Shown: positions 1-42,612 of the stretch, one piece after another
Position numbering within the stretch: the first letter of the stretch is position 1
Layout: the number at the start of each line of letters is the position of its first letter
Source of the DNA: a virus
Lineage: Duplodnaviria; Caudoviricetes
Length of the DNA: 42,612 nucleotides
Virus record (IMG/VR): IMGVR_UViG_3300049171_000178
Span: 1 to 42,612 of that record
Strand: one strand, 5' to 3'
Notes under the pieces: generated by a model
Seen by the model: the letters and a program-made list of their open reading frames with translations, nothing else
Database searches by the model: none
What the model was told of the DNA's origin: nothing
Translations under genes and position numbers: made by a program

Positions 1-246
1 ATGGCCCGACAGGTGGATGCGGTGGTGGAGACCCTGCGCGAGCAGGGTGATGCGGAAGAGGTGCAGGCCTGGCTCGATGAGATGCGCGACGGCTTCGCCG
101 AGAGCGCCGAAGCGGCGGTGGAAGCGATCGATGCGGTCGAGAGCACCGAGAAGTCTGCCCGCCGCAACGCCGAGAACGCCGCTCGGGCAATGGCCGCCAC
201 CCAGGACGCCTTCGCCCGGTATCTGGGCGCCCCGGTCCTGGCATGA
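1..246 (+). CDS. Hypothetical protein, acidic and helical (81 aa)
   Basis: ORF with high-GC codon pattern; ATGA overlap with next ORF. Confidence 0.6.
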   Translation: MARQVDAVVETLREQGDAEEVQAWLDEMRDGFAESAEAAVEAIDAVESTEKSARRNAENAARAMAATQDAFARYLGAPVLA

Positions 247-548
247 ACTGGGAGCACATCTACCGCCCGGCAGCCTGCTCCTCTTGGCCGGTGGAGCTGC
301 TGCGGGTGGTGGGCGCGACCTACCGCAACGCCGCGGGGAGGGGCGCGGAGCAGGTCGAGCGCCTGCGCCTGACCGTGGCCGCCTATGTCGCAGCCGGGGG
401 CGAACCCGCCAGCGCCGACCGTGCCGTGCAGGACATGCTAGCGTCGCTCTCGATGGAGCGAGGCGACTGGCTCTGGGGGGCGGCGCAGGAATTCGCCGAC
501 CGGCAGCGGGCTGTGGCGGCTGAGGCGCCGTTCGAGGAGCGGGAATGA
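243..548 (+). CDS. Hypothetical protein (101 aa)
   Basis: Coupled by ATGA overlaps on both sides. Confidence 0.65.
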   Translation: MNWEHIYRPAACSSWPVELLRVVGATYRNAAGRGAEQVERLRLTVAAYVAAGGEPASADRAVQDMLASLSMERGDWLWGAAQEFADRQRAVAAEAPFEERE

Positions 549-790
549 CCGGCAAGCCCCTGACCCCGGCCGATCCCGCCGACTTCACACAGGCGGTCCA
601 CTACGCCCTGCGCTTCGGCCTGAACGGCAAGCCACTGGGCAAGAAGCTGCGGGAGGACGCGGAATGGATGGCGCAGCACATCACGGCCCACCTGGCGCGC
701 GCCAACTACGTCATAATGCAGGGCCCGCCGCGCCTCCCGCACAGCACCAGCGACTTCTCCCCTAACCCCGGCGGGCTTCGCGAGGAGTAG
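545..790 (+). CDS. Hypothetical protein (81 aa)
   Basis: GAGGAG upstream, ATGA overlap, protein-like composition. Confidence 0.7.
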   Translation: MTGKPLTPADPADFTQAVHYALRFGLNGKPLGKKLREDAEWMAQHITAHLARANYVIMQGPPRLPHSTSDFSPNPGGLREE

Positions 791-798
791 GAGCCACC

Positions 799-990
799 AT
801 GGAGCTTTCCTCTGGGGTCCGTCGGGACATGGAGTTGGCCGCAGCCGTCGCAGCTGCGGCAGAGATACTGAACCACTCGATCGAGGCGGCGGCCGATGCC
901 GGGCTCCTCGTCACGGTCGAGGTCAGCTCGCTGGATATGGGGGAGCCGGTTCGGGTGCCGCGGGTCGTGGTGGCGGTCGATAAGGGGTGA
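799..990 (+). CDS. Hypothetical protein (63 aa)
   Basis: AGGAG ribosome-binding site just upstream of ATG; follows the previous stop by 8 nt. Confidence 0.6.
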   Translation: MELSSGVRRDMELAAAVAAAAEILNHSIEAAADAGLLVTVEVSSLDMGEPVRVPRVVVAVDKG

Positions 991-1145
991 TCCGAACCTA
1001 CGCCCCGAGGGTCGAACGGGGGTGATTACTGAGGACCTAAAATCCCGGTATTCATCTGTTGCGGCGCGAGGGTGCCCGTATCGTGGATGGATGAACGTTC
1101 TGCAGTCTGCACCTCGAACTCGGTCATGGCTGAGGAGGACGTTGG

Positions 1146-1451
1146 ATGACCATGAGCGATGCCCGCCAAGTCGGCTTTTGGCTTCGGCTTTGGCAAGCTC
1201 TGCCTCTGGGTGTGGACTTGCCGCCGAGCACAGCTTCGCCCCTTTGGTACGCAGAAGCAGTGGACGCACCGGGCGGTTTGGAAGCGGTCGGACCGTTATC
1301 GCGGGACGAGGTTATTCATTTGATGTGTGTCGTCTTCGCCTCTCGCTTGCGAAGGGGACTGCCACTGCCCCCACTGCGGACCAAAGATGATCAGCCGCGG
1401 CTTGGACGCAGATGTGTGCTAATCTTCGTGCCGAAAAGCGATTTGCGCTGA
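1146..1451 (+). CDS. Hypothetical protein (101 aa)
   Basis: GAGGAGG upstream of ATG; followed by a GC hairpin. Confidence 0.45.
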   Translation: MTMSDARQVGFWLRLWQALPLGVDLPPSTASPLWYAEAVDAPGGLEAVGPLSRDEVIHLMCVVFASRLRRGLPLPPLRTKDDQPRLGRRCVLIFVPKSDLR

Positions 1452-1471
1452 GCCAAGACAGCTAGTCCGAA

Positions 1472-1497
1472 CCCCCACCCGGAGGGGCGGGTGGGGG
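1472..1497. terminator. GC-rich hairpin, possible terminator or stabiliser
   Basis: CCCCCACCCG-gagggg-CGGGTGGGGG 10-bp perfect stem; no U-tract. Confidence 0.35.
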
Positions 1498-1647
1498 ACA
1501 ATGATCGGAAGTCGCGCGGTACCCGGCGCTGCGGCGCAACATGCTTCGGCGTCTCTTCAGACGCAACTTTAGGTTACGCGGGTAAGCCCCTCGCACGACG
1601 TTGTTATCTTGTTCGAAGAAGATGCGGATAGGCCGAGCCCAGAACGC

Positions 1648-1702
1648 AAAAAAGCCGCCCGGCGGGTTATGAGGAGAGGCCTCACCCGCCGAGCGGCTTT
1701 TT
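1648..1702. terminator. Bidirectional intrinsic terminator
   Basis: AAAAAAGCCGCCCGGCGGGT...ACCCGCCGAGCGGCTTTTT: 19-bp inverted repeat with one mismatch, A/T tracts on both sides. Confidence 0.75.
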
Positions 1703-1799
1703 ATCCGGACTTCCAGGACCAGACGGTGCAGACCCTAGCTCCCGCTCATGAGCAGCGCCAGGGCTACGAGGCGCCCGCGCCCTCTCCTATACCGCCCCC

Positions 1800-2051
1800 A
1801 TGCCTGAACACCCGCTCCGCACCGTGAAGCCCGCGACCGACACCGACGGCTCGACCTACGACTACCGAGGCGCGGTGATCCTCTCCAACAAGCAGGGCAC
1901 GAACCTGACGTTCAGCCTAAAGGGGTTCCCGCACGGGAAGTCCGGCCGATGGAGCGGGATAGGGAACATCGCCGAGATCCGCCGGGTGGTGGATGCGTGG
2001 CTGGATCACGGGCGGCTGCCGGCGCCGTATGTGATGGCGGCCGAACGGTGA
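1800..2051 (+). CDS. Hypothetical protein (83 aa)
   Basis: Protein-like ORF directly upstream of the nuclease gene. Confidence 0.55.
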   Translation: MPEHPLRTVKPATDTDGSTYDYRGAVILSNKQGTNLTFSLKGFPHGKSGRWSGIGNIAEIRRVVDAWLDHGRLPAPYVMAAER

Positions 2052-2095
2052 GCGGCAGCAACGCCATCTTCACCGCGTCGCGCTACACCCTTCCG

Positions 2096-2566
2096 ATGCT
2101 CATCCGCACCCTGGTTCTCCTCCTCGCCCTCGCCTCCCCTGCACTGGCCGAGGAGCTGCGCGGCCGGGTGGTCGGCATCACGGACGGCGACACCCTCACG
2201 CTCCTGACGCCGGAGCGCCGGGAGGTGAAGATCCGCCTAGCCGGGATCGACACCCCCGAAAGCCGGCAGCCATACGGCACGCGCGCCCGGCAGGCGCTGT
2301 CAGACCTCGCCTTCCGACGCGACGTGCGGGTCGATGTGCAGGACACCGATCGCTATGGCCGGACAGTCGGGCGCATCTATGCCGGCCGGGTGGATGTGAA
2401 TGCTGAGATGGTCCGCCGCGGGGCCGCCTGGGTGTACCGGCGCTACAGCCATGACCCGTTGCTGCTGGTGCTGGAGAATGAGGCGAGGCAGGCGCGCCGC
2501 GGCGTGTGGGCGCTGCCGGAGAGCCGGAGGACGCCGCCGTGGGAGTGGCGGCGGGAGGGGCGCTGA
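2096..2566 (+). CDS. Secreted thermonuclease (SNase/micrococcal nuclease family)
   Basis: Signal peptide MLIRTLVLLLALASPALA; motifs DGDT, IRLAGIDTPE, DRYGRTVG, VNAEMVRRGAAW, RRGVW; start moved to ATG 2096. Confidence 0.93.
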   Translation: MLIRTLVLLLALASPALAEELRGRVVGITDGDTLTLLTPERREVKIRLAGIDTPESRQPYGTRARQALSDLAFRRDVRVDVQDTDRYGRTVGRIYAGRVDVNAEMVRRGAAWVYRRYSHDPLLLVLENEARQARRGVWALPESRRTPPWEWRREGR

Positions 2567-2917
2567 AGAAAAGAAGCAGACGGCCAGCGCCCGCGCCGGG
2601 CGCCGACTGGCAGTTCTCTGTGCAAGCGCCACCAATCTGACAGGGATCTAACCTGGGCGTCTGTGAGCCGACACCCCGACGCCAACTTAGCGGGTGGGCT
2701 CGGGGATCAGGGGCGTCTGGCCGGGCACGGATGGGTTTAGCAGGATCGGGCGGGCTGGAAGGCCTAAGTCCTCAGAACGAAGCTTTCCCCCTCTTCCGAC
2801 GTTCATCGGCCGCGGCTATTACGCGCTCGTCATCCCGGGCTTCGGCAGCCGCTATGGAGCATTGCCGAATCGGGATTATAGGGCGTCTACTTTGGTTCGG
2901 CACATGGGAGCTTGGGC

Positions 2918-3073
2918 ATGTCAGGTTATGCGGCAGTCAATGAGGCCCTGCGTATCGCCAAAGGCCAGAACACCCTGCTGCGCGAGGTGGTGGCCGACCT
3001 GAAGAAGAAAAGAGAACAAGAGGCCGCCAGGCCGGCGGAGAACAACAAGACGAAGAAAAAGGTCTACGGCTGA
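2918..3073 (+). CDS. Unannotated 51-aa basic helical peptide upstream of the dGTPase
   Basis: Hand translation MSGYAAVNEALRIAKGQNTLLREVVADLKKKREQEAARPAENNKTKKKVYG; GGGAG 7 nt upstream; stops 3 nt before the dGTPase GTG in the same frame. Confidence 0.65.
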   Translation: MSGYAAVNEALRIAKGQNTLLREVVADLKKKREQEAARPAENNKTKKKVYG

Positions 3074-3076
3074 GCT

Positions 3077-4435
3077 GTGCTCTACCGCGACCGGGATTTC
3101 GCGAGGGAGTTCGAGGAAGGTGCCGGCGCCGCTAATTGGCGCCAGCCGTTCGCCAGGGATTACGGCAGGGTAATCCATAGTGCGAGCTTCCGGCGTCTGC
3201 AGGGGAAGACGCAGGTCTTCCCAGGCCACGAATCCGATTTCTTTCGCAACAGGCTGACGCATTCATTGGAAGTTGCTCAGATTGCGGAAGGCATCGCTGA
3301 GAGGCTCAACTACGTTGATGCTAATCTCAAGGACCTGCCGCGCGAGCAGCAGATCGACCAGAGACTCTGCGCAACAGCGAGTCTGCTGCACGACCTTGGC
3401 CATCCTCCTTTCGGGCACAATGGCGAGCGTGCGCTCGATGATCTGATGCGGCAGCACGGTGGATTTGAAGGGAATGCTCAGACCCTTCGGATCATCGCGC
3501 GTCTGGAAAAAAAGGTGAAAGGTTCCGACGGCTCGCCCCTGGGGCTCGGTCTGACATTTCGCACGTTGGCTGCCGTTCTAAAGTATGATGAACAGATTCC
3601 TCGTTCGCGAAGGCCAAGCGATAAGCTCGCTAAAGGCTATTACTACACCGAGGCAGACCTCGTCCGGCGGATAAAGGAGGCGGTGGCAGGTGTCAGGGAA
3701 TGGAAGCCGCGGGAGTTCAGGACTGTCGAATGCTCAGTTATGGATGTGGCGGACGACATCGCCTACTCCACATTCGACCTTGAAGACTCATTGAAGGCAG
3801 GTTTCCTCACGCCGTCATCCATTTTGTCGTCCAGCGAAAAGCTGCTTCAGGCCGTAGCAGACAAGGTCAAGAAGGAACTTGGCTACACGTTCAGCGCTCG
3901 TGACGTACTGAGGGTGTTCGCTGAAATCTTTGCGCCCGATGAAGACGGCGACATCGACGACTTGTCCGACTTCGGTGAGGTGTATCGGATGCACCGGAAT
4001 ATTGCAGCATCGGGATACCTTCGCACGAAGCTGTCGTCTGAACTTGTAAAGAAGGCCATCAACTCAGCCGATGTTGACTTCAACAGCGCTCATCCGATGC
4101 TATCCACGGTCAGGCTTTCGAAGGAGAGCAGAGAACGAGTGGAGGTTCTCAAACAGTACACCTATGTTGCCACCATCTACTCCTCACGCGTGAGCCTGCC
4201 TGAATATCGAGGATACGAGGTTGTGAAGGGCATCTTCACGGCCCTTGCTGGCGAGAGAGGGTTCTTGCTTATGCCCCAGGATGTCCGTGACCAACACGAG
4301 GCCGCAAAGGGCGATATGGATACTCAGATGCGGGTGGTCTGTGATTTCGTCGCGGGCATGACAGATCGCTATGCGATGGAGTTCTACGGCAGGCTGCACT
4401 CCGATTCGGCGCAGAGCATGTTCAAGCCGGTCTGA
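3077..4435 (+). CDS. dgt: dGTP/dNTP triphosphohydrolase (HD domain, Dgt family)
   Basis: Motifs RDYGRVIHSASFRRLQGKTQVF, RNRLTHSLEVAQI, LLHDLGHPPFGHNGE, FEGNAQ, ADDIAY, DFVAGMTDRYA. Confidence 0.95.
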   Translation: MLYRDRDFAREFEEGAGAANWRQPFARDYGRVIHSASFRRLQGKTQVFPGHESDFFRNRLTHSLEVAQIAEGIAERLNYVDANLKDLPREQQIDQRLCATASLLHDLGHPPFGHNGERALDDLMRQHGGFEGNAQTLRIIARLEKKVKGSDGSPLGLGLTFRTLAAVLKYDEQIPRSRRPSDKLAKGYYYTEADLVRRIKEAVAGVREWKPREFRTVECSVMDVADDIAYSTFDLEDSLKAGFLTPSSILSSSEKLLQAVADKVKKELGYTFSARDVLRVFAEIFAPDEDGDIDDLSDFGEVYRMHRNIAASGYLRTKLSSELVKKAINSADVDFNSAHPMLSTVRLSKESRERVEVLKQYTYVATIYSSRVSLPEYRGYEVVKGIFTALAGERGFLLMPQDVRDQHEAAKGDMDTQMRVVCDFVAGMTDRYAMEFYGRLHSDSAQSMFKPV

Positions 4436-4465
4436 CCGACCGGTTTCGCTAAGCGGTCGCGCCAC

Positions 4466-4561
4466 TCACCGCAACGCCTCCAACGCGGCCTGATAGAGCG
4501 CCCACCGGTCCTCGGCACCGTTCAGCCCTCCGTTGATACGGCCGGCTAGAGCGACGAACTC
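4466..4561 (-). pseudogene. C-terminal relic of a glycoside hydrolase family 19 endolysin
   Basis: Minus-strand translation EFVALAGRINGGLNGAEDRWALYQAALEALR* matches the GH19 endolysin ending (RINGG.NG..DR...Y..A..AL); no start or catalytic half. Confidence 0.75.
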
Positions 4562-4599
4562 ACGGAGCAGGCCCGGCGATCTCGACCCTAACACCCGGT

Positions 4600-5103
4600 T
4601 CAGACCAACACCCGCTCCCCCGCCACAGCCTCTAGCGCGTTCCGCCAGTGGCCCGCCCAGGTAGCAGGGTGGGGCTTCCCTGGCCTCCAGCAGCGGACAT
4701 AGTAATTCCAGCCCTCGTCCGGCTGATCCACCCCAGGCAGCGCCCGCGGATCGGTGAACAGCAGCAGCCGGGCGAAGACGCAGGCGAGGTCGTCGTTGTG
4801 CTCCAGTGCCGGGTGCACCGCCTCCGGCGTGGCCGGCACAAGCAAGGCCTCGCAGGCCGCCAAGGCAGCGGTGCGCGACGCGGCGTGCCGCAGCACCCCG
4901 GTAACGCCCCCGCCCCGTTCGAACTGCCAGAGGCCCATGGCGTGCGCGACCGGCACCTGCCGACGGTGCCTAAACCCGCTCTCCTGGCCAGCAATGGCCA
5001 GAAGCATAACCCGCGCCCGGTCGTCTGACCTGATGCCGAGCGCCTGCATCCAGGCGAGGGCCGGATCCACCGTCAGGGTGAGGAGGAGGGCGGGGGTCAT
5101 CAC
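4600..5103 (-). CDS. Putative endolysin, lysozyme/transglycosylase-like fold
   Basis: LLAIAGQES...GLWQFE motifs (catalytic Glu, GLxQ) and WRPGKPH; last gene of the late operon. Confidence 0.8.
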   Translation of the reverse strand: MMTPALLLTLTVDPALAWMQALGIRSDDRARVMLLAIAGQESGFRHRRQVPVAHAMGLWQFERGGGVTGVLRHAASRTAALAACEALLVPATPEAVHPALEHNDDLACVFARLLLFTDPRALPGVDQPDEGWNYYVRCWRPGKPHPATWAGHWRNALEAVAGERVLV

Positions 5104-6239
5104 CCAGCCCCCAGCAGCCGCCGGACCTTGGCAAGCGCCGCCTCGGCCTCGTCCAGCGCGACCGCGATAGGCCGAAGGTCCACCGCCTCCGGCTCTTCCT
5201 CGGCCGGCTGCTCCGGGACATGCGGCGGCACCTGCTCTGCCGGCTGCCCAGGCTCCGGCTGCGGGGCTGGCGTCCCCTGCCCCGGAACACCCTTCCCGTC
5301 CAGCAGCACGCCTGCCCAGGTGGTCACGAAGGCCTTCACTTCATCAGCCGGGCGCAGCGCGTAGGTGTAGGGCACCTTGAAGTCCGTGGTGTTCTTTCCG
5401 TCCTGCGCCGAAGCTTCGCCCTTCTCGACCTTTCCCCAGGTCGGGTTCTCGATGATGTTGCCCTTCAAATTCCATCGCCCGACCGTCTTGCTGTCCTCGC
5501 TGACGATCGGATCGTGCACGTTTTCGAAGACGTTGTTCTCGATCAGCGCCTCAGCACCTTGGCGGATGTTGCAGCCGCTGGTCTCCACGTTCTTCAGGTA
5601 GTTGTTGTAGAAGTGGCCCTTGCCGCCCCGCAGCAGCGGGCAGCGCGATCCTACCTCGTGGTAGTAGTTATGGTTCCAGGTGATCTCGGTGCTGTCGATA
5701 TCGCTGTCGCTGGAGCCGACTAGCCCAACCTTGTGATGGTCAAAGAACTCGTTGAAGATTATCGCAATCTTCCGGGTGTTGTGCTTCAGGTCGCAGAGCC
5801 CATCGAAGTGATCCTTGTCGACCTGCATGCTGCCGCGGCAGCGATTGTGCAGGATGATGCCCATCTGACAGTTCTTCTCGACGCCGATGGCATCCTTCGG
5901 GCCCTGGTTTACACGCGCAATATAGAGGTTTCCGATCACGAAATCCTCGCAGGCATCCGCCACATGCACGCCGACATCGGTGATTTTGGCCGTGCCGTTA
6001 CCAATGAGGCTCCAGCGGCTTTGCTTCTTGATGTCGATGGCCGATCCTTTGGTGTTGGCGTCCGTGATGTCGCCATCCACGAACCAGACCACCGGCTCGG
6101 GGCTCTTCTCCTTGCTGCGCGCCGCCGCGGCAGCGTTCAGCTCATCGCCGGTTTTGACGACGACAACCTTGCCTCCATGGCCCCCACGGGTGCCGCGCGC
6201 ATAGCCAGCATGGTCGTCGTAGCGGGTGATATCGAGCAC
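5100..6239 (-). CDS. Polysaccharide lyase family 1 (pectate lyase) with Pro/Glu linker and C-terminal helix
   Basis: GYARGTRGGHGG start, KDAIGVE, DGLCD, HHKVGLVGSSD, ITWNHNYY, RCPLLRGG, HFYNNY, IENNVF; GGAG RBS; no signal peptide. Confidence 0.88.
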   Translation of the reverse strand: MLDITRYDDHAGYARGTRGGHGGKVVVVKTGDELNAAAAARSKEKSPEPVVWFVDGDITDANTKGSAIDIKKQSRWSLIGNGTAKITDVGVHVADACEDFVIGNLYIARVNQGPKDAIGVEKNCQMGIILHNRCRGSMQVDKDHFDGLCDLKHNTRKIAIIFNEFFDHHKVGLVGSSDSDIDSTEITWNHNYYHEVGSRCPLLRGGKGHFYNNYLKNVETSGCNIRQGAEALIENNVFENVHDPIVSEDSKTVGRWNLKGNIIENPTWGKVEKGEASAQDGKNTTDFKVPYTYALRPADEVKAFVTTWAGVLLDGKGVPGQGTPAPQPEPGQPAEQVPPHVPEQPAEEEPEAVDLRPIAVALDEAEAALAKVRRLLGAG

Positions 6240-6253
6240 TGGGGGTCTCCTAT

Positions 6254-6655
6254 TCAGCCGTTGTCGATCGGCGCAGGCGCGACGACCTTGGGGGTGGTGA
6301 GTTCGGCGGTAACCTTCGCGACGATCGCGGCCGCCATAGTCCGCAGCGCCGCTTCGTCGGGCGCCAGCTTGGCGATGGTCTCGGGAAGGTGGCTCTTGGC
6401 GTAGGCCACCACGTCCTCAACCACGAGCGCGGGCAGTGCAGACGCTGGCGTGCCGGTCTTCAGCCGCTCGATCGCCTTGCGGCCCATTGCGCCCAGCACG
6501 AGTTCCATGTCGCGCTGGTGCGTACCGCTGGACAGCCAGGCGCGCAGCGGGCCGGGCAGCAGGGTCACGATGTATGCCCCGCCCGCGCTGATGAGCGCGA
6601 ACAGCAATGGGCCAATGATCTGCGTCACCGCAGCCTCGATGAGACTGTTGAGCAT
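6254..6655 (-). CDS. Putative holin
   Basis: N-terminal hydrophobic segment IIGPLLFALISAGGAYIVTLL; GGAG RBS; position in the lysis cassette. Confidence 0.6.
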   Translation of the reverse strand: MLNSLIEAAVTQIIGPLLFALISAGGAYIVTLLPGPLRAWLSSGTHQRDMELVLGAMGRKAIERLKTGTPASALPALVVEDVVAYAKSHLPETIAKLAPDEAALRTMAAAIVAKVTAELTTPKVVAPAPIDNG

Positions 6656-6772
6656 GCTTATTCTCCAAATTGTCAGGGGTGCCCGGGTGCCGCCGGGCAG
6701 CGGTTAACACATGTGAATGCTACCTCCGGTTGTGCCTGCCCAACTTGACGCAAGCAGACTTGGAGCAGCGGA

Positions 6773-6976
6773 ATGCAATCACTGCCTGAGGGCAGCGCTC
6801 GCATCGTCATGGTCGAGCCCATTCTGGACCCGCTTCGATCCCGAACCGTGGTCTTCGTGCACTACGAGACTGTCCAAGGAGAACGATCCGTCGTGGTGTC
6901 CCCGGAACGTGCTGAGGCCCTTGGCCTCTACGAAGCGCATAGGGGACAAAGGACTGTAGCTGTCCCCCCGGACTGA
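6773..6976 (+). CDS. Small antisense-oriented hypothetical protein (67 aa, moron)
   Basis: GGAG RBS; fills the gap between two minus-strand late genes; short hairpin at 6977-6989. Confidence 0.5.
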   Translation: MQSLPEGSARIVMVEPILDPLRSRTVVFVHYETVQGERSVVVSPERAEALGLYEAHRGQRTVAVPPD

Positions 6977-6992
6977 GCCGCCGGGCGGCGGG

Positions 6993-7673
6993 TCAGGTCT
7001 CGCGCTCAGCCGGAATGAACACGGCCGGCGTGTCCTCGTCTGTGCCGTTGCGCGGTAGTGGTCCGGATAACCGGTTCTCCAGCCGCTCCTGGCGCCGCAG
7101 GATCTCTTCGACCCGCGGCAATAGTCCGGCGATGGTCTGGGCAAGCTGGGCGATGCGCTCGGTGCCGGCTTGGTCGGCCTGGGCCAGAACCCGCACCTGA
7201 TCCTGTAGCGCCTGCTGCTGCTGGTCCCGGATGCGGGTGGCCGTCGCCATTGCGGTATCGGTCTGCACGATCTTAGCCTCGGCAGCCTGCAGTCGGTTAC
7301 TGGCAGCAGTAAGTGCGGCAGTAGCCTCGACGCGGTTCCGCTCCAGCAAGTCCAGCCGCGAGTTAACCGGCGTAATCGCGAGGTTCCAGATGATGCCGAG
7401 GATGGTGAGGCCCGCCACGACCACACCACCCACGGCGCCGACGATCTTCAGCCACACGGGCACATCGCTGATTGCAGCCGCCGCGGCAGGCTGACGCGCC
7501 GCCAGGTGCTCAACGGCTATGCGCTGCTGCTGGTAGCCCTTCACGTCGTGGGCCTGCTGTTTGGCGGCGGCCGTGTCCTTGGCGAGTTCAGTGACCTGCG
7601 CCGTGAGCTGCTGGATCGCTGCCGCGATGTCTATCTCAGCCTTGGGCGCCGCGGCGCCGCCCCTTAGAGGCAT
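6993..7673 (-). CDS. Single-pass membrane coiled-coil protein, possible lysis accessory
   Basis: Central TM segment WLKIVGAVGGVVVAGLTILGIIWNLAI flanked by heptad-like Q/A/L-rich helices; GAGGGG RBS. Confidence 0.7.
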   Translation of the reverse strand: MPLRGGAAAPKAEIDIAAAIQQLTAQVTELAKDTAAAKQQAHDVKGYQQQRIAVEHLAARQPAAAAAISDVPVWLKIVGAVGGVVVAGLTILGIIWNLAITPVNSRLDLLERNRVEATAALTAASNRLQAAEAKIVQTDTAMATATRIRDQQQQALQDQVRVLAQADQAGTERIAQLAQTIAGLLPRVEEILRRQERLENRLSGPLPRNGTDEDTPAVFIPAERET

Positions 7674-7710
7674 CTAACCCCTCCCCCTCTGCGGCACGAT
7701 CAGGCTCCGG

Positions 7711-8850
7711 TCACGCGAGCAGCAGAACGTCAGCAAGGAACCCGGCGGTGTGGTCATATCCAGCCGCGTTGAGGTGGAGCGTATCGAAGAACAACCCACG
7801 GGCGCTGGAAGCCGCATAGGTCCCCAGCAGCTCCGCCATGTTGACCACCACACAGTCCTTCTCCGCGGCAAGATCGTAGATAAGGCCGCGCAGAATGACT
7901 TCGAGGGCCTGCGACCCGCCTGACGGCACGACCAGGTGCGGGACCATCAGGACCGCGTCGCCCGAAACCTGGGCGTTCGTGATGATGGTCCGCATGTTAG
8001 CGGTGAAGGTCCCGTCCGTGATGGTCGTCGGCAACGTCCGCACGTCATTGATGCCGAGATTGATGATTGTGAGGTCCGGGGCATAGGTGGCGACGCCAGG
8101 CAGGGGCGCATACCCGACATTCGCTGCGACCCAGATGGCCGCGGTGCTGCCGGAGTGGCCCATGTTCTGCACCCGCACGCTTGGCGCGGCGCTGTTGAAC
8201 ATCTCGAAGCCCGCGATATAGACCGTGCCGGCGCCATCCACCCGATTGATCGCCAGGGAATGCACACCGAGGGGCACGGATATGCTGGTGCTTTGAAGGC
8301 TGTTGGCTCCCGATGTGGCGATTGGGGCGCTCGCCGCGCCGCCATCCACCGAGTGGGTGAACGTGCCCGTCCCGCTGTTGCGGACCCAGTAGATGACGAT
8401 GGTGTCGGCCTGAACCTGCGGCGCCCAGCCTAATGCGCCCGCGCCGTTGGTGCTGCACGAGAACGGATTTCCGCCCGGAGACGGTCCTGCGCTGTTGGCC
8501 CACCCTGTGCCGAGGCTGAGTTGCGGGTTGCCCGTGACAAGGCCGCCGTCCCCGCTGTTGGCCCATACATTCGCGTATGTTGTCTTCAGGCGAGGGTCAC
8601 GCGCGGTCAGCATGGCGGCGAGCTGCGCCGGCATGGAGCGTGCCCGCGCGTCTGTGTACTTCGTCCCGCCCGTGCCTGCGCCGAGACCGGCGGTCGTGCT
8701 GTCGCCGATACAGGCGAGCTTGGGGGACGCCTCGCCCATCCGCGCCTTGGCTCGCGCGACCTTCCAGCGCGGCAGGCTGTCGCGCCGATAGTTGAACACG
8801 CCAGGAGTTGGGTTCTTCGCGAGCGCGAAGGAGACTGCATCGAACGGCAT
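7711..8850 (-). CDS. SGNH/GDSL hydrolase, probably a tail-associated esterase
   Basis: All four blocks: CIGDSTT, NMGHSG, LGIND, DTLHLN. Confidence 0.88.
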   Translation of the reverse strand: MPFDAVSFALAKNPTPGVFNYRRDSLPRWKVARAKARMGEASPKLACIGDSTTAGLGAGTGGTKYTDARARSMPAQLAAMLTARDPRLKTTYANVWANSGDGGLVTGNPQLSLGTGWANSAGPSPGGNPFSCSTNGAGALGWAPQVQADTIVIYWVRNSGTGTFTHSVDGGAASAPIATSGANSLQSTSISVPLGVHSLAINRVDGAGTVYIAGFEMFNSAAPSVRVQNMGHSGSTAAIWVAANVGYAPLPGVATYAPDLTIINLGINDVRTLPTTITDGTFTANMRTIITNAQVSGDAVLMVPHLVVPSGGSQALEVILRGLIYDLAAEKDCVVVNMAELLGTYAASSARGLFFDTLHLNAAGYDHTAGFLADVLLLA

Positions 8851-8853
8851 GGC

Positions 8854-9345
8854 TCAGAACTCCCCCGCCGAAACCTGCGCGCCGGCCGCGCCATAGACGC
8901 GGATGCGGCCGAAGAAGACGGCGCTGGACCAGTCCGCGCCCTGCGCATTCGCGCCGACCCCTGTGAGCTTGCGGTGCCAAACCTGCGTGTCGTCGCCCTT
9001 GTCGCCCACCAGCGTCAGGTTCCCGGCTGACTGGTTCTCCACGAAGGCGAAGGCGCGGGCTGCGTTGGCTGGGATGGTCAGCAGCAGCGTGCCCAGCGTG
9101 CCGACCGCTGGCAGGTTCTCGGCGAAGCTGGTGCCGGTGCTGCCGGCCGAGCGGACCGGCAGAGGCGCCGCGCGCAACTGCGTATCCGTGAGTGCGCCGG
9201 TCACGGGAAGTGGATTGGAGCCACTGACGGCCGCCCCGCCCACCTCAGGCACGGAGCGCGGCGTGCGGACGTCGCCGGTCTGCTCCTGGGCAACACTCAC
9301 CAGGTTGCCGCCCGCATCGCGGACGGACATCGAAGTCGATGCCAT
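8854..9345 (-). CDS. Hypothetical virion/receptor-binding module protein (163 aa)
   Basis: AAGGA RBS; beta-rich; tightly packed between fibre genes and the SGNH gene. Confidence 0.7.
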   Translation of the reverse strand: MASTSMSVRDAGGNLVSVAQEQTGDVRTPRSVPEVGGAAVSGSNPLPVTGALTDTQLRAAPLPVRSAGSTGTSFAENLPAVGTLGTLLLTIPANAARAFAFVENQSAGNLTLVGDKGDDTQVWHRKLTGVGANAQGADWSSAVFFGRIRVYGAAGAQVSAGEF

Positions 9346-9357
9346 GTGGGGTATCCT

Positions 9358-10095
9358 TTAGATGACGGTCAGGAGCGCCGAGTTGCGCGGATCGGTGAAG
9401 TCGGTGATGGGGAGGCCGAGAGCGCCGGCGATGGTCGAGGGGCTGAGCAGCGCGAGGGCCTGCGCAAGAGCGGCATCCACCGCCTGGCGCGACTGCTCCA
9501 CGGCCCGGGCGTCCCAGCCCACCTCCTCGGCGATGGGTTGGACCACCTCCGTGGCTGCATCCAGAACCACCTGGCCGGGGAGTGCCTTGGTCACACCCTC
9601 CGGCGTGACGTAGGGCAGCTTCCCTCCGGCTGCGAGCGCCTCGCTTGCAGACAGCTTGTCGATCCGGACGGCGCTGAGCACCCCGCCCGTGCCGGTGGTC
9701 AGTGCGGAGCCGTCTCCGGAGACCCACATCGCGCCGGCGGGCGCCATCTCGTCGCCCGGGCCCGCGAACACGTCGAAGAAGAGCCAGTCGAGCTTAACCG
9801 CCGGCTCCGCCGACATTGCCCGGACCGCCCACCGTCCGACCTGGTCCACCTCCCACTTGCTCCGCCAGAAGGGTGCCGGCGTTCCCGCGTCCGGGATGCC
9901 GGGCGTGGTGAACTCGATGAAATCTGGCCCGCGCCACAGGAACTCCACGCCATCGACCTGCCGCGGCGCGCGGACGACATTCAGGAACTGCGCCACGGCA
10001 TCGGCCGTGTCGCCGATCCAGACCCGGCCGAGACGGTTCTGCAGCGTCCCGGCCGGGTCCAGTGCGACCGAAGCGGAGAAGGCATTCATGGGCAC
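9358..10095 (-). CDS. Hypothetical tail appendage/adaptor protein (245 aa)
   Basis: Synteny after the fibre chaperone; beta-rich N-terminus and helical C-terminus. Confidence 0.65.
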   Translation of the reverse strand: MPMNAFSASVALDPAGTLQNRLGRVWIGDTADAVAQFLNVVRAPRQVDGVEFLWRGPDFIEFTTPGIPDAGTPAPFWRSKWEVDQVGRWAVRAMSAEPAVKLDWLFFDVFAGPGDEMAPAGAMWVSGDGSALTTGTGGVLSAVRIDKLSASEALAAGGKLPYVTPEGVTKALPGQVVLDAATEVVQPIAEEVGWDARAVEQSRQAVDAALAQALALLSPSTIAGALGLPITDFTDPRNSALLTVI

Positions 10096-10160
10096 CTCGC
10101 ATGCGGTATCGCCGCGCAGCCTGGAGGCGCGCGGTTGTCAGGCGGACGGATGGGGAGCGG

Positions 10161-10595
10161 CTAGAGAGCCGCTGCGACCGTGAAGAGCGCGTCCAACTGC
10201 GCGTCGGTCAGCGGGACGTTCGCAGCCAGGCCTTGGACCAGTGCGCTGCCGCGGTCGATCGTCGTCGCGTATTCCCACTCCAGCTGCGCTGCTCGATCGG
10301 CAGCAGCAACCGCCGCATCCACCTGATCCAGCAGACCGGCCTGCAGCAGAGCAAGTCGAGCCTGGCGGGCAGTGATGGAAGCTGGAACGGGCGGAGGTCC
10401 AGAAGGGGGCGCTGGCGGCGTCACGGCCTCTGGTTTCCCGCCTTCGCCGGGCCGGATGACCTGCCCTGCCGCCTGCGCTGCGAACAGCGCCGCATGCTCC
10501 TCTGCGGTAATTTCCACCACATCAGAGGGGATATCGTTTCCGTGGATCGCCTGCACGAAGAAGCTGCCGACGCTCGGGCTGTACAAGACGGTCAT
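10161..10595 (-). CDS. Tail fibre assembly chaperone-like protein
   Basis: N-terminus YSPS..SFF...IHG..IPSDVVEIT.EEH..L..AQ..G..I is typical; start reset to ATG 10595 with GAGGGG RBS. Confidence 0.75.
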   Translation of the reverse strand: MTVLYSPSVGSFFVQAIHGNDIPSDVVEITAEEHAALFAAQAAGQVIRPGEGGKPEAVTPPAPPSGPPPVPASITARQARLALLQAGLLDQVDAAVAAADRAAQLEWEYATTIDRGSALVQGLAANVPLTDAQLDALFTVAAAL

Positions 10596-10605
10596 GGGTG
10601 TCCCC

Positions 10606-11139
10606 TCAGTGTCCGATCGCTTGCCAGTAGAAGGCTCCAGCCGCAGTGCCCTGATGGCGCGCTTGCATCTTGAACCGGTCCACGACGTGCCCTGCGATCG
10701 GCCAGGGCGCATCGCCAGGAGAAGCGCCGGTCGTGCCGTGATCCGTGACGCTCACGTTGAGGCAGGCCGTGGGAAACGCGATCGGGAAGCTGATCTCGAC
10801 GCCAAAGTCGGATACGGTGACGCCGGCCCCCCACTGCATGATCAGCCCCCCCGCGAGCCGCATGTATCCAGGGGCGGTGAGGGAGCCGGTGCCGCCGAAC
10901 ATGGCGCGCAGGGCCGCTATGATCTGATTGTTGACGGTACCCGCCGTATCCGGAGCGATCTCGGCAGCGCCAAGGATGGCCAGGAACTCATCTTGCATCA
11001 TGTTCAGCCACCAGTCCGGCACAACCGTCGCCGGCACACCGGCGCCCGGATTGCCGTTGGTGAAGTAGCCTTCAATGCCGGTCAGCGCCGGCACCGCCGG
11101 CCGCGAGGCTACCGCCGTTGGTCCTTTGATCAGCCTCAT
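10606..11139 (-). CDS. Short tail fibre protein
   Basis: N-terminal FTNGNP..GVPAT.V...WLN..QDE baseplate anchor; C-terminal GY.RL.GGLIMQWG...FPIAFP. Confidence 0.85.
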   Translation of the reverse strand: MRLIKGPTAVASRPAVPALTGIEGYFTNGNPGAGVPATVVPDWWLNMMQDEFLAILGAAEIAPDTAGTVNNQIIAALRAMFGGTGSLTAPGYMRLAGGLIMQWGAGVTVSDFGVEISFPIAFPTACLNVSVTDHGTTGASPGDAPWPIAGHVVDRFKMQARHQGTAAGAFYWQAIGH

Positions 11140-11140
11140 A

Positions 11141-11743
11141 TCAGCTCCTGTATGCGAAGATCAGGTTGGTGTGGGCGGGCTTGATGCGTGACAGCACGCA
11201 TTCCAGGACCTCGTTGCCCCATGCCGCGAGCGGCTCACCGGCGGAGGAGCCGCCTGCCACGAAGTAGGTGACGGTCACCTCAGGGGCGTGCACGCGCCAT
11301 GCGTGCGCCCAGGCCTCGCCGTAGAGCGGATCGCCCGCGCTGAAGACGCCAGCCCGCGACGGCGCGAACTCTTCGATCTCGATCGCGTAGCCCAGTGCCG
11401 CCGCCACGCTGACGAAGTAGGGGATGGACTGCCCGCCGACCGCGATCAGCTTCGCAACTACCTGTGCCTGCCGCTGCTGCAGCGTAGGCGCCAGGCCGGA
11501 GCAGGCGTCGGGCAGGCCGACCGTCCGCTCCCAATCGGGGAGCAACTCCACGGTGCTCCTGGGGAACGCGTCCACCAGCAGCGCCACTCCGCGCTCGTCC
11601 AGCCGCTGAGCCGTGGGCGCCAGTCCGCGGGCAACGGTCGCGAGGGTGCTGTCCGGATCGCGCGGCCAGATCCTTCCGCGAGGCAGCAGCGAGAGAAGCG
11701 CGGCGACATAGGCCGCGACCGAGCGCGCCTGATACCCGACCAC
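11141..11743 (-). CDS. Baseplate wedge protein (Mu gp48/YmfQ/DUF2313-like)
   Basis: LLPRGRIW, LLPDWERTVGLPD, GGQSIPYF, LEC...IKPAHT motifs; synteny. Confidence 0.88.
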   Translation of the reverse strand: MVGYQARSVAAYVAALLSLLPRGRIWPRDPDSTLATVARGLAPTAQRLDERGVALLVDAFPRSTVELLPDWERTVGLPDACSGLAPTLQQRQAQVVAKLIAVGGQSIPYFVSVAAALGYAIEIEEFAPSRAGVFSAGDPLYGEAWAHAWRVHAPEVTVTYFVAGGSSAGEPLAAWGNEVLECVLSRIKPAHTNLIFAYRS

Positions 11744-11746
11744 GGG

Positions 11747-12862
11747 TCAGGTCCAGCTCAGCAGGCCCAGGACGGGCAGCGCGCCATCCGGGGCGGTGAT
11801 AGCGGTGGTCGGGAATGCCAGCGTGAAGCGCTCCACGCCCGACGCCGCGTCGACCGCCGCCGCGATTTCTGAGGGATAGATCGTGCCGCCGGGCGTGCCC
11901 CGCAGGCGGAACATGGCGACCAGTGATGCCTGCACGGCTGCCCGGATCTCGGGGGTGTCTCCCTGCATGTCTTCGATCGTCACGGTGATGCCGTAGGGCG
12001 ACGGCGCCGCCGCATAGACCAGGGCCGTCGCCGGACGGAGCGGGAAGATGTGGTTCGCGACGGCAAGCTGGTTGCCGGTCGCGGCCGTGTCCCGGGGCTC
12101 ATCCGTTGCCACACCGTCCGTGCCCTGGGGGAAGCCGTCGTCATCGGCGTTCGCGGCATCCATCATGAAGCGGACCACCACCGTCCCCGGGCCCATCCCG
12201 TTCGGGCTCACCCAGGCGCGGGTGACGCCAGGCACCTGCAGCGCCCAGACGGCATAGTCCCCCGCCGCGCCGCCCTGCGCCGGCTCGGCATAGGCCAGCA
12301 GCATGCGCGTCAGGAACTCGTCGCTATCGACATCCTCCGCCGCCGCGCCGCCCGTCAGAGGGCCATCTGCGACGCCAGAGGAAGCGATGCCGGCGACCGA
12401 TGTGGTCAGCACCAGCGCGGCACCCGCCGGCGCGTTGCCGGCCGGCCCTGCGGTCGTGGCGGTCATGGGAACTGATACAGTGCCATCGCCGGCCACGGTG
12501 GCGCCGGCGGTGACCAGGTAGGCCGCGCTGCCATCCGCAAGGCGAACGCCGGTTCCGGTCGGCAGGGGTGCACCAGCAGCCCCGACGAAGGTGGCCGTGC
12601 CAGCCGCATAGGTGGCTTCCTTCGGGAAGACACCCTTCAGGGCTGCCCAGGCCGCGCGGTTCTCCCCCGTCGAGGTGGCTGGAATGGCTTGCCGGGCGAT
12701 CCAGTCGAGGTAGCCGTAGAGCCCCTGCACGAGGCCTGCCAAGGCGGTCCCCATAGCGAATTCGGGGCGCCACCGCAGCACCGCACGCAGCCCCATATTC
12801 TGGGCAAGGTCGGTCAAAGCCTGCCGGATCAGATCCGACTTGCTGGGACGGGCGAAAGGCAT
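11747..12862 (-). CDS. Baseplate J-like protein (Mu gp47)
   Basis: LYGYLDWIARQ, G.AGN, QGGA..DY..WAL.VPGVTRAWV, G.GTVVV motifs. Confidence 0.92.
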   Translation of the reverse strand: MPFARPSKSDLIRQALTDLAQNMGLRAVLRWRPEFAMGTALAGLVQGLYGYLDWIARQAIPATSTGENRAAWAALKGVFPKEATYAAGTATFVGAAGAPLPTGTGVRLADGSAAYLVTAGATVAGDGTVSVPMTATTAGPAGNAPAGAALVLTTSVAGIASSGVADGPLTGGAAAEDVDSDEFLTRMLLAYAEPAQGGAAGDYAVWALQVPGVTRAWVSPNGMGPGTVVVRFMMDAANADDDGFPQGTDGVATDEPRDTAATGNQLAVANHIFPLRPATALVYAAAPSPYGITVTIEDMQGDTPEIRAAVQASLVAMFRLRGTPGGTIYPSEIAAAVDAASGVERFTLAFPTTAITAPDGALPVLGLLSWT

Positions 12863-12865
12863 GCT

Positions 12866-13312
12866 TCAGGCTCCCTGCCAGGCCCACTCGAAACGAAGGT
12901 CGGTGCGGCGGCCATCGCGATGGATCACGACTGGCCGGATCACCATGAAGGTCGGCCCGGCCCACTCGGCGGTGACGTCCACCCTGGCGGCCACGCCATC
13001 CTCGATCAGCCACGCCAGCGCTTCCCGGGTGTATTCCTCGGCGCGCCGCAGGGTCTCGGGCAGCCGCTTCGAGCGGTCCAGGAGCCAAAGGCGGCTGCCG
13101 ATCGGCTTTTCGGCATAGGTGTCCGCCCACCAGCCGCGGCGGTCGTCGGTGCCGTCGGTCAGGGCGTCGTCGGGCTTCGCGCGGCGGTCGGTGAAGAGGC
13201 TGACCCAGATGGCCGCCTCAAGGTCCCCCGCGAGCGCCAGGTTGCCGTCGGCATCGCGGCCCCAGTCGCCACGCCCGGTGCCGTTGTCCCAGGCGATCGC
13301 GACGGTGCTCAT
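12866..13312 (-). CDS. Baseplate protein (Mu gp46)
   Basis: SLFTDRRA, RRGWWAD, IGSRLWLL, AEEY.REALAWL.EDG. Confidence 0.93.
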   Translation of the reverse strand: MSTVAIAWDNGTGRGDWGRDADGNLALAGDLEAAIWVSLFTDRRAKPDDALTDGTDDRRGWWADTYAEKPIGSRLWLLDRSKRLPETLRRAEEYTREALAWLIEDGVAARVDVTAEWAGPTFMVIRPVVIHRDGRRTDLRFEWAWQGA

Positions 13313-13803
13313 CGCGGCGGCCCCGTGACGCCACCGCCGGGCCCACGCTCGTCGTGGTCATGGGTGAGGAAGGGCTTGCCGCCAATGACGACATCCCCGG
13401 TCACGGTCAGCAAGGGCGTGTCCATCTCGATCTGAACGGCCGCCTTGATCGCGATCCTCCCGTCGAGCTTGAGGTGCACATGGCTCCCGTCATGGGTGTG
13501 CAGCGCGACCTCCCCCTCGGCGAGGGTGATGGTGAAGCGCCCGTCATCCGTGGCGATCACGACGCCAGCGCCGCGGTTGCCACCCAGGAACAGCACGGCC
13601 GCGTCAGCGCCCGGCCGAGGGCGGGACGTAAGCCCGTAGACGGAGAGGATGGGCGTGTCGTCCCGGACCTCCCCGGTGTTGGGGAACTGAACCTGGGCCG
13701 TGAGCGTGCCACGCCCCTTGCCCCGGCCGGTGCTCGTCGTGGTGATCCGACCGATGCCGAAGAGCATGCCGACGCGCGTCGTAAGATTGCGTAGGGCAGT
13801 CAT
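13309..13803 (-). CDS. Baseplate spike (Mu gp45/gpV-like)
   Basis: YGLTSRP..GA, GEVALH motifs; C-terminal HxH (HDHDE) metal tip. Confidence 0.88.
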   Translation of the reverse strand: MTALRNLTTRVGMLFGIGRITTTSTGRGKGRGTLTAQVQFPNTGEVRDDTPILSVYGLTSRPRPGADAAVLFLGGNRGAGVVIATDDGRFTITLAEGEVALHTHDGSHVHLKLDGRIAIKAAVQIEMDTPLLTVTGDVVIGGKPFLTHDHDERGPGGGVTGPPR

Positions 13804-15041
13804 AGGCCTGGCCCCTCACCGGCGCGCGGGTTGACGGTCGGCGACTGGGCGGCGGCCGCGGCAATCTGGAAGTCGAAGGGCAGATACGGCACATACTGCG
13901 GGTCGAAGGCCGCCGGCGGCATCAGCATCAGCTCGGCTGATGTGCCTCCCGCGCCGCGGCGGTAGATCACCTCGCCGATGATCCACGATGCCGCTCGGAC
14001 CTTGCAGGATGCCACCATCACCGTCACGAGGCGGTTCGGCTTCCACAGCTCCCCAGCGCTGTCCCTCCAGGTGTCAATCCGGGCCGTCAGAACCTCGGCG
14101 CGGCCGCGTCGGCGGGCGGCTTCCCATTCGGCGCGCTGCTTTGCCAGGACGATGGGATCGTCTGGCCCGGCATGTTCGAGGATCATCGAGAGGCGCCGCA
14201 GCCGCTTCACCCCTTCATCCGTCGCCGTACCGGCGGGTGCCGCTACCCCGGAACTGCCCGCCGCCTGGTCGCCCTGGAAGAGCGGAGTGGTGGAGAGCAG
14301 ATGCACCCGGTACTCGCTGTACCGGTTGTCCGCCCCGAAGGTGCCAGTCGCCGCAAGGAGGTTGTCACCCTCGCGCACGCCGCTGGCATGCGCCTCGGTC
14401 CCAACCGGCGACAGCACGAGGTTGCCCTCCTCATCGTCGTAGCAAAGGAACCGGGCGAAGCGGCATAGCCGCTCAATCACGTCGAAGGGGGTGTCCCCGA
14501 AGAGCAGGTTGAACTGCGGGATGACGGGGCCGTCGCCCTTCGGCGCGGAGACCGTGATGCCGTAGGGTGCCGCCAGCACTTCGGCGATGGCCCGCACCGT
14601 CAGGCCGCTCAGCTGGTGGTTCTCGATGATGGCGGAGCAGTCCACCAGGTCCTGGCACTTCGACCGACCCATGATGGCGACCCGATGGGTCGCCGCGTCG
14701 ATCGAAGGCACGTAGCGGTCGACATAGCCGGTCAAGACGGTGTCGCGTCCGATCCTGACCACGCAGGAGGCGCCCGGCTCGATGATCAGCCCCTCAGCCT
14801 CACCGGGGAGGCGCTCGGTCAGGCTGATGGTGAAGCTGGACGGCATGCGCTCGCAGCTGCGGGCGATGACAATATCGTCCCAGCCGCGCCAGATGCGTCC
14901 GTCGACCAGGAGCGAAAGCTCGTCGTCGTTCACCTCTCCGGGTGGCGGAGGCGGAGGCAAGGGAAGGTCCTGTTCCGGGGTAACGACGACCTCCGGCACT
15001 TCAAGAACGGACGCGCCGCCACCTGCCGTTTCCGACATCAT
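13800..15041 (-). CDS. Baseplate hub protein (Mu gp44/P-like)
   Basis: GW..I.I.RS.E, VLTGYVD, GRSK..DLVDCSA, RYSEY.V, LWKPN.LV. Confidence 0.9.
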   Translation of the reverse strand: MMSETAGGGASVLEVPEVVVTPEQDLPLPPPPPPGEVNDDELSLLVDGRIWRGWDDIVIARSCERMPSSFTISLTERLPGEAEGLIIEPGASCVVRIGRDTVLTGYVDRYVPSIDAATHRVAIMGRSKCQDLVDCSAIIENHQLSGLTVRAIAEVLAAPYGITVSAPKGDGPVIPQFNLLFGDTPFDVIERLCRFARFLCYDDEEGNLVLSPVGTEAHASGVREGDNLLAATGTFGADNRYSEYRVHLLSTTPLFQGDQAAGSSGVAAPAGTATDEGVKRLRRLSMILEHAGPDDPIVLAKQRAEWEAARRRGRAEVLTARIDTWRDSAGELWKPNRLVTVMVASCKVRAASWIIGEVIYRRGAGGTSAELMLMPPAAFDPQYVPYLPFDFQIAAAAAQSPTVNPRAGEGPGL

Positions 15042-15083
15042 CCGCCCCCCGCTGTTGATATCCCGCGTCCAGATCAGTCGGAT

Positions 15084-15614
15084 CTAGCGTGCCAGTCCCC
15101 TGAACCGCTCCGGCATGAAGAGCGGGTTCGGCGGGTCGCCCGCCATCTGGACGATCTCATCTTCTCGCGCCGCCGTGCCGTAGAAGCGCTGCGCCAGGAC
15201 CAGCGCCGGCAGGCTCGCCTTCATCTCGAGGTCGCGCAGAGGCGACAGGCTCGCCCCGCGGCTGGTCAGATCGCGATCGACCGCCCCTCGCAGAGTCCGG
15301 AGGGCGGCCACCACGCCGTCCTCCCCAGCGTCGGCCGCCAAGGTCTCCTCGACTTCGATCAGGCCGCAGACACCATCACGAAGAGCGACCGCCTCATCGT
15401 AAGACCGTGGCTGGCATTCCGATGCGGCCCGGGCGAGTGAGGCCAGAGCCGCGCGGCGCCCAAAGGACGCCAGCGCTGCCGATCCATCCGGTGGCATGGG
15501 CACTCCCGCCAGGGCAGTCAGCACCCGCACGCGGTCGAACGGGTCCAGCGATGCCTCGGCCAGGCCCGCGACCAGATCTTTCATCGCTGCCAGGAGTTCG
15601 GCGGGCGTGCTCAC
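15084..15614 (-). CDS. C-terminal half of Mu gpN-like DNA circularisation/tail protein
   Basis: L..RGASL..L...LPALVLAQRFYG.AAREDEIV....PNPLFMP ending. Confidence 0.75.
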   Translation of the reverse strand: MSTPAELLAAMKDLVAGLAEASLDPFDRVRVLTALAGVPMPPDGSAALASFGRRAALASLARAASECQPRSYDEAVALRDGVCGLIEVEETLAADAGEDGVVAALRTLRGAVDRDLTSRGASLSPLRDLEMKASLPALVLAQRFYGTAAREDEIVQMAGDPPNPLFMPERFRGLAR

Positions 15615-16402
15615 AGCTTCTGCACCAGCGAGGTCATCTTATCGCCAAGGCGCGAGACATTGGCGCGCGAGCCGTTGATGCGGGAGAGGACGGAGGACAC
15701 GCGGCTCGTCATGCTAGTGGCGGAGCCCAGTGTCCTACCGATCCGGCTGGTGCCGGCGTTGATGTAGCGCCCGAGGTTCCCGAGGCCAGGGACAGCCCCG
15801 ACGACGGCCCCCACGCTTCGGACCGCACCCATCGCGCTGTTCACGTAGCTCCTCACCGCCGCGACGTAGGACCGTGCTGTCGTCGCGATGCGCTGCGTTC
15901 CCTCGTAGCCATCCCTGAGGGTGTCGATGATCCCCCTCTCGGAACTCTCCGCGGCAGCCTCCTCCAGCGCCCCAGCAGCACCGGCCACGTCCGCTCTGCC
16001 GTCGGTCGCGCTGGTGGGGAAGCGGCGCTCGCCGGTCTCCACGAACTCCATCGTCAGCTTGACGACACGGCCATGGTCCCAGGCGTCAGCGGAGCTGAGC
16101 GCCATCAGCGTGACGTCGAGGTCGCCCCGGAGCGGATGGACGAGCGGCCCGGACCCTTTCTCCTCGGCCGCGGCCTGGAAGGCGTCGAGCTGATCCGCGA
16201 CGTCGTCGCCGATCAGGTATCCCTTGACCAGGATCGCCCGGGTGCGGCGGCCGAGGTCCTCGGCCCAGGGCTCGTCGCGAAACGGGTACTCGTGCAGGTG
16301 CACCCGCCGCCCCGCCAGGGCCTCTGCGGACTGCACCTGGAACAACAGGCCGCGCCAGGAGGCGGGGCGGAGGCTGGCGCGCCAGCTGGTCTGCCGGCTC
16401 AT
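15611..16402 (-). CDS. DNA circularisation N-terminal domain protein (Mu gpN-like)
   Basis: WR.SLRPASWRG..F, GRRVHLHEYPFRDEPWAEDLGR, G.LVHP..G. Confidence 0.9.
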   Translation of the reverse strand: MSRQTSWRASLRPASWRGLLFQVQSAEALAGRRVHLHEYPFRDEPWAEDLGRRTRAILVKGYLIGDDVADQLDAFQAAAEEKGSGPLVHPLRGDLDVTLMALSSADAWDHGRVVKLTMEFVETGERRFPTSATDGRADVAGAAGALEEAAAESSERGIIDTLRDGYEGTQRIATTARSYVAAVRSYVNSAMGAVRSVGAVVGAVPGLGNLGRYINAGTSRIGRTLGSATSMTSRVSSVLSRINGSRANVSRLGDKMTSLVQKL

Positions 16403-18369
16403 GCCAGCCCCCAGCCCAGCATGGACGTCTCGATCCGGGGAGGCTCCACGGTGACGTTCCCCTCCGGCCGGGCCGACACGACCATGTTGCGCGGCGCATT
16501 GGCGAAGCGGACGTCGACGGAGAGCCGGCCACCAGCATCAGCGCGGGGCCCATCCAGGGGGCTCTGCGCTGGGGCCGCTGCCGGAGGAGCGGTAGCCGGT
16601 GCCGGTGCCGGTGCGGCAGGGCGGTTGAGCTGGGGCAGCAGGCCCTCCGCCGTCGCTCCTCGTGCGGCCGCCTCGCCGTAGCGGCCGGCCGGTCGCATGT
16701 TCTTCAGCGACATGATCCTGGCGGCTTCGGCCGCCGTCGTGGCTTGCCGAAGCGCCTGTCCGGCGAGGCGCAGCGATGTGTCGTTCCCCTGCGTCATTTC
16801 GTGGTTCAGGAACTCGCGCTGCTCTGCCGCCGTGCTCTCGCGAATGTCCTTGCCTGCCCAGCGGCGGAACGCCTCCTGTCGGCCTGCGCGCCGGTTCCAC
16901 TGGAAGGTGCCGAAGCTCGCGCCGTTGTCGCCGACGGCACGAGGGTCGAGGTTCGGGCCGCTCTCATGGACCCCATTGGCCACGATCCCCGCCGCGGCCT
17001 CAGGAGACCACCCCATCCGCCGGAAGTGCTCGAACGCCTCGCGCTGCGCGGCGGTCGGGGCGCCGCCTGATGTGCGGCCGCCGCTGCCACTCCCGCCGCC
17101 TGCGCCGCCCAGGCCGAAGAACGAGCGAATGCCCTGCCAGGCGCCGCCCACCACCTCGCCCGCAGGCCGGCCGCCGATCCGCCACCCGGATTGGCCGCTC
17201 TCCCGAAGCTGCGCCTGCCGGCGCGCCTCGTCATGCAGCCCTTTCCGGTCGACAAGGGCGTTCGCCCCGACGCCCGCCGCAAGAGCCGTCAGCGCCGGGA
17301 AGCGCGTGGCCGCGAAGAGCAGCGTCGCCGCGTTGACCCCGGTCAGGGCCTTCATTAGTCGCAGCCCGATAGCCAGGGTCAGCAGATCCGTCGCCGCCGT
17401 CCACCCGATGGTGGACTTGACGACACTGTCGATCCCGCGGCCCACCGTCAGCACGCGCCCGCTCACCTGCTCGACGCGCTCGCCTATCGCGGTCCCGGCC
17501 CATTCGCCGTTCGCGCGGGCCCATTTGGTCATGGCGACGCCGGCGCGCTCCATGGACGGGGCCATGGCCGAGCCGATGGTCAGCGCCAGCCGGTCGCCAT
17601 CCACGCGCAGGCTGTTCCACTGGTCGCCCAGCCGCTTCGCCTGCTCGGCTTCCTCCAGAGTGAAGGGGCGCCGTGTCTGGCCCTCTCGCAGCAGTGCAGC
17701 GACGCCAGCTCGCCCGCGCTGCAGGATCGGCAGCAAGTTCTCGACACCAAAGATCCGGGCATATTCCCGCTGCTCACGAGGCGCGTGGTTGAGCTTGGCA
17801 ACATTCTCCGCCAGGTCCCCAAACGCTTCGCTGGCCGTGCGGGCCCCGCCCGCGGCATTGCGGAGGTTAAGGGGCAGCCGCGAGAGCATGGAGGCTCCAA
17901 GCGCCTCTGCATTCCGCCCGCCCACCGCGTCGTACAGCACCTTGCCAAAGGAGCGCAGGCCATCCGTCGCGTCCTCAGCGCTCACGCCGGCGAGCTGCGC
18001 CCCCATCTGGAAGGCGTGCAGCTGCGGCACCGTCATCTGCAGGTCGCGCGCACCGCGTAGCAACTGCTTGCCCGTGGTGACGAAATTGGTGGCCATGGTG
18101 ACCGCCCCGGCCGCGACGCCGCCGGCTGCCAGAGGCACCGCAGCGAAGGCGACGCTGCGCGCCAGCGCCGTCGCAGACCCCGCCGCTGAGGCGAGGTGCG
18201 TGCTCATCCGGGACAGACCCGTGGCATCACCCAGCCGGCCGAAGGCCGCCGTCAGCTGCCGGGTCGGCTCGGCCACCGTCCCGAGGCGGTCCCGGACCGA
18301 GTTGATGGTCCCGGTGGCCTTATCGATCGCCGTGACTGTGACGGAGAGGGCGCCGATGCTCTCAGCCAT
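16399..18369 (-). CDS. Tape measure protein with C-terminal phage tail lysozyme domain
   Basis: Ala/Gly-rich helical body; GWSPEAAAGIVAN...ES...P.AVGDNG.SFG.FQWN lysozyme motif; synteny. Confidence 0.87.
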   Translation of the reverse strand: MAESIGALSVTVTAIDKATGTINSVRDRLGTVAEPTRQLTAAFGRLGDATGLSRMSTHLASAAGSATALARSVAFAAVPLAAGGVAAGAVTMATNFVTTGKQLLRGARDLQMTVPQLHAFQMGAQLAGVSAEDATDGLRSFGKVLYDAVGGRNAEALGASMLSRLPLNLRNAAGGARTASEAFGDLAENVAKLNHAPREQREYARIFGVENLLPILQRGRAGVAALLREGQTRRPFTLEEAEQAKRLGDQWNSLRVDGDRLALTIGSAMAPSMERAGVAMTKWARANGEWAGTAIGERVEQVSGRVLTVGRGIDSVVKSTIGWTAATDLLTLAIGLRLMKALTGVNAATLLFAATRFPALTALAAGVGANALVDRKGLHDEARRQAQLRESGQSGWRIGGRPAGEVVGGAWQGIRSFFGLGGAGGGSGSGGRTSGGAPTAAQREAFEHFRRMGWSPEAAAGIVANGVHESGPNLDPRAVGDNGASFGTFQWNRRAGRQEAFRRWAGKDIRESTAAEQREFLNHEMTQGNDTSLRLAGQALRQATTAAEAARIMSLKNMRPAGRYGEAAARGATAEGLLPQLNRPAAPAPAPATAPPAAAPAQSPLDGPRADAGGRLSVDVRFANAPRNMVVSARPEGNVTVEPPRIETSMLGWGLA

Positions 18370-18526
18370 TCCCGACGCCTCCCCTCTGCTTAATCCGTAC
18401 CGCCTGCGCGGCCCACCACCGGAGCCGGGTGGCGGTCATGTTCCACCCGGCCTCCGGCCCCCAGCTGAAGAACGCCGTCAGGTCGGCAATCAGCTCTTCG
18501 AGGTTGCCGGGGCGGGCACGGTGAAA
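18362..18526 (-). CDS. -1 frame extension of the tail assembly chaperone (gpGT/P2 E-prime-like)
   Basis: The -1 frame reads ...NLEELIADLTAFFSWGPEAGWNMTATRLRWWAAQAVRIKQRGGVGNG* and ends over the tape measure start; upper bound is the guessed shift site. Confidence 0.7.
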   Translation of the reverse strand, partial: FHRARPGNLEELIADLTAFFSWGPEAGWNMTATRLRWWAAQAVRIKQRGGVGNG

Positions 18527-18780
18527 CGCATGAAGAAGCGGTCCGCCTCCATGGTCTTGGAGATCGGGACCAGGCCCGCGACCGCGGCCGGGATCTTGCC
18601 GACGACATGCACCAGGTGCTGGATGCTGCGGATGCCGCCCTGGTCGGCCGCATCCGCGTACTGCTGCGTGGTCGGCTCGCGCAGCGTCACCTCATGGTAG
18701 TCCTTTCCGCTGAAGTGGATCGGCGGATCAAAGGTCAGGGTAAGGGTGGCCGGGGCGTTGTCCTCGGTTGCGTCGCTCAT
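18490..18780 (-). CDS. Tail assembly chaperone (Mu gp41-like)
   Basis: TL.F..PI.F.G....EVTLREPT motif; lies between tube and tape measure. Confidence 0.85.
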   Translation of the reverse strand: MSDATEDNAPATLTLTFDPPIHFSGKDYHEVTLREPTTQQYADAADQGGIRSIQHLVHVVGKIPAAVAGLVPISKTMEADRFFMRFTVPAPATSKS

Positions 18781-18783
18781 GGG

Positions 18784-19155
18784 CTACTCCTCCACCTCCA
18801 CATTGTCGCCATGGAACTCGAGGTCGAAGGTGGCATCGGCGCTGTTCACCTCGACCGCCGTGACGTTCCACATGCCCGTGCCCGTGACGATCTTGCCGTT
18901 GTTGAGCCGAAGCTCGACCGTCACGTCGGACATGTCCTGGAAGCCGGAGATGCCGATGCCAGCCATGTCGCGGCACTGGAACTTGATCATCCCGGGCTGC
19001 GGCTTCTCGCTGAAGCCGTGGACGCCATCCTCGCCGGTCATGGTCTCGCGGATCACGTTCGACGGGCGGTAGCCGGGATTGCCGGCGACGGGCAGGCTGA
19101 CCCCGTCCACCGTGGCGAACGAGGTGCCGGAAATCCGGCGCATGCTTTCGGACAT
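18784..19155 (-). CDS. Tail tube protein (Mu gpM-like)
   Basis: RISGT.F.TVDG, RET..G.DGVHGFSEKP, EL.LNNGK. Confidence 0.92.
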   Translation of the reverse strand: MSESMRRISGTSFATVDGVSLPVAGNPGYRPSNVIRETMTGEDGVHGFSEKPQPGMIKFQCRDMAGIGISGFQDMSDVTVELRLNNGKIVTGTGMWNVTAVEVNSADATFDLEFHGDNVEVEE

Positions 19156-19167
19156 CGTCCGTCCTCC

Positions 19168-20649
19168 TTACAGGGCGCCGGCGACGCCGACGGCGTCCCG
19201 GAGCTGCGCCTGGATGGCCACCTGACGCAGCTGGTCGATCGGCACGATCGGCAGCACGCCATTCACCCGGCACCGGTTCTGGCTGTCCCGCTCGACCACC
19301 AATGCCCGGGCGAAGGCATCGCTGTTCTGCACCAGCCCGTCCCGCTCCATGCTGCGGTACTGAACCGAGATGGCTCGCCGGATCATGCCGGGCGTGACGA
19401 TGCGATTGCCCGGACGGAAGGTCGTCCCATCGTCCGCCAGCTTCATGCGCGGATAGGTGCTCTCCACGAAGGTGCGGAGGCGGCGCAGGATGGCGGCGGT
19501 GAGGTAGAGCCGCTCCACGTCCAGAAGGCTGTCGTCTGGCTGGCCGAAGGCGTTCCGCTGCGAGGTGGTGATCAGCCGCTCAATCCGGCACGTCCCATCC
19601 GCGTCGACGGTGAAGGTGCCGATCCCCGAGAACAGCAGGGCGTTGCGGTCCCCAAGGCTCCAGCGCTTCTCCAGCGGCGGCGGCTGGACGTTGAGGGCCA
19701 CCGTCTGCAGCGGCAGGCCCGGGTCCGCCCTGAGGCTGACCGCCGCCGCAGCGGTGATGTCGGCCGCCCAGATCCAGCCCGGCTCGGGCGCGCTGTCCAC
19801 GCCCATGAGGCAGACATGCGGGTCGTTCCGCGCGGCGCCGATGGTGGTGACCCCGCCGAGGGTGCCGCGCACGCAGGCGAAGGCGCCCCCATAGAGCATC
19901 TTCGACCAGGCCCAGCGGGTCGCCAGGTGCGCCTTCACGGCGTCCAGGCTAGACGTGTCCGTGAAAGGCAGGGCGATGAAGTCGAAGTCGTTGTCGCCGA
20001 GCACCGCCAGCGCATTGGTCAGGCCCGTCACAGGGTTCCCCGCGCCGCCGGTGGGCTGCGCGACGGTGACCGCCAGGCCGGGCGGCTGAGCGTCATCGGT
20101 GGTGGTGACCGTGATCTCGTTCCCGGCCAGCCCCTTGTTCTTCGCCGTGATGGTCACAGCGTTGGTCGCGGCCGAGGCCGTCACCGGCAGATCCGGCAGA
20201 GCGTTGATGGCGGTGGCGAGTGCCGTCGCGATCTGCGCCGGCGTCTGCGCGGCTGAGACCGGCACTGCCACGCGCTGCCCGGCAATCTTGCGCACGAAGG
20301 TGCCGGCGGCGTTCGGCGCGGCCGTGACCGTGAGCGTCCCGGCGGCCGCCGTGGCGGCAGCGTCGTCCGCCAGGGGAAGCAGATAGACCGGCCCGAAGTC
20401 GTCGCGGGCGCGGTACTTCTCCAGCATGAGCGCCGCCATGGAGCCCTGGCCGGCGGTCTGCTTCGCCCAGCCGACGCCCTCGCTCAGCACGGGCACGCCC
20501 GGGGTGAGCGTGCCAGCGCCGAGCTGCTGGGCGATGATCAGCGTCTTCGGGAGGCGACCGCCTCGGTTGGCGCCGGTGGCGTCCAGCTCGGCGAAGAACA
20601 GCGGAACGCGGAGTGCGCCGCCGGCGGGAATTTCGTTGAACGAGACCAC
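19168..20649 (-). CDS. Contractile tail sheath (Mu gpL-like)
   Basis: VSFNEIP...LRVPLFFAE, G.GSM, LTAKNKG-like, DP..PLQT, RN.LL.SGI.T, KLADDGT. Confidence 0.95.
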   Translation of the reverse strand: MVSFNEIPAGGALRVPLFFAELDATGANRGGRLPKTLIIAQQLGAGTLTPGVPVLSEGVGWAKQTAGQGSMAALMLEKYRARDDFGPVYLLPLADDAAATAAAGTLTVTAAPNAAGTFVRKIAGQRVAVPVSAAQTPAQIATALATAINALPDLPVTASAATNAVTITAKNKGLAGNEITVTTTDDAQPPGLAVTVAQPTGGAGNPVTGLTNALAVLGDNDFDFIALPFTDTSSLDAVKAHLATRWAWSKMLYGGAFACVRGTLGGVTTIGAARNDPHVCLMGVDSAPEPGWIWAADITAAAAVSLRADPGLPLQTVALNVQPPPLEKRWSLGDRNALLFSGIGTFTVDADGTCRIERLITTSQRNAFGQPDDSLLDVERLYLTAAILRRLRTFVESTYPRMKLADDGTTFRPGNRIVTPGMIRRAISVQYRSMERDGLVQNSDAFARALVVERDSQNRCRVNGVLPIVPIDQLRQVAIQAQLRDAVGVAGAL

Positions 20650-20655
20650 GGGCCG

Positions 20656-20874
20656 TTACTCCTTCGGCAGAACGGGCGCGTCGGCGGCGCGTTGTGGGGC
20701 GCCGGCCTCGGGCTTGGGCCTGGGCTCCCGCGGCGCCTCAGCCTCCTTCACGTCCCCGTCGATCAGCCGGCGGGTCCAGTACTCGGACGGGGTCACCTCG
20801 CGACCCTCTTTCGGGAGGTAGTCACGCAGCTCCGGGTCCGGCACCTGCAGGCCCTTGGCGGGCTTCACGTACAT
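20656..20874 (-). CDS. DUF2635 family protein (Mu gp38-like)
   Basis: MYVKPAKGLQVPDP...LP.EGREV....YW.RRL.DGDV. Confidence 0.88.
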   Translation of the reverse strand: MYVKPAKGLQVPDPELRDYLPKEGREVTPSEYWTRRLIDGDVKEAEAPREPRPKPEAGAPQRAADAPVLPKE

Positions 20875-20883
20875 GGCGGGCTC

Positions 20884-21426
20884 CTACGGGTTCGGGATGG
20901 AAGGATCAGAGAGGCCGATGGTGACCTCGTCACATTCGGAGGTGTCGGGCTTAGCCATGGTGAAGACCTCAGCCCAGACCAGCTGGAACTCGATGGTGGC
21001 CTCGGCCTCGGCGAACCTGTCCTTCTGCTCGGCCGTGATCTGCGTCGTCACGGCGGCGCAGCGCTCCAGCTTGCCGTCCTCGGGACTGAAAAGCTTCGCC
21101 GAGCGCAGGATGGTCCGCTCGACCTGGCCAGTGATGCCCTCGCACTGCGCCTCGGCGGCTTCGGCGTCGGCGTTCTCCGTCAGCACCTTGATGACCATGG
21201 CAGAGGTGACGCGGAACTGGTGCTGCCAGCCGCCCTCGTTCAGCAGATCCTTCTTCTCGGCATAGCCGTAGATCAGGAGGGCAGGCTTGGCGTCGCTGCC
21301 CACCGGCAGGACCCGCGCGCGGAAGACCCGTCCGCCCAGATCAGGGATGGACAGGCGGAGGATCTCGGCGACGGTGTTGCGGACATCGGCGCGCCAACCG
21401 GGTCCGGAAGGGACGGAACCACTCAT
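20884..21426 (-). CDS. Putative tail terminator/neck protein
   Basis: Synteny; GRVF..R..P......PALLIY motif; start reset to 21426 (ATGA overlap). Confidence 0.65.
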   Translation of the reverse strand: MSGSVPSGPGWRADVRNTVAEILRLSIPDLGGRVFRARVLPVGSDAKPALLIYGYAEKKDLLNEGGWQHQFRVTSAMVIKVLTENADAEAAEAQCEGITGQVERTILRSAKLFSPEDGKLERCAAVTTQITAEQKDRFAEAEATIEFQLVWAEVFTMAKPDTSECDEVTIGLSDPSIPNP

Positions 21427-21755
21427 GCGGCAGCGCCCAGGGGCATGTCGTGCCACCCGCTCGCGTCGCTCTGGACGTCCAACACACGGGACGGCTCACA
21501 GTCGATCATCACCAGGGCGCCCTGCTCGGGCTCGACGCCGTCCGGGAAGTCAGAGGCGAGGAGGCGCAGGACGTCGCGCGTCTGGACGATCCCGCCCGTG
21601 TCCTCGGCGTCCGGTCCCAGCGGGACCGGCACCTTGAGCATGAGCCCGGTCAGATCGGTCAGTTCCACCATCTGATCCGGGGAGATGTAGGTGACCGGCT
21701 TGCCGAACGTCTCGAGATTGGCCTCAAGCGCCAGCAAGCCGGGGTTCAGGGACAC
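21423..21755 (-). CDS. Putative head closure/head-tail joining protein (gpFII-like)
   Basis: ETFG.PVTY, P.QG..V.I......V.DVQ.D.SGW pattern; synteny. Confidence 0.7.
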   Translation of the reverse strand: MSLNPGLLALEANLETFGKPVTYISPDQMVELTDLTGLMLKVPVPLGPDAEDTGGIVQTRDVLRLLASDFPDGVEPEQGALVMIDCEPSRVLDVQSDASGWHDMPLGAAA

Positions 21756-21760
21756 GGCCG

Positions 21761-22222
21761 TTAGTCTTCCGGGCTGTGATTTTCGACGCGCTGCACGGCC
21801 TCGTCGGCCTTGCCCTCGCCGATCTTGGCCGTGGTGTCCTTGATCGCCTCGTCATAGGGGCTGACGGCGCTCGCGGCCTCGCCCGGCCAGCGTGCCAGGC
21901 CGAGGTCCACCAGCCGGCGGGCCTCCTTCTCCGGCAGGTCGCATTCTGCACCCGGTGCGATCGTCTCCGGCTCCGTGGGCGTACCGCCCAGGAAGGAGCC
22001 GACGGCGACGACGCGCCTGGTCGGGCCGGGCTGCGCCGCAGCGGGCGGCGTCTCGACCTTCACCGTGGCGCCACTCGGGACGGTCGCGGCCGGGGCGGAG
22101 GCGGCAGTGGCCGGCGCGGCGGCAGGGGCAGCGGCGGGGGCGCTGGCAGGGGTGGCCGGCGCCGCGACCGTTGAACGGGAGCCGTCACCGGTCGCGCTCT
22201 GGCTGCGTGGGGTCTGGGCCAT
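21761..22222 (-). CDS. Hypothetical head-module protein with Ala/Pro-rich N-terminus (gpFI position)
   Basis: Directly after the major capsid gene; PG....L...EA.RLV.LG.A motif. Confidence 0.65.
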   Translation of the reverse strand: MAQTPRSQSATGDGSRSTVAAPATPASAPAAAPAAAPATAASAPAATVPSGATVKVETPPAAAQPGPTRRVVAVGSFLGGTPTEPETIAPGAECDLPEKEARRLVDLGLARWPGEAASAVSPYDEAIKDTTAKIGEGKADEAVQRVENHSPED

Positions 22223-22223
22223 G

Positions 22224-23249
22224 TCAGATCACCATCATCGAGGCGGAGGCGTCGGGCCGGAACGGCACGACGATGGGAGCGGACTGCATCATCAGCAGTC
22301 GCTGGGCGGGGTCCTCGGTCAGCCAGGACTTCGGCGCGAACTCCATGGGCTGGTAGTTGAACTTCGGGTCCTTGATCAGGCCGTGCATGCGGCGGCCTTC
22401 GATCGCGGCCGAGCCCAGGATCACCGTGCCGTCCGGCAGGAAAGGCTTCAGCTGCCCGTCCACGGGGTCGGTGTACCAGTCGTTGAAGAGCCAGAGGCGG
22501 TAGCTGCCCCAGGTGCCCTTGAACATGCCGCCCTGCGCCACACCGCCGCCCAGCGCGATCGAGACGTCCGTGTTGTTCGGCGACTGGATGGCGTCCTTGA
22601 CGAAGGGATCAGTGCGGAACTTACGCCAGGCGCCGGGGGTGAAGACGACATCGGTCACCGCCGCGCCCGACTTCTGCATGACCAGCGTGACCGCATCCTC
22701 GATCGTGTCGCCCGGGATGACGCCGGTCTGGCCCCAGCGCGCGTCACCGGTCAGCGCGATGGTCAACGCGGCATCGCGCTGGAAATTCACCACCGTCGTC
22801 GGGAAGCCCTCGCCGGTGATGGTGACGGTGCCAGCGCGCAGCGCACTGGCCGCCATCCACTCCATGCGGCGGACGATCATGTCGATCTGATCCGCCATCT
22901 CCAGCGCGAGGTTCGCTTCCTCGCGCTGGGCGCCGGTCAGTTCGCCGGCGCCGATCGCCTCGCCGATCGCGCGCCGCACCGGCTTCAGCAGGTCGGGCGC
23001 CCGCTTGTCCTTGATGTAGGCGGGCTTGAAGAGGTTCGTGGTGTAGCCCACGCCCTCGACCAGCTTGCCCTCGACCAGCGGGGAGCAAAACGGCGCAAGA
23101 CGCCGGTTCCCCTTCTCGATGTCGATCGCGACCTCCTCGGTGGTGGCCGTGATGACGTTCGGGAAGAAAGTGTCGAGCAGGAAGCTCTTCGGCCGCATGA
23201 GGGAGCGAACCACCCCCACCAGCACAACGGGATCATAGATGCCGGGCAT
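22224..23249 (-). CDS. Major capsid protein, lambda gpE family
   Basis: FLLDTFFP, RRLAPFCSP.VEG, FKPAYIKDK, RR.EWMAA.AL..G, PKSW..EDP, QSAP. Confidence 0.95.
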   Translation of the reverse strand: MPGIYDPVVLVGVVRSLMRPKSFLLDTFFPNVITATTEEVAIDIEKGNRRLAPFCSPLVEGKLVEGVGYTTNLFKPAYIKDKRAPDLLKPVRRAIGEAIGAGELTGAQREEANLALEMADQIDMIVRRMEWMAASALRAGTVTITGEGFPTTVVNFQRDAALTIALTGDARWGQTGVIPGDTIEDAVTLVMQKSGAAVTDVVFTPGAWRKFRTDPFVKDAIQSPNNTDVSIALGGGVAQGGMFKGTWGSYRLWLFNDWYTDPVDGQLKPFLPDGTVILGSAAIEGRRMHGLIKDPKFNYQPMEFAPKSWLTEDPAQRLLMMQSAPIVVPFRPDASASMMVI

Positions 23250-23276
23250 GGCCGGTGCTCTCCTTCAGGCTGCCGG

Positions 23277-23663
23277 TCAGGCCGGGATGGGGGTCTTCAG
23301 GTAGATGCCGCGCGCGCGCAGCCCCGCCTTCACGGACGCGGCCGAGTGGCCGGTGCCGTAGATGATGGCGTTCTCGTTGAACTCGCCCGCGACGTAGATG
23401 CCGGCGGTCACGTCGGCCGAGGCGGCGGGGGCATAGTCCACCAGGATGGCGACCGGGGTCTGGCTGCCGTCATTGGAGGCGGTGAGCGACTGGGTGAACT
23501 TGCCGCTGGCGGTGATCACGCCGAGCAGCGTGCCGCGCTCCAGGTTGGCACCAGCCGCAATGACGGCGGTCTCGGTGATGAGATCAGCCGAGCCGGCGAT
23601 GAGCCGGTCCGGGTTGTAGGTCTCCGAGCGGAAGCCCGGGACCTGCGGAGGGTTGGCGGCCAT
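23277..23663 (-). CDS. Head decoration protein (lambda gpD-like)
   Basis: L.RGT.LG.ITASGK, DGSQTP.AIL, Y..GEFN motifs. Confidence 0.9.
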   Translation of the reverse strand: MAANPPQVPGFRSETYNPDRLIAGSADLITETAVIAAGANLERGTLLGVITASGKFTQSLTASNDGSQTPVAILVDYAPAASADVTAGIYVAGEFNENAIIYGTGHSAASVKAGLRARGIYLKTPIPA

Positions 23664-23675
23664 GGTGGGCTCCTT

Positions 23676-24293
23676 TCAGCGCTTCGCGGGGACGACGCCG
23701 ACGGCGCGGCCGGCGGCGGTGATGCGGTCGATGATCGCCTGGGCGCTGCCCTCCGGCGCGGCGCCGCCGCCCTGAGCCCCGCCGGCGAGCGGCGGGTGCG
23801 GCTGGCGCTGCATGCGCTGGTCCAGCCCGCCCTTGCGCGGTGCGCCAGCCCCAGCGGCACCAGCACGCAGCAGCGCCACGGCCTGCTTCACGGGCACGTC
23901 GCTCTCGAAGGCGAGGCTGGCGGCGAGCGCCGGATTAGAGGCGGCCTCCTGGGCGCCGAAGATCGCGGCGCCGCGGGCGCGCTCGGCCTTGGCGCCAGCG
24001 CGACGGCCGGCCTGCCAGGCCTTCTTCGCGACGGGCTCCTCCGGCTCCGCGTCCGTGTCCTCGGTGGTCTCGGTGCCTTCGAGCGCCTCGATGCGCTCCT
24101 CCAGCTCGTCCACCTTGTCCTTCGTCTCGTCCACCTCTTCCTGGACCTCCTCCACCTCCTCGGTGGTAGCGGGGGCGCCCTCGGTGGTCGTGGTGTCAGC
24201 GGGCGGCCCCTCGTCCTCCACGGCCTTGGTACGGCGGGCGCCGACCAGGTGCGCAAACGCGCTCACCCGGCCCGCCAGCGAGCGGTTCGACAT
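23676..24293 (-). CDS. Capsid scaffolding protein (Nu3-like, separate gene)
   Basis: Acidic coiled-coil stretch, AERAR.AAIF, LA..LAF; lies between protease and decoration genes. Confidence 0.65.
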   Translation of the reverse strand: MSNRSLAGRVSAFAHLVGARRTKAVEDEGPPADTTTTEGAPATTEEVEEVQEEVDETKDKVDELEERIEALEGTETTEDTDAEPEEPVAKKAWQAGRRAGAKAERARGAAIFGAQEAASNPALAASLAFESDVPVKQAVALLRAGAAGAGAPRKGGLDQRMQRQPHPPLAGGAQGGGAAPEGSAQAIIDRITAAGRAVGVVPAKR

Positions 24294-24337
24294 CGTCGGT
24301 TCCTTCCGGAATGGCGGGCGCGGAATGCGCCGCCGGG

Positions 24338-25243
24338 TTACGCGGGCTGGCGCGCGTCCAGCTGCGCGAACAGGGCCGTCATCGCCTCATCCGGCGACAT
24401 GACGGCATCGGCGAGGCCCAGGCTCACGCCCTGAGTGCCGAGGTAGTAATCGCCCTGCTGGGCGCGCACAGCAGCGACGGATAGGCCGCGGTTGCGGGCC
24501 ACCGTCTCGTGGAAGAGGGTGGCCATGCTGTCCACGTCGCGCTGCAGGCGCTCCAGCAGGTCGCGCTTCACGCCGCGATAGGACTGCACCGTCTCCAGCA
24601 TCTTCTTCTCGCCGGACCGGATGAAGTGCACCTCCAGCCCGTCCGCGCGGATGGCGCGGGAATAGTCCACCAGCATCGTCACGATGCCGACGCTGCCCAC
24701 CCCGCCGGTGCGGGGCACGGTGATGTAGTCGCAGGCGCTGGCGATGGCGTAGGCGGCCGAATAGGCGCACTCCGCGCAGATGGCCCAGGTCGGCTTGCGG
24801 CCCTTGTTCGCGTGGATCAGGTCCACGAAGTCGAAGCAGCCCGCGACCTCACCGCCACCGCTGTTCTGATCGAATACGATGGCCTCGACGCCCGGATCCT
24901 CCAGCGCGGTCAGGTAGTTCTCCCGCAGCCCGTCATAGCCGGTCATACCGGAGTAGGGGCGCAGGGTGCCGGTCTTCTGGACCAGCATCCCTTCGACCTG
25001 GATCACTGCCACGCCCTCGACCATGTCGTACCCGACGCGGCGCGGCCTGGCCTCCTCATCGAAGCCCAGGCAGTCATCATCTTCGAAGGCGCCCATCTCG
25101 CCGCCGTCGGCACGGATCACGCGGGCAACGCCCATCCGCTCGGCGAGCGCTGCCAGCGCGATTTCCGCTTTGCGAGGATGTAGCGCCAGAGGGGTATTGA
25201 AGATCCGCTGAGCGAGGCTCGGGAACAGGTCGGGACCGCTCAT
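24338..25243 (-). CDS. Prohead protease, S49 family (lambda gpC-like)
   Basis: GVAVI.V.G.LV, NSGGGEV.G, A.SAAY.IASA, TGGVGSVG, VARNRGL. Confidence 0.93.
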   Translation of the reverse strand: MSGPDLFPSLAQRIFNTPLALHPRKAEIALAALAERMGVARVIRADGGEMGAFEDDDCLGFDEEARPRRVGYDMVEGVAVIQVEGMLVQKTGTLRPYSGMTGYDGLRENYLTALEDPGVEAIVFDQNSGGGEVAGCFDFVDLIHANKGRKPTWAICAECAYSAAYAIASACDYITVPRTGGVGSVGIVTMLVDYSRAIRADGLEVHFIRSGEKKMLETVQSYRGVKRDLLERLQRDVDSMATLFHETVARNRGLSVAAVRAQQGDYYLGTQGVSLGLADAVMSPDEAMTALFAQLDARQPA

Positions 25244-26919
25244 TCGATCGGCTCCTCAGCCCCGAAGCCATCGGCCGCGGCGTCCTCGGCTTCGTCCTCG
25301 GCCTTGGTGCCCTCGCTCCCCTTCATGATCTTCGACGCGCGGGCGCCAAGCGGGTCGGGCAGGCCGAGGCGCTTGCGGGTGGCCTCCTCGACGGCGCGCT
25401 GGGCCATGGTCTCCTCCCAGTCGCCACCGCCGTTCTCCGCGACCTCTTGCTCATAGGTGCTGAGATAGTTCTGGATGCCGAGCACCGCGCCCTGCTTCTC
25501 CTTTACCGGATCGATCCAACCGCGTCCGGGGCCGTACCAGGCGCAGCGCGCATAGGCGGCACGCTCCTCCACGAAATCTGGAGCACCGGCCGGCAGGGGG
25601 AGCAGCCCGCGATCAATCGCCTCTTCCAGGAAGCAGGAGTAAATGGGCGTGCAGAAGCCGGTGGCGTAGTCCGCCCGCCGACGGGTCACGGTGCGCCAGG
25701 CGTTCAGCGCGGCCGCACGGGCGGAGCTGTAGTTCACGTCACCCCAGGCCTGCGAGATCTCGGGCGCCGAGGCGCCGATCGCGGATGCCGCATTGCGCAG
25801 CATGGCGGCCTCGAACTGCGGGAATGCCGTGCTCGGCCGCGCCGCATTGGCGAAGGTCAGCTTCTCGCCCGGGAAGAGGGTCGCGATCCGCGCATCGCCC
25901 AGCCTCAGGCGCTTGTCGTTGTGGAAGTCGGCCCGCATGGCCTGATAGGCGGGCAGATCCTCGGTGCCCAGCGCGTCCTGCACCAGAGCCGGGTCGTTCG
26001 GGCTCTCGATGAAGGCGGCGAAGATGGCGTTGATCAGCGCCGCCTGCAGCTCCGCGCTGTCGTACTTCGCGAGCATGCGAAGGCGGGATAGGACGGGTGC
26101 CAGGATGCCGGCGCCACCGCGGGTCTGTCCGACCCGGTCCGCATCGAAGTCGTGGATCACGATGGGCCGGCCGGTGTCGCTCTCGCGTGGCAGCCGGTCC
26201 CAGATCCAGGGCCTCGCGCCAGCAGACCAGTCGCCCGGATGCGCGCTGCGGAAGTGGTAGGCGATCGCCGCCTCCTCCTCGTCCAGCTCGATCCCGCCCT
26301 TCAGGGTGGGCGTGTCCATCGCCTCATGCGGGTTGCAGAGGCGGTCGGGGTCCATGAGCTTGACCGCCGTTGCGTAGCTGGCGCGCCCGTAGCCGCGGCG
26401 CCTCGGAAGGTACCGCATCACCGCCACGGCATCGCCATCCACCAGCTTGTGGCGGAAGCCCAGACGGATGATCTGCGGCATGGTGTGGCGGCGGGCAGCG
26501 TCGCACCACCGCGCGGGGTCCTCTGCCCAGTCCCGCCAGAGCGACGAGGCCTGCATGGCGAACTCGGCAGCCCAGGTCGCGTCGAAGGCGCTGGAGTACC
26601 AGGACAGGCTGCGGAAGTCGGGCTTCGGCTTCGGGCGGAGGTTCGCGCCCACCACGCTGTCCAGCACGTTGGTGATCGCGCCGGACGCCCAGCCGTCGTT
26701 GCGGACTAGGTCGCGAACGCGCGCCACAATGGTGTCGCGATAAGGCCCCAGCTCCTGGTCGGGCGCACCGAGCCAGGGGTTCCACCCGGCCATTTCGGCC
26801 GAGTGCCGGTCCGCCGCGTCATAGGGGGTGGTACCGGCGAGCCCCTTCATGCGGGCATGCGCAACCTCGACGCGCGACACAGGCCGGCCGTCCGGATGGA
26901 TCAGCTTGGAGCCGCTCAT
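25240..26919 (-). CDS. Portal protein, lambda gpB family
   Basis: ARVRDLVRNDGWA, QTRG, VNYSSARA, GPGRGWIDPVKE. Confidence 0.95.
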   Translation of the reverse strand: MSGSKLIHPDGRPVSRVEVAHARMKGLAGTTPYDAADRHSAEMAGWNPWLGAPDQELGPYRDTIVARVRDLVRNDGWASGAITNVLDSVVGANLRPKPKPDFRSLSWYSSAFDATWAAEFAMQASSLWRDWAEDPARWCDAARRHTMPQIIRLGFRHKLVDGDAVAVMRYLPRRRGYGRASYATAVKLMDPDRLCNPHEAMDTPTLKGGIELDEEEAAIAYHFRSAHPGDWSAGARPWIWDRLPRESDTGRPIVIHDFDADRVGQTRGGAGILAPVLSRLRMLAKYDSAELQAALINAIFAAFIESPNDPALVQDALGTEDLPAYQAMRADFHNDKRLRLGDARIATLFPGEKLTFANAARPSTAFPQFEAAMLRNAASAIGASAPEISQAWGDVNYSSARAAALNAWRTVTRRRADYATGFCTPIYSCFLEEAIDRGLLPLPAGAPDFVEERAAYARCAWYGPGRGWIDPVKEKQGAVLGIQNYLSTYEQEVAENGGGDWEETMAQRAVEEATRKRLGLPDPLGARASKIMKGSEGTKAEDEAEDAAADGFGAEEPIE

Positions 26920-27188
26920 CCAAACCTCACGCCGATGGCGCGGCGGCGGCGGAGCGCGGCCACGCCAGCCTGACGCTCCAGATCGGGAATGTAGGTCTCA
27001 GCCAGCCACTTCCGATCGGCCTGCGTGAAGCTGGTGCCCATGCCGCCGCCGGTGGAGCTGTATTGCGTGCTGGCGACGCTCTTGCCGATCGATAGCAGGT
27101 GAAGTGCGTGGCGCGCCTCGGCCAGCATGGCCAGCACCGTCTCACGCGGCACGCTGCCGTCGGGAAGGAGCGTCAGCTTCGTAGCCAT
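26916..27188 (-). CDS. Head-tail adaptor (lambda gpW-like)
   Basis: L.EA..ALH.L..GK.V...FTQAD...L..YI..LE.Q......RRRAIGVRF; start reset to ATG 27188 after GAAGGAGG. Confidence 0.8.
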   Translation of the reverse strand: MATKLTLLPDGSVPRETVLAMLAEARHALHLLSIGKSVASTQYSSTGGGMGTSFTQADRKWLAETYIPDLERQAGVAALRRRRAIGVRFG

Positions 27189-27198
27189 AAGCCCTCCT

Positions 27199-29274
27199 TC
27201 AGGCGAGGCGCGCGCCCTTGGGGCGCGCCGTTGTGGTGACGATGCCGGCGGGGCCGGCGGGCGGCTTCTCGTCTGGCGGCAGCGCCACCAGCGTGTTCGT
27301 GTCGTGCGGCGCCGCCCAGGCGGGCGGCTTGTCCCAGTTGATCCGGCCAAGGCCGTGCAGCCGGGCCAGGACATGCGTCCCGACCATCTGGTCCGCTGCC
27401 TCGTTCCGGCCGCCCGTGGTTGCCTTGCGCCAGCTGCCGTTCGGCATGCGCTGCTCGGCAACGAGCTGCTCGATCCACGGGTGCGGCGGTCCGGCCCGGT
27501 CCTTCAGCTCGTCCGACAGGTGCACGTACCAGGGGCCGGGCTCAGCCCGTGTCAGCTGCGCGGCGAGATCGTCCTTGAACAGGTTTGCGTTGAATCGCGC
27601 GACCGGCACCTGCCCTCGGGCGACGGCGCTGGCGGCGCGAGCCTTCCGGACTTCGTCCGGATAGACCACCTGCAGACGTGCGGCCTGCGGCTTGGAGGCA
27701 CCCTGCGTCAGGATCACGTCCCATGCGTCCCGGTCACCGACCCGGCCGAGCCGCCGGACCTTCCCGGCGCGCTGCCAGCGTAGCCAAGCCTCGTAGGCCC
27801 GTGAGGTAACGCCGGCGGCGCCGCCCATATCCATGCCGACACCGCGCGGCCGCATCAGTCGGCCGGACCCATCCGCCAGCGGCAAGGGTCGCTGCAGCAG
27901 TGCCAGCAGCCGATCCCAAGCCGCAGGGTCCGTTGCCGTCTCGGCCTCGACCTTCTCCACCTTCAGCACGGCGCTTTCGCCGCCCACACCCCAGCCGCGC
28001 CACATCGGCTCGAAGCGGTTGGCCTGCACGTCAGACCAGACCGTGATGAAGCGGACCCACTCCGGCACCACGCCAAGCTTCAGGGCAGGATCCGCACGCT
28101 CCGCCAGCACTTCGGCGTCGACGCTGCCGATCTTCCGCGGCGGCACGAAGGGGTAACCCCACTGCTTCACCACAACCTGGCGGGCCGTCGTCTCCTCACC
28201 GGAGCGCTCCATCTCGCGTTCCGCCGCGACCCGCTCCCGCGCCAGCCCGCCGATGCCCCCGTGCACGAAGGGGCTCATGACGCCGACGATCCAGAATCCT
28301 GCCGTGTCGTGCTCAATGAGCCGCCCCGTGACGCGGCCCTCGACCTCAATCTCCTCGCCGACGCCAACCCAGCGCCCCTCGGCGTTCATCGCCCGCCGCT
28401 CGTGATCCTCAATCAGCCCGCCGCAGACGGGGCAGAGGAGGCGGGCCATGTCCCGCACCTCGTCCAAGGGCGCCTCCGCGTCGTAGTCCAGCGCCATGAA
28501 GCGCGCAGCGCCTGGGTTCGGGCTGCTGTGTGCTCCGCAGCGCGGGCAGGGCCACCACCACATGCCCCGCGTGCTGTCGCGGTAGACTCGCATGATCCCG
28601 CGGTTCCAGCCGGCCGGCGACATGCCGACGGCCAGGTCCGGGTGAGACAAGAGGAACAGGCAACTGTCCTCGCCGAAGACCTGCCGCCGGACGTCCAGCA
28701 TCGGCTTCGCCTCACCCAGTTCGGAGAGGTCGTAGTTATCCACCTCGTCGGCGACGATGCGCGGGGCGTTCTTGTTGATCAGCGTGTTCTTGCCGAAGGA
28801 CAGGAACTCGGCCTGCATCACCCCGAAGTTCTTGAACGCCAGGCTGTCGTCAGCGGGGTCTGAGCCCAGGCGCTCCAGCATACGGGGATGAGCCCGAATC
28901 ATGGGCTCGATCCGCTTCTTGACGTAGGCCTCTACCCCCGGCTTCGTCTGCATGTACCAGAGGAAGCTGGCCGGGTCGGTCTCGACCGTCAACTGCAGCC
29001 AGTTCTCGGCCACCGTCGTCTTCGCACACTGGCCCGGGCCGGGAACCGCCACCGTCGTGTAGCGGCCCGAAGTCAGGGCGTCCGATGGACCCGCGAGATA
29101 TGGCACGCGCGTCCGGTCGAAGGGCTTCGCCTCCTCGCCGATGCCGTCCGTCAGCAGGCGGTTCCGCGCCGCGTACTCCGAGAGCGCCAGGCGCTCGGGC
29201 GGGATCAGCGCCGAGAAGGCGTCCAGCACCAGGGCATCCGCGTCGGCGAAGGGGCCCGGGTCATTCGTCGGCAT
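27199..29274 (-). CDS. Terminase large subunit, lambda gpA family
   Basis: Variant Walker A GPGQCAKT, Walker B IVADEVD, CPRCG/CPVCG, DVQANRFE, RNEAAD. Confidence 0.95.
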   Translation of the reverse strand: MPTNDPGPFADADALVLDAFSALIPPERLALSEYAARNRLLTDGIGEEAKPFDRTRVPYLAGPSDALTSGRYTTVAVPGPGQCAKTTVAENWLQLTVETDPASFLWYMQTKPGVEAYVKKRIEPMIRAHPRMLERLGSDPADDSLAFKNFGVMQAEFLSFGKNTLINKNAPRIVADEVDNYDLSELGEAKPMLDVRRQVFGEDSCLFLLSHPDLAVGMSPAGWNRGIMRVYRDSTRGMWWWPCPRCGAHSSPNPGAARFMALDYDAEAPLDEVRDMARLLCPVCGGLIEDHERRAMNAEGRWVGVGEEIEVEGRVTGRLIEHDTAGFWIVGVMSPFVHGGIGGLARERVAAEREMERSGEETTARQVVVKQWGYPFVPPRKIGSVDAEVLAERADPALKLGVVPEWVRFITVWSDVQANRFEPMWRGWGVGGESAVLKVEKVEAETATDPAAWDRLLALLQRPLPLADGSGRLMRPRGVGMDMGGAAGVTSRAYEAWLRWQRAGKVRRLGRVGDRDAWDVILTQGASKPQAARLQVVYPDEVRKARAASAVARGQVPVARFNANLFKDDLAAQLTRAEPGPWYVHLSDELKDRAGPPHPWIEQLVAEQRMPNGSWRKATTGGRNEAADQMVGTHVLARLHGLGRINWDKPPAWAAPHDTNTLVALPPDEKPPAGPAGIVTTTARPKGARLA

Positions 29275-29815
29275 CGGGTAGTCCCGTCTGCGCCAAGCCC
29301 GTCACGAAGATCCTCAGCTCGTCCTCGATCAGCGCCCGCAGGGCCCGCTGCTGTTCCCGCGTCAGTCCGAGCTTCTCGGCCGCCTTCACGGGGATCGTGC
29401 CTGTCATCCCTCGCCGCAGGGCAGTCAGGCCGCGGGCGAGGGCGGCGCGCATGTGATCCGCGACGAGGAGGCCGCCCGCCTCGATCGCCTGCTTTCGCTC
29501 CAGGTCACGGGCCCGCAGGTCCATGAAGCGCTGGTTCGGCGACAGGTCCTTCTCGGTCCGCGCCAGCAGATCGGCGATGCGCGCGACGGCGAGCTGCGCG
29601 TTGAACTGCCATCCGTCGCCGTTGCCGCCACCGCGCTTCACGACCGGGAAGGTCGGATCGCGCGCCAGGCACTCGTCCAGCGTGGTCCGCGAGATCCCTG
29701 CCTCGCGGCAGAGGTTCCGCTTGTTGACGATGCGAGGCGCCGGCGGCGCCGACGGCTCAGTCTTTCGGGAGCGGCGCTTGCGCGGTGGCGGCTCGGCCGC
29801 CAGCGCGGCGCTCAT
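29261..29815 (-). CDS. Terminase small subunit (Nu1-like)
   Basis: N-terminal wHTH VNKRNLCREAGISRTTL...FPV..RGG.G..WQF; overlaps the large subunit gene. Confidence 0.85.
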   Translation of the reverse strand: MSAALAAEPPPRKRRSRKTEPSAPPAPRIVNKRNLCREAGISRTTLDECLARDPTFPVVKRGGGNGDGWQFNAQLAVARIADLLARTEKDLSPNQRFMDLRARDLERKQAIEAGGLLVADHMRAALARGLTALRRGMTGTIPVKAAEKLGLTREQQRALRALIEDELRIFVTGLAQTGLPDADE

Positions 29816-29869
29816 CCGGGCACCTCAATGTTGTTGTCCAGTAGTTTTCAGGTCAGACGCTCGCGAGAG

Positions 29870-29916
29870 CCGCGGTGCGAAATACCCGCGTCCGGGAAGG
29901 TCCCCGGGAAGGACCC
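29870..29916 (-). other. Putative cos site: cosQ (29910-29916) and cosN with 12-nt core GGTATTTCGCAC (29875-29886)
   Basis: Minus strand reads GGGTCCT-23 nt-GGTATTTCGCAC-CGCGG, the same layout as lambda cos as recalled; just upstream of terS. Confidence 0.75.
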
Positions 29917-30058
29917 GTGAAACAATATAGCGCGTAATAATGTTGCGCATGCCGTGGCTGCATGGACCGGGGCTCCTGGCGGTCTCAGCATGCGTCAGAC
30001 GCATTCATTTTGTTGCGCCCTTCACGGGCTGTACGCACTTCGGCGGTGCAGCAGAGGT

Positions 30059-30718
30059 TCAGCGAGCTGTCTTCAACGCCCGAGAGAGCGCCTGGCGGAA
30101 GGCTGGCGTCAGCCCTGCCTTCATGGCCTTCACGGCGCGCGGCTTGAACCCGAACCTGGGCTGGTACTGGGCGTCGTCCTCGAAGGCGATCAGCAGGGTC
30201 AGCCCTGTCCGCTGCCCCTTCAGCTTCGCCGTCGTGTTGCCCTTGGTGCTAGAGGTGCCGTCGCGGCGCTTGCCGCGCGTGGGGCGCTGCCAGACGCCGC
30301 CGATCTCCTTCACGGTGCCGACGAACACGTCAGGGCGCGCGAGCAGGTTCTTCAGTCCACGCCTGGGCAGGTTGCCGTACTGATTAAGCCGGGCCTGCAC
30401 GGGCTGCACCAGCGCCCGCTTCGGCGGCGTCCTGGTGCCGCCCGTCTCCTGAAGGAGCAGGCCTGCGGCTGCCTGCTGCGGGCGCACATAGACGGCTGCT
30501 GTGGGCCTGTCCTTGCTTGCCGTTTGGACGGCGATGCCGCGCAGCGTGAAGGGCGTCGGCTTGTCGAACACGGAGGGCAGCGCCTGCTTCTCCGCCGCCT
30601 GCGCCTGCTTCACCACGCTCGTCAGCGCCACGGCGGTGACGAAAGGCAACTGCCGCATGGCACTGCCCAGCATGCGGCGCGCAGCAGCGACGTCGGCTGT
30701 GGCGGAGATGCTCAGCAT
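30059..30718 (-). CDS. Conserved basic phage protein, possible tail completion (gpZ-like)
   Basis: QLPF.TA.ALT, FDKPTPFT, L..QE.GG.R, NQYGN.P, Y.PRF.F motifs recalled from phage proteins at this position. Confidence 0.65.
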   Translation of the reverse strand: MLSISATADVAAARRMLGSAMRQLPFVTAVALTSVVKQAQAAEKQALPSVFDKPTPFTLRGIAVQTASKDRPTAAVYVRPQQAAAGLLLQETGGTRTPPKRALVQPVQARLNQYGNLPRRGLKNLLARPDVFVGTVKEIGGVWQRPTRGKRRDGTSSTKGNTTAKLKGQRTGLTLLIAFEDDAQYQPRFGFKPRAVKAMKAGLTPAFRQALSRALKTAR

Positions 30719-31014
30719 GTCGCCTCCTCCAGCCAGCAGACGAAGATCTTGTCTCGGCCAATCATGAGACTGGCCAGGTAGTCGTGCCGCCCATCGCAGA
30801 CCGTGAAGCGCTCACCTTCCCAATGCCCGACGACAGGGGGCCAGGGGGCGCAGTCGCCAAGGTTGAGCAGGCGGCGGAACTTCTTCTCGACGGCTTCGGG
30901 GCTCATCTGCGCGCGGTTACCGAGCTGGCATGTATCTATGTCCACCCACGCAGTGCGGACGAGCTGACCGGGCCGAACCGCCATGGAGCGGTCTTCGGCG
31001 ACGCGGACGCTCAC
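30712..31014 (-). CDS. Small ParB/Srx N-terminal-like protein (100 aa)
   Basis: WPPVV......F.V.DGRH...A....G...I.V pattern; AGGAG RBS. Confidence 0.6.
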   Translation of the reverse strand: MSVRVAEDRSMAVRPGQLVRTAWVDIDTCQLGNRAQMSPEAVEKKFRRLLNLGDCAPWPPVVGHWEGERFTVCDGRHDYLASLMIGRDKIFVCWLEEATC

Positions 31015-31052
31015 TGGCCGCTCCTACGTCAATAGCTGAAGCTGAAATGAGA

Positions 31053-31083
31053 AGCGCCCCGCGGCGGGTGCCGGCGGGGCGCT
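31053..31083 (-). terminator. Putative late-leader terminator (tR-prime-like)
   Basis: AGCGCCCCGC/GCGGGGCGCT 10-bp stem followed on the minus strand by TCTCATTTC. Confidence 0.55.
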
Positions 31084-31113
31084 GGGCTCCGGGCGCACTT
31101 AGCCCGGCATCGC

Positions 31114-31143
31114 GATCTATCTACTTCGAAGACGGCTCGTCAA
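31114..31143 (-). promoter_or_regulatory. Putative late promoter (pR-prime-like)
   Basis: Minus strand TTGACG-N18-TAGATC about 30 nt before the hairpin, at the head of the late operon. Confidence 0.45.
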
Positions 31144-31585
31144 GCGGAATATCAGGGTTGGGCGAGTGCTCACCGCACGATCGCCCCGCCGAACAGGACG
31201 AGAATGGGGCGGCCCATGTTAGGAACCCTCAGCATTAACTGCCTCCAGCGCGGGAGCAATCCGGTTTTCGGCCGCCGCAATGGCCCACGAGGCTCCAGAA
31301 ATACCAAGAGCTTATTCGGGTCGCGCGGATTCGGGAGATCTGATTCGATGCTGCCGGTTAGGCAGCGAGGCTGATGATGGCGGCTTCCTTGTCACCTGGC
31401 CCACGGCGTTGGCGGGCGCCGGCAGTGGACACGGAAGAGTGCTCCGGCACGCACTGTGGCGTGCAGTAGCGAATGACCATCTAGAGCATTGGCCACTTGC
31501 CGATTGGCTCTCCATTTCGAACCGCGGGTAAGCGGCCAGCGCCGTGATCCATGCAGGCAGGCGATTGCCCGAAAGGAGATTCGTG

Positions 31586-31795
31586 ATGGGACAAGATCAT
31601 GAGGCCGAGATGGCCGATCGCATTGCGGAGGAGCGCAGCGAGAACGAGGGCATGGCTGAGCACCGCTCCAAAGCTCGGAATCCGGTGCGCTGGGAGTTCG
31701 AGCGGGGACGGAGGGTAGCCCAGAGCGCGGCGCCTCGTCAGCACCTGGCCCGAAATGAGAGCTCGGTGCCGAAATCGCCTCGCAGGCCCCTCTGA
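31586..31795 (+). CDS. Hypothetical charged protein (69 aa, moron)
   Basis: AAAGGAG RBS before GTG/ATG. Confidence 0.5.
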   Translation: MGQDHEAEMADRIAEERSENEGMAEHRSKARNPVRWEFERGRRVAQSAAPRQHLARNESSVPKSPRRPL

Positions 31796-32134
31796 TTTGA
31801 AGTTCAGGCTTAGAAGTCCTGAACCTTGTCTGACAGGGAAAAGCCGTGAGTGGCCGCTTCGTAAGCCCTCGGCTCTAAGATATTCGCGATAGAGCCGAAG
31901 CACTTAGTTATAGTCTTCTTCCTGCGGCGACTCCCACGCAAGCGCGTGCAACGAGCGGTGGGGCCGAGCCGTGCAAAGTGGCTGCGTCGCTGATCAGTTT
32001 TCAAGCTGATCAAGGATGCATCGCCTTCGATCGTCGCAGATGCAATCTGTGGTCAAGGCACCAGCGAGTTCTGGGCCAGCAGCACGTGACGTGCGCAGAC
32101 CATCTGATCCGCCAAACATGAGAGGAACAGAGTC

Positions 32135-32590
32135 ATGTCCGAGCGCCTTATCGACGTACTCGATGAATACGGGTTGGCGAGACATACCTTCCCAGTCACC
32201 CTGGGCGGGGCGGAGGCCTCGGCCACGAATGAGAGCTATGAAGCAAAGGCTCTGGAAGCCGCGGCACACAGTGAACTGGCTTCGGATGAGGAACTCCGGA
32301 AGTTCACGGCGAAATGCCATTCTAGCCGGAGTGGCCCGCTGCAGCCGTACGGCGATGAGCTCAGCAGCAGTTCGGAGACGAAGCTCGGCCTTGAGCAGGC
32401 TGTGCGTGAACGGGCTTACTTTCTGTGGATTGAGGCAGGGCGACCTGTAGGTCAGGACGGCGATTGCTGGAGGCGCGCGCTCGAGCAACATTTCCGCCAG
32501 CGTGCTTACGTGCTTTGGCGGCAGGAGGGCTGCCCTGAGGGTCGTGCTGAAGAGCACTGGAGCCGTGTGTGTCAATTCCAGGAGCACTGA
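32135..32590 (+). CDS. Protein with tandem DUF2934-like repeats
   Basis: VRERAYFLWIEAGRPVGQDGDCW and FRQRAYVLWRQEGCPEGRAEEHW; GAGGA RBS. Confidence 0.8.
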   Translation: MSERLIDVLDEYGLARHTFPVTLGGAEASATNESYEAKALEAAAHSELASDEELRKFTAKCHSSRSGPLQPYGDELSSSSETKLGLEQAVRERAYFLWIEAGRPVGQDGDCWRRALEQHFRQRAYVLWRQEGCPEGRAEEHWSRVCQFQEH

Positions 32591-32650
32591 GCAACGACCA
32601 ACGCCGTCTACAGATCTAAGCTGGCGGTAGTCCGGCTGGTGGAGCATCCG

Positions 32651-33016
32651 ATGAGTAAGATGATGTGGCGTCTAGCTAACAACATCGAACCCGCTGGGGG
32701 TTCCTTTCCCAAGGCTGATAGTCCAAGGCAATGGAAGGTCTCTTGGGAACTGCACCGAGGCTCCACTCGTGTCGCGACGGCGGGCGTAGACCTTCAGAGT
32801 CAGTTCTGCATGCTTCCTGCGGCAGGAACCACGTGGACCCCAAACTCGACTTCCGCAGCTGAGATCGCTGATGCGGGTGCGAAGCTGTTCCTCATGCTCG
32901 GCATGCGGACTTGGTCGCGCGACAGCGTGCCGGACCAACATAGCGTCTCAGCGCTTATGGCTGAGCGCTTAGCAGATGCCGAGTTGCACGGAACAACAGC
33001 CTTTGCAAGGAGGTAG
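32651..33016 (+). CDS. Hypothetical protein (121 aa, moron)
   Basis: GGAG RBS before ATG 32651; lower-GC codons. Confidence 0.6.
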   Translation: MSKMMWRLANNIEPAGGSFPKADSPRQWKVSWELHRGSTRVATAGVDLQSQFCMLPAAGTTWTPNSTSAAEIADAGAKLFLMLGMRTWSRDSVPDQHSVSALMAERLADAELHGTTAFARR

Positions 33017-33019
33017 GAA

Positions 33020-33166
33020 ATGGCTGGCACCGCTTTCTACCTGTGGGTTGCGGCTCTTCTTGCACTCGGCGCCGTTGCCCTGACTTGGACGCATCTGGGA
33101 CTTGGCCTTGCGGTTTTTGTCGCGGGCGCCGTGGTGATGCTGGGTTGGCGCGTTGTGGTGGACTGA
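33020..33166 (+). CDS. Unannotated 48-aa two-helix membrane protein
   Basis: Hand translation MAGTAFYLWVAALLALGAVALTWTHLGLGLAVFVAGAVVMLGWRVVVD; AAGGAGGT RBS. Confidence 0.7.
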   Translation: MAGTAFYLWVAALLALGAVALTWTHLGLGLAVFVAGAVVMLGWRVVVD

Positions 33167-33278
33167 TTCTGGAGCTACTCGGTGCCGCGCTACCTGACTG
33201 AGGTGAAAACTTGTGTCCCACGGCGACCGGCGCTTGGTTAGGCTGTCGCACGGTCACGAAGGAATTCAGGGCAAGTAG

Positions 33279-33629
33279 CTAGGGCATGCTGTGCCGAATC
33301 GTTTCTGAGCAGCGGGAGGCGTTGAGGGAAGGGAGGCGCTGGATGAGAACGCCCAATCGATCTCCCGCTTGGGATACCTGATCTGGCAGCGCGGTCTGAC
33401 CTTTAACAACCAGCAAGCGGCAAGCTGCGCGGCCGATCATCAGAGCGCGCCGATCCTCGGCGCTGATCTCGTTTGGCAGCAGACTCGAAGCGCTATGCCG
33501 GATATCGAAGCCGGCGCTCCGAAGGTCGTGCAGCACATTCCTTGCGACCCGGTTCGGATTGTCGTCGCCCTTGCTCAACTCCAGAGATGCACGGACTACT
33601 TCAGATGGTTCCCTCACCGCAGCTTCCAT
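33279..33629 (-). CDS. Hypothetical protein (start may be GTG 33617)
   Basis: Overlaps the stop of the upstream regulator gene. Confidence 0.5.
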   Translation of the reverse strand: MEAAVREPSEVVRASLELSKGDDNPNRVARNVLHDLRSAGFDIRHSASSLLPNEISAEDRRALMIGRAACRLLVVKGQTALPDQVSQAGDRLGVLIQRLPSLNASRCSETIRHSMP

Positions 33630-34162
33630 AAATCCGCGAGTACGGTCAGCCCCTCTTGCACCAAGTAGGACCGGCCCAGCGTGGGCGCGTCCTCATGGAT
33701 CACGGCCAGGCGCACGGCGCCGACGTGCCGCGCGCTGCACCGCGCTCCGAGCCAGTCCATAGCTGCCGAGTATTCCCGGAAGGCCTCGGTGGCATCCCGC
33801 GCCTCTTCGTCGCTGATCTCCCCGCCACCGCCGCGGGTGCGATCACCAAATCCGCCGGGCGCGCCGATGCCGCGCAGGCTCCGGCGCCAGAGATTACGGA
33901 GGTGCCGTGCCGCTGCCTGCTGCCGAGGGTTCCAGCCATAATCCTCGCCGACGTTGATGCGCCGGTTCCGGTCTTCGGGCTTGCCCATCGGCCGGGTGAA
34001 TCGGCCCGTCGCATCCGCCGCCAGCGCACCGATGTAGAGCTCATCCCGCAGCTCGTCCGTCATCACATAGGCCCGGCCCTGCGCCACCGTCCCGGCTGCC
34101 AGTGTCAACCCAAGCTCCGTGCCACCCTTCAGCGGCTCCGGAGCCTTCCTGTCGTAGCTCAC
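33614..34162 (-). CDS. Putative late-gene activator/antiterminator (Q position, DUF6456-like)
   Basis: End of the replication operon; Q..AA..L...W, A...Y.AA...LG, GL..LA..W pattern recalled from alphaproteobacterial phage/GTA regulators. Confidence 0.5.
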   Translation of the reverse strand: MSYDRKAPEPLKGGTELGLTLAAGTVAQGRAYVMTDELRDELYIGALAADATGRFTRPMGKPEDRNRRINVGEDYGWNPRQQAAARHLRNLWRRSLRGIGAPGGFGDRTRGGGGEISDEEARDATEAFREYSAAMDWLGARCSARHVGAVRLAVIHEDAPTLGRSYLVQEGLTVLADLWKLR

Positions 34163-34956
34163 CGTGTTCCCCCTGCTGTTCCAGCACCATGCCGCTGCTC
34201 GAGCGCGCGAAGCCGCATCGCTGCCACCCCGAACGTGTCCTTGCCGCTGGCGATCTGCTGGCGGAGCGTGGCCGCAAGCTGCGCTGGCGTGAGGTGCCGC
34301 GGCGTGACGGGGCGCGCCTCAGAGCCGGCCGGCGCGTCGTTGCGCCTAGCGGCCACGTCCGCCTTGAAGGCCTGCAGCTGAGCCGCGACATGCGCTACCA
34401 CCTCCGGGGTGCGCTGTTCCTGCTGCGGCTCATGGGCGAGGGCAGGGGAGCAGCCACCGCCCGGGTTAGCGATGCGCTCCAGCGCAGCCAGCTTCGCCCG
34501 CCAGCCCTTAGCGATCGGCTCCACCACCGCCAGCACGTCGCCCGCCGAGGGGAAGAACCGAGTCTCGGCATAGAGGGCGCGGCGGCTCTCCACCGTGAAG
34601 CAGGCGCCCGGTAGGTGGGCGCAGTCCTGGCCGATGGCGTTGATCCTGACCCGGAGGTCCGCCTCGTTCTGCGGGTTGCGGCACGCTGCGTTGACCGCGC
34701 CGAGCCACGCCACGAGCTGCGCCCGGGTAACCGGCGCATCGAGCATCTTGCGGTAGCGCTCGGCGACCCACTCGGCCTCCTGGCGCTGGGCCGGCGTGAT
34801 GGACCGCGGCGAGAAGCTGCGCAGCGCCTGGGCAGCAGGATCCGGGTCGACGAGGCGCGCCACGTCCACTGCGAGAGCCCGGCTCATCCTCGGCTCGACG
34901 GGCTCCAGGGTGGTCGGGGAGACGGCGCCGGCATGGCGGGTGGTCACGGCGTTCAT
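34159..34956 (-). CDS. Putative helicase loader (lambda P position)
   Basis: Follows the initiator with ATGA overlap; RFFPSAGD motif; start reset to 34956. Confidence 0.55.
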   Translation of the reverse strand: MNAVTTRHAGAVSPTTLEPVEPRMSRALAVDVARLVDPDPAAQALRSFSPRSITPAQRQEAEWVAERYRKMLDAPVTRAQLVAWLGAVNAACRNPQNEADLRVRINAIGQDCAHLPGACFTVESRRALYAETRFFPSAGDVLAVVEPIAKGWRAKLAALERIANPGGGCSPALAHEPQQEQRTPEVVAHVAAQLQAFKADVAARRNDAPAGSEARPVTPRHLTPAQLAATLRQQIASGKDTFGVAAMRLRALEQRHGAGTAGGTR

Positions 34957-35834
34957 TCGGCTGCCATCCTCTCGAAGGTCCCTGGCTCGTTCATCCAGCC
35001 CAGCTTCGACCTGCCGGCCGAGGACGGCGCGCCGCCACCGCGTGGTCGGGCGAAGCGGTCCTGGTTGCGGCACCAGTTGCGCCAGGTCGCGGACCAGTCG
35101 ACCTTGCGCCCGTCCTTCCCCGGCTTGCCGCGCCAGTGGTCGCGGAAGCCGGCCGCCACCTCGTCGGGGTCGTGGCCCAGACCGTGGGCGAATTGCCGAT
35201 CGGTCTCGCTGGGCTGCCAGTTCTCCGGCAGCCGCGTGCCAAGCGCCGTCGCGCCGCTGGGGGAGGGAGCCCCCGAAGGGGGCGAGGGGGTTTCTTCTTT
35301 TCCCTGTCCCTGTCCCTTGGGATCGCGCCGGGCATCCCCATGGGGATCGCCATGGGGATGCTTGCGGGCACCTCGCGGGGATGCCTCCGGGGATGCGTCG
35401 GGCATCCCGTGAGCATCGCGCGCATCATCCCCGCGCGATCCCCAGCGCTTCTCATTGGCACGCTTGCTGCGCTCCCGCTGGAGAAGCCGGAAGGACCACG
35501 CCTCGCGCGCCTTCTCCGCGATGACAGGGTGGTAGAGCCGGCCATCGCTGCACTTCACCCAGCCACGCAGCGCCACCGCAGCCACCTTCGACCAGCGCGA
35601 GCCGGCGCCGGACAGGTGAGCGAGGATGCGGGGATCGTCGGGCAGGCTGGCGGCAGGCACCTGCAACCAGGCCTTGCCCCAGAGCAGCACGGCGGCCTTG
35701 AACTCGTCCCCGGTGGAGAGCGCCACCAGGTCGCTGTCGCCCAGCCGCACGACGTCCAGCGGCATGAAGGGCAGACCCCTCAGGTCGCAATCCGAAGGGG
35801 TGAGAGGCTCGGGTGCGTCAGTGCTCATGGTCAC
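34953..35834 (-). CDS. Replication initiator, DUF1376 family (lambda O position)
   Basis: CDLRGLPFMPLDV.RL.DS, W.QVPAASLPDD, WVKCSDGRLYHPV.AEKA; C-terminal RLP..WQP...F.DHW...DW.ATWRNW. Confidence 0.85.
   Translation of the reverse strand: MTMSTDAPEPLTPSDCDLRGLPFMPLDVVRLGDSDLVALSTGDEFKAAVLLWGKAWLQVPAASLPDDPRILAHLSGAGSRWSKVAAVALRGWVKCSDGRLYHPVIAEKAREAWSFRLLQRERSKRANEKRWGSRGDDARDAHGMPDASPEASPRGARKHPHGDPHGDARRDPKGQGQGKEETPSPPSGAPSPSGATALGTRLPENWQPSETDRQFAHGLGHDPDEVAAGFRDHWRGKPGKDGRKVDWSATWRNWCRNQDRFARPRGGGAPSSAGRSKLGWMNEPGTFERMAAE
35291..35444. repeat. Putative replication origin iterons inside the initiator gene
   Basis: GGGGATGC at 35354, 35377, 35389; inverted GCATCCCC at 35332 and GCATCCCG at 35402; palindrome ATCCCCATGGGGAT 35334-35347; adjacent T-rich tract. 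Confidence 0.65.
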
Positions 35835-36097
35835 ATCCCAAGGGCCCGGCGGTAGAGGTCCAGAAGCGTTTCCTGCTCCTCCACCTCGGCGGGCTCCTGC
35901 TTGCGGATCCTGATGATCTGGCGGACCACCTTCACCTCGAAGCCGGCGCTCTTGGCTTCCGTGAAGATGTCTTTGATGTCGTCGGAGAGGGCCTTGCGCT
36001 CCTCCTCCAGCCGCTCGACACGCTCGATGATGGAGCGCAGGCGGTCGGACGCGATACCGCCGACGTCGGGGTCAGGCACTTCCTGCTCATCCGCCAC
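35831..36097 (-). CDS. gapR: GapR/DUF2312 nucleoid-associated protein homolog
   Basis: LRSIIERVERLEEERKALSDDIKDIFTEAKSAGFEVKVVRQIIRIRK...LYRRALGM; GTG 36097 with GAGGAG RBS. Confidence 0.93.
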   Translation of the reverse strand: MADEQEVPDPDVGGIASDRLRSIIERVERLEEERKALSDDIKDIFTEAKSAGFEVKVVRQIIRIRKQEPAEVEEQETLLDLYRRALGM

Positions 36098-36509
36098 GGC
36101 CGATCTCCTCAATGTCCCATCCGCCGCCATCGCGGGCCTTGCGCGGGATCACGATCTTGAAGACGAAGGGGTAGGTCTCGGCCGCGACCTTCATCTTGAC
36201 CTTGGCGTCGTCGGTGATGATCGCGCGGGCGCCCTTGGTGTCGTGCAGCTCAAGCACGTGGCTCGCAGGCAGCACGGCGAAGTCCACTGTCAGGAAGGTG
36301 CTACCAGCTAGGCGCAGCTTGATCGCCTCGAACTTCCACCAGAGCACCTCGCCTGCATGGCGCTGCGCCTCGAGGTGCGCCGCATAGGCCTCCTCGGTCC
36401 GGTTCATCGTGCCGACCGGCAGGCGGCCCTTGGCCTGGAACATGGCGGAGGGGCTGCGCACCTCCTTCTGCAATGCGTGAAGTTCGGCGACGCTCATGCG
36501 CGAGGTCAT
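36087..36509 (-). CDS. DUF1064-like PD-(D/E)XK nuclease, possible resolvase
   Basis: MNRTE..YA..LE.....GE..WW.FE..KLRLA....T.DF.V......E.HDTKG. Confidence 0.75.
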   Translation of the reverse strand: MTSRMSVAELHALQKEVRSPSAMFQAKGRLPVGTMNRTEEAYAAHLEAQRHAGEVLWWKFEAIKLRLAGSTFLTVDFAVLPASHVLELHDTKGARAIITDDAKVKMKVAAETYPFVFKIVIPRKARDGGGWDIEEIGRGG

Positions 36510-36730
36510 GCCGTCACCTGCTCTTCCCAGGCGTCCGCCAGGCGCTCCAGACACTCCGCGAAGGAGGGCTGGCCCATCACGCGGTGGAACGCCGCCACAC
36601 CGCGAGCCGCCTCCGACATCAGCGCGTGGTCACATATGTCCGGATCAAGCCCACGGCCCTTTGCCAAGGAGCGCGCGGCCATCTGGCAGGCGGAGAAGAC
36701 TTGGCCCGCCTCTAGCGACACCTTGCTCAT
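36506..36730 (-). CDS. Hypothetical protein (74 aa)
   Basis: ATGA overlaps on both sides. Confidence 0.65.
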   Translation of the reverse strand: MSKVSLEAGQVFSACQMAARSLAKGRGLDPDICDHALMSEAARGVAAFHRVMGQPSFAECLERLADAWEEQVTA

Positions 36731-37203
36731 GACGCACCGCCGATCTTGGGCGCCGTCCCGCCGAGCGCGGCCGCGCCTTCGCTTGCCCTGCGCGCGACGT
36801 CGAGCAGCTCGCCCTGGATTCGATCGCGATCCCGCTCGCAGATCACGCCATCGGCCATGCCGGCTGACAGCGCCTGCAGCGCTTCATTCGTCTCCTGGGC
36901 CACGGCGGAGACGATCTGAACCGCGCAGCCCGCCTCGACCGCGCCGATCGGCACCAGGCGGAAGCCCATACGCGCCGCCATCTCCTCGATCAGGCACGCG
37001 TCACCCGTCACCATAGACAGGCGCGCCGCGACGTCCACGGGCATGAACTGCTCGTGGTGCGCGCTCTGGTAGTTGGCGAGCTGGGATCGGCCCACCCTGC
37101 CGCGCAGGCAGGCCGCCGCAGCCTCCAGCCCGCCGGCCTTCTCGATCAGGACGCGAGCCAGCGTCTTGAACGCCATGTCGCTGTCAGCGGGGCGGTCACT
37201 CAT
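36727..37203 (-). CDS. CII-like phage regulatory protein
   Basis: Downstream of cro; LI..AGG.EAAA, SQL.NY......FMP.DV, ADG.I...ER pattern; start reset to 37203. Confidence 0.7.
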   Translation of the reverse strand: MSDRPADSDMAFKTLARVLIEKAGGLEAAAACLRGRVGRSQLANYQSAHHEQFMPVDVAARLSMVTGDACLIEEMAARMGFRLVPIGAVEAGCAVQIVSAVAQETNEALQALSAGMADGVICERDRDRIQGELLDVARRASEGAAALGGTAPKIGGAS

Positions 37204-37423
37204 GGGCGGCTCCGGGGCATGTGGAGTGATTCCAGATGCGATCCGAGGCGGCTTCGGGCACATCGATCGCATGAGACGAGAGGCACATCGGCGCCACCGC
37301 GCCGCGGCGAATGCAGGAGAGGGGCGGCATGGCTGCCGTGCCGGGCTCGGCCGGGCCGCTCGGCAACCAGCGCTCCATGGCGTCCGGCCAACGGTCCGGT
37401 CGGCGCGCCTCAGAGGCACCCAT
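37196..37423 (-). CDS. Hypothetical protein (75 aa)
   Basis: Part of a coupled stop/start chain from cro to cII; weak composition support. Confidence 0.35.
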   Translation of the reverse strand: MGASEARRPDRWPDAMERWLPSGPAEPGTAAMPPLSCIRRGAVAPMCLSSHAIDVPEAASDRIWNHSTCPGAAHE

Positions 37424-37488
37424 CTAGGCCAGCATCCGCCAGGCGGCGGTGGCCAGCGCCCACGGCACTGCGCCAACGAGCGCGCCCA

Positions 37489-37701
37489 TCAGGAGCAAGC
37501 TTCCGCAGGTTGGGGTGCGGGAAACACGTCCGGGCGTAGCTCATGAGGAGCGAGCCCGGTGATCTCAGCCACGCTAAGCACCCGTTCGGCCGGGACCTTT
37601 TGCCACTGGCTCACCGCGCTCGGCGTGACGCCAGCGGCGGCAGCAATGCGACTGATGGTGCCGCGCACCTTCAGGGCCTCTTGGAGGATCGGGTCTCTCA
37701 T
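37489..37701 (-). CDS. cro: Cro-like HTH regulator (YdaS-like)
   Basis: IAAAAGVTPSAVSQWQKVPAERV..V..ITG...HELRPDVF; divergent from cI. Confidence 0.9.
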   Translation of the reverse strand: MRDPILQEALKVRGTISRIAAAAGVTPSAVSQWQKVPAERVLSVAEITGLAPHELRPDVFPAPQPAEACS

Positions 37702-37708
37702 GCCGTAC

Positions 37709-37790
37709 TTATTAGGCCGACTAACATTCGGTTGCAAGGCAAACTAACAGCACGTGCGGATCAGGCTGTGCGATGCCTGAGCATGGCTAA
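37709..37790 (-). promoter_or_regulatory. pR promoter and OR operators
   Basis: Minus strand TTGCAA-N17-TAATAA ending 7 nt before the cro ATG; TTAG-GCCGA-CTAA 37712-37724; degenerate copies 37735-37747 and 37778-37790. Confidence 0.75.
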
Positions 37791-38163
37791 CAAACCATCC
37801 ACCGTCTCTGAACGTGCATTGGCGATAGGCCATCGCATTCGCGCCAAGCGCGAACGAATCGGGAACACACAGGCCGAGTTAGCGGCTAAGGTGAAGATCA
37901 CGACGGGCGCGATTGGCCAGTACGAGACGGGGAAGGCCACCCCACGTTTCCCGACGTTGGAGCGAATTGCCTTGGCGCTTCAAGTGTCTACGGGTTGGCT
38001 CCTCCATGGAGACGACCCGGAAGAGAGGGCCAAGGCGCAGACTGCTGCTGAGCTGGAGACCCTAGAACTGATCCGGCAGTTACCCGGCCCGATGCAGCCG
38101 GTTGCGACGGCTGCGATCCGTGGCATCGTGGCCCAACTCAAGGCCGAAGCCGAAAAAAATTAG
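37783..38163 (+). CDS. cI: CI-like XRE HTH repressor without S24 peptidase domain (126 aa)
   Basis: RIRAKRERIGNTQAELAAKVKITTGAIGQYETGKATP...LERIALALQVSTGWLLHG; start reset to 37783. Confidence 0.88.
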   Translation: MANKPSTVSERALAIGHRIRAKRERIGNTQAELAAKVKITTGAIGQYETGKATPRFPTLERIALALQVSTGWLLHGDDPEERAKAQTAAELETLELIRQLPGPMQPVATAAIRGIVAQLKAEAEKN

Positions 38164-38210
38164 TCTGACTAATTTTCTGGTTGCCCCGTCTTGTTAGCGG
38201 TACTAACAAG
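38156..38210 (+). promoter_or_regulatory. pL promoter and OL operators
   Basis: Perfect 8-5-8 palindromes AAAATTAG-tctga-CTAATTTT (38156-38176) and CTTGTTAG-cggta-CTAACAAG (38190-38210); TTGCCC-N17-TAACAA. Confidence 0.8.
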
Positions 38211-38236
38211 GTCTCCGCAACGCCGGAGACCCGCTA

Positions 38237-38575
38237 ATGCCTATCACCTCCCCTCCATGGGTAGCTGAGGCACTTTCGAGCCAGCACTTCCGCGTCACTG
38301 GTGGCGCTGGAAGCAATGGACAATCCAACCTGATCTGCATCGTTAACGGCCAGAACACTCAGGCTGACGCTGCGCTGATCGCCCGAGCTCCAGACTTTGA
38401 GAGCGAGGCCCGGGCCACCCTCGCCGACCTTTACTTGGTGGAGATGGTGCTCTCTGAGCTTCGGCGTGCGGTGAACCTGGACCGCGAGGTCCGGGTGATC
38501 GTGCCGACCCTGAAGCGTGTCCACGCTAGGCAGGCGTCTGCTCGCGCCGTCCTCACTTCAGAGGAGGCGGTCTGA
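38237..38575 (+). CDS. Hypothetical early protein (112 aa)
   Basis: First gene after pL; GGAG RBS; ADAALIARAPD motif common in phage early proteins. Confidence 0.7.
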   Translation: MPITSPPWVAEALSSQHFRVTGGAGSNGQSNLICIVNGQNTQADAALIARAPDFESEARATLADLYLVEMVLSELRRAVNLDREVRVIVPTLKRVHARQASARAVLTSEEAV

Positions 38576-38577
38576 CT

Positions 38578-39087
38578 ATGAACGCCATCACCAACAATTC
38601 CGCGGCGCTGCAGGGGCAGTCTGGTCTCGGCGCCTCCGCTTCTGGCGCCGCCCTGCCGCCACCGCGAGACGAGATGTCCGTCTCAGCGGTTTGGGGTCAC
38701 CTCGAAGTTCTGCGAGGCATGCTCGGGCCGAAAGCCGACGTGTCCGCCAGCATCTGGACGGGCTCGCGCACTGACTGCGCGATGAGCATCGGCCTCTACC
38801 CCGAAGGCCTGACCGGCAAGGGCGACCGGAAGAGCATCGCCGCGCTGTCCTGGCCTCAGGGGCTGAGCGACGCCTACGCCTGGGCACGCACCCGCGGCCC
38901 GATCATGCGCGAGGCCGCCATCCGGCGCATGGCGCTGGACATTATCGACGTCACCGATGCCGAGGGCGGGTGCAGTGCCCAGGCCCTGCAACGGCGCGGT
39001 TCCTTCGTCCCGGAGCTGGTGGAGCTTGCCTGCCAGCGCGCGGCCGAGATGAGCGCCGGCGCCCCGTTCACCGTGACGGGGGCCTGA
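38578..39087 (+). CDS. Hypothetical early protein (169 aa)
   Basis: GAGGAGG RBS; tight packing. Confidence 0.7.
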   Translation: MNAITNNSAALQGQSGLGASASGAALPPPRDEMSVSAVWGHLEVLRGMLGPKADVSASIWTGSRTDCAMSIGLYPEGLTGKGDRKSIAALSWPQGLSDAYAWARTRGPIMREAAIRRMALDIIDVTDAEGGCSAQALQRRGSFVPELVELACQRAAEMSAGAPFTVTGA

Positions 39088-39090
39088 GCC

Positions 39091-39489
39091 ATGGCCGACC
39101 TGTCCCCCAAGGGCTTCACCCGCGCCACGCCGAACCAGTCGGGCAGCGCCACCGCCGCCCAGCTACAGAGCTCCCCTCTGCGTACTGCAGGCGCCAAGGT
39201 CGCCACCGCCTTCGAGGCGGTGGAGAAGCTCTCCGCGAACATCACCGTCCGCCAGATCGCCGTCCTGGCCCGTGCGGTGGAGCGCCCTGGCGAGACCACC
39301 GTGGCGAGCCTCTCCGCCTCGCTCGAGGTGTCCAAGCCGGTCGTGACCCGCGCGCTGGACCGCCTCCGCGACCTGAACCTGGCGCACCGCCGCATCAGCA
39401 CGGCTGACCGGCGCGTCGTTCTGGTCGATCCGACCCCGTTTGGTGTCCGCCTAATCGCCGAAGCCGCCCGCGCGCTGGTGAGCGACTGA
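39091..39489 (+). CDS. MarR-type winged-helix protein
   Basis: TVRQIAVL...TVASLSASLEVSKPVVTRALDRL....L..R.....DRRVVLV..T. Confidence 0.85.
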   Translation: MADLSPKGFTRATPNQSGSATAAQLQSSPLRTAGAKVATAFEAVEKLSANITVRQIAVLARAVERPGETTVASLSASLEVSKPVVTRALDRLRDLNLAHRRISTADRRVVLVDPTPFGVRLIAEAARALVSD

Positions 39490-39609
39490 GCCAATGGCGA
39501 GGTCAGCTGCCTGCCGACCTCACCGCGATGGTCGAGAACACCATGCGCGGCGAGGCGGTCCTCTTCACCACGAGCCGAATTCAACCCAAGCCCGAGGGAG
39601 TGCAGGCGC

Positions 39610-40809
39610 ATGCCTGATGGGATGACCTATGCCGAGAAGGCTGAGGCGCAGGCGGCCATCGCGGCGCCGGCGAGCGGTGCACTGGTCCTGGCCGGGCACC
39701 TGCTGAACGCGGCGCGGATCGCGAAGCTTGCCACCGCGCGACGCAACACCGTCCCCATCCTCTCCAACCTGCTGCTGCAGGTCGAGGATGAGGTGCTGAC
39801 GGCTGTGGGCACCGACATGGAGCTTCGCAGCGCCGCCATCGCCCCGGCGCGCGGAACGCTGGGCCCGGTCACCGTCTCCGCACAGGTGCTGGTGGACCTG
39901 CTAGCCCGCTTGCCTCCCGATGCCGAGGTAACGCTGGAGGAGGACAAGGCGCTGGGTCGCCTGATCCTGCGCGCGCCAGGTCTCACCGCGAAAATGTTCG
40001 CCCTGCCGGCGGAGGACTTCCCCTCGTTCAACGGGCCAGCACCGCGGGCTTGCGAGTTCGACATTCCGGTCGCGTCGCTGCGGCGGCTGCTGACCCTGCC
40101 GGGGCACGCGATAAGCACCGAGGAGACGCGTTACTACCTCAACGGCCTCTATCTCCACATCGCCACCGCGCCGGAGTCGAAGCTCTGTACGGTGGCGACG
40201 GATGGTCATCGCCTGGCGCTGGCGGAGGAGGAGGTGCCGGTGGGCGCGGCGCGGATGCCCGACGTCATCGTGCCGCGTGGCGCGGTGTCGGTCGTGCGGG
40301 GCCTTCTCTCCCAACGCCTGACCGGCGCCGTCCGGGTCACGGTCTCGGACACGCGCGTGCGCTTCGTCGCGCCGGGTTGGGTCATCCAGGCCAAGGTGAT
40401 CGACGGCACCTACCCGGACTGGCGGCGGGTCGTACCGGCCCAAGGGCAGGCCAAGCGCCGCCTGAAGGTGCCGGATCCGAAGGGCTTCGCCCGGCTGCTG
40501 GAGATGGCGGCGAGCATCTCCTCCGAGCGCTCGCGTCCTGTGCGGATTGAGAAGCGCCAGGGCGACACAACCGTGTGGATCACCGTCGCCAGCCCCGATC
40601 AGGGCGAGGCAGAGTTGCAGATGCCGCAGGACGTGGCGGCCTGGGACGAGGCGTCGCCCGAGGTCCAGGTCGGCTTCCAGATGCGCTACCTGCGTGCCGT
40701 GGCCCATGCCGTACCGAGCGGCCTGACCTTCCACATCCAGGATCCCTCAGCGCCGATGCGGGTGGAGTTCCCCGCCGGCCTGGCGGTCCTCATGCCGATG
40801 AGGGTCTGA
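39610..40809 (+). CDS. dnaN: DNA polymerase III beta sliding clamp homolog
   Basis: RRNTVPILSN.LL, GTDME, LPAEDFP, AISTEETRYYLNG, VATDGHRLA, IVPR, KVIDGTYPDW.RVVP, VLMPMRV. Confidence 0.93.
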   Translation: MPDGMTYAEKAEAQAAIAAPASGALVLAGHLLNAARIAKLATARRNTVPILSNLLLQVEDEVLTAVGTDMELRSAAIAPARGTLGPVTVSAQVLVDLLARLPPDAEVTLEEDKALGRLILRAPGLTAKMFALPAEDFPSFNGPAPRACEFDIPVASLRRLLTLPGHAISTEETRYYLNGLYLHIATAPESKLCTVATDGHRLALAEEEVPVGAARMPDVIVPRGAVSVVRGLLSQRLTGAVRVTVSDTRVRFVAPGWVIQAKVIDGTYPDWRRVVPAQGQAKRRLKVPDPKGFARLLEMAASISSERSRPVRIEKRQGDTTVWITVASPDQGEAELQMPQDVAAWDEASPEVQVGFQMRYLRAVAHAVPSGLTFHIQDPSAPMRVEFPAGLAVLMPMRV

Positions 40810-40814
40810 CCGCC

Positions 40815-41162
40815 ATGGACATCGAGACCCAGATCGCGCTGCCGCTCGACAACCAAACGCCCAAGCACGTCCCGGAGCCGCGGCCCTGGCCGCAGGACAA
40901 GTGCACCCCCGCGCTCCACCGGGTCCTGTCGAAGGCGCGGGAGAAGGGCTGTGTCCGGCGCGCCGGCATCTATGCCGACGCGCCCCAAAGCGACGCCGCG
41001 GACCATCCGGAGTTTGACCGGCAGTCCGCCATTGAGCGCTGCATCGCGGCCGGCTGGCTCGCGGCCGGCGTGGCCTTCAACACCTACGTCCTGACGCCGT
41101 CAGGAAGGGTCCGTCTCGATGCGCCCGCCGATGAGGCGGGGGAGGGCGGCTCCGATGCGTGA
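40815..41162 (+). CDS. Hypothetical protein (115 aa) with N-terminal QIALPL motif
   Basis: Starts 5 nt after the dnaN stop; wHTH-like ending (CI.AGWL....YVLT..GR). Confidence 0.65.
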   Translation: MDIETQIALPLDNQTPKHVPEPRPWPQDKCTPALHRVLSKAREKGCVRRAGIYADAPQSDAADHPEFDRQSAIERCIAAGWLAAGVAFNTYVLTPSGRVRLDAPADEAGEGGSDA

Positions 41163-41409
41163 CCTGCTGGGGCACAGGGTCGCGGCCCGGCGGCCGTTCC
41201 GCACCTTCTGGGTGGTCTGGTGCCCGACCGGCATGAAGCCGCCGAGCTACCGGCACGAGACGCCGGAGCACGCCCAGCGCGAGGCGGAGCGCCTCGCCAT
41301 CGCAAACCCCGAGCTGCAGTTTTTCGTGCTCCGGTCCGAGAGCTGCAGCCAGGCGCCGCGCGTCGTCACCACCCGCTCGGAGGCTGCCGATGCCGACATC
41401 CCGTTCTAG
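41155..41409 (+). CDS. Hypothetical protein (84 aa) ending in DADIPF
   Basis: GGGGAGG RBS; FWVVW.P....P...H.....A..EAERLA pattern. Confidence 0.75.
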   Translation: MRDLLGHRVAARRPFRTFWVVWCPTGMKPPSYRHETPEHAQREAERLAIANPELQFFVLRSESCSQAPRVVTTRSEAADADIPF

Positions 41410-41416
41410 GGCGGCT

Positions 41417-41527
41417 GTGGACTGCGCGAGCACCATCGCGGCCATCCTAATCATGCCCTTCCTTGCGGCGACCGTCTTCATGGAGCTGCAGCCCATCCTG
41501 CACTGGCTGCTGAGGGACGCGGCATGA
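41417..41527 (+). CDS. Unannotated 36-aa hydrophobic peptide
   Basis: GTG start, MDCASTIAAILIMPFLAATVFMELQPILHWLLRDAA; fills the gap and overlaps the next ATG. Confidence 0.45.
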   Translation: MDCASTIAAILIMPFLAATVFMELQPILHWLLRDAA

Positions 41528-41766
41528 GCGAGACCACCGAGGCGCCGCGCGTGCGCAGCAACGCGGAGATCCGGACGGACGAGATCGTGGCGGCGTTCGA
41601 GCGCTGCACCGATGCCGCCTCCGTCCTCCGGACGATCGACCGGGCGCTCCGCTCCATGGATGCCCTGCGACAGCTCGATGACCAGTCGCATTGGAAGCGC
41701 GCCGAAGCTGCCCGCGCCGCGGCCTACCAGCGCCATGTCAAGCCGCCGGAAGCCACCAATGCCTGA
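41524..41766 (+). CDS. Hypothetical protein (80 aa)
   Basis: GAGGGA RBS; coupled overlaps. Confidence 0.65.
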   Translation: MSETTEAPRVRSNAEIRTDEIVAAFERCTDAASVLRTIDRALRSMDALRQLDDQSHWKRAEAARAAAYQRHVKPPEATNA

Positions 41767-42091
41767 GGGGATGAAGGGGACTCGCGCTCCCGTTAGCGTG
41801 CAGCGGCGCGCCGGCCTGCAGCGTGAGCAGATCCAGGTGGCGGTGGTCTGGGACGGCCAGGTGCCGCCCGAGCACCAGGCGGCCTTCGCGCACAAACTCC
41901 GTGCGCCGGACGGCCGCGAGGTGGTTGCGCGCTGGATCACCGACACGCTCTTCGCAGATGGCGGCGGGCACTGGTGGGTCGAGGGGCGGGAAGGGGGCGC
42001 CTCCGCGGCGTACCTCTCGGCCCGAGGCTACGGCTACGTCGCGGCGCTAGACGCCGCCACCGCAAGTGCACTGAAGGAGACTGACCAGTGA
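41759..42091 (+). CDS. Hypothetical protein (110 aa)
   Basis: 8-nt overlap start at 41759; GTGA overlap with the next gene. Confidence 0.6.
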   Translation: MPEGMKGTRAPVSVQRRAGLQREQIQVAVVWDGQVPPEHQAAFAHKLRAPDGREVVARWITDTLFADGGGHWWVEGREGGASAAYLSARGYGYVAALDAATASALKETDQ

Positions 42092-42612
42092 ATGCCCTCA
42101 GCCCCTGCGGCGCGCTGTCCGCTACGCCGCAGATGAGCACCACCTCTCTTCGCGAGTCCGACCTCTATGGGCTGCTCCGCGCCGCCATCGCGGAGGCCGG
42201 GTCGCAGGACGCGTGGGCCAGGGCCGCGGGCCTGGCGCCCAGCTTCGTCTCGGACACGCTGGCAGCGCGGCGCCCCCTTAGCGACCGCATGCTGGCCGCG
42301 CTGGGGGTGCGCAGGGTGACCAGCTACGTCCTGATGAATCCGGCCGGGGATGCGGAGGACGCGACGCGGCTGATCAAGGCGCTGAGCCGTGGTGACCGCC
42401 GGACGCTCCTCTGGCTGCCCGCGAGCGGCGCGCCACGGCAGCGCGGCGAGAAGACAGGGGAATGGCGACCGCTGCAGGTGGACCTGCGCCGCCTGCGCGC
42501 GCTGCGCCTGGTGGAGCAAACCCCGGAGGGTTGGGCTGCCAACGCAGCAGGGCTGGCGGCGCGGGCCGCTCTGGTGGCGACAGGGATGAAGGAAGTGGGC
42601 GTCCATGCCTGA
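42088..42612 (+). CDS. Hypothetical protein with HTH-like segment (174 aa)
   Basis: AAGGAG RBS; GSQDAWARAAGLAPSFVSDTL..RR resembles a Cro-type HTH. Confidence 0.65.
   Translation: MNALSPCGALSATPQMSTTSLRESDLYGLLRAAIAEAGSQDAWARAAGLAPSFVSDTLAARRPLSDRMLAALGVRRVTSYVLMNPAGDAEDATRLIKALSRGDRRTLLWLPASGAPRQRGEKTGEWRPLQVDLRRLRALRLVEQTPEGWAANAAGLAARAALVATGMKEVGVHA

What the first reader, a model, noticed from the sequence alone, without database searches (positions are those of the whole stretch)
4600..6655. Pectate lyase inserted inside the lysis cassette (holin - PL1 lyase - endolysin)
Seen: a PL1 beta-helix enzyme retaining the Ca-binding Asp residues, the Lys and the RxPxxR catalytic motif. It has no signal peptide and no tail-fibre anchor, and it overlaps the endolysin start by 4 nt. 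The usual vWiDH motif is replaced by IILHN. Known: PL1 enzymes are normally secreted bacterial or fungal pectinases, while phage depolymerases are usually tailspikes. Inference: a lysis-released soluble depolymerase, acting either on host uronic-acid EPS/capsule to free progeny or on plant pectin as a public good for sibling lysogens.
Basis: partly seen in the sequence, partly recalled or inferred. Interest (0 to 1): 0.8.

Follow-up and report, generated by a model that had tools for sequence, protein, structure and literature searches.

The report
Phage lysis-cassette capsule-cutting pectate lyase
A soil phage carries an intact pectate-lyase-family gene between its holin-like gene and its lysozyme-fold gene, and relatives keep it in their lysis cassettes; it likely spills out when the cell bursts and likely cuts the host bacterium's own predicted pectin-like capsule rather than plant pectin.

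Summary
Confirmed, and sharpened. ORF 5100-6239(-) is a PL1 beta-helix (Pfam E 5e-23; TM 0.93 to a Bacillus pectate lyase) with invariant catalytic residues, no signal peptide, and dN/dS about 0.05. It lies between a holin-like gene and a lysozyme-fold gene. The same clade sits directly before an endolysin-like gene in 12 complete cassettes (five endolysin families, several capsid types, three isolate prophages), and has no match in 50,697 annotated phage records. Its nearest cellular kin are RTX-tailed PL1s of one Roseomonas lineage. These hosts showed no GH28, pectin methylesterase, GH88/105, KduI or Ogl. Instead, 6 of 6 PL1-bearing genomes (1 of 19 others) carry a Vi-antigen-like capsule locus (TviE, TviD, VexA-D, VexL homologues, UDP-glucose dehydrogenase, UDP-glucuronate-epimerase-like gene), with a PL1 beside or inside it. 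Two hosts hold a recaptured phage-clade copy next to the VexL-like gene. Best reading (0.6): a burst-released, likely Ca2+-dependent lyase against the host's own alpha-1,4-uronate capsule. The plant-pectin reading is disfavoured. Activity, substrate and localisation are untested.

The parts
6254..6655 (-). Holin-like membrane protein, 133 aa (holin function not shown)
   Evidence: One hydrophobic stretch near the N-terminus; phrog_17576, unknown function. Homologues precede GH19/GH24 lysozymes in L054/L055 and an SLT-type gene in L098.
6246..6251 (-). Shine-Dalgarno-like AGGAGA, 6 nt before the PL1 GTG start
   Evidence: Sequence directly; AGGAG precedes the start in 10 of 10 cassettes printed.
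5100..6239 (-). PL1 polysaccharide lyase gene, 379 aa, no signal peptide
5307..6206 (-). Catalytic parallel beta-helix (residues 12-311) with D116, D146, D150, K152, K170, R199-x-P201-x-x-R204; 6 Cys; vWiDH lost
5175..5306 (-). Pro/Glu/Gln-rich flexible linker (residues 312-355)
   Evidence: pLDDT below 50 over residues 321-351.
5115..5174 (-). C-terminal heptad helix (residues 356-375), near-identical across alleles whose catalytic domains are about 40% alike; a one-heptad insertion in L006/P0007; its DNA also holds the upstream region of the endolysin start
4600..5103 (-). Endolysin-like protein of the lysozyme superfamily (SLT-like, invariant QES and WQF), phrog_3108
6993..7673 (-). Membrane/coiled-coil protein upstream of the cassette; marks the host lineage
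   Evidence: One hydrophobic segment; matches in 4 of 25 genus genomes, all capsule-bearing.
7711..8850 (-). SGNH/GDSL esterase at the end of the tail module; possible capsule de-O-acetylase (untested, not shared by most PL1 phages)
   Evidence: Pfam PF13472 E 1e-17, phrog_15881 tail; no homologue among 23 related loci.

Best explanation
The gene encodes a signal-less PL1 lyase, kept under purifying selection between a holin-like gene and a lysozyme-fold gene, that likely accumulates in the cytoplasm late in infection, is likely released when the cell bursts, and likely cuts the host Roseomonas lineage's own Vi-like capsule, predicted to be an alpha-1,4-galacturonate polymer. Steps: (1) Shown: intact PL1 active site, cassette position, selection. 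(2) Shown by tree: the phage proteins form one clade next to alphaproteobacterial RTX-tailed PL1s; the RTX export tail is replaced by a linker and helix, Cys are gained and vWiDH is lost. (3) Inferred: made with the lysis proteins and silent inside the cell, because the Ca-binding aspartates are kept, cytoplasmic Ca2+ is low (recalled), and Vi polymer is shielded during synthesis (PMC6003464). (4) Inferred: after lysis it beta-eliminates the capsule on the carcass and neighbouring cells, freeing progeny and opening the next hosts. It is an accessory helper, not required for lysis.
For: Cassette persistence: PL1 lies directly before an endolysin-like gene in 12 complete cassettes (window, L001, L002, L003, L005, L006, L016, L017, L019, L074, L076, L079). 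These span five endolysin families: SLT-like, GH108, GH19, GH24 and PF11860. In L076 it sits between an Rz1-like spanin (PF23793 E 1e-6) and the endolysin. dN/dS 0.049-0.056 for window vs L001/L002, 0.10-0.35 for six other close pairs. Cytoplasmic signature: 2-14 Cys per domain in 14 phage rows vs 0 in 19 RTX-group rows. Substrate: 6 of 6 genus genomes with this PL1 carry TviE-, TviD- and VexL-like genes vs 1 of 19 without (Fisher p 4e-5). An RTX-PL1 lies within about 7 kb of a TviD- or TviE-like gene on the same contig in G011, G012, G014, G225 and G228. The locus has VexA-D-like export genes, TviE (E 4e-173), UDP-glucose dehydrogenase and an epimerase whose PDB hits include the UDP-glucuronate 4-epimerase MoeE5. 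Three chromosomal signal-less copies nest inside the phage clade (100/99); two of them adjoin the VexL-like gene. No pectin-catabolism families found in the hosts. SLT cassettes in capsule-less G223 and G227 show no PL1. Precedents: PghP of phiNIT1 (PMC6966330) and the TP-84 cluster (PMC10131341).
Against: No activity, expression or localisation data. The capsule's chemistry is inferred from gene families, and all Tvi/Vex matches are below NCBIfam's curated cut-offs. The six capsule-plus-PL1 genomes may be one clade, so the Fisher test overstates independence; several are draft assemblies. The enzyme is closer to true Bacillus and Xanthomonas pectate lyases (E 1e-55 to 1e-34) than to VexL (E 5e-6), so it may well also cut plant polygalacturonate. 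A capsule-bearing host (G013) has a window-type holin directly followed by the SLT gene with no PL1 (L098). G232 has a distant capsule locus and no PL1. The conserved tail helix has no assigned role, and a late-region carbohydrate enzyme of phi24B proved to be a capsid decoration protein (bioRxiv 10.64898/2026.04.10.717836). The window's host is inferred, not observed.
Confidence: 0.6

Rival explanations
1. The lyase is a virion-tethered capsule depolymerase: the C-terminal helix docks on capsid or tail and the linker lets the domain clear a path, as phi24B gp84 decorates its capsid.
For: Domain-linker-helix layout. The tail is far more conserved than the catalytic domain between alleles (87% vs 39% for window vs L003). 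Allelic swapping resembles host-range modules. gp84 precedent; the TP-84 enzyme is both free and virion-bound.
Against: The near-identical tail occurs with unrelated head and tail modules. The window's capsid protein matches 1 of 10 records. G001, G002 and G004 have phrog_264 heads with phrog_205 sheaths. G003 (98% complete) has a phrog_12 portal and no sheath among the ORFs scanned (58 of 138 candidate ORFs scanned). L019, L020, L076 and L079 have different tails. No PHROG structural match. Tail DNA conservation may reflect recombination and the endolysin's translation signal.
Confidence: 0.17
2. The enzyme is a lysis-released pectinase that digests plant pectin as a public good for sibling lysogens.
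For: Closest solved structures are true pectate lyases. The runs holding at least a quarter of the sampled words are labelled soil metagenome. Soil prophage pectinase genes have been catalogued as auxiliary genes (PMC13507307, passages).
Against: No GH28, pectinesterase or GH88/105 in 5 of 5 hosts and no KduI or Ogl in 4 of 4, with controls ringing. PL1 is linked to a capsule locus rather than to sugar uptake or catabolism genes.
Confidence: 0.1
3. The lyase acts inside the lysis event itself: let out through the holin lesion, it cuts periplasmic or envelope-anchored capsule that would otherwise hold the ruptured cell together, a fourth lysis function beside holin, endolysin and spanin.
For: Position inside the cassette with stop-start overlap to the endolysin in 9 of 9 junctions printed. 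No spanin found in the window. VexL shows that capsule in transit is open to periplasmic lyases (PMC6003464).
Against: It coexists with spanin-like genes in L076, L079 and L080, so it does not replace them. Cassettes without PL1 exist in a capsule-bearing host (L098).
Confidence: 0.1
4. An inactive or neutral passenger gene.
For: vWiDH is lost; one prophage copy is frameshifted (L080).
Against: Invariant catalytic set at about 40% identity; dN/dS about 0.05; confident fold; retention across 12 cassettes.
Confidence: 0.03

Closest known systems
PghP poly-gamma-glutamate hydrolase of Bacillus phage phiNIT1 (PMC6966330, passages)
   Same: Late-expressed, apparently non-structural, burst-released capsule-degrading enzyme thought to be acquired from a host.
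   Different: A peptide-bond hydrolase of a Gram-positive phage. Here a PL1 lyase fixed inside the lysis cassette of temperate alphaproteobacterial phages, with deep allelic diversity and recapture by hosts.
TP-84 depolymerase-holin-endolysin cluster (PMC10131341, passages)
   Same: Capsule depolymerase gene clustered with holin and endolysin; soluble forms in the lysate.
   Different: A 112-kDa glycosyl hydrolase also built into virions, lying before the holin. Here a 379-aa PL1 between holin-like gene and endolysin.
VexL, periplasmic Vi-antigen lyase, PL1 (PMC6003464; 6fi2)
   Same: PL1 beta-helix with catalytic Arg acting on a bacterial alpha-1,4-uronate capsule. The inferred hosts encode a VexL-like gene in a Vi-like locus.
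   Different: VexL is signal-bearing, metal-independent and lacks the Ca-binding aspartates. This protein keeps them, has no signal peptide, is phage-borne and is only distantly related (E 5e-6).
Bacillus and Xanthomonas PL1 pectate lyases (7xks, 3vmv, 2qx3)
   Same: Fold (TM 0.84-0.93 over the target), Ca-binding Asp set, RxPxxR.
   Different: Those are secreted pectinases (recalled). This one lacks an export signal and vWiDH, is Cys-rich, and carries a linker and helix.
NanS-p / gp84 esterase of Stx phages (bioRxiv 10.64898/2026.04.10.717836; PMC10462455)
   Same: Carbohydrate-active enzyme in the late region near lysis genes, once read as a host-fitness gene.
   Different: gp84 decorates the capsid via N-terminal DUF1737. 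No such domain here, and the tail does not track capsid type.
Phage tailspike depolymerases labelled 'pectate lyase domain'
   Same: Beta-helix enzymes against capsule.
   Different: Trimeric virion parts with an N-terminal anchor (recalled). The model matches the K1 tailspike lyase 7w1c only at E 7e-3, TM 0.14.

Membership tests
Polysaccharide lyase family 1 (pectate lyase type) | Right-handed parallel beta-helix matching PL1 structures | tested here: met
   PF00544 E 5e-23; Foldseek TM 0.93 to 7xks.
Polysaccharide lyase family 1 (pectate lyase type) | Ca-binding aspartates, Lys and RxPxxR catalytic motif | tested here: met
   D116, D146, D150, K170, R199, P201, R204 aligned to 7xks/3vmv and invariant; residue roles recalled.
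Polysaccharide lyase family 1 (pectate lyase type) | vWiDH structural motif (usual, not obligatory) | tested here: not met
   GIILHN; 0 of 16 phage-type vs 73 of 76 others.
Polysaccharide lyase family 1 (pectate lyase type) | Beta-elimination on alpha-1,4-galacturonan | not testable with these tools
   Needs an A235 assay.
Secreted pectinase | Sec/Tat signal or RTX type I export tail | tested here: not met
   No hydrophobic N-terminus (hydropathy only); no RTX repeats, unlike host relatives.
Tailspike depolymerase | N-terminal virion anchor and tailspike-type fold | tested here: not met
   PL1 alignment starts at residue 10-14; no PHROG; weak match to 7w1c.
Virion-decorating enzyme (gp84-like) | Docking module whose distribution follows the capsid type | tested here: inconclusive
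   Same tail with different head modules; presence in virions not testable.
Burst-released capsule depolymerase (PghP-like) | Late gene, no export signal, host-derived | tested here: met
   Late-region position and cassette linkage; tree with host RTX-PL1s. Direction of first transfer depends on the root.
Burst-released capsule depolymerase (PghP-like) | Free in lysate and active on host capsule | not testable with these tools
   Genomic co-occurrence only.
VexL subfamily | Signal peptide, no Ca-binding aspartates, high similarity to VexL | tested here: not met
   E 4.9e-6 to 6fi2; aspartates kept.
Holin (6254-6655) | Membrane segment, position before an endolysin, membrane lesion | tested here: inconclusive
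   One hydrophobic stretch, positional support, no holin family match.
Endolysin (4600-5103) | Peptidoglycan-glycosidase fold with catalytic Glu | tested here: met
   Lysozyme-superfamily fold, Z 11.2, rmsd 2.5 over 121 residues; invariant E40-S41; replaced by GH108, GH19, GH24 or PF11860 in the same slot. Activity untested.
Vi-antigen-type (viaB-like) capsule locus in hosts | TviE polymerase, TviD, VexA-D export, uronate precursor enzymes | tested here: inconclusive
   All found as best or strong hits but below curated cut-offs; precursor genes point to UDP-GalA rather than UDP-GalNAcA; no VexE hit seen among the ORFs scanned.

The most novel reading that the evidence does not exclude
One Roseomonas lineage makes a pectin-mimic capsule (O-acetylated or amidated poly-alpha-1,4-galacturonate) with Vi-antigen-type machinery. 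Its temperate phages captured the host's capsule-trimming pectate lyase, stripped its export signal and installed it as a fourth, capsule-clearing member of the lysis cassette. They diversified it into many alleles, and the hosts then took a phage version back into their capsule locus.
Probability: 0.3. Interest if true: 0.88.

Novelty: new variant of a known kind. Interest (0 to 1): 0.72.

Why it matters
How progeny escape from heavily encapsulated hosts is little studied; lysis models stop at membrane, wall and outer membrane. This family gives a clean, deletable gene inside the cassette, in prophages of cultured strains, to test whether capsule clearance is part of release. It is also a caution for soil virome work: a phage pectate lyase that would be scored as a plant-carbon auxiliary gene likely targets the host capsule. 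It points to an undescribed Vi-like, possibly galacturonan, capsule in Alphaproteobacteria, and to a round trip of a gene from host to phage and back.

Tried and rejected
Self-association of the tail helix (residues 340-379, two copies): no answer, score 0.03; not evidence either way. Tail helix on other enzymes: found only on PL1 proteins (3 of 3 viral loci; 7 of 7 proteins of 208-664 aa); other lengths were not searched. Expression: no RNA holder listed. Promoter scan 4300-7800: 0 sigma-70-like sites, and 2 terminator-like sites inside the endolysin gene at chance level, so co-transcription is not shown. Foldseek on the endolysin model gave no significant hit; the wider search did. The metagenome scan gave 10 loci at 30-50% identity whose contexts I did not examine. 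The SGNH esterase as an obligate partner was rejected: no homologue in 23 related loci. The A4 membrane-protein alignment matched 23 of 25 genus genomes, mostly in longer frames, so it is no marker of prophage cassettes. The Pectobacterium pectin lyase/carotovoricin analogy is recalled; I saw only the search listing and do not rely on it. Earlier scan notes: nothing. The first tree was the quick method. The second was the careful method under LG+G4 and carries a long-branch warning for the window and L006 lineages.

Full report
OBSERVATION. The window is one 42.6-kb virus record with a lambda-like head, a Mu-like contractile tail, and HTH_3 and CII-like regulator genes. On the minus strand after the tail genes lie 6254-6655 (133 aa), 5100-6239 (379 aa) and 4600-5103 (167 aa). 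The middle protein matches Pfam PF00544 at E 5e-23, no PHROG and the Bacillus pectate lyase 7xks at E 1e-55. Its model (pLDDT 87) overlays 7xks with TM 0.93. There is no hydrophobic N-terminus. The downstream gene has a lysozyme-superfamily fold (not significant by Foldseek). The upstream gene is holin-like by position and one hydrophobic stretch only. No spanin was found in the window. Contigs of the possible source run match the region without differences, and a contig of another run spans the holin-PL1 junction with one difference.

A PERSISTENT CASSETTE MEMBER. Scans of viral contigs gave 9 other records with this PL1. In 8 the gene is complete and directly followed by an endolysin-like gene; L020 runs off its contig. 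Prophage-like cassettes in two cultured species add L074, L076 and L079 (complete), L080 (frameshifted) and L081 (short contig). With the window this makes 12 complete cassettes using five endolysin families: SLT-like, GH108, GH19, GH24 and PF11860. The upstream neighbour varies too: two membrane-protein families, an HNH insert in L001/L002, and spanin-like pairs in L076, L079 and L080. Catalytic domains of different alleles are 38-44% identical, yet dN/dS is 0.049-0.056 for the window against L001/L002 and 0.10-0.35 in six other close pairs. The gene is accessory. Related cassettes without it exist (L043, L047, L048, L054, L055), including one in a capsule-bearing host (L098). The viral records may come from few sampling campaigns; the isolate prophages are the independent support. 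tblastn found no match in 50,697 annotated phage records.

ORIGIN. The nearest cellular proteins are RTX-tailed PL1s of Roseomonas harenae, chloroacetimidivorans, xinghualingensis and aerilata. In a 92-row tree the 16 phage-type rows form one group (SH-aLRT 99) inside a 28-row set with the RTX proteins (97) (quick method). The one unlabelled member of the group, P0053, is the L080 prophage fragment. Phage lineages have much longer branches than host paralogues. All 14 phage rows carry 2-14 Cys and lack WxDH, while 19 RTX-group rows have no Cys and keep it. This fits a move from type I export to cytoplasmic folding (inference). The exact donor is unresolved.

SUBSTRATE. Four host genomes hold 5, 17, 6 and 2 matches, but KduI and Ogl were not found in those 4, nor GH28, pectinesterase or GH88/105 in 5, with controls ringing. 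Host PL1 genes are instead tied to a capsule locus. In G012 and G228 it reads: divergent RTX-PL1; VexB/C/D-like ABC export; an epimerase; TviE (E 4e-173 in G012); VexA-like; TviD-like; amidotransferase (seen in G012 and G013); a second TviE-like gene; UDP-glucose dehydrogenase; a type I secretion pair; and a lyase whose G013 homologue has VexL as best PDB hit. TviE and TviD are the Vi polymerase and O-acetyltransferase (PMC8760489, abstract and passages). Vi resembles pectin, and VexL is a PL1 that cuts it (PMC6003464, passages and first part of the Discussion). The epimerase's PDB hits include MoeE5, a UDP-glucuronate 4-epimerase (PMC7984243, passages); its top hit is labelled a dTDP-glucose dehydratase, so the assignment is partly recalled. 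Dehydrogenase plus epimerase point to UDP-galacturonate (inference). Among 25 genus genomes, 6 of 6 with the PL1 have the locus and 1 of 19 without has a distant one (Fisher p 4e-5; not corrected for kinship). In a 201-genome family sample only the centre genome had the PL1, and 2 had a TviE-like match. Three chromosomal signal-less copies nest inside the phage clade; two sit right beside the VexL-like gene, which reads as host recapture into the capsule locus. The window's gene 6993-7673 matches only 4 of the 25 genomes, all capsule-bearing. SLT cassettes of capsule-less G223 and G227 show no PL1.

MECHANISM. Shown: intact active site, selection, position, linkage to a capsule locus in hosts. 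Inferred: late co-translation through the stop-start overlap, cytoplasmic storage, activation by extracellular Ca2+, release at lysis, and beta-elimination of the capsule, freeing progeny and thinning neighbours' capsules (0.6). Virion tethering through the tail helix remains possible (0.17), given phi24B gp84 (bioRxiv 10.64898/2026.04.10.717836, passages). Against it, the same tail rides with different head and tail modules (58 of 138 candidate ORFs scanned) and other alleles have different tails. A role inside envelope rupture (0.1) and plant-pectin sharing (0.1) are weaker.

COMPARISON AND NOVELTY. It would work like PghP of phiNIT1, a burst-released, host-derived capsule hydrolase (PMC6966330, passages), and like the TP-84 depolymerase clustered with holin and endolysin (PMC10131341, passages). 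By fold and active site it is a PL1; it is not a tailspike, a VexL or a secreted pectinase. Literature searches (open-licence library, listings only) showed no paper on a PL1 inside a lysis cassette or on a Vi-like capsule in Roseomonas. Two soil-virus CAZyme surveys (PMC13507307; bioRxiv 10.1101/2024.12.20.629349; passages) count pectinases without describing this in the passages seen. I opened no supplements, and these may list such genes. PMC10462455 was seen as passages. Verdict: new variant of a known kind, interest 0.72.

Noticed in passing
L048:5164-6639 (+): A sibling phage without PL1 has, right after its SLT-type endolysin, a GH26-like glycosidase (PF02156 E 6e-5) ending in a Pro/Glu linker and coiled-coil-like helix: the same layout with another glycan enzyme.
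   Followed up: partly
L043:1735-3564 (+): A 609-aa protein upstream of the holin-like gene: N-terminal helix, Pro linker, and a large domain resembling PcRGLX/RIFT-barrel clusters, several of them rich in viral members (Atlas lead).
   Followed up: partly
window 6773-6976 (+): A 67-aa ORF on the opposite strand just upstream of the cassette, with homologues (34-86%) near the cassette in L001, L002, L015, L016, L017, L019, L020 and L076; no Pfam or PHROG family.
   Followed up: partly
window 3077-4435 (+): dGTPase-like HD-domain gene with lower GC, convergent with the lysis cassette; possible anti-phage moron.
   Followed up: no
window 1949-2566 (+): Staphylococcal-nuclease-like gene near the left end of the record; a similar ORF lies downstream of the cassette in L016.
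   Followed up: no
L091, L092, L093 (G228, G012 C19): Vi-antigen-like capsule locus in soil Roseomonas with two TviE-like polymerases, an amidotransferase, a type I secretion pair, an RTX-PL1 and a VexL-like lyase; not found described in the searches made.
   Followed up: partly
G012: R. chloroacetimidivorans holds 17 matches to this PL1 profile, a large paralogue expansion in a genome without the pectin-catabolism families searched.
   Followed up: partly
L075:4366-5505 (+): Phage-clade PL1 on the chromosome between an endonuclease III-like gene and a PPDK-like gene, ending in a hydrophobic and basic tail instead of the helix.
   Followed up: partly
L101:1731-3464 (-): A holin-like N-terminal region (A4 family) in one 577-aa frame with a C-terminal peptidoglycan-binding-like end, lying between ruvA- and ruvB-like genes; related single-copy matches in most genus genomes.
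   Followed up: no
window 39610-40809 (+): Phage-borne DNA polymerase III beta-clamp homologue.
   Followed up: no
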